Shown: positions 1 to 64,000 of the stretch, in pieces
How the letters are laid out: each line of letters begins with the position of its first letter
How positions within the stretch are numbered: the stretch's first letter is position 1
Origin: Selaginella moellendorffii
Taxonomy: Eukaryota > Plantae > Lycopodiophyta
Length of the DNA stretch: 64,000 bases
Assembly (NCBI RefSeq): GCF_000143415.4
Contig: NW_003314322.1
Location: 1,066,067-1,130,066, forward strand
Direction of reading: 5' to 3'
Notes under the pieces: model-generated
The model's input: only the letters and a program-made list of their open reading frames with translations
Databases searched by the model: none
Told to the model about the DNA's origin: nothing
Made by a program: the position numbers and the translations under genes

Positions 1-69
1 GAAGAGCACGATGGTCACCTCTGGCTGGGGACGGTCCTGTTGAACAAGATCGTTGTTTACAAGCTGTGA
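1..69 (+). CDS. 3' end of a strictosidine synthase-like (SSL) protein, truncated by the window edge
   Basis: Frame 1 reads EEHDGHLWLGTVLLNKIVVYKL-stop, resembling the SSL C-terminus (E.DG.LW.GSV....I.VY.L). Confidence 0.6.
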   Translation, partial: EEHDGHLWLGTVLLNKIVVYKL

Positions 70-203
70 GTGATTCCATAGGCAAGGAAAATTTCGGTGC
101 TGCTCACAAAGAAGTTGGATAAGTACAACAAATATTTCCAAACAATTACATTCAAGAAAACGACTCGATTTCACAGACTGGACTGGAAGAACCTTATATC
201 TTT

Positions 204-1098
204 TTAAGCCGACGCCGCTGCATGGCTCATGCCGGACATTAATGGCTCCCTGGCACCCACGGCAGAGGCCGGAGGAACACTAATGGACCTCTTGCCTGAC
301 ACCGAAAGAACAAGAAAGATATCAGCGTCGAGTAGAAAATCCAGCAGTATTTTAATAAGAACGTACCGAAGAAAGCTACGCACGAGAGGAGCAGCATTGA
401 AACACCTGATAGAAGCAAATCCATACCAAATACGACAGCAAGCGTTACCAGGCCCAAGCGCGGTGCCAGGAGTAGCACTAAAAATGCTAGTACCACGGAT
501 ATAACACCACTTCCCATCAAAGTCGGCCAAGTCGCGAAGTTCCGGACCTGGGAGGCCATCACAGCCTTGAACACCCCCTAAACGAAGAAGAAAAATAAAC
601 AAGAGGTGTTAGTGATCAAAAGAAGAATCAAGCACTTACATGAAGAAGAAACCACATAGCCATGACGACGATGAGCAAGGTGCCGCTGCGTAGAGGATGG
701 ATGACCATCAGTAGCCCGACGATCATATAGAGAGCTCCCAGCAACAAGAAAGAGCTAGTCCCAGGTGCTCCACACATGAAGAAGAACTGGATGAGAGCCA
801 TAGCACCGCCAAACACGAGCAGCCAAGAGATCAACTTGCCGATAGCCAGCGTGAAGCTCAGGGGGAAGACGATAGCCACCAGGCCAACGAGTACCAAGCC
901 AGCTCCATACACAGCCAAGTTGATCGTAACTTTGTCCAGGTGATCCTCGGAGATGTTTCCAGTGATCGTTCTCATCTGGAAACGCCTGAAGTAGCTCCCG
1001 GTGCCTGGCAAAGCAGCGGTGGAGTCCCCTGGAACGTAAGGATCACCTGGTCTTGGTGATGTTGCTGCTGCTGGATGAATTGCATCCTTACTCGCCAT
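204..1098 (-). CDS. HdeD/DUF308-like multi-pass membrane protein, 3 exons (1098-640, 577-367, ~296-204)
   Basis: GT-AG introns join ORFs 628..1098, 239..574 and 204..602 in frame. About 6 hydrophobic helices with a repeated G..L...GL.AI..P pattern typical of DUF308. Confidence 0.65.
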
Positions 1099-1378
1099 CG
1101 CTATCGCTTACTCTGAGCACTGCCTTCCTTCCAGCCGAGAACCTCAGCTCATATAGACTAAAAATCCCGGATCATGCATCGCCCTTCTAGCTCTATCCTC
1201 CAAGTTTTAGAAGTATCTTGCAGGCTGCCAAGTGTACCAACATGCAGACCCTGCCCCCCAAACTGGCATTTACGTAAATAACTGGAAGCTGGAAGCGCGC
1301 GGTTATTTGGAAACAGCTTGTTCGATTCTTAGCTAAAGGATACGACCCTAAGATTTTCACTTTTGTCCCCAGGGCTGT

Positions 1379-2657
1379 TTAGTAGCTCTCGTCTTCACTT
1401 TCTGACCTCCGCAAGTGGAAGCGTAGACAATTGACGAGAACCTGGAACAAGCAAAAGCATAGTTTGAGGCAACATTGCCGTTAACATGTTAGTATAGTAC
1501 CTCTGCCAGAGACTTGGTCAGGGCTGCACCTCCGTAGCTCACATGAAACCTGTCTCTCGCCACCAGGCCCTGTTTAACGCATTAGTATTTGAAAAAGAAA
1601 AAGATCGTCTCCTTACTTCTGTATCAATTTCTGCAGATTCCACTGTGACGCTAGTTGCAGTGATCATCTCCACAATGTCCAGGAGTAAGCCCGGTTTATC
1701 GGCTGTCTCAATTGTTAACAAGCTGCATTGATCAATATAGCGTTTATATTTAGTCTATATAGCGTTTGTGTTTTCAGTCTTAAAATGTAATACCTTCTAG
1801 CGGGTCCCTGATCGGTGACAGTGATATGAGTTTTAACGTCAATCTGAAAAAGAAGTCACCGAGTTATGTGGTTGTTTTTCCATGGAATCGAACCTTCTTT
1901 GGAGGTTTCTTCCCGAAAGCTTCTCCCATAGCCAGTTTTTCGCTGGACTCCTGGAAGCATTTGCGTTTTAGTCTCATGACTTTGGAATAAAAATAGAAAA
2001 CACTTACTGGATGATACTGCAAAAGGTTGCTGATGATTGTCAAGCGGATCGATTCCAAAAGCTCGGGATCTTCAACCTTGCGTCCAGTAGCTCTACAGTC
2101 ATTTCCTTTTAGAAGACCTTGTCGTATAGAGGGGCGTAAGCACTTACGCACGGGTGATGGAGAGCCTGTTGGACTTTGTCTTCCCTGACACAGCCACAGA
2201 GCCTTTCACCACATTAAGCCCCAAATCCTTCAAAGCCTTCATCTATCACGATGAGAAGCATAAAAAGCGCATGAGAAAATTGGAAGGAAATCGAAAGAAC
2301 CGTATCAAGAAGAGCTCCAAGCCGATCCCCATAGCTGAGCTCCACGATGGTAACATGAGGATCGGACTCCTGATCGATGTGAACTATCGGCAACGGAACT
2401 GGCTCCTCTTTGATGACGACGGAATCTTTCGGTGCGCATGAAAACCTGGCGAAAAGAAAGTGAGAATCATCGCGAGGACCTCGCATTCTACACTACCTGC
2501 TGGAAATCCGGCGAATCGCTGTGAGACGCAGCTCGGAAAGCCTCGCCGTCGTCGTCGCTCTGATCGCCAGGATCGGCGACGCCAGCGCGTGCTCGCGATC
2601 GGCCGCAGCAATGCCGATCGATAATCCATCCCTGAGCGGCGGCTGCACGATCGCCAT
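1379..2657 (-). CDS. ACR12: Plastid ACT-domain repeat protein, ACR11/ACR12 group (closer to ACR12), multi-exon
   Basis: [81 protein letters not shown]...EDESY-stop. Transit-peptide-like first exon from ATG 2657. Confidence 0.88.
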
Positions 2658-3293
2658 GCCCTTCGCCAACACGATCGAGAAGGAGCCCTAGAACAATCGG
2701 CGCCATCCTCGATTCTTTTTTATTCCTCGGGAAAGAGGGCCCCATCCGTACATGTCCCATAACCGTACGGCACCAAGCTCTTTTTTATCATACTTTAGGG
2801 TTTTAGTAGACCTAGGTTTTGAGGGGAGGGCGAGGCGCGTGGAGCGTGCGCCTTGGTGCGGCAGTTCGAGGTGAGTGGCCACATCGCGTTTTTGGGTGCG
2901 TCCATAGATCAAGCACTAGTGATTTTGGCGCTTGCATCGGCCGGCTGGGGTTATGAGAGCTCGCGCTCTTCACTGGTGTGGCGGCGTGAGTGCGTGGTGT
3001 GTGTGGCGTCTTTGTTGTGGAAGCTTTTTTAGGATATTTACTTGTTTTGTGCATGACTAGATGCGTGGCGGCCTTGGACGGAGGAGAGTTAGAAAGCAAT
3101 GTAGGAGGGTGGCATGTTTTGGATGTGGGGGATTTTTTTGTGGAGTAATGGAGGGAGCGATGGAGCTTTCCTCGGGCCGAAAGTCGTCCTGGTCTGCCTC
3201 GCACCGCTGAATGCTACGTCCTGCTTGTTTATGCGGAGTTTCTACCGTAAGCCCTCTTTTTCTAATCTCCCGGTGATTGTCCTTGTTTTAGCC

Positions 3294-4967
3294 ATGAGTC
3301 GTTCCAGCAGAACAATATACGTTGGCAACCTTCCCGGTGATGTGCGAGAGAGTGAAATCGACGATTTGTTTTACAAGGTAAGACCCTTGTTTCGTTTTTA
3401 TGTCGTCTAAAAATCTCTTTTTTTCTTCTTGCTGCAGTATGGGCGTATCTTAGATATCGATTTGAAGCTGCCCCCCAGGCCTCCTGGTTATGCTTTTATA
3501 GAGGTATTCAGCTGAAGCATTTGTCCTTTGCAGCTTACTAAAGTTTTTTGTTCTCGCTCTGTCAGTTTGACGATCCTCGGGATGCTGAAGACGCCATCAA
3601 AGCTAGAGATGGCTATGTTTTTGACGGCCACCGTTTGCGGGTATGCTAGAGCTTTGAATGTGGACTGACGGGCTTACTTTTACCCCACAGGTAGAATTTG
3701 CTCATAGTGGTGGTCGTGGTCATCCCTCTTATGGCGGTGATCGGCATAGCAATAGCTACCGTGGTGGTGGTGGTGGAGGGGGAGGCGGCGGTGGAGGCGG
3801 CCGCGGGGTTTCTAGGCGCTCAGAGTACAGAGGTAGGATTTTTGTTTTCTCTTGCTGTAAAAACTCACATTATTGTGCTGCAGTTGTAGTGACGGGTTTA
3901 CCATCGTCGGCCTCCTGGCAGGATCTGAAAGTGAGACATTCTTTCCTGTCTTTTACCCGATTAAACTTTGTCTTGTGTATAGGATCATATGCGTACAGCT
4001 GGAGATGTTTGTTTCGCTCAAGTTTTCCGGGAGTCGAATGGTAATGAATGCTCTTATTCTAAGCTTTTTGTTCTGACTTCCCTGACGACAGGAACCAGAG
4101 GCATTGTCGACTTTACAAACTATGATGACATGAAAAATGCGGTATACATTCTTTCTTCTTGTACTCGTCAATGTTCTTATACTCTTCTTAACAGATACGA
4201 AAACTCGACGACACTGAGTTTCGCAATCCTTTTTCGCATTCATACATTCGGGTAAGCTGCACACGCTTATTGTTTGTGTCATTGATTTGGAACGTGTTTT
4301 GTAGGTGAGGGAGGATAAATCGGGAGCAAAGCGGAGCACAAGCCGCAGCCGCAGCCGCAGCTGGAGTCGCGGCAGCCGTAGCCGCAGTCGGAGCCGCAGC
4401 CGCAGCAGGAGGTAGCGATCGAGTTTTCCTTTCTCTAAAACCGAACCTGTCTTGCAGTGCTAAAAGCCGGTCGAGGTCAAAGAGTAGATCTCGCTCCCCA
4501 GCGCGTCGATCCCGCTCGCCAGTGCGTCGCTCTCGCTCGCGCTCGGCATCACGCTCTCCTGCGCGGAATGAGCTTTCAAGGTATAAGTTAAAACTTTATT
4601 CGGAGACATTGTTCCTTGGTGGTATTCTCACGGTGGTGATTGTCTCAGATCAAAGTCGCCAGTTGTGAAGCGTAAATCAACGTCTCGCTCCCGCTCTCGC
4701 TCGCGGTCACGATCGCCTACACCCCGGGTAAGCCGAGAGTTTAAAGGTTCGTTGAGATGAGAATGATCGATTTGTCTCTGGCAGGCACAAGACACGGCTG
4801 CAAACAACAAATCCGGCAGCCCAAACGGTCGCGGTAGTCCCAGTCCCAGCAGGAGCCCCAGCCCCAAGCCCGAGAACAACAACATCGCCACCGAGGAGAA
4901 CGACACAGTCATGAACGATAAGTCGCCTGGTGCTCGGAGCCCATCACCCGTTTCGGAGGGTGCTTAA
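3294..4967 (+). CDS. SR34: SF2/ASF-type serine/arginine-rich splicing factor (SR30/SR34 family), many exons
   Basis: [19 protein letters not shown]1, Gly linker, RRM2 with the SWQDLKDHMR signature, RS-repeat tail, stop at 4965-4967. Confidence 0.9.
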
Positions 4968-5252
4968 ATCTAATCTCAAGAGCAAGGAACAAGCAAGCAA
5001 GCAAGCAAGAAGAAAAACAATTTTTCTAACTGTTGTAGAATACATATGCTTTTTTTTATTTTATTTTTATCAATCTGGATTCGATGTTTGTGTGCTATCG
5101 TTGTTTCGAAATAGACACTAAGGCATAAAACTCGACAGTTGACGAAGGTTAGATAATCGACCCGGTTCCCAAGATGTACAAATCGACTTTATCAATGGAT
5201 CCTCGAAAGAAGTGTGAGAAGAAAATAAATATCGAGAGAGAGAACCTGGTTT

Positions 5253-6647
5253 TCAGACAATGGCAATGGCTTCTTCGAGGACTGGAGTGACGCTGCTCAC
5301 TGGAGCCTGCCAATCCGGCGAGGGCCTCAAATGCCATCTATACGGGTCATCCGGAGCTAAAACCTTAGGAACTGGATGACTGCTAACGGGCTCGTTCAGG
5401 CTTTCGTGCTCCTTCTTGAGATAGTAGCCCCACTTCACTTGTATTCCTAGCCTGCCAAAGTAAACATCTTGAGTAGCGAGAAACTTTGGTGCCAGCGTAC
5501 CATGCGACAAACGAGATGCCAATGACTGTGGTGAATGAAAGTGCTACTCGGTCATCTGAGAACTTGATAAACCTGCATTTTGGAGAAGAGAGTTATCAAA
5601 GCAGCATTACACCGCGGAAAAACATACCCCATAGTGCACAGCAATGCGAGAAAGAATGACACACCTGCAGGAAAGGACTCGACGTAAACCACTCGTCTCA
5701 AGTGAGTGACGACGAAATACCCCAGAAGAAGAGAGAGAACGCAGTGTTCCAGTAGTCTTTGCACCTGCAACGAAGCAAATCAGCTCAAACACTAGGCTTT
5801 TGGATTGAGATATGACTACCTGGCCGCCCAGAAGTTTTGAAACGTCCGGGAGGGAACGGGAGGGGGTTGCGACGGAGCAGCCGATTCAGCATAGGAATGG
5901 CACAGGGCCATGAATTCTTCCTCGGCATGCTCGGAAACAAACGACTTTCCCATCCGGAGAATGCATCCGAGGAGATAGACGCAAATAATCGTCGAAGTTG
6001 TCATCAAAGTTGGCTGAAAGGTTTCTTAGAATCAATCAAAGCTAAGATGTGTCTCAAAAGCAAAAAAAGCTTACAACGATGGCTGTACAGATCGCGTAAG
6101 GCATCAAGCGTCCCTGTCAAAAGGAAGTGTCACAGAAAGAAAAGGATGTAGGTAGAAAACTTTATCGCTTTTACCGCACGGATGGATTTTGGTGTGTTGA
6201 ACTCGACCGGGGCCGTCATGGTGAAGCTCGTCACCAGTCCAGTGATCCAGCTCAACGATCGCAAATGCTCAGATTTTTCTTCCACATCTCGCCTGTTTAG
6301 CTCTGAAAATCTGTGCAAAATTCCATCTCTTCCTCCAACACTTCACAAAAGAAGAAACACTCGCCTTGACCACACGTATCGCGAATTCTCGATTCTCCGC
6401 TGCTTCATATCCTCCTCCCTCCACCTGAATATCGAAGCTCAAATCGATCCGAGCGATCAGAACATACGATTCACCTGTGCATTTCTTCCCGGAACGCGGC
6501 CTCCTCGGCGCGGGCCTCGATCTCCTCGGCCCGAAGCTCCATATCCTCCGCCCGCCAGGCCCGATCCTCCTCTCTCCAAGCCCTCTCTCGCTCCCTCCAT
6601 TCCCTCACGAGCCATGTATCCAGAGCGCTCAGCCCAACGTACGCCAT
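5253..6647 (-). CDS. Orai/CRAC calcium-channel-like protein, 4 TM, ~8 exons
   Basis: Spliced product: MAYVGLSALDTWLVREWRERERAWREEDRAWRAEDM...WREEDMKQRRIENSRYVWSRFSELNRRDVEEKSEHLRSLSWITGLVTSFTMTAPVEF (TM1 with the selectivity Glu), then TM2, TM3 ending in GFIKF, and TM4. Introns are GT-AG except one GC-AG. Confidence 0.75.
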
Positions 6648-6724
6648 TTACTCCAAAAACCCTAAAATCTCGAAACGTTGACTTCTTCTGGTCAATGTAT
6701 CATAACTGGGATATTCCCTGTTAC

Positions 6725-6767
6725 ATTAAAGCCATTTGCCTCCCAAACTTTCAAACCTTGGGCGGGA
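6725..6767. promoter_or_regulatory. CHR-like (TTCAAA/TTTGAA) plus E2F/CDE-like (GGGCGGGA) module upstream of cyclin A copy 1
   Basis: ttaaagc..cctcccaaa.ttcaaa.cctt.gggcggga, also present upstream of cyclin A copy 2. Confidence 0.5.
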
Positions 6768-6987
6768 CAAATGGCCCGATCCGAGGGCCCAGATGCTGCC
6801 AACCGGTCTGGCTGCATCTCGACCGCCGGATCGCGGACTTAAGCTCCAGCTGTGGAGCTTGCTTTTCCCCATCCCTAATCTTCCGGATTGCGGGGCTGCG
6901 CGCTCTCAATGCTGCGGGGCGGATCGGTGCCTCGATTGACGCGCTGTGATTAGGCATAGCTCGGATCGTCTCAGGTATTCTGGAAGA

Positions 6988-8886
6988 ATGTCGAGCGATG
7001 GGGCGGATCGGAGGCTGCGGAGCCGGACCAGCTCGTGGACTGGATCTCAAAAGAGCGCGGGGCAGTCGTCCCAGCCGAGATTGGCGTCCAAGCGAGCGGC
7101 ATTGGACGATGGTCGGGCTTGGAGCAGCGGCGGCAGCAGCAGCAGCAGCGCGGTCACGGCGCTTTCCCAGGGCAAGAAGCGAGCGGCATTGTCGAGCCTC
7201 TCCAACTCGGCCAACGTCCCAGCCATGCGAGCTACAGTGACCCCGAAATCCCAGGTTCTTCTTTTTTCCCTGTCTGTTCGTTTGTTCGTGGGCTTTCTTT
7301 TAAGAGGGTGTGACTCTTTGTTGTGTAGATTGTGGTCACAAAGCCAAAGTCTCGTGGGCTTCACGAGAAGAAGGCCTTGAAGAAAGTTTCCAAGCCCGTC
7401 GTTAAGGCTGTGGCGATTGAATCGGTGCCAGACAAGAGTGATAGTGTAGCTGAGGTCAGGGTGGAGAATCTGGAGTCCCCGGCTGTGAAGGCTGACCCTC
7501 AAGCTGTCCTCTCTCTTGAACGAAAGACCGTCCAGAGTTTGTACATTTCGAGGGAGCCCAAAGAGACCGGTAAGTTGTTTCTCCGTCAACTATTGTAATG
7601 TCGATTGCTTTTCGAGTGTAGAATTGCAGCAGGGAGTCGCAAGCAGCAACTCCATTGATGCGTCTCTGAAGGACATCGATGCTGGGATCAAGGATCCACA
7701 GATGTGTGGGCTATATGCTACAGACATATACCAACATCTTCGAATGGCTGAGGTATGAAATAGTTCTGGTTGATAGTTCGTAGTAAACCTTCAGCCTTGT
7801 AGCTCAAGAGGAGGCCGTCGACGAACTTCATGGAATTCATACAACAAGATATCAACCCCGGTATGCGAGGGATACTTGTAGACTGGCTTGTGGAGGTAAA
7901 GTCCCTCGTTCTGATTTATTGATTAATTTGCGTGCTTTCACAGGTTGCTGAAGAGTATAAACTGGTTCCAGACACGCTATACCTTACTGTGTCCTACATC
8001 GATCGCTTCCTTTCTGCGAACGTCGTCAGTCGGCAACGGTTACAGCTGCTTGGAGTCTCTTGCATGCTTATTGCGTCGTAAGTATTATCCGATCAAATGG
8101 TGGATAATAAACATTATTTTTCAGGAAGTACGAGGAGATATGTGCGCCCCAGGTGGAAGAATTCTGCTATATCACCGATAACACGTACTCAAAGTCGGAG
8201 GTCGTAGATTGATCTGTACTTCACTTTTTTCATACGCTAACTGTGTTGTGTAATCAGCTCGTTGACATGGAGAGGCAAGTGCTCTGCCAGTTGCGGTTTG
8301 AGCTCACAACTCCGACAATTAAGACATTCATCCGACGATTTATGAGGGCTGCTCAGGCAGCGTACCAGGTTTGTCTTTCGACAGCAAGTGTTGCTAATTC
8401 GAATTGAGTTAAAATTTAGGAACCATCTCTTCAGCTGGAGTTTCTTGGAAATTATCTAGCAGAACTTAGTCTTGTGGAGTACAGCTTCTTAAAATACATG
8501 CCGTCGATGATTGCTGCGTCAGCCGTTTTCCTGGCGAGGCTTACTCATAATCCTGCGGCAAAGCCTTGGGTGAGTGTTACAAGCTTCCGCTATTAAAGCT
8601 TAACTGTCACTGTGTTTGCATTGCAGGATGCGACATTGTCTCGTTACACCCGCTACAAAGCCTCGGAATTGTCAGAATGTGTGGCTGATATGTATGATCT
8701 ACAGCGGAACATCAAGGGCTGCGGACTGCCAGCAACTAGAGAAAAATACAAGCAACACAAGGTAAGCTTGCTTTTGTAGTAAAAAAAACCACATGTAAAC
8801 TATCTATTTCGTCCTGGCAGTTCAAGTGTGTCTCAAGTTTGCAACCCCCGGTTTTGGCTCCCGAACACTTTCAAGATGACGCGTAG
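6988..8886 (+). CDS. CYCA: A-type cyclin (copy 1)
   Basis: D-box [47 protein letters not shown] cyclin-box signature, stop at 8884-8886. Confidence 0.93.
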
Positions 8887-9088
8887 AAATAAGCCACCAC
8901 GCTCGAGCTCGAGCTTCCATCCTGTGCTCCCAGAAATGCGAGGAGGAGCCGTCTGTAAACTACAGAACCTTATAAATTATCACGAAAGCTCCTTTTATTT
9001 CGGTAAAACAGGCTGCGTTACATAGGTACTTATAAGAACACTACTGTGAATTCGACTTAGACAACGTCCCAAAGATCGTTTGCGCCTC

Positions 9089-9511
9089 TTAACGAGAGAA
9101 CGTCAGTGCTAGAAAGAAAGAACAGGCAGAACAGTGAGATAAAGAACGAGAACACTACGAGACAGGAGAAGCAAAGAGTGGAAACCATCTCATCTTACCT
9201 CCACACTTTTTTGGAAGCGTTAGTTTGCAGGACGCTGCCATGGACTTGATGCGAGCGACATTGACTGCATTGGCAATTCCAGGCGTGACGAGGTAGCAGC
9301 AAGAGAATGGAGCAGCTTTGATGGCCTTGCAACACGCCAGGTGAGGAGGGCCAGTGCCAATGTAGTCATTGTAACAATTGGTGAAGAGACTCGTGGCGAA
9401 GTTGTTACAAGCATTTGGAGGAGGAAGAGCCGACTCGACTTTGAGAAGCAGCAACAGCACTAGTGACACTAGCAGGATCAAGACGTTGCTAAGGTATTCT
9501 TTTCCTTCCAT
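9089..9511 (-). CDS. Non-specific lipid transfer protein (type D-like) with atypical Cys spacing
   Basis: Signal peptide, 8 Cys, intron 4 nt after the last Cys codon, short last exon ALTFSR-stop. Confidence 0.8.
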
Positions 9512-11229
9512 CTCACACAGCCTCTTTTGTTTTCATGTTTTTGCAGTGTGCGAAATTTATGGTGAAGGGTGGTGACAAGCGGTGACGAGGAAAACAATGC
9601 TGAGTGTTCGAGCTTTTATTATTTTTGTTTAATTTATGCTTGCTTTGAATACTTGTCGAGAGCCAGAATAATATCGTAAAGCAAGCTAAACACGAGTTAC
9701 AAACGAACTCAAATGAAAACCAACAAAAACAAACGAAGACAAACCAAAACATGTGGCAGCTCGTGAAATACTTTTGAGCAGTGTTTCTAGAATATTCACT
9801 CACATCTTTGGGGCATCTATGGCGCCATTCTTATGGGATAATCACCTTTGTGGCACAACTAACTTCTTTCTGTAGAGGAGCTGCATCTTTGTGGAGATGC
9901 CTATGGACATGAAATTGGCATACTTAGCGAAAAATGACATTAGATTTCATCTTCCACAAAGAAGAGTTAGCAAGGTAGTCTCTTGCCTTTGAGACAAAGT
10001 GGCAGACTCCAAGGAAACCAAACATGGAAGGATACCTTGCCTTCAGCTCTCGATGCAAATTCCTTGCCTTATTCCCAGGAGATTGAAAGGATAGGGGGGA
10101 GGGGGTATATACTTTCCTTTCCCCACTCCTACTCTTCACCCCATGTTTGCAATTTTTTCATGGAGACCGAGCTCATAAGACTTGTTCTCGATGGTGAATT
10201 AGTCCCTAAGGGACAATGGAGTAATGTACATATATGTTGCATCGATGGTGAAGTAGAAGTTTTTTATGACATTTGCAGCTGGTGAAGTCACTATAAATCA
10301 AAAAGCTTGACTTTGTCACAAGAATCAAAGGTGGTTTAAAACTCATGGTCATGGTGGGGACGTGTAGGATTTGAGGGTGGTAAGTGTATTGTCCATGATG
10401 CTACCAGGAAGAAGACAACTCATCATGGGTGAGGCAATGCTACAGCTATTGCTACTAGAGCTAGACTACTTGTAATGCTAGAACCACCAAAGCTCTAGAC
10501 TAAGAACTTAGCTCAAACTTGAGTTGCCCCATCCAGCTCCTCTTCCCCGAGTACTTCACCAAAAATTTCCACCTGAGTTGTGTGACTCTCCATCACTGCT
10601 TTGCACTCAGCTGTGCCATGGAGGTGATTAGAAGAATGGACAGCATTAATGGGCTATATGTGAGTGAACCCTAAACAAGCTCTCACTTAATTCGTTTGTC
10701 TTCATTTGATTTGATTTTGTTTGAATTCCCTTGAATTCGTTTCAATTCTTTTAATTTTTTTTTGGTCTTTTTTTGTAATTCGCTTTTAACTTGGTTTACA
10801 AATTGCAATTATAGTGGAAACTCTTTAAGGGATTGTTTCATGGTTTTAGCCAATCAAACAAGATTCTTATCTTATAGCTTGCATCATAAAAATTAAGTCA
10901 TGAGATAAAAGAGTATTTTATTTTACTTAACCTTTGGCCAAAGATTTTAACCTTTTTTATGACAATCCAATGTTATACAATAAACATGGGCTGTAAACAT
11001 GATTTAAATTAGTATCAAAACATCTGTAATTACAAACGAATTAGAAAATGTTTAAGATTAAAAAATATTCTAGAATATACTTGAATATATTAGGTCTCTT
11101 TGTCTAAAAATCTAAATGATAGGATGAATAGATGTTTATATCCAACCTTTTACATACTTAAATTACTAATCTAAATACTTGTGGGTAATGTTAGAGCCAT
11201 AACCTAAAGGAGTTGTACATGGTGTTTAA

Positions 11230-11790
11230 TAATCTCCAGATATTCGTATCGTATTGGTATGCCCCTCTTAAAGCTGGGAGCCACTTTGTCTACGCTCTAA
11301 CCGCAGCTCCTTGCAATACATAGCCAAGGTACTTGTATGCTTCAACCACCATTACCAAAGGTGACAGTTTTTGTTTCTATAAGATTAATCACTAGTCTTG
11401 TGTAATTGAAAAACCAAGCAAGTAACTCAAGCTATTCTGTAGCATTATGCAGGTGGAAGCTAGAAGTAGCAAATCATCCACATAGAGTAGCATGTATAAA
11501 TATAATCCGGCCATTTGTATCTTTGAGAGGAGGTGGCGACGATGACTCCGTACCTGTCAAAAACTTTTATAAAGTGTACGAAGCAACAAATCAAACGCTT
11601 GCCATTCACCATCATCCTTTCATGTATGGTACGAAGCATGATGAGGTGGTCAGGACAATTGTATTGTGGTCAAAAACCCGCTTGCTCGTTTCCCATAGGT
11701 CTCACGCCATTTAACCAGTTTCTTCTCGACCATGGAGGAAACAATAATCGTGCGGTAATCATCTCATCTCTTAAAACTTTATTTTGGCCA
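11230..11790 (-). mobile_element. Degenerate non-LTR (LINE) retrotransposon reverse-transcriptase fragment
   Basis: Minus strand carries YRTIIVSS, QAGF, CCFVHFIKVFD, LLYVDDLLLLA (~11473-11484) and YKYLG in correct order, with stops, frameshifts and an internal deletion. Confidence 0.8.
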
Positions 11791-11884
11791 TGGCCCCAGC
11801 GAGCTTAGCCTAGTTAGCTTAACCAGTCAGTAAACTAGATTATGCCAACGTTTTATTCAGAAAGGTTGAGGCCACAGTGAACGA

Positions 11885-12190
11885 AACGATCTGCCGGAGA
11901 CCAAAGGAAAGTCGCTCGAGGAACTCAGACTCGATGATGTAGACACCACCGTGCTAAAACTCAGGAGTTCCGAAACAAGCTCGAAAGTTTGTCTCCCAGG
12001 ACTGCGATGCACTCCACATAGACGAGCGCACCACAATCCACCCCATGGATAGAGCATTCAAGTCTTGAAGTTCCATAGCCGCAGCTCAGTGTCGCTGGGA
12101 TCAAAGCGAGGCCACTCCAGCCGCAAGAGACGAGCGCGTAGCCAGCCGTGAAGGTGCCAATGGCTGCCACAAATGCGGGCGAAATTATAG
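11885..12190. pseudogene. Possible MFS sugar-porter fragments
   Basis: LPETKGKSLEEL on + (11891-11926) and AFVAAIGTFTAGYAL on - (~12130-12180). Confidence 0.3.
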
Positions 12191-12442
12191 AATGGGAGAG
12201 TTTTTTTTTAACATTGTGCCTTGCGGAGAGTTTGGGAGGAATTGGAAGAAACAATTTACTGGAGTCTTTGTATTGAGATTTTGAAGAAAAAAAATGGCGG
12301 CTGATGGACGATGCTTTTGAGTGGAAGGACAAAAGCTCTTGGAGCTCTTGCATGGACTTATGGTAGAAAACAAGATTACTTATCACCGTTTTAATATAAA
12401 GTCCAATGTCACCCTTGGCGGTGCTGACTTCTAGGGTTTGGC

Positions 12443-15280
12443 ATGGCACCGTCCAGCGAGAGGACGCCATTGCTAGAGCAGCAGCAGCAGCGATTGAATG
12501 GTGCTCCATCGGTAAGATTCTGGCAATTCTCCGGCCAGGTAGAGGCAGCTGAGATTGTGGATTCATTCTTGTGAAGGGGGCGAAGGCTGCTCGTGCTCGA
12601 TCAGACCTTGAGAGCGGGGATGTCCAGGTAGTCTTGAGCTGAGTTTCTCGTGTTTGCGATGACAACTCTTCGTTTTCCAGGCAGAGAATGTGGGGTTTGG
12701 GCGAATCCTTCGACTGGTAAAAAAGTTCTTCGAGCTTGCAAGACTCAAATGCTTTGTTCTTTGGTGTTTTTTCTTCACAGGCTCGGCCAGAGTCGGGGAT
12801 GCTGGCGGTCGCAACGTTTTCTCTCGTGATTTCCTCGCTATCAAATATTTTGCTGGTAAGGTGTCACTGGTTTTCCACTCGAGGTGATAACGCTGTTTGG
12901 CAGCCAAAATTTGCAGGGAACATCATCGACATTGTTACGCAGCACCCTGGCACTCCGCAAGGACGCGCCGAAGCGCTGCACGAAGTCCATGGGATTATCA
13001 TAGAAATCGTCGTTATAATTCTCGTCGGGTATGTCCTTTATGGGTTTGTGGTTTTCATCCAGTTTTCGCTGGTTTGCTGGCAGCACAGCCGCAACAATGC
13101 TGAGATCCTACTTGTTCACCGCTGCAAGCGAGCGAGTTGTCGCTCGTTTGCGGAAGAACTTGTTCTCGCATCTCCTCTCGCAGGTAAGTAAGAGCATTGC
13201 GTATGGTCAGCTAGAGATCTCGCCATTTTGCTTCAGGAAATTGCCTTCTTTGACGTGACAAGAACAGGAGAGCTCTTGAGTAGGCTCTCTGAAGACACTC
13301 AGATAATAAAAAACGCCGCCACCGTCAACTTATCGGAGGGTCTACGAAGTTTAGGGACGTCACTGGTTGGCCTTGGATTCATGTTCGAGACGTCGTGGCG
13401 CCTTACCCGTGTGTATGCTTTGTTTTGACACTCACTGAGTGGTCGGAAGTTTGTCTAATGTGCTCTTGTGGTCGCAGTGCTGGCGCTGGCGATTGTTCCA
13501 GCGATTTCTTTCGGCGTCAGAGCATTCGGCCGCTACGTTAGAGAGCTCTCGCACAAAACGCAGGCGGCAGCTGCGGCTGCGGGCGCTATAGCAGAGGTAA
13601 GTGTTGCGTATGCATGCGATTTAGGCTGATCAGCTTAATTGCGATGTTGCAGGAGGCGTTTGGAGCGGTGAGGACCGTTAGATCCTTTGCTCAAGAGAGC
13701 TACGAGTGCGCTCGTTATGGCGAGAAAGTGGACTACACGTTAAAGCTTGGAATTAGACGAGCCGTAAGTCTTTTATTGCTCCATGTTACGTTCCTAAACT
13801 TTTAAGAAATTTTCAGCTGGTTGGAGGAATTTTTGCCGGAACAGTTTCTGGTGCGTCTACACTTTCAATTGTTGCTGTTGTTGTGTATGGTGCAAACTTA
13901 ACTCTGCACGATAAAATGACGACGGGATCACTCACGGCGTTTATACTCTACAGCCTCACTGGTGAGAGAGACACTCTCAATACGTATTGCTCATTTGATT
14001 TTGCTCCGCCTTTGCAGTTGGAATGTCACTAGCTTCTTTGTCCGGGCTCTACACTACTGCCATGAAAGCCGCAGGAGCTAGCAGGCGTGTTTTTCAGCTT
14101 TTAGACCGTGTGTCAACAATGCCGAAGTCCGGGAATACTTGTCCTATGAGGTAAGCCATAGCATATTTGCGAAAGTTGTCACATCGGTAATTTATTTTCA
14201 GTGATTCCGAGGGAGAAGTTCAGCTGGTGGATGTTTGGTTTGCGTATCCATCCCGTCCAAAAGATTGGGTTCTTCAGGTATTAAAATCGTCTCTATCAGC
14301 ATGAAACCTGTGATTCCTTTTTATTTTCCGCAGGGCGTGAACCTTTGTTTGAAACCGGGAGCAAAAGTTGCTTTAGTTGGGCCAAGCGGTGGTGGGAAGG
14401 TAATTAATCCCCCAAAAGTTTCGTAACTCCCAACTATAATGACTTTTGTTTGATGTAGACTACTATTGCGAACTTAGTAGAGAGATTTTACGATCCCCAG
14501 AAGGGAAAAGTTCTTTTCAACGGGGTGCCGTTGCCTGAAATAAGTCACCGGCATTTGCATAGAAAGGTACGTACAGTATATATAAAATATTCGCGCTCTA
14601 GATTTTCTCCTCGTTCTTTATTCAGGTGAGTATTGTAAGCCAAGAGCCAGTGCTCTTTAATTGCACCATTGCCGAAAACATATGCTATGGGCTGGACGAG
14701 ATCTCTCCTTCCGAGGAAATTCAAAGAGTATCTGTATGTTAATCGTATCATGCGCGAATTTTTGCTATAATTCACTGCACTTGTTTTGCAGATGATGGCC
14801 AATGCTCACGAGTTCATCTGCAAATTCCCGGAGGGTTACGACACTCACGTTGGAGAACGAGGCGTACGACTCTCGGGGGGGCAGAAGCAGCGTATTGCCA
14901 TCGCAAGAGCATTGCTGATGGATCCAAGAGTCCTTCTTTTGGACGAGGCAACGAGTGCACTTGATGCGGAGAGTGAGTTCCTAGTACAGGTAAGCAAGGC
15001 ATTCTCAAATCTTTGTCAAAGCAACTTCATGCTTTTTGTCTTGTCACTCTAGGATGCGATGGATCGTTTGATGAAAGGACGAACTGTCCTCGTGATCGCA
15101 CACCGCTTGTCAACTGTCAAGAGCGCTGACACCGTAGCAGTAGTCACTGATGGGAAGATTGTGGAGAGCGGAACTCACGACACCTTGCTCGAGAGAAACG
15201 GGATCTACGCGGCACTAGTCAGGAGACAACTCCAGGGATCACAGAGAGAGCTTTCGCCGGACTTGGGAAATGGCATATAG
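12443..15280 (+). CDS. ABCB27: Half-size ABC transporter, ABCB27/TAP2/ALS1-like
   Basis: [44 protein letters not shown], Walker A GPSGGGK, signature [25 protein letters not shown]-terminal ERTPLL dileucine motif. Confidence 0.9.
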
Positions 15281-15886
15281 TCAGGTAACGTAACAGGCAC
15301 ATTCTTAAGATCGAACCTTCATAATTGCTTGTGCAGGGGAAGTTTTTAGCCTCTACTACGAGTATAAGTTCCCTCTCTCGAAACAGCTCTCGGCGGTACG
15401 ACTTCTCATTGCTGTTTTTGGATGCAGTGATAGGATCCAGTCTCGGTTGGATCAAATCACTCGAGACAAAGTTTTCTCCCCACGAATTTAGTAGAACTTT
15501 GACTTGCGAGCTTCGATCGATCCAGCTTACTTACGAACAATTCAAACAAACCATTGTTTTGTTTTGTTTTGTTTGTCTCTCTCTTTGTTTTGAAGAAACC
15601 CAGAAACCCAGAGCCAGCAAGCCAGGAAGGAGGGGACAGACACTCCCAAGTAAGCAAGCATGTTCTTCAAGGCTTTAAAATCGCCAGTGGCTTTCTCTTG
15701 TATTAAACAAAGAAAGGTCCCTTTACAAGCAAGGGAATATGCTGGCTATGGAGGGAGGCCGGCCCCCAAAACTTAAAAATCCCCCATTTGAATTGTTTGC
15801 TTCCGCAACGGACTTTTCAGTTCCAGTCCCTATCGCCAGCTTCTTCTCTTTTTTTTTTTTCTCGCGTTCTTAGATTGTAAGCATGC

Positions 15887-15930
15887 TTAAAGCTTTTAAC
15901 CCTCCCAAAAACATTCAAAAACGGGCGGGA
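15887..15930. promoter_or_regulatory. CHR-like plus E2F/CDE-like module upstream of cyclin A copy 2
   Basis: ttaaagc..cctcccaaaa.ttcaaa.aac.gggcggga. MSA-like AACGG cores at ~15806, ~15920 and ~16006. Confidence 0.5.
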
Positions 15931-16255
15931 TGATTTAACATGTGCCACGTCGGCAAAGACATGGCATAAAGCTGGCCCTTGGATGCGGCTCATCGACGGC
16001 CAATGCCGTTGCGGCTTCCCTTCCCCTAATCTTTAGCTCGCTGCGCTGGGGCGCCTAGCTCGATCGATCGATCGATCCCCACTCTCTCCGCGGCTACTGA
16101 TGCCCGGATTTGCTCGGCGATCGAATTGATGCTGTTGCTGGCCGCGCCTGCGATGACCCCCGGGGGAGATGCCTGGCAATGCCTGTGCCGCTGCGCCACC
16201 AGGGCCGCCCGGGTGAGCGAGTAGCAGATCTGGAAGGGAAAAGAAGCTGCAAGAG

Positions 16256-18137
16256 ATGGCGTCCAAGCGATCTGCCATGGACGACGACGCGCGCCTGGCG
16301 GCGGCGCCTTCCACTCAGGCCAAGAAGCGACCGGCGCTGGCCAGTCTTTCCAACTCGTGCAATGTGCCAGTGGTTCGCCCCGCCATGGCCGCCGCCGCCG
16401 CGCAGGTAAGCGTAGCAGTGCCGAGTTCTTCGCTTTCTTGGGTCGAATACTTCTTGGGCTGTCGCAGATTGTGGGAAAGGCCAAGGCTTTATGCGCAGGG
16501 GACGAGAACGCCCCATCTTTGATGCATCGCGAAGCTCAGCAGCTTTTACAGATCGATGAAACGTTTGAGTCCCCGGCCGCCAAGGCGAATCCGGCCGCTG
16601 TCGCTTCCTTGGAGCGCAAGACGGTGCAAAGTTTGTACATTTCGAGCTCGCGATCTTCAGGTAGGAATGAAAGAACGCTTCTTTCTTTTTATCCTTGCGG
16701 CAACAAAAGTTTTTTTTTTGCTTCTTTGTTTGTAGAAACATTGCTCAAGAGCTTCAAAGACATTGATCTGGAAAACAAGGACCCCCAGATGTGTGGAGTT
16801 TATGCCACAGAGATCTACCACCATCTCCGAATCAGAGAGGTTTGTAGTTTATGTTCTCGTTCTTTTTTTTCTTGTTGGAGTTTTGGTTGTTGGTTGATTG
16901 TCTAACAATCATAATTTGATTGTGTTGCTCCGCCAGCTGAAACGAAGGCCAACAACTAATTTTATGGAAGTCGTGCAACGAGATATCAACGCTAGCATGC
17001 GAGGAATTCTAGTGGATTGGCTGGTGGAGGTAATGCATTCGGCTTTCTTCTTTGTTTGTTCTTGTGATCTGTTCTTGACTGGAATTTCCTGCGGTGATTT
17101 TCCTCTTCGCAGGTTGCCGAGGAGTACAAGCTTGTACCCGACACACTATATCTAACTGTTTCATATATAGATCGTTACCTTTCTGCAAACGTTGTCAATC
17201 GTCAACGGTTACAGCTGCTTGGAGTTTCTTGCATGCTTATTGCCGCGTACGTTCATTGTTATAAGCCCGGGGATGCAGTGTAAAAGGCGAGTTTTTTTCC
17301 TTTCAGAAAATACGAGGAGATTTGTGCTCCTCAGGTTGAGGAATTTTGCTACATAACCGACAATACGTACTCGAAGGAGGAGGTATGTTGAGTTGTTTTC
17401 TCTCATTGATTGGATCTCATCTGTTTCTTTGGACAGGTTCTTATCATGGAGAGACAAGTACTGAACAATTTGCGGTTTGAGCTTACCACTCCCACGATCA
17501 AGACATTCCTAAGGTGAGGACTTTACGTTTTGCACTGGTTGTATTAACAACTCTGAATTAGACGGTTCATGCGGGCAGCGCAGGCTTCTTACCACGTAAG
17601 TTTTTGAGTTGCAAACTAGTGGAGTGTTTCTTATTTGCTTATCTTTTCTCAGACCCCGTCTCTTCAGCTGGAATTCCTTGGCAATTTTCTAGCCGAACTC
17701 AGCCTCGTTGAGTACACATTCCTCAAGTACAAACCATCGATGATCGCTGCGTCGGCCGTTTTCCTTGCAAAGCTTACAGTCGACCCCACTGAAGATCCTT
17801 GGGTAAGCCATTTTTTAGCGCATCACATATCAACAAAATAAATTCTTGTCTGTTCCAGAATGGAACGTTACGACACTACACCGGATATTGTGCGTCAGAG
17901 TTAGCACAGTGTGTGCGCGACATTCATGAGCTGCAGTGTAACACCAAAGGCTGTGGCCTACCGGCTGTGAGAGAAAAGTACAAGCAGCACAAAGTAAAGT
18001 TTTTTCACCGCTCCATATCTACCAGAAGTTTTTCCATCTCACGGACTTCTTCTCAATCGTTTCTGCAGTTCAAATGCGTCGCAACTTTGGCAGCTCCATC
18101 GCCTATCGCTGCGGAGAAATTCGAGGGCGAGGTGTAG
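16256..18137 (+). CDS. CYCA: A-type cyclin (copy 2)
   Basis: D-box [47 protein letters not shown]. Exon structure parallels copy 1. Confidence 0.93.
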
Positions 18138-18320
18138 AAGAGTTGGGGGCGGTGCTCGTAAACTAAGAGCACACTTGTACACTGGTACTTTTACTAACTT
18201 TATGGAGACAAATTCTTTTTTTTCTTCCTTTGGTGATTTTTATTCCATTGACGACGCTTACACAGTCAGCAGCAGCAGAGTTTCGATCGATCCGGCAGCG
18301 AGTTTGGGTCGTGAGATTCG

Positions 18321-18705
18321 TCACGGGACAGTGTAATCTGCCAGATAAATCAGTGTTCGTGAGACGCGAGACAAGATCCGGAAGAGGAGCGAGGGGCTTA
18401 CTTCCACATTTAAATCCGTGTGGGATGTTTCGGCCGCACGTAGCAGCGATGTGGACGACCCTCTTCATGTTGACGAGGCGGACGACCATGGGCGTGACGT
18501 AGCGGCAAACGCAGCGCGTGTCGGCGGCCAGGATCGCGTCGCAGCAATCCTTGGTGGGCGCCTCCGGATCGTTGCTGCCCAGGAGAGCGCTGCAATCGTT
18601 GGCCAAGCTCGCCATTTGGGTGCTGCAGCTGGCAGCGTCGATCGATCGGGCGGCAATGGCCACGAGAATCGCGAAGAAGAAGACGGAGCTAGCTCGAGCA
18701 CCCAT
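18321..18705 (-). CDS. Non-specific lipid transfer protein (type D-like)
   Basis: Signal peptide, C..C..CC..CVC..C..C, intron 4 nt after the last Cys codon, short last exon ending YTVP-stop. Confidence 0.85.
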
Positions 18706-18986
18706 TTCCTTCACTGTTCTTCCTCCAGAGAGGGAGGCGGTGGATTTAAATAAAAAAGCGCGCGAGCGAGGAGGGTAGGTTTCTGGATCGTAACGTTCTC
18801 TGGAATCAGCGGCTGGGATCTGAGGATGTTACGAATCGGGTGACTGATTCTGGCCCGGAATCTATCCGCTACCCCTGTTCTAGGGTTCTTGGGAACGAGA
18901 AGATAGAAGGTACGAATGGTCTCAGCTCCTCGGCAAATGGAGCTGCCGCATTCCAACCGCGATTTCTCTTTGCAGAAGGGCAGGGG

Positions 18987-19487
18987 ATGGCAGCGATACC
19001 GGCAGCAGCAGCAGCGGCGGCGATTTGCCCTCTCGTCTCGATTCAGTCGCGGCGGCGGCGGTGGCGGCTGGGCCGAATTGCCGTGCGCGCGGCGGCGAGT
19101 GAGGAGGTGGCGGTGCACACGGTGACCGTCCACGATCGGCAGCGAGGGCTTGTGCATCGGTTCCAGGTGCCGGAGGATCAGTACATCCTCCACACCGCCG
19201 AGGGGGAGGAGATCGAGCTGCCGTTTTCGTGCCGGCATGGGTGCTGCACGGCGTGCGCGGTGAGGATCAAGTCGGGGAAGATCAATCAGCCCGAGGCGCT
19301 GGGGATCTCGGCGGAGCTCAAGGCGCAGGGGTATGGGCTGCTGTGCGTGGGCTATCCTCTGTCGGACGTGGAAGTAGAAACCCAGGACGAGGACGAGGTG
19401 TATTGGCTCCAGTTTGGGCGATACTTTGCGCGGGGGCCTGTGGAGCGCGACGATTATGCCCTGGAGCTTGCCACTGGGGATGAGTGA
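18987..19487 (+). CDS. FdC2: Ferredoxin C2 (C-terminally extended 2Fe-2S ferredoxin), intronless CDS
   Basis: VPEDQYILHTAE...LPFSCRHGCCTACAVR, C-terminal EVYWLQFGRYFARGPVERDDYALELA, transit peptide. Confidence 0.93.
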   Translation: MAAIPAAAAAAAICPLVSIQSRRRRWRLGRIAVRAAASEEVAVHTVTVHDRQRGLVHRFQVPEDQYILHTAEGEEIELPFSCRHGCCTACAVRIKSGKINQPEALGISAELKAQGYGLLCVGYPLSDVEVETQDEDEVYWLQFGRYFARGPVERDDYALELATGDE

Positions 19488-19935
19488 GCGAGATAAATTT
19501 TGTGCTTATAATTTATAAACGTGTTTATAAAATGGTTTTAGTATAGTATAAAACTTGGGTTTAGGCTGATGATTCTAGTAATCTTATAGAAATATTTTTG
19601 AAATTTAAACTGAATTTTCCTAACTACTTTTTGCAGCAAGAATCAAAGAAAGTCAATGCACAGATGCAAAGTCAATAAAAATCAGAAAGTAGACAGAAAA
19701 TCTTTTCAACGGAATACCGTCTCATTGGCCATGACGGATGAAACTTTTGTAACAATTTTTGCGGGACGCCACGAGTAGTTTTTTGGCATTTCAAGGAAAA
19801 ATATTTTCTTTATTTTACTCTTGAAAACCGGTGATTTTCATTTTATAATAATGGTTGTATATTCGAATGTACAAGGTGACGCCGAAAGAAAAAAGAAGAA
19901 AAATGAAAATGAAAATTGGATATGTACACGGTTCT

Positions 19936-22900
19936 CTAGAACTGGTAGCAACTGGACTTGGAGTAGCCGTGCTTGGCCAGGTTTGGGAGGCAAGCCAGAT
20001 TGATCATCGCCGGCGGCCCACACATGAACGCCGCCGCCTCGTCCGACCCTCTGGCTAGATGATCCCGGACAACCTCCTCGGTGATGTATCCCACACTGTA
20101 CTTCCAATTGCTCGGCTCGCGAGGCTGGCTCAAGACGTACCACACCCGGAACTGGGCGGCGTGGCTCTCGGCCCACGAATCCAGCTCCGCTCGCAGCATT
20201 ATATCCTCTTCCGTCCGGTTGGCGTAGACGAGTGAGATCCGGGTGGTGTCCTCCTTGTCTCGAAGAATCGCCTTGATCACCTGGTAGACCGGCGTGATCC
20301 CAGTCCCTCCCGCGAGCATGGCGATGTCGCTCGCAAACTTTGCGTCGCCGTTGACGGTGAACTTTCCCCGCCCGAGGTACTGGATGTGTCCGATCGGCCC
20401 CTTGAGATTGATCGAGTCGCCGATGGCCAGCGAGTCGAGGTGCTGGGACATGATCCCTCCGCCCGGGAAGTTTGGGTGGACGTTCTTGTAATAGACCCGG
20501 ATGAGGAGCTCGACGTGGCCGATGGAGTCCTCGTCGTCGTCCGAGGAGATCGGCGTGTAGGCGCGGATGCAGAGCTTGGAGTTGACGGCGGCGGAGACGA
20601 AGACGTGCTTGCCTGTGGGGAGGCCGAGGACTTGATCGGGGGATGGGAGAGAGAAGCGGAGGCGGCGGAGATCCGCGCTGATGTTCACGCGCGCGACGAG
20701 CTTGCACGGGATGTTCTGCCGCGGGTTGAGCGCCACTGGCCTCGATGCCGGGAGGGCTTCCAGGATTGGATCGAGCGTGGTGAGACTGAGCGCCGAGAGC
20801 GCCCGGTTGCCGCCGTGGAGCGACGTCTCCGGGCTCGTGTCCGCCGACGAGAAGCTCCCGGCCGTGCTCACGAGCTCCCCGATCTTGTAGTCCTCAAGCA
20901 GCGCCTTGGCGCGGGCCGAGTGGATGGCCTCGAACTCCTCCGTGCAGTCGGTGCCGGCGTTGATCAGGATGCTGTCCGCGCCACCGGGGTGATCCTTGAG
21001 GAAGGACGTGCAGTCGTAGACGGAGCTGTTGACGACGATCCAGGGCGAGTCGGGCTTGCTGTGCTTGCGCACCTCGGACATGGTGATGGAGGAGACGCTC
21101 TGGTTGAGGAAGGGCGAGGAGGCGCTCTTGGTCATGGCCTTGCCGGGCTTGCTCAAGTCGCCACTCTTGGTCTCCTCTTCCTTTTGCTTCACCATCCAGC
21201 CGCCGGGCTGGTTGGCCGGCCGCGTCGGGTGCTCGAACGCCAGCGCCACGCCCCCGAGCTTCCCCTTGCAGGGACGGACCTTCACCCGGAACCAGCAGTT
21301 GTTCATCATCCCCTGCCACCATAGCCCGAGAGATCGAACCATGAGAACCACCGATCAATCCAAAGAATTCACTTCCACTCACCATGAGGTTCCAGATGAG
21401 CTCCTTGGGCTGCGTGTTCATGCTCTCGTCCCACGCGCGCACCGCGATCTCCCGCGCCTGGAGGAGCTCCATCGCCTCCACGCCCAGCTCCCAGAAGCAC
21501 CAGCACCAGTGCTTGCCATACTTGGTGGGCCGCTCGGGGTGCTTCAGATCCGCCAGCGCCCACGTCTCGCCGCCGTCGAGCGTCACCTCAACCCTGGTCA
21601 CCTTCCTCCCGCCCCCTGCCATGGCCATTTTCAAAAGTCAGCATATTCTCGTGCACATTCGCGGAAATATCTGCCGTACCGGAATATGCGTAGCCTCTCA
21701 TCCTGTACGGCGACTGTATCGACACCGGATTGATGGGCAGGCTGTCGCCGTGCGCGGGAGTGGTGATAACCGAGTTGATGTTGAGCTCGTTGATCAAATA
21801 CTCGGGCCTCTTCCACCACCCTGGAAAATGGAGCAAAAAAGACTAAATTGAGCTCTTCCCAGATTCTCGGAGTGGAGATTCTATGACGCAAGAGAAACAA
21901 AAGACATGGGAACAAAGAAAGAATTATACTACTGACCTTCCGCGTTTGCAATGTCGGAATCGACGTGCGAGGGCAACACCTTGTTGTCCTGGTAGTGGTA
22001 AAAGTTGTTGGGCTCGGCGGCGGTGGCCTCGATCTTGCGCAGCCACTTGACCATCCGGCCGCCGATCATACCCGGAATGATCATCCGTACGGGGAAGCCG
22101 TGATCGGGCGGGAGAGGACGTCCGTTTTGCATGTAGGCGACCAGCACGTCCTGCGTCACGTCCATGGCCCTCTCCGCGCGTATCCCGGTGCCGTACCCGT
22201 CACCCCCGCATTTGGGGAGCGAATCCCCGCCCTCGAAGCACACGAAGCGGGCCCCGCGGCGAAGGCCGCCGCAGGCTTTGAGCACGTCGCGGAGAAGGGC
22301 ACCCTTCCACACTGACGTGCTGACGCCCGCCGCCCCCCAGTTGAAGCCCACGCTCTGCCGCACCATGTTTTGCTCCTTGCGCCGGTTGCCCGCGCAGACG
22401 AGCGTGACGGGCAGCTCCCGCGCGGGGAGCCGCAGGAGGTCGTCCATGGTGAGCACCGCCGGGCGGCGCACCATGCCACCCACGTGGATGCGCCACTCGG
22501 CCCAGGTGCCGCGCGGCACGGGCCCGTGGTTGCGCACGTAGTGCAGCGCCGCCGGGGTGATGAAGCCGTGCTGCATGAGGCGGGGCAGCGGCGGCTCCGC
22601 GTTGAAGGGGTGGCGGCCCGTGAGGCGGACCATGTCCGGGTGCCGCGACACCCACTCGTCCGAGGTGCCCACGTCGCGCTCGTCGCGGCCAAACTCCTCC
22701 ACTTCCTCCACTTGCTCTTCCAGGATCCATTCCTCCTCCTCCTCTTCCGATTCTTCTTCGTCTTCCTCGCATGAATTCTTGAGCTTGAGCAGCTCCAGCG
22801 GCGGCTTGACTGCCGCCACTCTCCCGCCGCCGCCGCCGCCGACCGGCTTGATGGATTGCTCGTCCGCGAACTTTACGTGATGGTGGTGGTGGTGATTGTT

Positions 22901-23014
22901 GTGATGCGCCACCGCCGCCGCCTGGGCCTCGATTCCATTGGCGAGCACCATTCCCCCGTTGACGAGCAACAGCGAGCTGCTTTTCTTGGGTAGATCCACC
23001 ATAGCCGTCCCCAT
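19936..23014 (-). CDS. NIA: Assimilatory nitrate reductase, 4 exons
   Basis: Moco domain [22 protein letters not shown]; cytochrome b5 HPGG; FAD domain [13 protein letters not shown]; C-terminal CGPP. Three short GT-AG introns. Confidence 0.97.
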
Positions 23015-23302
23015 TCCTTTAAATGGATCCTCTCCCCCCTCCAAACGCCTCCATCGCCTCAAATCAATCTCCTCCTCAAATCTCCCGATTCTTCCTCTCA
23101 AGAGCTATCAATGAGAAAAGCCACACCAAACTCTCGAATCGCAATCGAATCCCTCCACCGCGCACAGCATCGCCAATCCAGATTCTCAACGGAAGGACGG
23201 ATCGAGCATTCCAATTCCGAGACGCAAGCCAATCGAATCGATACTCTCTCTGTCCAAGTAGAGGGAGAGAGAAGTAAAAGTCACGAAATGTGTGTTCTTG
23301 CT

Positions 23303-23365
23303 TGGCCCCTTGGAGGGGTCAACCAACAAGGAAGGAAATAAAACTGCAAAGGACTCAAACACAAA

Positions 23366-23404
<39 letters not shown>

Positions 23405-23491
23405 TAAGCCTAGACAGGGAGGGGTGTTTTCCTCTTTTTATACAAGGGTGGTACGCTGTTAGAACTTGGCCCATGACCATGGGAAGGGCCA
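23303..23491. promoter_or_regulatory. Candidate NLP-binding nitrate-responsive elements in the NIA promoter
   Basis: Pseudo-palindromes TGGCCCCTT-GG-AGGGGTCA (23303-23321) and TGGCCCAT-N9-AAGGGCCA (23467-23491). Confidence 0.45.
23367..23400. repeat. (CA)n microsatellite
   Basis: About 17 CA units, read directly. Confidence 0.95.
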
Positions 23492-24576
23492 ACCTTTCTT
23501 TCTCCGCTTTCTTAGAGCGCACAGCCCCTTCTCTTTCCTAATTGATTTGAGACACTGAAAAAAATAACACTTTTAACAAAGAATAAGAGAAAATAAAACA
23601 AGACAACAACGCGAAGAATTCTCTCACTTTCTCGAGCCAAGTGCTCTGACGTATGAACCGCACGTTTGTCACTGTTGAATCTTCCTGGATGTTCTTCTGT
23701 CGGACGCTGGTTTGACCATTGATCGAGCGTTAATCATCGGTTTGATCAGTAGCAAACGTTTGTACGTTGATCGAGCCATTAGTCACCTGATTTGATCAGT
23801 AGCAGAACTCATGAAGTACCATTTGGTTGATCGAGATCATTCGTCTCCGGAGCGGTTGCTCGGGTGTCAGCTTCAAGGGATGCGATGCGTCTGAATCGAC
23901 CCACTCCATTGTTAATACAATTAAGAATATATAAACCCAAATTCTTCCCAAAAGACTTGGAGAGCAGTGACTCACCTGGAACTTATTTTAATCTCGAGCT
24001 CGTGAAGTTTCTCTCTTTTTTTTTTCGCCCCCACCTCGATCGACTAATTTGGCCCGTCATGCTCGCAACAGCAGCACCACCAGGCTGTCCTGGCCATTTC
24101 AAAACACTTGGCAGTATCCCCTCCACGATTAGTGTCCGGCATTAGAGACTAAGACACCTTGCCAATAGCTCTTCGGCTCCCCAAGAAGCAGTAGCGTTTG
24201 CATCACCCACGGCACAGCCCAGAACTGTTGGACGGGACCACCGTTGGAATCACTGCTACTTGACTCTTGGCTTGTTCCACGGGGCACACCCAAAAAATCT
24301 GTGGATCTCATACTTCAGCACAGCCGGCAGTATTAGTCACAACGACAGAATCAGAACCATAGAAAAAACATCTTGACTTGAGCAAACCTCTTTCTTTTTC
24401 CTTCACTCTCCATGCAATACAGAGGATCTGATCATCCAAACGAGCATTAAGAGAGGAAAAGCAAAAAATAAACAAGTACCTTGTCAACACTCTTCTACTT
24501 TAAGCTCCTGGAGCAAATGATAAAGTGAGAGCCGAAGAGAACACAGGGATAAAACACAGTCACGAATACCTTCGTG

Positions 24577-25347
24577 TCAAGCTGCCGAAGGAATCATCCC
24601 AGTCTGCCTCGCGTACGCAAAGATCCCGCCAGCTTCGATCACCGGCGCGGCATCGCCCAGCGGCTTGAGCGCGTACTCCTTTCCAGTGGAGTGATTCACC
24701 ACCACGTCGCGCTCCATGTCCACGGTCACGTCGTCCCCGTTGTGGAACTCGTCACAGATGCGAGCTTCACACTCGACGGGATACATCTCGCCGGTGGCCA
24801 CCGAGTTCCGGAAGAAGATCCTGGCATAGGACTCGGCCACCACCACCTGGATCCCGGACGCTCCCAGAGCAACCGGGGCGTGCTCGCGGGAGGAGCCACA
24901 GCCAAAGTTGGAGCCGGCGATGATGATCGAGTACTTGGTCTTGCTCTTGCCGGGCTCCATGAACTGTCCATAGTGTGGCGGAAGCCCGGCCATGGCGTAG
25001 CTCCCCAGCTTCTCATACTCGTCCGGCTTGGAGGGGACGAGCGTGAGATACTCGGCCGGAATGATCTGATCGGTGTCGATATTGTCACGCACCACGAAGC
25101 ATTTGCCCGAGATCTGACGCGACGGTGTGTCCCCGGCCATGGCGATCACGGGCGCCGCGGGCTTGATCGCCGGAGAGAATGTAGCTATGCGCTGGGGCTT
25201 GATGCTCTTGCTGCCCCAGATGCTGCTGGCATTGGCGGCGCTTGGCAGGGAGATCGAGGCGCGAGGATGCGAACCTGGTGGATATGGAGCTGGCTTGGAT
25301 GCCGCGGCGGCGCCATGCACGATCAAGCGAGCGCTGGAAGTCGCCAT
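24577..25347 (-). CDS. LeuD: 3-isopropylmalate dehydratase (isomerase) small subunit, plastid, intronless
   Basis: DNIDTDQIIPAEYL, NFGCGSSREHAP, AESYARIFFRN, AGGIFAYAR, transit peptide. Confidence 0.96.
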   Translation of the reverse strand: MATSSARLIVHGAAAASKPAPYPPGSHPRASISLPSAANASSIWGSKSIKPQRIATFSPAIKPAAPVIAMAGDTPSRQISGKCFVVRDNIDTDQIIPAEYLTLVPSKPDEYEKLGSYAMAGLPPHYGQFMEPGKSKTKYSIIIAGSNFGCGSSREHAPVALGASGIQVVVAESYARIFFRNSVATGEMYPVECEARICDEFHNGDDVTVDMERDVVVNHSTGKEYALKPLGDAAPVIEAGGIFAYARQTGMIPSAA

Positions 25348-25391
25348 TGGTGCGCGCTTAAACCCTAGTGAAGCCCTAGAGGAGCCCTAGA

Positions 25392-28253
25392 ATGGGGAGG
25401 AAGAAGAAGAGCGGGTCGGGGGAGGCGTGGAAGGATGTGACGCCGCAGGAGCCGACATCGCTGCTCCTGGGCAGCGGCCATGGAGGTATGGATCAATTTG
25501 CGAGCGACGCGATCATGGATGTTCTCCTTTGCAGGTTTTGTGTCTCTGGAGGAGATTGATGAGGATCTGGTGTTTGGACTCGAGCCTCCGGCCGGGGAGG
25601 ATTTGAGTGGGAAGAATGCGAAGAAAGGGAAGAGGAAACGCGCGTTGGAAACTGATCTAGGCGAGGAGAAACATGCGAAGAAGAATAAGAAGAGAAAAGA
25701 GAAAATGCTCGCTAGTGACACCGATCTAGCCGACGGAAATGCTGCGATGAGAAAGGAGAAGAAGAAGAAGAAGAAGAAGGGAAATGCCGAGCCTGGTGAT
25801 ACTGCCCAAGATAAAGAGGCTTTAAACTCTCCTCGAGGGAAGAAAAGGAAGAACAAGCGTTTGCGTGAAAATACTACGTCCGGTGCCAACAAGAGATCAA
25901 AGCTAGATGGTGGAGGTAAGATTTTAGATGCAGGTGTTTTTCTTTTCTCAAAACGATCTTCGTTCTTACAGATAATGGGAGTGAAGGTTTGGAGAGAGTC
26001 GATGTTGTTCTTCCCGAATGGAACGAGTTGAGACTTCATCCTTCACTGCTAAGAGCTCTTTCTATTCTTGGCTTTACCACTCCAACTCCCATCCAGAAGG
26101 CATGCATTCCAGCAGCTGCGCACAAGGGAAAGGTGTGGTTTACCTTTTCGTATTTTTATATTTCATGTTCATTTTTTTTATCTACTTGCTCTAGGACGTT
26201 ATCGGGGCCGCAGAGACTGGATCAGGAAAAACCTTAGCTTTTGGCATACCAATTTTGCAAAGGCTTCTTGATGAACGCGATAAGCTCTTGCGACAGAACA
26301 ATGTTGCTAGTGACAGTCCACTTCGTGCTCTCATCGTCACACCTACGCGAGAATTAGCTCTGCAGGTAGTGTAACTAAGCATCTCTTGCTTTCTAACATG
26401 TGGAATGACAGATTTGCGACCATATTCGAGCAGTAGCTAAGTTTACAGATATCAAGGTCGCTCCTATTGTTGGTGGCATATCTACGCAAAAACAGGAACG
26501 CCTTCTTAAGCGAAGGCCTGCTATTGTCGTTGGAACTCCTGGTCGCCTATGGGAACTCATGAGCAGTGGCGAAAGCCACCTTGTCCAGGTATTTTCTAGG
26601 ACTGGTTTTCTTATTATTTCGTGTTTTTTATTGTTCTTTCTTGGCAGCTCCAAGAGATCTCATTTTTTATACTGGACGAGGCTGACCGCATGATTGAAAA
26701 AGGCCATTTTCAAGAGCTAGAATCCATAATTGATTTACTACCGAAGCACGGTGAATCGCGAGAGGATCTAGATCCTGCAGACAACGTTTTTTTGTCCGCT
26801 AAGAAACGGAGGCAGACTTTGGTGTTTTCAGCTACCTTGACCCTGCCTCCCGACTTCAAGAAAAAGCTCAAGAAAAGCTATGGAGCAAGAAAGAAATCAG
26901 AGCAGCATTCTCTATCCTTACTGTCGGAGAGAGCCGGGCTCAGCGACACTGCTGAAGTTGTGGATTTGACATCGAAGAACGTCGTTGCTGAAAAGCTTAC
27001 GGAGTCGGTTATCGAGTAAGATCTGCATTTTTGCCTGACACGTCTCACCTAACGCTTTGTATTGTTTCCTGCAGATGCACCGACGAGGAAAAGGATGCCT
27101 ACCTATACTACGTCCTCAAGGTACATGGATGTGGGCGAACAATTGTGTTTTGTACCTCCATTGCGGCATTAAGAAGACTAGCAGCTATTCTACGTCTTTT
27201 AGAGGTTCCGGCGTGGCCTTTGCATGCACAGCTACAGCAACGGCAGAGACTAAAGGTATGGCATGTCATACGTTTTGAGTACGCATTTAAATTCTGCTCT
27301 TTCCAGACAATGGATAGATTCCGAGCCAGCACCGATGGTGTGCTTGTCGCAACGGACGTTGCTGCACGGGGTTTAGATATTCCGGGAGTTCGGACTGTTA
27401 TACATTATCAGTTACCACACTCAGCGGAGGTATGCATAAGATATGTTTAAACCGGTGCGACATATTCCCGTGTCCAACAGATGTATGTTCATAGAAGTGG
27501 GAGAACAGCGCGTGCTGACAAAGATGGATGCAGCATTGCTCTAATCTCTCCCTCGGAGAAGTCGAAGTACTTGACACTCTGCCGTGCGCTATCAAAGGTA
27601 CTCTGGAAAACAAGTGGATTTCTTGCGTGATATAGTGTTTGCTACAGTCCAGTGGCTTGACAAGGTTTCCAATCAATTCCGGGTATATACCCTCTGTTGA
27701 GAAACGAATAGAGCTTGCTCTCAGAATTGATAGACTATTACGGGAGAATTCGAAGGTAAATGGCATTCCTTGTTTTACAATGGACTGGCTTTAATTTTCG
27801 AGAGCAGAAAAAGGCGAAGAGCACCTGGTTTGAGCGAAATGCGAAGGAACTCGACATCGAAATTGAGCGCAAGGATGAGGACAATGACAACGTTGAGGCG
27901 AAGCTCAGTGGAAAAAAGTCCGTGCAATTGAGAAGCTTACAAGAGGCAAGGAAGAAATTGTTGCGTTTCTCTATCTAAAGCGGTACCAACACGCAGGAAC
28001 TGAAGCAGATGCTCAAACATCCTTTGGAGCTGAGAGGCTTCTCTCGTCGCTTTATTGCTGGGGTACGTATAAAGCTCAAATGCTGAGTCTTGTCTAACTC
28101 CGCTTTCTTTGTTACTTGTAGACTGGATTGACTCCACTGGCCGCACAGCAACTAAAGGATTATGTGGACAATGCTCCCGGAGGCCGGTTCGTCGTTATCG
28201 GTCAGAAGGAAGTGGAACCTCTACAAGCACTCAAAGCACAACAATGCGGATAA
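25392..28253 (+). CDS. RH13: DEAD-box RNA helicase RH13 (DDX24/MAK5-like)
   Basis: [10 protein letters not shown] motif [43 protein letters not shown], stop at 28251-28253. Confidence 0.9.
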
Positions 28254-28317
28254 AACCAGAGAGTTCTTACTGTAAGCTTTTTCAAGGATTTGCTACAAAC
28301 ATGCTTGAATCCTTATT

Positions 28318-28741
28318 TCAGGGGAGAGTGTAGCCTGCACCGACATTGAACAGAAGGTCAGTTCTTTTATCCCCAGCAGCAGCAGCAAGGCAAAAAGAAA
28401 GTGAGAGAGTACTAACTTCCGCACTGATAGTTGTGAGGCAGCTCCCGGTTGCATCGCTTTGCGATTTTGAGAGCGGTGCTGAGCTTGAGCACCTTGGTGA
28501 CATCTCCGGTGATCTTGGGACAGACGCAGTCGGGCTGGGCGGCCCTCACGAACTTGCAGCACTTGGAAGACGGTTTGGCTCCAATGAGCACGGCAGTCAT
28601 GCAATTCCCGACGAGACCATTCACCTGGCTATCGCAGTCGAGACTCGCGTCGTCGTCGGCAGCAACCTGGATCAAGAACAGGGAGAAGAAGAGCAGGAAA
28701 ACTCCCAGGACAAGAGTTGCCCGCGGCTTGATCGTCTCCAT
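28318..28741 (-). CDS. Non-specific lipid transfer protein (type D-like)
   Basis: Signal peptide, 8-Cys motif, intron before SYTLP-stop. Confidence 0.85.
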
Positions 28742-29112
28742 TGGTGCTGCTCCCGCGACGGAGGACGAAGGAGAGACACTGGGAGCGATCTAGCGACGAA
28801 CTCGGGAGAAGAGCAGCATTTATTTGTGAGCGGTTTCCTTAAAAAAGGAGTTTTTTTCCGATGGGTGGTCTGAGCACAAGTCTGGTGCTGCAGCACGCGT
28901 ACTCCTAGAAAGCAACCTTTACACATTTTCTTAGACAGCCATGGAGAAGTGCCAGATGATTATTTCGGTATTGATTGACATAAGCGAGATAGTGGTCGTC
29001 GTGATGCAAAAGAACTCCCAAGGATGCTAGGGTCTTTGACTCGAGAAGAACATAGCTGAAAGTAGTCAAAGGAAGTCTTTAGAATTTTATTAACTTTTAT
29101 TGACTGTGTCAG

Positions 29113-29403
29113 ATTTATAAACTGGGACAGCTCTTAACACTAGAGCTGGATGCGAGCCGGCAAGCGGGTCTTTACAACAGAAAGGATGAGCTCGCTAGAC
29201 TCGCGAAGATATGCAATGGAGGAAAAATGGTGCTAGTCACTGGGCCGCCAGACTCGGGTAAGTCGACAGAGTTTGCGGAGCGCACACCAAGGCTACCAAT
29301 CTACGTGCGGGCAGCAACATTCAACAGCGCAGCTAGCTTTGCCGCTGAGGTCAAGTCTCAGATGGCTCCGCTTAGATCAGCAAGTCTTTTGGTTAACTGG
29401 AAG
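29113..29403 (+). pseudogene. N-terminal fragment of an archaeal-ATPase/AAA-like P-loop NTPase
   Basis: LYNRKDELARL...VLVTGPPDSGKST, i.e. the YNRxxE motif followed by Walker A. Confidence 0.6.
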
Positions 29404-29406
29404 GTG

Positions 29407-30465
29407 GGAGAATTCAAAGGTGTGTCCTTTTACAGTGGCTTTGATTTCGAGAGCAGAAAAAGGTGAAGAACACCTGGTTTTTATGAGCGAAATGTGAAGG
29501 ACCTCAACAGTGAAATTGACCGCAAAGATGAGAACAATAACAACGTTGAGATGAAGTTCACTGGAAACAGTCCATGCAATTGAGAAGCTTACAAGAGGCA
29601 AACAAGTTCTCTATGAACTAAAGCAGATGCCTGAACATCCTTTGTTGCTGGGTTATGTATAAGCTCGCCCTTTTCCTTTGCTACGGCAACTAAAGGATTA
29701 TGTAATGCTGTTCGTTGTTAGTGGGAACCTCTACATTCAAAGCACAACAATGCGGATAATTAACCGGAGAATTCTTACTGTAAGCTTTTTAAAGGATTTG
29801 CTACAAGCATGCCTGAATCATGAACTTCTCTTTTCTCAGGGAAAAGTGTAGCCTGCACCGACATTGAACAAAAGGTCAGTTTTTTTATCACCAACAGCAG
29901 CAAGGCAAAACGAAAGTGAGAGAGTACTAACTTCCGCACTGATAGTTGTGAGGCAGCTCCCAGTTGCACTGCTTTGCGATTTTAAGAGCGGTGTTGAGCA
30001 GACGCTCAGTGAGCATTTTGGTGACATCTTTGGTAATCTTGGGACAGAGGCAGTCGAGCTGGGCGGCCCTCACGAACTTGCAGCACTTGGATGACGGTTT
30101 GGTTCCAATGAGCACGGCAGTCATGCAATTCCCGGCGAGACCATTCACTTGGCTATCGCAGTCGAGAGTCGCGTCATCGTCGGCAGCAACCTGGATCAGG
30201 AACAGGGAGATCAAGAGCAAGAAAACTCCAGAGCACAGGACAAGAGTCGCCCGCGGCTTGATCGTCTCCATTTGTGCTACTCCCGCAAGGGAGGACGAAG
30301 GAGAGACACTCGACACTGGGGAGCGATCTAGCAACGAACTCTAGAGAAGAGCAGCATTTATTTGTGATCGGTTTGCATTAAAAAGGAGTTTTTTTTCGGA
30401 TGGGTGGTCTGAGCACAACTCTGGCACTGCTGCACAACACGCTTATTCCTAAAAATCAACTTTTA
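29407..30465 (+). repeat. Diverged tandem copy of ~27742-28920 (decayed RH13 3' exons + nsLTP + LTP promoter)
   Basis: Collinear near-identity, e.g. gagcagaaaaagg, gcaactaaaggattatgt, gcacaacaatgcggataa, gatgggtggtctgagcacaa. Confidence 0.92.
29836..30271 (-). CDS. Non-specific lipid transfer protein, duplicate of 28318-28741
   Basis: Open frame, 8 Cys retained, two small in-frame insertions, same intron. Confidence 0.8.
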
Positions 30466-30711
30466 TATGCCATGCGCAGTTGATTATTTTCATATGGCGT
30501 GCGATTTGTAAATAATTTGTTGCACTATACATAATTGTGCAACAATATTTGGATTGGATAGAACATTAAATATTAACAATATCTTATAATATAGTTTCCT
30601 GAAGACTTTTAGGTGTTAGAAAATCTACTTAGTAATAGTTTGATATTTATAATTTATGAACACATTTATAATTTATAAACTTTTCTAAACACTTAATTTA
30701 TTAGTTTTCTT

Positions 30712-31700
30712 AAGCAAACCCTGAAGTCGCACTAAATCCTGCCCGCATGTAGATGCTCGCGCTCCAGCCGCTCCCGTCTTACCTGAGTCTGGTGGTCCAG
30801 TGACTACCGCTTACATGGTGCGATGATCCGCCCCGGTGCAAGTTAGAGTGTATATACCCAATTTATAGCAAGTTTTTAGTATTGAAATAAGAGAGTGGTC
30901 CGATAAATACGGTTTGAGTCATCTTTGAGTGAATAAGAACATGGATAGAAATTTTCACAGGAATTGTCGACATTCATTGACTTTTTGAGCTTACCTTTGC
31001 ATGGTGAGGAACAATAACAAAAGAGAAACGTCTCAGATGGCTTCGTCGCATTCGACGACGAAAAGGCTGTTCCATGGCAAAGCTGCAGCCTTTCCAACGC
31101 TGTTAATTGACGAGGCGAACCGGTTCCACGAGTGGAGCCTGTGCCCCAAGGAGCAGCATCATCTCAGGAATCTCCAGGATTACTTTTTGATGCTGACCAA
31201 GGAGACAAACACAGCCAACGTGATCCTTTGCAGCTCCGAGGACATCAGGTCAGGCTCAACGAGCATGTACCCTTCCAGAGATACTTCACAATGATGACAG
31301 GTGACCTGCTGGAAAAAGAAGCTCATGAAGCACACAGCGTTCTCTACTTCCAGAGGACCTATGGCAGTATCTTTTCTTATGTCGGTGGAGTCTCAGACGA
31401 GTGGCAGGCACTTGCGAGCAAGCTTCGTGGAGGCTGGAAAAGGAAGCTTTTTTGTCCTCTGTTCTTTTTGATGTGGAGACCATGAGTCAAGTGAGCGGAT
31501 CCAGAGCTGTTGAAGGAGCTCGAAGCATCCTGGACCTCCGAAGGAGTACGAGGCGCTCTGTGGGGTGTATTGAGCGAGAAGTAAGTACCTCATTGATGCA
31601 GGCATCGTTTCAGAGAAGGCACTCCACAGCTTGGTGCAACACGAGTTCGTCGCAGCTTCTCGTGTCAGGACTTGATGTGGTACAAAGGCCAATATCCTCT
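30712..31700. pseudogene. Rearranged P-loop ATPase pseudogene (inverted Walker A fragment plus Walker B and C-terminal part)
   Basis: Minus strand VVTGPPDSGKT (~30775-30810). Plus strand FPTLLIDEANRF, LTKETNTANVILCSSE, GDLLEKEA, with frameshifts. Confidence 0.6.
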
Positions 31701-32112
31701 GGTCATGCCTTCCACACTCCCACATTTTCATGAAGTAAATTGTGCAAGTATGTGCAGAGTATGTTATTTTGTTCTTCGTCATTCTAATTCATGCAGGATC
31801 AAGCAGAAAGAAAGAAGGCATCGATATTATGAACCTTCTGTTTTTCTTTGTTTGTAGTTACTATTAGCAAAATTGTAAAAGTGTATCTTGCTCTGACTTC
31901 GTATAGAAGTGCTCCTAAGGTTCGTTGGCACCATTCCAGTGCTCAGAGAGGGGGTTGCGGCAGTAGCTTTCTCATGCTCACGCCTAAACATTGGAACAAA
32001 TAGTACAGATGCCTATCTCTTGGTGTCTCTTGGTCGACGAATTTTCGATCTTGGCATTGTCCTAAGTTCTTAACAAGCTTCTTGAAATTTTAGGGCTTGC
32101 AACTTGGAAGCA

Positions 32113-33259
32113 ATGGCAGATGTCTACGTGCTCCTGGGAATCGTTGGTAGAAGAAAACCAAGGTTCTTGCTGTAACTTGATTTTGTGTGTGTGTGTGTGT
32201 CTACAGGCAATGTCACAGCCATGGTCATGTTTTTGTCACCAACGTGAGAGACGACAGATCTTTAAAGACCACCTTTCGTGTTGTAACTGAAAATAAGGAG
32301 AAAAGATACCCATTTTTCTTTGTTTCTTGTTTCCAGGCCCACATTCTGGAGGATCATCAATTCTCGAGACACCGGATCCTTCTCGCCAGTCCCATACGCT
32401 TGCACGCTCCTCAATTGCCTGCTCTGGTTCTTCTATGGCCTCCCCGCCGTCACCTCCAACAACACGCTCATCGTCACCATCAACGCCGCCGGGATCATCC
32501 TCGAGTGCATCTATCTCATCGTCTTCTTCACCTTTGCCCCCGCAGCCCACAGGGTGAGCGCTGCGAAAATCCTGTTCTATGCTCTTCTACTTTGTCCTGT
32601 TTCTCGTCGACCAAAAGCAAAAGAAGGAAAAGAAGAAATGTTTTTGATCTCACTGGCTTCGTGTTCCAGGGATATCTCAGCGTGCTGCTCGTTGGTGTGG
32701 CGGGATTCTTCGCTGCCGCCATCGCAGTCACTCTCACAGCATTCCAGCAGGAGCAAAGGGCCAAATTCGTCGGTGCGGTGTGTGTGGTGGTCGGGACTCT
32801 CATGTACGCCTCGCCACTTTCAGTCATGGTACCAGAGCTACTCGTCTTCCCAGAAAAACAGAAGAGAACTTTAGAACATAGAAACAAAACTTTCCTTTAC
32901 CCTCTCCAACTTGCAGAAGCTGGTTATCGCGACTCGAAGCGTCGAATACATGCCCTTTTCTCTGTCTCTCTGTAGCCTGATCAATGCGCTGCTATGGACA
33001 ATCTATGGAGTTCTCAAGCACGACAAGTTCCTCATAGTAAGCTAAGCCTTTAAAAGTGGAAGAGAAAAAGCTTCTTTCACTGCTTTGTCCATAGATCCCA
33101 AACACGATTGGAGCTATCCTGGGACTACTCCAGCTCGCAATTTACTCTCACTTCCAAAGGGAAGAAGACACCGAGTTCTTTCACAATCTGCCAGACTTCT
33201 CACCGCCTCATCACAGCAAGCTCAAGCACTCCAAGTCATCAAACTCATATCTCAAATGA
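32113..33259 (+). CDS. SWEET: SWEET sugar transporter, 6 exons
   Basis: GIVGN...[49 protein letters not shown]. Canonical SWEET intron layout. Confidence 0.93.
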
Positions 33260-33427
33260 ACGAAGAAAAAGCAAGAAGGGAAGTTGAACAACAAAAAGGC
33301 TTCGTAGGCATTACAGAGATCAATCAAAGACCCCTCGGATAAAAAGAACCAAAAAAAAGTAGAAAAGAAACAAACTCTCACCAGAGACCAACCTCTGTGT
33401 TCTCTTATGTCGTTAGGAAAAACTTCT

Positions 33428-34444
33428 TTAGCCCTTGACCCTCTTCCTGGCCTCCTCCACGATGGAAAGCTTGATACCTTTGCCTTTGGGAAGAGAGACC
33501 CACGGCTTGGTCCCCTGGCCAATGGTGAAAACGTTGCCCATTCGGGTGGCGAAGTCCTGACCGACCGAGTCCTTGATGTGAATGATGTCGAAGCTCCCCT
33601 TGTGCTTCTCTCGGTGCTGAATGGTACCGACTCTCCCCCTGTTGCGACCACCAGTGACCATCACCAAGTTGCCAACGTCGAACTTGATGAACTCCTTGAT
33701 CTTGCCAGTCTCCAGGTCGATCTTGATCGTGTCGTTGGCCTTGATCAGAGGGTCCGGGTAGCGGATGGTTCTCCCGTCGTAAGTCGTCAGGAACGGGATC
33801 CCCTTGGCACCGAACCTCACGGCGCGGACCTTGCAGAGCTTGAACTGTTGACACCAAAACAAAGTTACTACGGAAAGAAAGCACTTGGAGATGTGAGTGA
33901 ATGAGTACCTTGGCCTCCTCGGAGTTGATCGAGTGCAAGGTGAATCGGCCCTTGCTGTCATAGAGGAGACGGTAGTTCTCATCCACCTTGCCGACCGTCA
34001 ACACATCTAGAAAAGCGAAACAAGCAAGTCAGTCGGGTAAGAGAGGAAAAGAAATCGAGAACTTACCCATGAATCCAGCGGGATAGCACTTGTCCGTCCG
34101 GACCTTGCCATCAATCGAGATGAGCTTTTGCATCACGATTGCGACCACCTCTCGGTAAGTCAAGGCATAGTTGAGCCTGTTTCGAAGTACAATCACCAGA
34201 GGCAAGCATTCCCTCTCCTTGTGAGGGCCCGACGATGGCTTTGGAGCCTGGAAAAGCAAGGCCGCCGTGAGCGCACGGATCTACCTGGGACAACAAAGGG
34301 GAACAGATACTTACAAAGGCACCGCCGAGCTTGCTCAGCATCCAATGCTTGGGGGCATTGAGCACCTTGAGATGCTTCTTCGGCCCGCGCACCTGCACAA
34401 CACAAGAATCGTAAGATCCCGCGATAGCCGCGCGCTCTCACCAT
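33428..34444 (-). CDS. RPS4: 40S ribosomal protein S4 (eS4)
   Basis: [57 protein letters not shown]. Confidence 0.96.
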
Positions 34445-34955
34445 TGCTCCACGCTCCTCCGCCTAGAACCCTAGCCGCCGTGGAAACCCTCAAAAACAGG
34501 AATTAGGGCTAGGGCATGTGAAAATTTTAAAATATTTTTTAATGTTAATATTGAATAGAGTATTCTTAAGAAAGAAATATCTTATTAGTCTTTCTCATAA
34601 CTAACTCAAAGCTTTTGAGCAATAAGAACATTAAATATATTGATTTACAATTTATTATTTTCTTTTAAATTATTAATAAAGCTATACAATGAGAATTTTA
34701 TGACAATCAATAAGATGATAAAACTAACTCATAAAGTAATTCACATTATATTATGTACATAAATCAAAATTTAATGTTAAAAAGTGAAACTATTAAATAT
34801 CATTGAAAACTAATATATGGTAAAACAAAATACATTTTATTATATATTACATAAATAAATTAGTCAATTAAATTCAAAAAAATTATAAAAAGAATAAAAT
34901 TCCATATATATTTAGGATGGTTTTTGCAATAAATCTTATCTTTATGGATTTTCAA

Positions 34956-34958
<3 letters not shown>

Positions 34959-35021
<63 letters not shown>
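34959..35021. repeat. (TA)n microsatellite
   Basis: About 31 units, read directly. Confidence 0.95.
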
Positions 35022-35023
<2 letters not shown>

Positions 35024-35617
35024 TAAAATTATGGCAACAAATATGTAATTGTGTGTGGGAGAATTATACATTTACATATATACTGATTTTTTTTTTTGTT
35101 TTAAATTGCATGAAAAATATTATGCACACAATCACTTTTAGATTGTTATTAAGCAATTAAAATGTGATTGTCTGTATAATATTTTTATTATGGGATATAT
35201 CATATATAATATTTTTTTGGTCTTATTTTGTGTTATTGAATATAAATTTATGACATCTTGATTATGATCATCTTTTTCCTACTTTATGTTCATTTTATTT
35301 GCCTTCTATTCCGTGTGGTTGTGCATCATTTACTGCAATTTAAAAATGTATTTTGATTGCAATACACACTAATGTAAATATAATGCTTCAATCATATTTA
35401 CAAATGTTTTTCATTTCTTACAACTTATTTAAAGTGCAATATTTTAATATAGAGTTTGTGGATATGATGTTTTTCATTTTTTCATTAAGCGTGTTAAATT
35501 TTAAATGCATTTTAGATGCCATGAGCTAAGCTTGCCAGCACTATATATTTAAAACACTTTTATTGGTGAGGATAATAGAAAGAACTTTACATATTAAGCC
35601 CAAATCATTATAATACT

Positions 35618-35620
<3 letters not shown>

Positions 35621-35683
<63 letters not shown>
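35621..35683. repeat. (TA)n microsatellite
   Basis: About 31 units, read directly. Confidence 0.95.
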
Positions 35684-35685
<2 letters not shown>

Positions 35686-36931
35686 TTAGAAACATGATAA
35701 ATAATTAGAACTAACACTTTACTACAGCTATAATAAAACCCACTTGCTCATAAAAAACTATTGCACTCAACACCCCAAATATTCAAAAAAGATTTTGTGC
35801 TCATCTTCACATTTTAATCGATCACACTCATCTATACACCAATCAATCATTAAACCTAAAGCTTATACTTTAGTGACATATAAAAAAATCTTATATAAAG
35901 TCAAATTTACACAAGACAAAAAATCATATATATAACACTATCTAGACTTTACTATGCATATTTGGTAGGCACTAATACATGGATAAATTGTGTTTAAAAT
36001 ATTTGTGAGTCATATATATGTATTACAACAATTTAAACACATCTATTTTTTTTTTTTCATGTTTTTTGCAAGCTTCAACAATTTTTTATGAAATCACCCT
36101 CCTTGACGTGTACCTCTTTTTCAAAATTATTATCACAAATTTCTTGCTAAATAAAATTAGAAGGCTAATTGTATGAAAAATTATTTTGAAAAACATGTAA
36201 ACTTCTTTGATCTTAATATACCTCTCTTAAAATTTAAATTAAAGTCTATTTATGTACTTTTGTGTTTGATGTTAAATTTATCATAAAAATTACTTCCACT
36301 CAAAGTGGTATGCTAAGAACATTAATGCGTTAAAACGTGAGAAATGTAGTAGCCTAGTACCGCAAGCGACACAAGCCCCTTATGATCCTCATTAATTCCA
36401 CCACGTCCGTAGGCTATATTTGAGCCATGGCAATGGGTCCAAGCCCATTTCTTTTCTTAGCTGGAAAGACGCGGCTACATTTATGTCATATAACGCAAGC
36501 CCTCATCTCCGTACCACTTGGAAACTTTAAAAGTTTAAAATCTCTCCTTCCCGCGCGGCATTGACTGGTGGACCATCAGGCCGTCAAGCGTTTGCCATTA
36601 ACTAGCCGTCCGCGTTGGGAACCAGGCCGTCAGCCCGTCAAAGAAGGACACGTGACTCACTTTCGGGGCATTTGATTGGCCCAGGTAAAAACTCGGGTCG
36701 CCTCTGCTTTACCTGCCTCGAGGGTTTATCAAGGCTAGGTCAAAATCGAGCAAGAAAATGGCGCTGGCAGAGATGCGAATGGATTGGGCGGACAGGAGGA
36801 CCCTTCAGAAATCTCTGCTCGAGCGGGAAGATTGATCGTGAATCGTTAAAGTCTCTCACAAATCTCCACTCATTTTTTCTCATCTTCCTCTCGCAGTAGC
36901 AGTAGCAGTAGCAGCAGCAGTAGCAACAGCG

Positions 36932-38131
36932 ATGGCAGCGATGGCCGCCCCGCATTGCCTCCTAGGGTTCTTGCTCCTCGCCTTCTTGATTCTCGCAGCG
37001 TCCCACCAAGAACACCAAGAATCCAAGAATCCGGCTCAAAGAAAGCTCCTCCAGCAGCCGCCGGCAGCGGCATTCCCGAATCCCAGCCTCCAGGCGGCCT
37101 ACATTGCGCTCCAGGCATGGAAGTCGAGGATCACGGGCGATCCCCAGGGCATCACCGCGACATGGATTGGACTGGACGTCTGCCGCTACCGCGGCGTGTT
37201 TTGCTCGCCCGCGCCGGACGACTCGTGCAAGGAGGTGGTGAGCGGCATCGATCTAAACCACGGCTTTCTCTCGGGGACGCTGCCCGAGGAGCTCGGCCTC
37301 CTCACCTATCTCGCCCTCTTCCACATCAACACCAATCTCTTCTGCGGCACGCTACCCGGATCCATGGCCGCGCTCCTCCTCCTCTACGAGCTCGACGTCT
37401 CCAACAACAGGTTCTCGGGCCCCTTCCCGCTCGTCACGCTCGCCATGCCATCGCTCGCCTACCTCGACCTCCGCTACAACGGCTTCTCCGGCGAGCTCCC
37501 GGGCGCGCTCTTCGACAAGCACCTCGACGCGCTCTTCGTCAACAACAACCAATTTGCGGCCCAGGTGCCATGGAATCTGGGCAGCTCCACCGTCTCGGTC
37601 GCCAATTTCGCGAACAATCGCTTCTCCGGGGGGATCCCGCCCAGCATCGGCAACATGCGCCGCACGCTCAACGAGATCATCTTCCTCGGCAACCGATTCG
37701 ATGGCTGCATCCCGGGCGAGATCGGGCTCCTCGACCAGCTCAACGTCTTCGATGTGAGCTACAACTCGCTAGGCGGTGGCCTCCCGCCCAGCATCGCGCA
37801 GATGATCAGCCTCGAGCAGCTGGACGTGGCGTTCAATCTCCTCACCGGCGACGTGCCCGCGGCGATCTGCGATCTCCCCAACCTCGAGAACTTCACGTTC
37901 GCGGGGAATTTCTTCTCCGGGGAGAGCCCGGATTGCCTGGCGCTGCCGTCGCGGGGGAGGATCGTGGACGACCGCGGCAATTGCATCCCCAATCGGCCGC
38001 TCCAGCGGCCCGCGCAGCAGTGCCAGGCGTTTCTATCGCAGGAGCCATCGTGCTTCCCATTGCCGCCCAAGTCGTTCTTCCCCAATCCCCCTCTCCCCTG
38101 CTCGCCGCCGCCTTCCACTCCTCCCTACTAG
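36932..38131 (+). CDS. LRX: Leucine-rich repeat extensin-like protein with a minimal Pro-rich tail, intronless
   Basis: Signal peptide, AYIALQAWK, GVFCSPAPDD, GIDLNH, LRRs, Cys-rich hinge NCIPNRPLQRPAQQC, ends SPPPSTPPY. Confidence 0.9.
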   Translation: MAAMAAPHCLLGFLLLAFLILAASHQEHQESKNPAQRKLLQQPPAAAFPNPSLQAAYIALQAWKSRITGDPQGITATWIGLDVCRYRGVFCSPAPDDSCKEVVSGIDLNHGFLSGTLPEELGLLTYLALFHINTNLFCGTLPGSMAALLLLYELDVSNNRFSGPFPLVTLAMPSLAYLDLRYNGFSGELPGALFDKHLDALFVNNNQFAAQVPWNLGSSTVSVANFANNRFSGGIPPSIGNMRRTLNEIIFLGNRFDGCIPGEIGLLDQLNVFDVSYNSLGGGLPPSIAQMISLEQLDVAFNLLTGDVPAAICDLPNLENFTFAGNFFSGESPDCLALPSRGRIVDDRGNCIPNRPLQRPAQQCQAFLSQEPSCFPLPPKSFFPNPPLPCSPPPSTPPY

Positions 38132-38419
38132 ATCTCTTTTGCTAGAACTAGATCACGGGTCCATCCACCGATCAATGATCGATGCTAGTTTTTTTCGTTT
38201 GTTCTTCGCAGTCCGGAATAACAAAATCTATAAATCTCTTGACAAGGATCTGTGGATCGCCCACCGCAATGCCTCTTGTTCTACTCTGGACATTTGGATG
38301 GAGTGGAGTATTTAGGCCGATCATTCACTGCTCGTCAGCGCCTTTCCAGAGAGAGGGACGTTTTTGTTTCTTTCAATGTGCCACCAGCGTCCAAATCAGC
38401 CCTAAGTAACGACCTCTTG

Positions 38420-38662
38420 CCTGTACCGTGCGGTACACCGTGCCGCCGGCAGTACAGCGCGGTAAAATGCAAGATTCGACAGTAACGTGCGGCACATTAT
38501 AAACCATCTACCTTGCGCGGTGTTCTTTATTTCAAGCGTTCCAACGGTACCGCGCGGTACAAGACAAAGAGCTTGACAGCACCTTGCGCGGCATGAAACG
38601 TGTTTTTTCAAGCGTTCTGACGGTACCGCGCGGTACAAATGCAAAAACTTTAGCAGCACCCG
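38420..38662. repeat. Degenerate ~70-75 bp tandem repeat containing the palindrome GTACCGCGCGGTAC
   Basis: accttgcgcgg..ttcaagcgtt..cggtaccgcgcggtacaa..cagcacc occurs twice, with decayed copies upstream. Confidence 0.8.
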
Positions 38663-39369
38663 GTCTTGGACTCTTTCTTCTCGGACAGTAGGAGTGTTGT
38701 CCCCGGTATTGGAATTTGCTGGCTACCACCAGCGCCCTCGGAGAGGCTCTTCTTACTGACAATCCTGTAAATCTCCGTGAGCACCGAGAAGAAGGCGCTG
38801 TCGACGTTGGTGGCTTCCAGGGCCGACGTCTCCATGAAGAAGAGCTCCTCTCTCTCGGCCAGATCCTTGGCTTCCTCCACAGACACCGCTCGCAAGTTGC
38901 CTAGATCAGATTTGTTACCCACCAGCATCACCACGATGTTGTTGTCAGCGTGAACTTTGAGCTCCTCCAACCACCTTGTGACGTGCTCGAACGTTGGCCG
39001 CTTGGTGATGTCGTAGACCACCAGCGCTCCCACTGCTCCGCGGTAGTACGCACTGGTAATCGCTCGGTACCTGGAAGTTTGATCGATGAGCGCTAATAAA
39101 AATGTGATTTTGGAAGAGGAAAAAAACTCTCTAGGCTAGAAGTACCTCTCTTGACCGGCGGTGTCCCAGATCTGTGCCTTGATCGTCTTGTGATCCACCA
39201 CCATGGTCCGGGTCTGGAACTCGACGCCGATCGTTGCCTTGGATTCCAGAGTGAACTCGTTCCTGGAGAACCTGGCTAGCAGCTGCGACTTTCCTACCGC
39301 CGAGTCCCCAATCAGAACCACCTTGAAGACATAGTCGATCTTCTGATTCATGTCCACGAATCCATTCAT
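38650..39369 (-). CDS. RABA4: Rab11-family GTPase (RabA4-like), 2 exons
   Basis: [52 protein letters not shown]-terminal CC. Confidence 0.92.
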
Positions 39370-39573
39370 GCTCAGAGGACTTTGCCGGATCCAGAATAGT
39401 CACCCCCACTTCTCGATCGTGAAGCGGTCCGCCTCACCCAATAGAGGGGCACCAAAAGAAAAAACTTGCTGTCCTCGTTGTCGGGGAGACACAGTCAAGT
39501 TTTTACTTCACCCCACGTGTTGAGCTTCTCTTCTTGCTACCGTATATGCACCACCGTCGCCTTTTCTGAGAAT

Positions 39574-42500
39574 TCAATCGTCCTCGTCCTCCTCGGATTC
39601 GAGATCCCACTCACTTTCCTCCTCCTCTTCGTCGTCACCGGCCTCTTCAGGAGGACGGAATCGCTCAGCCTCGGACTCGCTGCCATCACTGCTAATCTCA
39701 CTGTCGAGCAGATCGTCGCTGTAGGCCATTTCATCATCGTCGTCGTGGTGGAGCTTCTTCCTGTCGGCCAACAACTCGCCATCTATATCATCCTCTTGGT
39801 ACTGTACAAGCGAGAAAGCAAAGTTACGCATCGACGAAAGATTTGAATCGAACATTGTATGAGAAAAAGTTTGGTTGGTAGCTTACGTACCTTGGAATCA
39901 ATCGCCTTGTACAGCGCACTATGCGGTGTGTCTGGCAGAGCATTGCTCTTGAGAAGATAGTCCTGTAAAAATTCCAATGAGTTGGTTGTTGGTGAGAACC
40001 AGAAACTTTAAAAGCTACTGCCGCGGGAGTACTTACGTAGTCTTTTCGGAGCTTCATTATCAGCTCCTCGAGCTTCTCGATATGGAGTTGAAGAGCCTGT
40101 AAAAAGAAAGTAAGAAAAAGTGCTTAGACGACGAGAAAAAAAGAAAGAAAAAATGTAAAGCACACCTTCTTTCGTTGAATTTCTTTAGATCGAGCTAAAG
40201 CTTTGCGTTTCGTGAGCAGGCTACGCGGTCTTAATTCAGCTGGACGTTGGTAATTCTTCCCCCTGTACACAATAATCGCTTGACCCTTGGACGTAGTTAC
40301 TACTCCCACCAAGATGCCACCGCTTTCAATTTCCAGCATCTTCGCCACTTCCAAAGCTATCGCCTTATCTTTCTCCTTAAGAATAAGCTTTACCAACTCT
40401 CTGTGTTTCCAATGTAGATGCATATTTTCAATAACACCATCAAATACTCCTCGTCTACCTGCATACATGGTTCTTGCTCACAAAAGATCTAGGAAAAACA
40501 AAGACAATTTACCGATAAGTAGAAATGCGTCCATCCTTAGTCCCAGCTTCTTAAACATGTAACGCTCCTCTTCCGTGATGGTCTCCCGATCGCGAGGATG
40601 CTCAGACAACAGCAAAGATCGCTCAAGTTTCACTATCTGCAAGTCAGCTCTCCTTTTCTTGGATATGGCCTGCAACGTCCACGGTCAGTACCTCGCTACA
40701 AGTTCACACAATGGACAGCTTACCGCAGCAAGTTTTGCCTCCAATCGCTTCTGTTCTCTCACTTTCAGAGCTACAACTGCGGCATTCCTGTCCATTTCGT
40801 CATCTTTCTCGCTTCTCTGTGCTTCCCATTGCCTCCTCATCTCCATTGACTCGCTCAGTGAACCTGATACAGGTGTCGTTCTGTTTTGTCCATCACCGAT
40901 CTGCGCTGGTATTCGAACTTGATCCTCTTTGAGAAGGAGTTCTCTCATATTTGACTCGCGTTCTCTAAGTACAGCTGCCACTGACGTTGGAAGGAAGTCC
41001 TTCCCACGGTACAAAGTGATAAAAAACTTGTCCCTTGAGAGTAAAACTCCTCCGGTAAGCCTCTGTAACAGCAAAAATCAATTCATGACGAGCGAAAGTC
41101 ACACATACCTCCAGTTCTTCAGCCATGAGCTGATTCCTCGTGTTTTGAACACCTCTTTTCAGACCGATTTTAACTAATTCGCTTTTCTGCCACAGTTTCA
41201 AAATAGCAGAAGCCAAGCCTTGCAATCCTCGGTTCCGACCTGTTGCCACAATTGAAATGAAGCTACGTTAGCATCATTTCAAGCACTCAGTCATTTACCA
41301 AGGACGAAGTGTGGAGGAAGCGGTTTCACAAGCCTTCGTAAGACTGTCAGCTCCATGTTTGACAAGTTCTTTTTGGCTCTGTACGGCAGCATCCTGAGCG
41401 GCGGCTTGTATCCGGGAACAGACGCTGGCAACAAATCTCCATCAACAGGCACGGGCTTCCTTCCAATCCAATCATCGTAGCGTGGACCAAGCTCCTCCAA
41501 GAGAGCATCAATCTCATCCAAGTATTCGTCTTCAATGTTGCCTTTCTCGGAGTCCCGCCGAGCTTCTCCATGCTCTGACTGGCTGTAGTCACGATCCTCG
41601 TCCTCATCTCTGATCTTTATAGCCTCCATCAAATTTATCTTTCTCCGTTGATATTTTTTCAAGTTCGCCACCATAGAGTTGTCAACGCGAGCAAAGTATC
41701 CTTTCCCCCGATATAAAATGGCCATTCCTCCAGTTCTCCATACTACTAAGCCACCAGTTTTTGTCTACAGCAACCATATAAGAACACGAGTGTGAATGCT
41801 ATGAAAAAGAGAAATAGAAAGACAGCATTACCTCTAGTTCGTCGTGCGTTTGTTTCATGTTTATCGCTGCCGGACCATCGCACTGGATTTTCACTACCTC
41901 GCATTTCTGCCAGCGGCGATGGATATCTTGAACGACTGCTTTGGTGACCCCGAGATAGCCGACTTTGATCGGATTGACAACCCGGATAGCAATGCGTTGC
42001 AATCTCCTCAGCTCCAGCTCCGGAATCGTTAGCTCCGCCAGGCATGGAAGCTTTGGCGGCTGCGGTCGCGTCACAGGAGTCGGTGCCTCGGACGATGATT
42101 CACGCTGCCATGGAAAGCTCCCTTGCTGGCTGGTAGAGTCCCTGCCCTCCAGGCTCGAGCTTTCAGAGAATGGAGCGGCAGTAGTATCCGGTGGAACCAC
42201 GTGGGTGCTGTAGCTCCTTTGCTTCCGCTCGATAGCGCGCAGCTTCTCCACAATGTTGAGCATGTGAGAGTGGGAGCTCCCATTTCCAGCGTCGGGCTTG
42301 GGCCGGGGGAATCTGTTCGACTTGTTCGCCAGTGGCGTTGGAGTGCTCTGATCCCATGGAGTTCTCTGCGGACTTGGAGCTCCAAAGCCTAGATTTCCAT
42401 TGAAATTGCCCGCAGCTCCCTCGTCTGGTCTCGTCTGCCAAGGGAGCTCTCTTCGTCGCTGAGATAGCGTCCTCACCCTAGCAATGCCGCTGCTGTTCTG

Positions 42501-42659
42501 GTGATTTTGGTCATCGGCAGGCGCGGGAGTGGAGGATGAAGACGAAGAACAGTGAGCTGGGAAAATGCGGCGCTGCTGGAAGAGATAATCAGGGTTTGAT
42601 CGAAGAAGCAGCCGATTGCCCGACAACGGCGAAGTCGAGGCGCCGGATTGAAGCGCCAT
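39574..42659 (-). CDS. Organellar group II intron splicing factor with 3 CRM domains (CFM3/CRS1 family)
   Basis: [82 protein letters not shown]. Transit peptide and acidic tail. Confidence 0.9.
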
Positions 42660-42795
42660 CCTGGAAATACTCATACCTGGATTCAGGGGGCCGCCGCCGC
42701 TTCTTCCCCGCCACAGTCACGAGGACGCGAGAGTGGCCGCCATAGCCAGAGCATTCCCGGGGGTTTTAGCTTTAAACCCTTAGGGCTTTATCCTT

Positions 42796-42805
42796 GCCAC
42801 GTGGA
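42796..42805. promoter_or_regulatory. G-box (CCACGTGG) in a ~220-bp bidirectional promoter
   Basis: gccacgtgga at ~42796, second ACGT element gccacgtca at ~42829, telobox-like aaaccct nearby. Confidence 0.45.
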
Positions 42806-42879
42806 CACAAATAACGGTAAAAGCACTTGCCACGTCATTGTACCGTTTTTGGAGATGAAGGATTAGGGCTCCCTCGAGG

Positions 42880-45270
42880 ATGAAATTCTTTAGGGGCAGC
42901 AAGGGCAAGAGCTCCGAGAGAGCTGAATCGAGCAGAGCGCCGTCAAGATCCGGGCGATCCGAGGCAAGTAAATCCGAGCGCTCTGCTGAATCGCGCCATG
43001 ATCGAGCTGAAAGAAGGCTTCTCAAAGAGGTATGGAGCGTTCTTCGGCATTTCTCTACGGTTTTCTTGATGGCTTGTAACCACAGCTCGCTCGAAAGAAC
43101 GAGGAAGTGGCCACACAGAGAGAACAGCTCGGTAAGCTCCACAACGAGTTTGCCAGGATTGCCGAGCTCCAGGCGTCCCAGAAGAAACATATGCATTCTC
43201 TGGAGCGCGACCATCGGATGGAGCTCCGGAATCTACAGAAGCAAGTGCAAGAGGAGCGAGCAGTGAAGCATGCGATCGAGGTTCGTTCGGTTTGTCGAGC
43301 AAGAACATAAAAGCACTCGGGTATTTATCTTTTCTTCGTTCGCTTGTTCTTCTTTCTTCCTGTCTTCTCTCGTTTGTGTGGGAGCGAGCTTCTAACGATG
43401 GTGATTCTAACAGATGGAACTTGCAACACTGATGGACAGGTGCAACGAGCTGGTGCACGAAAGCAAACTTAACGAGATGAAAGAGGCCGCGAGCAACGTG
43501 GACGAGGACGAAGAACACGACGAGCGGCAAGATCAGTGCTCTCATTCTCACGAGGTAAACATGAAGGTTTTCTCGCACAAGTTTTCCAAGCTTGTCTCAG
43601 GGAACTTCCACGCATGGATCCTCGGAAGGCCGCTCCTCTGCAAGGGGAGCTAGACGACCAGACGAGCTCCGGAAGCTCAAAGGACACATGAACACGCTCG
43701 GGGCCTCGATGAAAGAAGACGCTCGCTACGATCCAGATGAAGAGGAGGAGAAGAAGAAGCTGCTCGAATACGAAGCTAAGACATCCAAAGCTTGCTCCAG
43801 CGTCAAACGGGACTTGGGAAAGCTCAAGAAATGGGTGGTATGGAAGTGGCGCTGGGCTGCCGAGGCTCTCAAGTCAGATATCATGGCGAAGAAGCTAGAG
43901 GATACCGAGAGCGAGCGACCGAATGGCAGCCATAAGTCGTCGTCGTCGTCGACTTGCTCGGGGTGTAAGAAGAAGACGTGTGTTTGCTCGACCTCGGAGG
44001 GCGATAAGAATCAGTCAGTGGTCCCGGCTGTGATGACGGCCTGGCGAGCGTATGCTCGAGCTGTTCGTCTTGAGAAGAAGGCCATCTCGATGATAACTTC
44101 GCTCGAGAAGATGGTCAGCGCACTCCCCTGGTGGATCCGGCGAGTCGGGCAGAGGAGGCTGCTCGAGCGCTGCTTCTTCCGGTGGGAGATGCATGCTCTC
44201 CGCAAGAACAGGTCGGGTGGACAGGATGGATCGGTGGATCCGACGAAGAAGTCCTCGGCTTTCAAGAACGACGTGGATTCCAACAGGTCGGCTCCGTCCC
44301 CGAAGAGGAAGAAGAAAGACGATAGTAGTGCCGCTGGTAGCGGTGGCAAGCCCAGGAAAGCGTGGGGATCGTCGGGTGGCAAGGGAGACTATCTCGCTTG
44401 GGAGAACCGAGTAAGGCAGAGCACCAATCCTCGCGAGTTTTCGAGGTGGTCTGGCGTGAAGAAGCTACAAAATCTCCAGGTTTGCAGCTTTCGTTCTTCC
44501 CACCTCGATCTAAACAGTGATCTCTTTGTAACCAGGCATCAATCCAGAAGGAACTCCAAGAACTGGAATCGCAGCTCTCGCACCATATGCAAGCTCTCAA
44601 AGAGGACAAGAGCAAGCCCATCGCTCCAAAGGGTCCCATCTGGAAGGGATCTTGCAGCTCGACGTGGGAGATTTGCAACAACTTGATACGCTACTTGACG
44701 GATGCTCGCAAGCAGCTGGCCTCGGCGGATGGCAAAGCCAAAGACGGGCAGAAGGCCTCTCCAAAGCGGTACCGGGGAGGAAAGGAACAGCTGCTCGATT
44801 TCCCGGGAGGATTCCAGAGGAAGCAAGACGCCACGGCTGCTAGAAATCCCCCGCCAGCTTCCAACACCAAAGGAGTCTCGAAGAACAAAGTTACTGCAGG
44901 AGGAGAAGTAGCACCAGCGGCAGCAGCAGTAGCGCCGGATCATCAGACCGTGCTGGAAGTTCCCGAGGCCGAGGGATGCAATCTCACGCTCGATCCAGGC
45001 GCCTCGGTGAAAGTGAGCCGCCCAGGCGGGAATGGGAAGTGGGGAGGTAAGGATGGATGGGATTTCTACGGAGGGAGGATTTGCACGGCGTCGCAGTACG
45101 CCGAGTACCTCCGCGACGAGATCCGGCGATTGAAGGTGTGGCAGCAAGAGCACGAATCGCAGATCCGCAAGGAATTGGGCGCCAGTGGAGGAGGAGGAGG
45201 AGGGAAATTGGGAGGGAAGTACCAGAGATTGGGGCAAGACGTTCATCCGGAGCTCGAGCTTTGCTGGTAG
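42880..45270 (+). CDS. Unknown coiled-coil protein, ~5 exons, no recognised domain
   Basis: Long ORFs joined in frame by GT-AG introns, coding-like composition, heptad-rich N-terminal part. Confidence 0.65.
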
Positions 45271-45426
45271 CTTCTAGCGCGAAAACTAAGAATTTGAAAA
45301 TGCTCTGTTCTTATTTTGACCTAACCCTAGAGGGTTTGCCCTAGACCGTAAGATCTTCGCATCGCTATGATCCAACGGTGATCCTACGTGGCTTATAAAC
45401 CTAAGGGTTTACTGGAGGCGGCCGAG

Positions 45427-45435
45427 TTAGGGTTT
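45427..45435 (-). promoter_or_regulatory. Telobox (AAACCCTAA) upstream of RPS7
   Basis: ttagggttt. Teloboxes are typical of plant ribosomal-protein promoters. Confidence 0.6.
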
Positions 45436-45549
45436 AGCTCCCTCTTTCGTCGGCTGCGGCGCGTCCTCTCTCGGCAAAGCGCGAGGCAAGTTTGGCGCTG
45501 GCGATGGATTTCGTTCTAAATTCGCGTTTGCAGGTAGAGAGCCGCCACA

Positions 45550-46362
45550 ATGTCTGCGCGCAAGAAGATCCAGAAGGAGGAGGGCCAGGAGCCGGATGCT
45601 TTCGAGCTCACGGTTGCGCAGGTTTGGGAGAGATCTAGTGAGGCATTGCATGAAGTAAGTCCCTTTTGTTTTTGCTCAGGCGCTATCAGAGCTTGAGGGC
45701 GCTAATCAGGAGCTCCGAGGCGACTTGCGCGACCTCTCTATCAATTCAGCAAAGTATGTTAATTCTTTGAAATCATTCGTGAGCTCTAAGCTTGTGTTTA
45801 TTCTTCGCAGGGAAATTGACGTGTCCAGCAATCGCAAGGCGGTCGTGATCCACGTACCTTACCGCTTGAGAAAGGCGTATCAGAAGATCCAACCCAGACT
45901 GGTGCGTGAGCTCGAGAAGAAATTCAGTGGCAAGGTAAGCTATGGTTTTCCAAGCTTTTCTAGGCCAGCTCGCTAATAGTTTTGCGTGGTACTTTAGGAC
46001 GTGATCTTGATCGCAACCAGGCGCATCTTGAGGCCGCCGAGGAAGGGCGCCGCCGTCTCCAGACCAAGGAGCCGGACCCTCACTGCCGTGCACGACGCCA
46101 TTCTCGAAGACCTGGTTTACCCCACGGAAATTGTTGGCAAGCGCATCCGGTACCGCTTGGATGGCTCCAGAGTGTTGAAGGTAAGAAAACTCCCCTTCAT
46201 TTCCGGCGTTCTAGTGACGAGCTCGAAACGTTTTTGCAGGTCTACCTTGACCCCAAGGAACGCAACAGCACCGAGTACAAGTTGGAGACGTACTCGGGTG
46301 TCTACAAGAAACTGACTGGCAAGGATGTGGCATTTGAGTTTCCCGTGCAAGAAACGGCCTAG
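45550..46362 (+). CDS. RPS7: 40S ribosomal protein S7 (eS7), 5 exons
   Basis: [58 protein letters not shown]. Confidence 0.96.
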
Positions 46363-46719
46363 ACTCGTAATGGAGCATTTCGTTTTCTTGCTCTTGAGGG
46401 TTGGAGTGACGCAAAAATTTTGACTTGTTTTTAAAGTGGGGTTGAATTCCAGTTCCAGGCCGGTTGAGGGCTCGTCGAATACACACGACTCGGTTCTTTG
46501 GTGTGTACTACAAACAAAGCTGGTTTGTCCCTCGAGGTTAGCTCACCTGGTTGAAAGTAATTCTAAGCTGTGCTCTGCTGCTTTTGCCAGTGCCAGAAAT
46601 GTACGCACTGGGTCAGAAAAGCGCTGTAACTCTCCCAGAGTTCACATGCACCCCGTGGTAAATTCTGTTCAGAGTGAAGGTAGATAGAGCTGTAGCAGTG
46701 TGACATTCTTTAGGGAGCT

Positions 46720-47718
46720 ATGGCTGTCCGGAGCATAGCAGTAGGAGCTTTGATCCTCGTCGTAGCTTACGTTTGTGGTGGTGTTGGAGCTGAGCAGGAA
46801 CATCCCCGTAAGCCGGGAGCTCCCAGAGAGAAGCACTGCCGAGCCGAGACTCCCGCTGACGATGGCTGGATTTCGCAGTGCAGCGGCAAGATCTCCTGTC
46901 CGAGCACTTGCCCGCGGTGCCATCTCTCGTGCAAGTTTTGCGGGATGATCTACTGCCGTACGTAAAACAAGTTCTTAGATTTTGTTCTTCGTGATATCTT
47001 GCTCACTTTTCCTTCTTTCTCAGCGAGATGCAACAAGATTGGGTCGGTCTGTCAAGACCCACGATTCATTGGCGGGGATGGAGTTACCTTCTACTTCCAC
47101 GGCGAGAAAGATAAGAACTTTTGCCTCGTCTCGGACTCTAGCTTCCATTTGAACGCTCACTTGATCGGCAAGAGGCCTCCTGGCAGGAGCAGGGACTTCA
47201 CCTGGATTCAAGCTCTCGGCATTCTCTTTGGTCCCCACAAGCTCTACGTCGGGGCCAGGAGAGTGGCGACTTGGGATGGAGCAAAGGACCACTTTCTCGT
47301 CCACTTCGACAGCAATGCCGTGAGCATCGAGCAAGGAACCGGGGCGGTCTGGGAGGCCGAGTCGGGGCCTGTGAAGCTCACTCGGTTGGAGGCGACGAAT
47401 TCGCTCAGCGTTTTCATCCCGGGCGCTCTCAACGCGTCGGTGGCGATTGTTCCCATCTCCAAGGAGGAGTCGCGGGTTCACGGTTACGAGATCTCGGGCG
47501 ACGACTGCTTCGCGCATCTCGAAGTTAACTTCCAGTTCGCGGGCCTTGGCTCGCGAGTGGAAGGCCTTCTTGGGCAGACTTACGCGGCCGATTGGAGATC
47601 GCCCATCAAGGAGGAAGGCATCGCGATGCCGACGCTGGGTGCTCGAGCCGATCGATACGAGGCATCGTCTATCCTCACGCCGGATTGTAGCGTTTCTCAG
47701 TTCCATAGGGCCTTGTAA
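46720..47718 (+). CDS. Root cap / LEA-related secreted protein, 2 exons
   Basis: Signal peptide, Cys-rich region, CQDPRFIGGDGVTFYFHG, DFTWIQALGI, DCFAHL, EGLLGQTY. Confidence 0.9.
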
Positions 47719-47842
47719 AAAAGGTCTAAGAATATTTCAAGTATATTGCTTGGAGATAGGGTTTATTTTGTTAAAGATGGAGCTTAAGGAGAAATCATGT
47801 GAAACTTAAGCTGAGACCCAGGTTCATAGGATTCATGAAATT

Positions 47843-48400
47843 ATGATGAAGGAGAACAGCCCTTCTATGAAGCTGTTCAAGAAGCAAACCTGGTGTTCAC
47901 ATCTTTTTGAGTCACGCCAGTTCACAGCAGGACATGTGTCTCTAGGAAATATGGTGAAACTCCATTCGAAGCGTTCAAGCAGGCAGGATTTTTCATGCTC
48001 GACAACTCCTTTAGCCTTGGCCAACAACAATGGAGACTTCGCTTGTTTCTTGGTGGCCAAGGGTGATTTCTTGCTGCCTGTGTTCTCTGGATAAACTCCC
48101 TGAGAATGAAACTTTTACAGCATCATATTTATATCCTTGCACAGGAAGTTTTCTCTTTGATGCTTATGACGAGCTCATAAAAGTCGTGAGAAGGGCAATG
48201 GAATATGGCAAATATATCGCATTGTCACGGACGAAAAGAGGAATTATATCAGTAGTTGGAGTTTAGGTTTAAAAGTGTCGTCCATGGAGAGCTATTAGAC
48301 AAAGGGCCAATTCATGCAACCACATTCACACTGAGGAGGAACTCTAGTGTGGGAGGGAGTAGTGGAGCTCCTATTATTCCTCTGTATCACTTTATGCATT
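47843..48400 (+). pseudogene. Degenerate trypsin-like (PA clan) serine protease
   Basis: TAGHV (47924-47938), GDFACF (~48032) and GGSSGAPI (~48352) in catalytic-triad order, broken by a frameshift and a stop. Confidence 0.5.
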
Positions 48401-48546
48401 GTAGGTGGGTCTCCAATCTGCAAACTTCAACCTCGCTATGTCTACAGGTAGTATTGATTTTGTGAAGTGTTACCAGAATTACACATTTGTATATCACAGA
48501 ATATTCTTAATGCTACACTCCGCCATTGTTTTGCCCTAACCTAGGG

Positions 48547-50017
48547 ATGGATGTGGCTGTGAGTCTCTTTTTCGCTTCTTTGATGGCGGCTTGATCGTCT
48601 TCTCCCTGCCAGGAGTTGGATGAAGATCCCTTTGCCGATCGGCCGCCTCCAAAATCGGTGTGGGAAGCCACGGAAGAGGAGAGCCTGGACGAAGTCCGGG
48701 CAACGATAGAGAACAAGCAAGACGTGAACTGCCCCAATCCAATCACTCTCAACACTCCCTTGTAAGCCTTGCCTCGTTTGTTTGATTCCATTTCTCGTTT
48801 GTTCGTCAGGATTATAGCGCTCAAGATCAATCACATCGAGATGGCGAATTTTCTGCTGTCCAAAGGAGCAGACGTGAAGCCTCAGAATAAATGTGGAGAC
48901 ACTGCACTTCACTGGGCCGTAAGAAATCTCTTTCTGTTTTTCTTCTTCTCTGTTTCAGTTGAGCATACCTGGTTCCTGGAACAGGCACTTAGGGGACAAG
49001 AGGAAATGGTTAGAACGATGCTGAGCCGAGGGGCTAAACTGGATGTGGTGGGAGAATTCGGGAACACTCCTCTACATTTTGCTTGCAAAGCAAACCATCT
49101 CAAGATCGTGTTCATGATGCTCGAGGTACAGACGAATCTTACCTTCGATCATGGATCAATCACTGACTTTCACTCCTGTGCGTTCAAGGCCAGGGCGGCG
49201 CCTCTGTGACTTGCAGAAATGACTATGGCANNNNNNNNNNNNNNNNNNNNNNNNNNNNNNNNNNNNNNNNNNNNNNNNNNNNNNNNNNNNNNNNNNNNNN
49301 NNNNNNNNNNNNNNNNNNNNNNNNNNNNNNAACACTGTCTTTCGTGATGTTTATTCATTGTTCCTTTTCTTTTCTGGTTTCTCTTTCAGCTGAGGCTGGT
49401 GATGGTGAACAAAGAATCAGGAAGAGAGCAAGTGAAAGCCGAAGCACTCCGGAGGCTGGAAATTGAAAAAGAAGCTCAGGAGCGAGACCGGATGCGTCTG
49501 CAGGTCTGGAAACACTTAATAGAAGAACCGCACTTCAACGACCGGTCACAGTCCGTGCTGAGTTTTCAATGTTCCAGGCTATAGAAAACGAGAGAAAACA
49601 GCAGGAGGATTACGATCTCTCCAGGAGAGAGGCCATCTTAGCAGAAGAGGTGCGAAACCCGTTGGACTTGAGTAGCTCATCTCGTTTTCTTGCAATGGAA
49701 ATGCAGAAGCGAATTGAGGAGGAAGACGCTGAAAGGGAGCGCCTCGAAGAGGAAGAGCGAAGACGACAGGTAGAAAACTTTGGTTGTTTGAGCACGTCCT
49801 TGTAAGCTTGATTCTACTGCAGGAGGAGGCTAGAATTGAGGCGGAGAGGCTGGAAGCCGAGAGGATCAAAGCCGAGAAGAAGCAAAAGAAATACGAGAAG
49901 TGGCTGGCCAAGATGAAGAAGAAAAACCCGGGCTTCGTCGATCCGAGAATCATCAAGGCTCAAAAGGCGGCAGCGAAAGCGGCGGCCAAAGCCGCCAAAG
50001 CAAAGAAGAAGAAATAG
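48547..50017 (+). CDS. Ankyrin-repeat plus charged coiled-coil protein (spans an assembly gap)
   Basis: NTPL..A, GDTALHWA, GNTPLHFAC ankyrin repeats, E/R/K-rich tail, consistent GT-AG introns. Confidence 0.75.
49231..49330. other. Assembly gap (100 N)
   Basis: Run of n. Confidence 1.
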
Positions 50018-50566
50018 AATCCTCAGGAGGGTGAAATATGCCGGTCCACCGATGTTGCGCCACGTCCTTCTTTGGGCTTCACGTTCCTTTTAACGTTCTG
50101 AGACGATGCTCTCAAGCGCAAAGCTGGCGATGAAGCGAACAAGAAGGTAAAAATGGTCCAAATAAAGAGTCCTCAATGTTTACCTCTAGTTTTTAGAAAA
50201 AGAAATATATTTCACAATCCCTTTCTATGTTGGATCTTCTGCCCCTTCTCAAGTTGGTGTCCACTACATTGCTCTCATATATCTTGTGACAGCCAGATCT
50301 CTACACTTCAGTAGATTAAGTGACTGCAAACTGTCTGTGTAGATATTCACCTTGTTCGACACCCAGTAACCTAGAGCCTACAACTTGATGGAGTCATATA
50401 TCCCAAGAAGCTCCATGTTGAGTGAAGACATGACCACATTATCATATAGAAAAGTACGTTTTGTTCTTTAAATTCATATTATTATTATAAGTATGAGCAA
50501 AGTGTAAATGTTTTTTTTATAGAAAACTGATCCAGATATTATTATAAAATATTTAATTTTTAAGAT

Positions 50567-50740
50567 TGTGAGGGCCAAGTGTACGGTTACAATGCCGTAT
50601 ACTAATATTAGTGTAGTGGATTTTGGTAGCTGTCGGATTGGTTTCAATCCGGACCACTCGCTCCTGTATATAAGTTAGGGTTTTTGGGCTAATTGATATG
50701 CACATTTCTATATTCCCTTTCCATATTCCATGCACTCACA
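50567..50740 (+). repeat. 5' LTR (174 bp)
   Basis: Matches the 3' LTR with 4 substitutions. Confidence 0.97.
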
Positions 50741-53700
50741 TTGGTGGAGAAGAGGGGCACCTTTGATTGTCCCTGGGGAGTGTTTAGATTTGGGATTTCG
50801 GTTTAAATCTAGTTTTTGCATTGTCTAGATCTAGCTTTTTCCATCTCCTTTCTTTTGTTCTTTCCTTTCAGGATTTTGGTTTCGATCTAACTTTTTGCAT
50901 TGTCTAGATCTACCATTTCTTTCCAGCTTTTTTGTCATTTCTCTTCTTTTGCTCTTTCTTTTTCGTTCATTTTCATGGCCGATCCGCAATCTCCTCCTTT
51001 GACTCTAGAGCAGCAGTTGGTTCAATTGCTTGATGCTATGCGCTTGCAATTGAACAACCAAACTCAGTTGATGGCGGCGTTCACGGCACGTGGTATAACT
51101 CCTCTTACTCTTGGTGTCAATCCTCGCGTTCGGCCAGAGTTCTTTCGCGGGAATCCTGGGGATGATGTGTACCATTGGTTCGATCACTTTACGGTGATTG
51201 CCACATATCATTCTTGGGATGATGCTCGACGGTTGCGTGAGTTTCCCACGTGTCTCCAAGGGACGGTGTTGCAATGGTACAATGGTTTGAGCGCAGCTAC
51301 TCGTGGGGATTAGAGTGTTCTCCCGGACGTCTTCAAACGCGCCTTCGGACATGCAGATGATTGTGATGATGCTTTCCAACAATTGCATCGTCTTCGCCAA
51401 GGGCCATCGAAGTCAGTGATGCAATTTGGCGTTTGTTTCCGAAGTCTTTTGCTTCGTGCAGAGCCAAATATGTCGGAGCGGATCAAGCTAGGAATGTTGT
51501 GGCCAGCACTTCGTTAAGATCTTGTCGGACTTGTGCATGCACTTGCCTGCCACCCTTGACGATGCTCTTCGCTTGGCACAACGTTATGAGACGTCGCCTC
51601 TTCCACTTCTCGCTGCACGTCCTTCCGCTCCACTTCCTATGGGTGATGGTCCTGTTCCAATGGAGGTTGATGCTGCTGCTGCTCGAGTCCAAGGACAAGC
51701 GCGAGGACGTGGTCGTGGCCGTGATGTTCGCTGCTGGGCGTGTGATGAAGTTGGTCATACTTATCGGCGTTGCCGTCGTTTTCCGGATTGGCGACCTCCA
51801 TTTCCTGGGTGGAGACCTTGGCATCAACAACGTCCCCTGGGTGCTACTGCAGTGGAAGGTCTGGACACCGAGATGCATCAGGGAAATGAGGAGTCACGCG
51901 AGTAACGGAGGGACCTTGCGCGAATAAATCAGTGACCCCTCCATCTTTCTTTCGGGAGTATCATCAAGGGGTTCACTCGGCACCAGTTCATCCAGTGTTT
52001 ACTTTCCAAGCTTGTTTTTATAACAAGAAGTCTCCTATTATTCTCTCCGTGTTGGTTGATATAGGTTTAAGTTTATCTTCTATTGCTCGACCTGTTGCCA
52101 CACGTTGTCGTTTACACTTGCGTCGTGCGGCAGAACCAGTTTTCATTCTTTATGGCAACGGCCGTACACATGCATGTGCACGGGATGAGGTGGACCTGGT
52201 TGTGCGTGTGGGCGATCTTGAGCTTGAGTTGCAGTCGTTGCAGGTGGTGCCGAGTCAAGCTTTTGACCTCATTCTTGGTATGGATTGGTTGCAGCGCAAT
52301 CATGCCAAGTGTGACTTTGAGGCTTCTCCCCTTTGTCTCATACTTCCTTATGTTTCATCCATTCCTCTCACTTCCATACCTCTTCGTCCCTCTACTTTTA
52401 CCTCTGCTTCCATTACTTTTGTTTCCCCACTCTTTCCTTCTGTGTTTCCATCTTGTTCTGCTTTTCCCTTTTCCGATCCCTCCGACGATCTTTGTGTTGC
52501 AGCAGTTGATCGGCTCATGAAGGAGTATTCTGATCTCTTTGAATTTGACCTATCGTCTGGGGCCAAGATTGCCACACGTCATCCAATTCCCACCGGGGAT
52601 GCTCGTCCAATCAAGGTTCCTATTCGTCGTCGGTCACCTAAGGAGATCAAAATTTTACGAGCAAACGTCAAGGAAATGCTGGAAAAGGGTGTTATTCGGA
52701 AGTCGCGGAGTCCTTGGGCATGTGAACCTCATCTTGTGACGAAGCCTGATGGGAGTATTCGTTTCTGCATCGACTATCGTCCGTTAAACGAAGTGACAAT
52801 CCCAGATGTGTATCCTCTTCCTCACACTGCTGATCTCTTGGATCGTCTGGGGCGAAGTCGTTGGTTCACCAAGCTAGATCTTGCTTCTGGGTATTGGCAA
52901 GTACCGATGGCCGAAGAAGATATTCCTAAAACTGCTTTTCGTACACCATTTGGTTTGTATGAGTTCTTGGTGATGCCGTTTGGTTTGAACAATGCTCCAG
53001 CAACTTTGCAGCGGATGATGGACGAGGTTCTTTGCGATATGCCGGAGGTGACTGCTGACTTCATTGATGATGTCTTGATCCACTCGGAGGGGACGTGGGA
53101 AGAGCACATTCGTGATGTTTGTAAAGTGTTGGATTGGCTACGCGACGTTGGTTTAAAGCTGAAGCGGTCGAAGTGCGTGTTTGGGTCCAAGGACACAACT
53201 TATCTTGGGTACCGTATTTCTCGTGAGGGTTTGCAAGTTGATCCTGACAAACTTGTGGCTGTTCTAAAGTTCCCTACTCCGAAGTGTGTGAATGATGTGC
53301 AGCGCTTTTTGGGTAAGGTGCAATATCTTGGTCGTTTTGTGGATCATCTTTCCGATCACACTACACCATTGTGAGCGTTGCTGAAGTCATCAATGTCATC
53401 TTTCATCTGGTCTCCGGATTGTGAGCGGGCGTTCGTGGATCTCAAAGAGCTATTGACAACTCCTCCGGTTTTGGCATATCCTGACTACACTCGACCTTTT
53501 ATTTTGCGCGTGGATGCTTCTGACATTGGTCTTGGAGGTGTGTTGATGCAAGAGAGCTCGAGTGTGCCTGGTCAGCGCCATCCCATTGCATACATAAGCC
53601 GTACATTACAACCAGTGGAGATGAACTACTCCACGACGGAGAAGGAGTGTTTAGCAGCAGTCTGGGGTTTCGAGAAACTTCATGCATATCTACATGGTTC

Positions 53701-55397
53701 TCGGACGTTACTTGAAGGTGACTATGCTGCTGTTACTTCATTATTGAAGCGGAAGAACCTGGTTAGTCGTACGGCTCGATGGGCTTTGAAGCTTCAGATA
53801 TATGATTTCGATGTTGTTCATCGCTCAGGGAGTTCTATGGCTGATGTTGATGCCCTTTCTCGAGCTCCTCTTCCTTCTTCACTCACTTCTCATCATTCTG
53901 ACGAACCTATTGTTCCAGCATCTGTGGATTTTTTAGATGAGGATTCTGTGCCGTCGACGGTTGCTGTCCTTGACGTTCAGTGTCCACAGGGTGCAGAGCA
54001 AGATCTGCCTTCTCTTGAGGAGGTTCGCGAGGCTCAGAAGATTGAGCTGTGGATTCGAAGGCTTCGAGATGGGTTTGAGAATCCTACATCACTTGCTGAT
54101 GACTTGCCTTTCCGGCATTTACATTCTCAATATCGCCTTGAAGATGGCCTTTTTTATTTTGTGGGGACGGATCCTGATGATCATTCACGATTGGTGGTAC
54201 CTTCGGTGTTTATTCCACGGTTTCTCCATGCCTACCATGATTCTCCTGTTCTAGGTGGGCATATGGGACACCGTCGTGTCACCGAGAAGCTGCGCAGGTC
54301 TTTCTATTGGCCGGAGATGCGACGTGATATTATCCGGTATGTGCGTAGCTGCGTTTGGTGCCAAGCTCGTAATACTCCCCCTTGTGCTGCAGAAGGACGG
54401 TTGGAGTCAATTGCAGTTTCCCGTCCGTTTGAGTTGGTGGCGTTTGATCTTATGGGACCTTTTCCACGATCGACTGCTGGCAATGAGTATGTTATTATTG
54501 CTTCTGACTACTTGACTCGTTGGGTGGAAGTTGGTGCTCTTGCTAGTGCCTCTGCAACTGCTGTTGGATACTTCCTCCTCAATCGAGTGGTGTTCTAGCA
54601 TTCTTGTCCAGAGCGGATTCTTTCGGATAATGGTCCTGCATTTATGGCTGAGGTATTTCATGTTTTGACATCTCGGTTGGGGATACGCCACACTTTTACG
54701 AGTGCTTATCATCCACAATCAGACGGTCTGGTGGAACGGCTCGTTCGGACATTCAAAGGGATGATTTCGAAGTATGTGAACTTTCAGCATTCGGATTGGG
54801 ATGGTTATTTGCCGTCTCTTCGGTATGCCTATGTCACAGGGGTGCAGAGTTCTGTTGGTGCTTCACCATATAAACTTCTATATGGTCATGATCCAATATT
54901 ACTAACAGAGTTGGGTTTACCTTCGTGATTGCCACGAGCTCTGCTAGGTCATGGGATCAGTATTTGATAAGCATTCTTCCACTTGTCCGAGCAGAGTCTG
55001 CCGAACACTTAGGCCGCGTACAAGTGGGACAACAACAGTGCTATAACTCCCATCATCGTCCACCTACGGAGTACAAAGTGGATGATTTGGTGTTAGTCCG
55101 TTTTCCCCATCTTACGGTACATGGTTTATCTAAGGGGCTCCTTGCGCAGTGGAAAGGACCGTATCGGGTGTTGCGGCAAGTTGGACTGCAAGTTTATGAG
55201 GTTTGGCATGACGTTCAACAGGCCGATCCTCCAGAGATTGTGCATGTGCAGCGGTTAAAACGCTTCATACAAAGGGATCAGGAGCAGTTAATACCATCTA
55301 CAGATCCGCCGATGCCTCCTCCTGACGTTCCTCCAGATCCCGGCCCATCTACAAGAGAACCCTGACGGCCTTCCATTATTCCGAGAGGAGGGGATGA

Positions 55398-55571
55398 TGT
55401 GAGGGCCAAGTGTACGGTTACGATGCCGTATACTAATATTAGTGTAGTGGATTTTGGTAGCCGTCGGATTGGTTTCAATCCGGACCACTCGCTCCTGTAT
55501 ATAAGCTAGGGTTTTTGGGCTAATTGATATGCACATTTCTGTATTCCCTTTCCATATTCCATGCACTCACA
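55398..55571 (+). repeat. 3' LTR (174 bp)
   Basis: Preceded by the PPT and followed by AGAT. Confidence 0.97.
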
Positions 55572-55593
55572 AGATTAATTTTGAATCATATTC

Positions 55594-57732
55594 AATTTTA
55601 GCAAAATATAAAAAGGGGTAAATATGGATGGAAAAATTGTATATTTAAAAGTTATTTTTAACATTATTTTAACTAATGTGAAATTTTTTTCATCATTATA
55701 TACTGGATCACCACTAGCTAGTTTATAAATCGTAAAAATTATTTTATAAAAGAACAAATGTAATGTTAATTTCATGTGGCAAGTTAATATCCTTGGAGAA
55801 TTTATATAGCTAGTGCAATATAATATTTATATATTATGCTCAATAAAAATAAAGAGTTATTGATGATAGTTTTTAGTTTCAAAATCAAAATTAAAAAGCT
55901 TCCCATATCTTTCAGAAATTTGAAAATATTACCCTTAAAGCCTGTTTTATTAGTTTAAGACTCTTAAAATCATAATAAATATACATTTAAACTATAATAA
56001 ATGTAAATAGTAAATATTTTAATTAAGAAATAGCATTAAAGATATGTAATTTAAAAAGGGAGTTTAACCTCTTTTCAGAAGGAGGGTGGAGAAAAAACCC
56101 TTCCCAAGTTTACCGTCTTGCATGCACAAGACTAGCCGATCGTCATTAAATGCCACCACACCAAAGGCAATGCTGTTGAGGAGTATATATGCCTAAAGCT
56201 TAATGAATGGGTATATGCTCTGGTCGCCCTTCATATGACAAGTATGCCACCCTATTGAGTTTAGCAAAAGTGAAAAATTTATCATTTATTAATATTCATT
56301 TACATGAATTTTAGCAAAATATAAAAAGGGGTAAATATGGATGGAAAAATTGTACATTTAAAAGTTATTTTTAACATTATTTTAACTAATGTGAATTTTT
56401 TTCATCATTATATACTGGATCACCACTAGCTAGTTTATAAATCGTAAAAATTATTTTATAAAAGAAAAAATGTAATGTTAATTTCATATGGCAAGTTAAT
56501 ATCTTTGGAGAATTTATGTAGCTAGTGCAATATAACATTTATATGTTATACTCAATAAAAATAAAGAGTTATTGATGATAGTTTTTAGTTTCAAAATCAA
56601 AATTAAAAAAGCTTCCCATATCTTTCAGAAATTTGAAAATATTACCCTTAAAGCCTGTTTTATTAGTTTAAGACTCTTAAAATCATAATAAATATACATT
56701 TTAAACTATAATAAATGTAAATAGTAAATATTTTAATTAAGAAATAACATTAAAGATATGTGATTTAAAAAGGGAGTTCAACCTCTTTTGAGAAGGAGAG
56801 TGGAGAAGAAATGCTTCCCACGTCCACCATTTCGCATGCACAAGGCTAGCTAATCGTTATTAAATGCCACCACATCAAAAGCAACACTATTCAAAAGTAT
56901 ATATGCCTAGAGCTTAGCGAATGGGTACATGTTTTGGTCGCCCTTCCTATGATAAGTATGCCACCCCATTGAATTTAGCAAAAGTATAAATTTTATCATT
57001 TATTAATATTCATTTACATGAATTTTAGCAAAATATAAAAAGGGGTAAATATGCATGGAAAAATTGTACATTTAAAAGTTATTTTTAACATTATTTTAAC
57101 TAATGTGAATTTTTTTCATCATTATATACTGGATCACCACTAGCTAGTTTATAAATCGTAAAAATTATTTTATAAAAGAAAAAATGTAATGTTAATTTCA
57201 TGTGGCAATTTAATATCTTTGGAGAATTTATATAGCTAATGCAATATAACATTTATATGTTATGCTCAATAAAAATAAAGAGTTATTGATGATAGTTTTT
57301 AGTTTCAAAATCAAAATTAAAAAAGCTTCCCATATCTTTCAGAAATTTGAAAATATTACCCTTAAAGTCTGTTTTATTAGTTTAAGACTCTTAAAATCAT
57401 AATAAATATACATTTAAAACTATAATAAATGTAAATAGTAAATATTTTAATTAAGAAATAGCATTAAAAATATGTGATTTAAAAAGGGAGTTCAACCTCT
57501 TTCGAAAAGGAGAGTGGAGAAAAAACACTTCCCACGTCCACCATCTCGTATACATAAAACCAGCTAATCGTCATTAAATGCCACCACACCAAAGGCAACA
57601 CTATTAAGGAGTATATATGCCCAGAGTTTAGCGAATGGATACATGCTTTAGTCACCCTTTCTATAACAAATATGCCACCCCATTGAATTTAGCAAAAGTG
57701 AAATTTTATCATTTATTAATATTCATTTACAT
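55594..57732. repeat. Three head-to-tail copies of a ~713-bp AT-rich unit
   Basis: aattttagcaaaatataaaaaggggta recurs at 55594, 56307 and 57021. Confidence 0.95.
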
Positions 57733-58309
57733 AAAGAATTACAGATGAATAATTCTGGATGCTTAGCTAAAAGTTGCAAAAACCCCTCTCCATTAGCAAA
57801 AAAAGAATAATAACTAGCAAAACCATCTTCCTCAAAACCATGTTAATGTCCTGCGAAAACGTGGACAACAGCTCCTACTTGTACACTGCCACGGATTCCA
57901 CCTTTTGCAGGATCGGAGTGAGACGCCCACCATGCTTGGAAACCTGTCTCAAATCTTGGCCAATCCACCACCATGAAGCTAGTGTCAACAGGACAATCAA
58001 TTCCAATGGCAGCGGCCTCGCATAGGCAGGCAAGCAGCGTGGCACAAGGATCCCAGCGAGCTGATTCAGATGAATCACGGGCTCAGGCGGCGGACTATAA
58101 TTCCATAGCAACAAAGTGCTTTTTTTGCCACTGCCCGACCTTAGAGATAACCCTACTATCTTAGGGTTCTTTTTACAAAGGGGAAAAGTTTCCAGTGCAA
58201 TTTTCACAGAATCCAACAAAAGCCATGCTATTATATGGAAAATCCTACTCATTCTTGAATTAAGAACACAGTCACTGATTACTCCTCAATGGCGCTGGTC
58301 GAGTCTCTA

Positions 58310-58555
58310 GCAAGTGGCGGAGCGAAAGAACCAGATGCGCGACAAGGTCTGGGGATTTTTCTTTGTCCCAGGCCGCTAGAACTTGTTTGTCTTTCTGAGC
58401 AGAAACGTCGCGAAGAGCTGGAGCGCGTCCAGAAGGAGAGGGAGGCGGACGTCCAGAGCTACAAAGCCCTGATGGTGTCGGAGAAGATGACTTCCAACAA
58501 GGACATTGCCGGCAAAGGCAAATCTCTCCAGGAGATTGAGGACGACTTTATGTGA
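58310..58555 (+). pseudogene. CCDC25: 3' fragment (last two exons) of a CCDC25-like gene
   Basis: ERKNQMRDK|KRREELERVQKEREADVQSYKALMVSEKMTSNKDIA...SLQEIEDDFM. No upstream exons found. Confidence 0.7.
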
Positions 58556-58699
58556 CGAGCCTCAACCAGCCCTGGCCTGTCCATCCTTCCTCCCTGGAGT
58601 GTTCGCACGATAACGATGAAATAAGCTGGACGCTTGTTGAAGCACGTACCATAACTCTTTAATCTTCTAGTGATGCCGCTCCTCGCTCGCTCCTTGTTC

Positions 58700-60862
58700 G
58701 TCACAAGCACAGGCTTCCAAACTGAGAGTTCCAATCCTCGTAGGCAGCTCGCATTTCGAGACTGAAGGCTTTACTTCTTGAAGAGCGGCCCTGAAGTCCT
58801 GCAAAGGAGATTTAGAGTACGTAGATTGGAAGCTTTTGCTTACCTGTAGCCCAATAGCTCGTATTTCTTCCGTGCTAATATTGCCAATGTCTTTCCCCGC
58901 TTTGAGAGCCTCGCGGAGAGGATACATGGATGCTTCTTTGACGAGGTTGTTCATGTCAGAACCGGAATAGCCTGGAAGCAGCAAAAGGATGAGCTTGATT
59001 CAGGTGATGAAAGCTGGTGTCTGTATTTACCCTCGGTCATTGAGCATATTTCGTCCATGTCGCTGCTGGACATACAAAACAGACCATCCATGGGAAGCAT
59101 AGTCAAGCATAAGGTGAGGCGAGAATGAATTACCAGCAGAAGAAAGTGGTATGTATAGCCTCTTCGAGAAACGATGGCGAGCTGCTTCATCAAGCTCTTG
59201 AGGCCTGTTTGTAGCACCTAAAACGTTTTTGTCGAACTCTACAGTCCATCGATCAGTCCCTGGCTTACCTATAAGAAGAAGCTGCTCGTTACCACTGCCA
59301 ATACCTTCCATCTCAATGAGAAACTGCGCCTTTATCCTTCGGCTTGATTCATGCTCTCCTCTGATTTCCTCTGGTTTTAACAAAGTAAATACCGAACGAG
59401 ATGTTCAGATTGTCGACGATACCTGAGATAGGAGTGAGTCCACTTCGTCGATGAATATCACCGCTGGTGTGCGACAACTTGCTACACCAAACAAAGCTCG
59501 GACAAGCTTCTCGCCTTCACCAATCTGCAACTCTGAACAGAAAAATTAGCATGTGCTAGGAAGAAAATCAAAGCTACCCATTTGCTAGTTAGCGAGCTTG
59601 CTGATATTGAAAAGAATGTAGCTTTTAATTCGCCAGCGATCGCTTTTCCTATCATTGTCTTGCCTGTTCCCTGTCACATTCTTGAGTTGCTTCATCAAAT
59701 ATACACTTACAGGGGGGCCAAAAAGGAGGAGTCCTTTTCCTGGCGAGCGGCAGCCATGGAAAATGTCCGGGCGTAAAAGGGGCCAAATCACCATTTCTGT
59801 GACACTCTTTTTAGCATGATCCAGTCCTGCTGTTTGCAAAAAAATGAAGTTACAACACAAACTAATGAGTGAGAAAAAGCGCTACCTATGTCATCCCAGC
59901 GAACGTTTGAATCCCTTTCCACTATTTCGTTGCTTATGTGCTCACCATATCCGACTCGACCACCAAATGGTACGTTCTCATGTCCATTTGGTTTACTTTC
60001 TCAACCGTGTCATACTAGCTTGGAACTTCTCGCTGGTCCCGATGGCGAGCTGCCTGACAAGTTGCGCAATCTGGAACCTCGCCTGCTCAGCATCCGAATT
60101 CTGCGTGGTTGTTCCTCCCCCATTGGAGCGAAGAGGTGGTGTAAAAGAACTTCGAACATTCCGGCGGCCCAGAGTCTTAGCGATGGTGTTGGTCCCTGTA
60201 AGTGCCGGAGACGATGTTGATCCCGTTTTCTTGGAGTCAAGTGCCTGAAGAAAGAAATTTCTGCGGAGAACTGTCGAAAAGTTCAAAATGCTTACTCATT
60301 TTTTATTTGCTGTGACAAATCCTCCTGAACTCTCCACAGGATTTTGCTTCTCTACAACGACAGACTTGTTCCTTATCTTGGCGGCTCACACACAAGTCTT
60401 CCGCGCTTCTTGCTCTCTCCCGGGCTGACGTCTATGCGATCAATATCCATTGGTTCCTGTAAGTTCAGATTGTCAAAACCACGAGAGAAAGAAAAATAAA
60501 TAAAAATTCAAAGATCACTCACGCTGCTGTCACCACAAAATGGTTTGTAAAGCGGAGAGCTTCTCGTCGACACGGTGCTGGCCTCCCCCAAAAACCACGC
60601 CGCTAGATCGAGCTGCCTGTGCGAGCGTATTTCTTCAACCAAATCACTACGTAAGCTAGATTTCATGGCCAAAATCCACTTACCTCTCAAAACCTTGGTA
60701 GAATTTGTCCCTGGCCGCATCGATCAGATCCTGGACATGCCTCTTTATTGGAGCAGTGTACATCGCATCCTCTCTCGTCCTCGTCTCGAGAAATCCCAGC
60801 AGACAAAGCCCCAGACCCAGCGCCTTCTCCCATTCCTCCGCCTTGATCGCGGCCTCCACCAT
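58700..60862 (-). pseudogene. FIGL1: Fidgetin-like 1 AAA ATPase pseudogene
   Basis: [72 protein letters not shown]. Internal inversion, a deletion, and a frameshift before YEDWNSQFGSL. Confidence 0.85.
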
Positions 60863-60944
60863 AAACCCTAGAAAATGCGCGCGAAAACCATGGAATGAGT
60901 TGAAATTAAAGGTGACGTAAGTTACATTAGTCCAATGTAAATAT

Positions 60945-61640
60945 TTACACGGATAGCCTCTCGAGCATGCCCAGAAGAAGAGCCCATTGAGAGCCCTGAG
61001 CGCCGCCACCAAAAAAGAAGTAATCCAGGTGGCCGCGGTTTAGATTGTTTGGGATCCACCCAGAACTCCCGGAAGAACTCGTTGCGTGGGAGATCACCGC
61101 CACCAAGAAGCTGCTCAAGTAGTTCCCCAGCGCCAGCGCGCTCGCCAAGCTCCTCATCGCGTCGGGTGCTTGATCGTAGAAGAACTCGAGCTGCCCAAGG
61201 GACGTGAAAATTTCCGAGGCACCGACGAGGAAGTACTGCGGTATCTGCCAGAGAATGCTCATCGGGACCGGATCCGTGACGTTGTCCAGGAGATCAAACT
61301 CGGCCGCGAGCTGGAGCCTCTTCACTTCCACCGCCGCCGCTACCAGCATCGACGCCGTGGCAAGAACGAGGCCGATTCGCATCCTCTGGATCTGGGTGAA
61401 TCCCTGCGGGTGGCCAGTGAACTTTCGGACCAGCGGCACCAGGAACCAGTCGTAGAATGGCACGCAGACGATGATGGTGAGCGTGTCGAAGATGGTGAGC
61501 GACGCTGCCGGGATGTTAAACTTTGGACCCAGCTTGGGATCCATTCTCTGGCCCTGCTCCACGAAGGTGGAGATCTGCGAGTAGATTGGTAGAATCCGGA
61601 CAAAGATCTTTACTTCCTCAACCTGAGTGACTGTGAAGAC
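60945..61640 (-). pseudogene. C-terminal fragment of an NPF/PTR (NPF8-like) transporter
   Basis: VTQVEEVK, FVEQG, IPAASL, WQIPQYFLVG, GQLEFFYDQAPDAMRSL, WIPNNLNRGHLDYFF. In-frame deletions, a frameshift, and no N-terminal half. Confidence 0.8.
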
Positions 61641-62445
61641 GAGGAGGTAACTCCTTTTCTCTTTTCTATAGACTAGCTCTTATCTCTTTCTTCCAGGTCA
61701 AGAAAGACGCGGGCGGTGTCACGGAGCTGTTCTCATGGGTGCAGATATTGTTTGGAAAACCGCGAGGTAATAGTTTTCCAAGCTCGCTCTCATACATCGT
61801 CAGGTACCAGCTGCGGCCGAATACGAAAATAATCCTTTTTTCTCTTCGAGTCGGAACTGTAAAACGTGGTTCTTGTTGCTGCTGGTAAATCTACTCATGA
61901 CTAAAACTTGGATCTCTAAGTTATAATCGATCCAAATCACCGCAGGTCTGATGGATGGAGGCTTGGACATGGAAGTTCTGGAGAGAAGCGTATAGTCGCT
62001 GTAAATGGTACCGCCATTGACACCAAGGTGAGTGCGTCTTTGCGATGAATAGAGGCGCTTTCGACGCGAATGTACACCAAGGTACCTATGGTCTAGGTGA
62101 TTTTTGTACACTCTCGTCGGCACTTGCGATTTCTACTTGTTTCTTGAGGCTGGAGGCCGTCTAATCTGGCGCAGTGCGTGAGATTCAAAAGGTTCGAAGT
62201 GCTTTCTCTGGAACTGTTACTGGAAGCTAACAACTCTTCATTGACAGAGCAACGAGCAAGGCTTACATGGATAGAGCAAACGTTGCTGCATTGATTTGAC
62301 GACTTGTTTCCCTTAGCTCTATATAATTCTTCTATCGATTCTTTGCATTACATGCCACCAAGCACCAACTACAAATGCTCAAGCCCAATCGATCCAGGGC
62401 CGTTCGTCAACCTCCGGCAAGGCGTGTTTTTTCTAGGGTTCAGCA

Positions 62446-63821
62446 ATGAAGCATAAGATCTTACCGCTGCTCAAGGCGGTGAGGCAGGATGCGCTGCGCT
62501 CTGGGGATGCTAAACTTGCGAGGTGGTGCAAAGATTTGGCCCGTGAGGCGGTCGCCGAAGGTAGAGAGCATAGGTGTCTCAGGGAGTTTTACGGGTCTGG
62601 GAGTTTCACTCTCACCGATATCGGTGTCGTGGGTCGTGCCGTGCTCATCCTCTACGTGGGGAATCTCTTCTCCAGCACACTCGAGAAGCAGCGCTGCATC
62701 TTCAGCTCGCTGGGCAGTGTCAAGGAGGTGGACTTGGACCTCCTGGTCGCGGCCGCGTCCAGGCTCCGCAAGCTGGACTGCTCTCCAGCTTACGAGGAGG
62801 CGATCTGGGGAGTCTTGAAGCGAGTGTGCTCCACGGACTATTTCCTGAAAGAGGTAATGCTTTCCTAGTTTATAGCACATATACTCTTCGCTAAAGGTAA
62901 GGTCTCTTTTAGGATCTGGCGACTGCCAGCCGAGTTTTCGGCAAGGTCATGGCGGCAGGAGGCGATTGTCACTCGCAGCAGTTGATGAACGCCATTCTTC
63001 AAGCCTACCGTGAAGTGGAATACGTCCACTATGACTCCAGGAGTTGTAACCGACTGGACTTTGACCCAGCCAAGCCCATCGATGAGGTCGTGGCACTCGT
63101 TGTGGCACCATTGGAGCCGGGGGAGCTGCTCAGGGGAATCAACGATTCTCCAGTTCTGGAGCAGCTGACGACGAGGAGGCCAGATCAGCAGTCGCTGATA
63201 CCTCATACCGAAGCCGTGATGGTTTGCATTGAGCACGCAGTGATGTGGCTCTGCAAATCCAAGCTTCGGGTTTTCTACCCGCTTGCTATGACTTGTAAGT
63301 TTTTCCAAGTCTGTAAGCTTTCTAGGTCCGTGCTTTAATGGTTTTTATGCTTACCTTGTAGACCAAGATATAGCAAAACTTTCCATCGAGGACGAGAGGT
63401 TGTTCCAAAGGTTTTGGTACGTCGCTATTGAAATGTACCTCATAACTAATGTGCCAATCAAACAGGAACGTTCGTATCCCATCACCTCTGGAACGAGGGC
63501 TCCGGGTTATAGCCATAGATGATAGGTTGCCTATTATTTCTTTTTTCGTGTGTAATATTTACGCTTTTTCACTGCAGTGATGCACTCATGGACGGGGATC
63601 TGCACTATGTCCATGCTGAAGATTACAAGAGCATCACCCCGGTCCTCCTCGAGGATATGTCCATCAAAGAACTTGAGGTTCTCAAGAAACTCGCGTTTCA
63701 TTATCGGGCCACTACTGCAAACTTGGAGTACGAAAGAAGTGTTGCTTGTGGCATAGCGGCAGATTTCTTCATGGAATACGGGAGATCGGAGCCACCTCAG
63801 TATCGCTATCTTTTAACCTGA
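62446..63821 (+). CDS. Hypothetical lineage-specific protein, ~5 exons
   Basis: ORFs 62446.., 62913.. and later exons can be joined by GT-AG introns. No motif recognised. Confidence 0.5.
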
Positions 63822-64000
63822 ATGTTTTCGTATTTTAACTTTTTCGGTAAGCCCTTTTTTTGGAACAACGAGAAATAAAATTGAAACTAAGCAGAAATTA
63901 CAGAAACTCATAACTCAAAACTCTTGGTTAGACATGGCTCACATTTAGTTTGTTTTATCGGTTGATCTGCCCGTGCGGGTGCATTAGACTCGTGGAAACC

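Follow-up and report, generated by a model that had tools for sequence, protein, structure and literature searches.

A Selaginella Orai-type gene from an old streptophyte subfamily marked by tryptophan, serine, threonine and proline in the first transmembrane helix

A nine-exon gene of Orai type lies on the minus strand (6647..5253) of the 64,000-nucleotide stretch of Selaginella moellendorffii DNA analyzed here (the window), and it almost certainly encodes an Orai family subunit. The first transmembrane helix (TM1) of the spliced product carries tryptophan, serine, threonine and proline at the positions of human Orai1 residues 91, 98, 102 and 104, as had been noticed in a sequence-only reading of the window. 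Sequence comparison across green plants and algae identifies these four residues as the signature of an old streptophyte Orai subfamily, here called clade A, and not as something private to the window gene: the substitutions are, on this comparison, the ancestral state of the whole streptophyte clade, with the serine at 98 specific to embryophytes.

The gene model was assembled from open reading frame fragments, splice sites and RNA reads. The start ATG at 6647 is immediately preceded by an in-frame TAA, the stop TGA occupies 5255-5253, and the coding sequence of 954 nt translates into 317 amino acids. All eight introns, 49–61 nt long, are backed by RNA-seq joints; the same eight joints were seen in each of three transcript-contig runs and in a run of stranded raw RNA reads, and a single 1125-nt transcript contig covers 5100..6665 of the window. 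In the stranded run, first mates fell on the plus strand over the Orai gene and on the minus strand over the transcribed flanks at both ends, which fits minus-strand transcription of the gene. Relative to the GT-AG model, the RNA evidence required one correction to the splicing: intron 2 (6364..6311) ends GC-AG, so that exon 3 begins at 6310, and the remaining introns are GT-AG. The corresponding joint, 6310/6365, was found in four runs, with the ends CT..GC on the plus strand. A GT-AG joining of exons 2 and 3, by a 36-nt intron or by use of a second AG, was dropped because the RNA reads give the GC-AG intron. The TM1 string is unaffected by this correction and stands exactly as first read, at residues 91–114 of the product; the TM3 string FFLALLCTMGFIKF, which spans two splice junctions, was also read exactly. 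The coordinates are collected in Table 1.

Table 1. Features of the Selaginella Orai gene in window coordinates.
Feature	Window position	Strand	Content and evidence
Exon 1	6475..6647	-	ATG at 6647; N-terminal charged helix with heptad-spaced W17, W24, W31, L38, A45 and F52; RNA joint 6472/6421
Exon 2	6365..6424	-	W59-R60-E-E-D-M-K-Q-R-R..W76, opening the most conserved segment; RNA joint 6310/6365
Exon 3	6175..6310	-	Pre-TM1 cytosolic helix (N83 R84 R85 D V87 E E89 K90 S E92) and TM1; Pfam Orai-1, 37.1 bits for the exon alone
TM1 pore helix, residues 96-116	6196..6258	-	HMMER alignments to Drosophila Orai chains
W99 codon	6249-6247	-	HMMER alignments
S106 codon	6228-6226	-	HMMER alignments
T110 codon	6216-6214	-	HMMER alignments
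P112 codon	6210-6208	-	HMMER alignments
E114 codon	6204-6202	-	HMMER alignments
Exon 4 (13 aa)	6075..6113	-	TM2 start; RNA joints 6112/6174 and 6013/6075
Exon 5	5820..6013	-	Remainder of TM2 and conserved cytosolic loop 2; Pfam Orai-1, 29.3 bits; alignments
Exon 6	5721..5764	-	TM3 start; RNA joints
Exon 7	5628..5664	-	Mid-TM3 with L223; profile alignment to fly Orai; RNA joints
Exon 8	5501..5572	-	TM3 end (FIKF) and most of TM4; RNA joints; hydropathy
Exon 9	5253..5451	-	TM4 end, predicted disordered tail and stop; alignment; AF2 pLDDT <50 for residues 267-313
C-terminal motif D287-P-Y-R-W-H-L-R-P295	5348..5322	-	Alignment
3' UTR	5100..5252	-	Transcript contig ends near 5100

The spliced product is letter-for-letter identical to XP_024545033.1 from S. 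moellendorffii, and this database entry was used for the protein analyses; its annotation reads merely "uncharacterized protein LOC9645057". A second entry from another scaffold, XP_024532940.1 (LOC9650622), differs from the window protein by H267Y, N271S and W299S. Since the nucleotide changes behind all three differences recur as variants among the RNA reads, we read the two loci as alleles or haplotypes within the assembly. The coding sequence carries seven variants in total, four synonymous and three non-synonymous, and all of the latter lie in the predicted disordered tail in exon 9. Residues 1–262 have zero non-synonymous allelic differences, and a SNP at 6202, in the codon of the filter glutamate E114, is synonymous (GAG>GAA).

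Membership of the Orai family, proposed from the letters alone, was upheld by HMMER against Pfam PF07856 (Orai-1): the protein scored 148.2 bits (E 2.5e-43, cut-off 25), with residues 80–267 covering profile positions 2–172 of 173. Single exons also matched, the TM1 exon at 37 bits and the TM2 exon at 29 bits, and with these scores the Orai match of the predicted protein is far beyond chance. When a profile built from 18 sequences was run against the PDB, it recovered Drosophila Orai chains (E 1.6e-12). The top-scoring sequence was the K163W mutant chain (4HKS, 6BBH), about 4.5 bits over wild-type 4HKR, because the plant consensus carries tryptophan at exactly that column. A phmmer search of PDB sequences with the 42-aa TM1 exon returned no match, and fly Orai was reached only by way of a full-length relative and the family profile.

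Structural comparison agrees with this assignment. By hydropathy, TM2–TM4 are clear and TM1 is amphipathic, like that of Orai. The AF2 monomer model (mean pLDDT 79) predicts helices at residues 2–114, 123–162, 194–231 and 235–270, and its best Foldseek match was fly Orai 6bbi_B (probability 1.00, TM-score by target 0.77), with TM-scores by target of 0.67–0.77 for the fly Orai chains and an identity of only about 17% across the structural alignment. The long N-terminal helix kept the E-values of these matches weak, at about 5e-3, and unrelated long-helix proteins, many of them axonemal, appeared among the matches; the latter were treated as artefacts of the 113-residue helix. That the model draws this helix as a single rod may itself be an artefact of one-chain modelling. 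The N-terminal 79 residues matched no Pfam family, and the best hit of an ESM-Atlas feature search with residues 1–95 (0.76) was inside the chance range.

The gapless TM1 alignment to human Orai1 given in the sequence-only reading was reproduced by HMMER against the Drosophila Orai chains, whose TM1 stretch equals the human string except for K163 in place of R91; along TM1, the window residue number is the human number plus 8. Human numbering was taken from the fly PDB chains and the published equivalences K163=R91, V174=V102, F171=F99, H206=H134, P288=P245 and E178=E106, and G98=G170 and E190=E262 were derived from the offset of 72 between fly and human. Table 2 gives the equivalences together with the residues found in each green-lineage group.

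Table 2. Human Orai1 positions, their equivalents in the window protein and the residues at these positions in green-lineage Orai groups. TM1 equivalences are from the gapless alignment; those in TM2 and TM3 are from HMMER or profile alignment to fly Orai.
Human Orai1	Window protein	Clade A	Clade B	Chlorophytes (15)
R83	S91			
K87	R95			
R91	W99	W 17/18 (Chara G)	N 16/17	N or T
L95	L103			
G98	S106	S in 14/14 embryophytes; G, A or N in four algae	G 17/17	G 15/15
F99	F107			
A100	T108	T 17/18	A 17/17	A 13/15
V102	T110	T 18/18	V 17/17	V, S, T, A or I
M104	P112	P 15/18	L 17/17	F 11, L 4
E106, selectivity filter (fly E178)	E114	E 18/18	Q 17/17	Q 9, E 6
H134	M140 (TM2)			
E190 (fly E262)	L223 (TM3; the TM3-TM4 stretch aligns more weakly, 14.8 bits)			

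With animal Orai/CRAC channels (human Orai1; Drosophila Orai, 4HKR), the Selaginella protein thus shares the same Pfam family over the whole domain, four TM helices and a fold match, and at gapless positions it shares the selectivity glutamate (E106/E178), F99, L95, M101 and a basic residue at 87 (K/R). Along the pore-lining face, tryptophan replaces R91, serine replaces both R83 and G98, and threonine replaces V102; the protein further differs in threonine at A100, proline at M104, methionine at H134 and leucine at E190. The basic inner pore (R83, K87, R91) is not kept; S91, R95 and W99 stand in its place, and R95 is the only basic residue left. In the hydrophobic gate, F107 is retained, T110 replaces V102, and S106 replaces the G98 hinge. 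The earlier observation that there is no equivalent of E190, the TM3 glutamate that tunes selectivity in CRAC channels, also stands, as profile alignment to fly Orai places L223 there, and an acidic residue at this position was found in none of the green-lineage Orais surveyed.

To place the gene among its relatives, we searched 1.84 billion representative sequences with the TM1 exon (45 aa), which gave 20 matches; a full-length match was then used to gather the family, a profile search enlarged it to 67 proteins, and a maximum-likelihood tree was built on 45 of them. The tree resolved three green-lineage groups: clade A, clade B and a chlorophyte group. Clade A (branch SH-aLRT 99) contains Chara, Closterium, Spirogloea, mosses, two lycophytes, Ginkgo and Picea, plus one transcript and two further sequences. 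Among its embryophyte members, mosses, lycophytes and gymnosperms form separate groups, as vertical descent would give. Clade B consists of other genes of the same species, including Selaginella LOC9653726 and LOC9644061 and genes of Ginkgo, Ceratodon, Diphasiastrum, Closterium and Spirogloea. Genes of both clades are present in Selaginella, Diphasiastrum, Ceratodon, Physcomitrium, Ginkgo, Closterium and Spirogloea. The view that Orai with W at 91 is the sole land-plant kind was dropped, since the profile search gave clade B paralogues in Selaginella, Ginkgo, mosses and Diphasiastrum.

Alignment of plant and algal TM1 sequences, the check proposed with the sequence-only reading, bore out the conservation of the tryptophan, threonine and embryophyte serine within clade A (Table 2). 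That reading had allowed that the residues might be peculiar to this copy of the gene; the signature instead spans the whole streptophyte clade, and this distribution indicates that the four unusual TM1 residues have persisted over hundreds of millions of years. On the tree of 45 sequences, W91 has a single origin. Clade B differs from the window gene in N91, G98, A100, V102, L104 and a glutamine filter (17 of 17), and the chlorophyte Orais differ in N or T at 91, G98, mixed residues at 102 and Q or E at 106. Of the three Orai genes in Selaginella, the window gene alone has an acidic residue at the filter. Both other groups share with it the aromatic-heptad helix, the pre-TM1 motif (NRRDVEEKSEQL type), loop 2, the C-terminal motif and the absence of E190. 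No named angiosperm protein was found among the family matches (8000 best word-sharing candidates scored), which agrees with the published loss in flowering plants.

The spread of clade A also bears on a role in flagellated sperm, which had been suggested as an example of where such a channel might act. Spermatozoids are non-motile in Picea, and Closterium and Spirogloea have no flagellate stage. Because clade A orthologues occur in Picea and in these Zygnematophyceae, a flagellum-specific role for the clade appears unlikely, though motile gametes may be one of several places where it acts.

Conservation within the protein peaks outside the TM helices, in the cytosolic continuation of TM1 (residues 59–95), where the mean majority fraction is 0.76 vs 0.60 for TM1. 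Q66, R67, N71, W76, R78, E81, N83, R84, R85, V87, E89, K90 and E92 show no variation across the 18 aligned sequences. Upstream of this segment, heptad positions 17, 24, 31, 38, 45, 52 and 59 hold W, F or Y in most of 57 green-lineage sequences (W at position 17 in 52 rows, at 24 in 53, at 31 in 40 and at 59 in 54), and the helix bearing this aromatic stripe is 53% charged, with many i/i+4 pairs of opposite charge. The N-terminal coiled coil with WREED repeats described in the sequence-only reading can be sustained in part: the repeat is real and the stripe is conserved in all three green-lineage Orai groups, whereas a coiled coil is unproven, since each heptad supplies just one hydrophobic residue, unlike a classical coiled coil. 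The green-lineage groups also have in common loop 2 (GKxFV..EEEFM...PPAPRRTFxxFW..RC) and a C-terminal motif of PFxWHxxP type.

These cytosolic parts set the Selaginella protein apart from animal Orai. The charged N-terminal helix of 80 residues with its heptad aromatic stripe differs from the animal N terminus; loop 1 (NTPKSIRAGR) has no acidic residues, unlike its animal counterpart; and loop 2 is longer than in animals, and conserved. Where animal Orai has a STIM-binding helix, the Selaginella tail past residue 270 is predicted to be disordered, is unrelated to the animal tail by alignment and carries the PFxWHxxP-type motif. None of the N-terminal helix, loop 2 and the C-terminal motif resembles the STIM-binding regions of animals.

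Plants are known to have Orai without STIM (PMC7016017), neither plants nor green algae have a known STIM (PMC11085791), and the earlier statement to this effect agrees with both sources. Published work already covers the occurrence of Orai in Selaginella and Physcomitrella, the loss of Orai from angiosperms and the lack of STIM, and recent surveys treat the control of Orai outside animals, where STIM is absent, as an open question (PMC11085791). In the searchable literature we found no description of tryptophan at 91, the polar gate, the split between glutamate and glutamine filters or the conserved pre-TM1 helix of plant Orais, although a prior description is possible, and no functional, localisation or oligomer data on any plant Orai.

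The residue types of the natural sequence are known at the same pore positions from Orai1 mutants: R91W (dOrai K163W, 4HKS/6BBH), G98S and V102A/S/T. In human Orai1, G98S and V102A/C/G/S/T are gain-of-function changes that open without STIM1, and R91W abolishes function (PMC7825772). Loss-of-function mutations of the transmembrane and cytosolic-extension regions are overridden by V102A, R91W being the exception (PMC7825772). R91W, or neutralisation of inner basic residues, dewets the outer hydrophobic gate (PMC7034092), and R91W/K163W shuts the pore by a hydrophobic plug together with dewetting (PMC7825772, PMC7034092). Adding V102A to R91W restores hydration and current solely under STIM1 gating, the current being non-selective, and when two or three inner basic residues are lost (2S/3S), V102A does not make the channel constitutively active but rescues it with STIM1 only, again non-selectively (PMC7034092). 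Among the experimental mutants, the R91W/V102A double mutant comes nearest to the natural W91/T102 pair. The mutants are single or double changes in a STIM1-gated animal background, whereas the Selaginella residues are an ancient fixed state accompanied by other cytosolic regions; given this different background and the many other differences, mutant phenotypes cannot simply be transferred to Selaginella Orai.

By analogy with these mutants, we consider it somewhat probable that the product of the window gene forms part of a cation pore lined by TM1, where polar outer residues offset a tryptophan ring, and that this pore is closed at rest, responds to an input other than STIM and has lower Ca2+ selectivity than CRAC channels. 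The clade A subunit would assemble like animal Orai, with TM1 lining the pore. T110 and S106 would keep the outer hydrophobic stretch hydrated and so offset the dewetting or plugging by a ring of tryptophans at 91, a compensation modelled on the V102A rescue of R91W in human Orai1. In line with the double mutant, the channel would be closed at rest and require an activating input, and its Ca2+ selectivity would probably be below that of CRAC. A pore held open without an activator by the equivalents of G98S and V102T was implied in the sequence-only reading; since V102A does not override R91W (PMC7825772), and R91W/V102A and the combinations of V102A with basic-residue loss conduct only when gated by STIM1 (PMC7034092), a closed, activator-dependent channel is more likely. 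No STIM is known in plants, and the Selaginella tail is predicted to lack the STIM-binding C-terminal helix. The input would most likely arrive through green-lineage-specific cytosolic elements; the candidates are the helix at residues 59–95, its aromatic-heptad extension (17–59), loop 2 and the C-terminal motif. The compensation idea is drawn from human point mutants, and the low identity to fly Orai counts against it, as do the single origin of W91 on the tree and the occurrence of T102 without W91 in Chara and of S or T at 102 without W91 in chlorophyte Orais.

A different reading of the tryptophan ring would make the window product a non-conducting or modulatory subunit. Six tryptophans could simply render a homomer non-conducting, plugging it as R91W/K163W does, and the protein would then work as a heteromer partner of the glutamine-filter clade B subunits, or as a scaffold; the co-occurrence of clade A and clade B genes in seven genera and the related Jiraiya/TMEM221 branch, which has lost its Ca2+-binding residues (PMC7016017), are compatible with such a role. 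Clade A nevertheless keeps the selectivity glutamate in all 18 sequences, plus F99 and L95, the pattern expected of a conducting subunit, and we regard the modulatory role as doubtful.

A constitutively open leak channel, in which S98 and T102 abolish the hydrophobic gate and control is exerted only through expression or trafficking, seems improbable. T102 is invariant in clade A and S98 is fixed in its embryophytes, and G98S and V102S/T are the very changes that make human Orai1 constitutively active without STIM1 (PMC7825772). The dominance of V102A nonetheless fails with R91W, and the window protein has W at 91 and S at 83; nor is a large constitutive current seen when two or three inner basic residues are lost alongside V102A. 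Keeping a Ca2+-permeable pore permanently open would also be costly, and the strongly conserved cytosolic segments suggest regulation. The chance that the gene is decaying or mis-annotated, its odd residues being noise, is negligible: the reading frame is intact over nine exons, the introns are all spliced in RNA from several studies, orthologues from Chara to conifers carry the same residues, and allelic differences leave residues 1–262 unchanged.

Beyond the closed, activator-dependent pore that we favor, a bolder proposal, which we offer as speculative and unlikely as it stands, is that the tryptophan ring at 91 is itself a working inner gate, paired with an outer gate weakened by T102 and S98. 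It would be opened directly as the near-invariant cytosolic continuation of TM1 moves together with the aromatic-heptad extension, which would sense a cytosolic or membrane signal, possibly in heteromers with clade B. If true, such gating would be a STIM-independent way of operating the Orai pore, and possibly one nearer to the ancestral mode.

Overall, the Selaginella Orai offers a well-defined natural experiment in how Orai is gated rather than a new system. Clade A has kept fixed, for several hundred million years, the combination of R91W, G98S and a polar residue at 102, which work on the human channel has deemed pathological or artificial. The split between glutamate-filter and glutamine-filter clades sharpens the usual statement that Orai occurs in early land plants. 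The clade A pore bears both on Ca2+ signalling in plants and on the dispute over what the inner pore contributes to Orai gating, and the Selaginella protein provides a natural test case for Orai function without the animal activator STIM.

Splicing of the Orai gene (LOC9645057) was read from three transcript-contig runs and one stranded raw-read run. Intron 2 carries GC-AG ends, and its removal was seen in all four RNA runs; the remaining seven introns, 49–61 nt in length, have GT-AG ends.

The RNA reads also revealed a second allele of the gene, with variant positions at 5311, 5395, 5406, 5408, 5557, 6202 and 6561 of the window. This allele matches LOC9650622, annotated as a separate locus on another scaffold, and the two annotated "genes" are therefore probably haplotypes of a single locus in the assembly.

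The gene is closely flanked on both sides. The 3' ends of its transcript and of the convergent neighbour's lie within about 60 nt of each other. Expression of this neighbour is very high, with a contig depth of about 1700 as against 38 for the Orai gene, and its last exons code for an Arg/Ser-rich tail which looks like that of an SR protein. On the other side lies a divergent, likewise transcribed neighbour, which is encoded on the opposite strand and begins ~230 nt upstream of the Orai ATG; RNA read cover falls to zero at 6666–6878 between them, and the two genes probably share a short promoter region. Across the window, G+C content is 39–61% outside two AT-rich islands.

Features at and around the Orai gene and elsewhere in the window
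Feature	Position	Strand	Remarks
Convergent neighbour	about 4520-4967	+	3' UTR to about 5042
Intron 2, Orai gene	6311-6364	minus	GC-AG, donor AAG/GCGAGT
Divergent neighbour	6879-7400	+	ORFs; expression seen from 6879
AT-rich island	34001-36000		29% G+C
AT-rich island	56001-58000		29% G+C

Elsewhere in the green lineage, the predicted Chromochloris zofingiensis protein Cz07g20190 contains two Orai domains in tandem, and its precomputed Pfam matches include both Orai and PF15038; either a fusion of gene models or a genuine tandem Orai could account for this.

Two more Orai paralogues, LOC9653726 and LOC9644061, are found elsewhere in the S. moellendorffii genome and were placed in a clade (clade B) separate from the window gene. 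Whereas human Orai1 carries the selectivity-filter glutamate, all 17 clade B Orais have Gln at this position, as do 9 of the 15 chlorophyte Orais surveyed.
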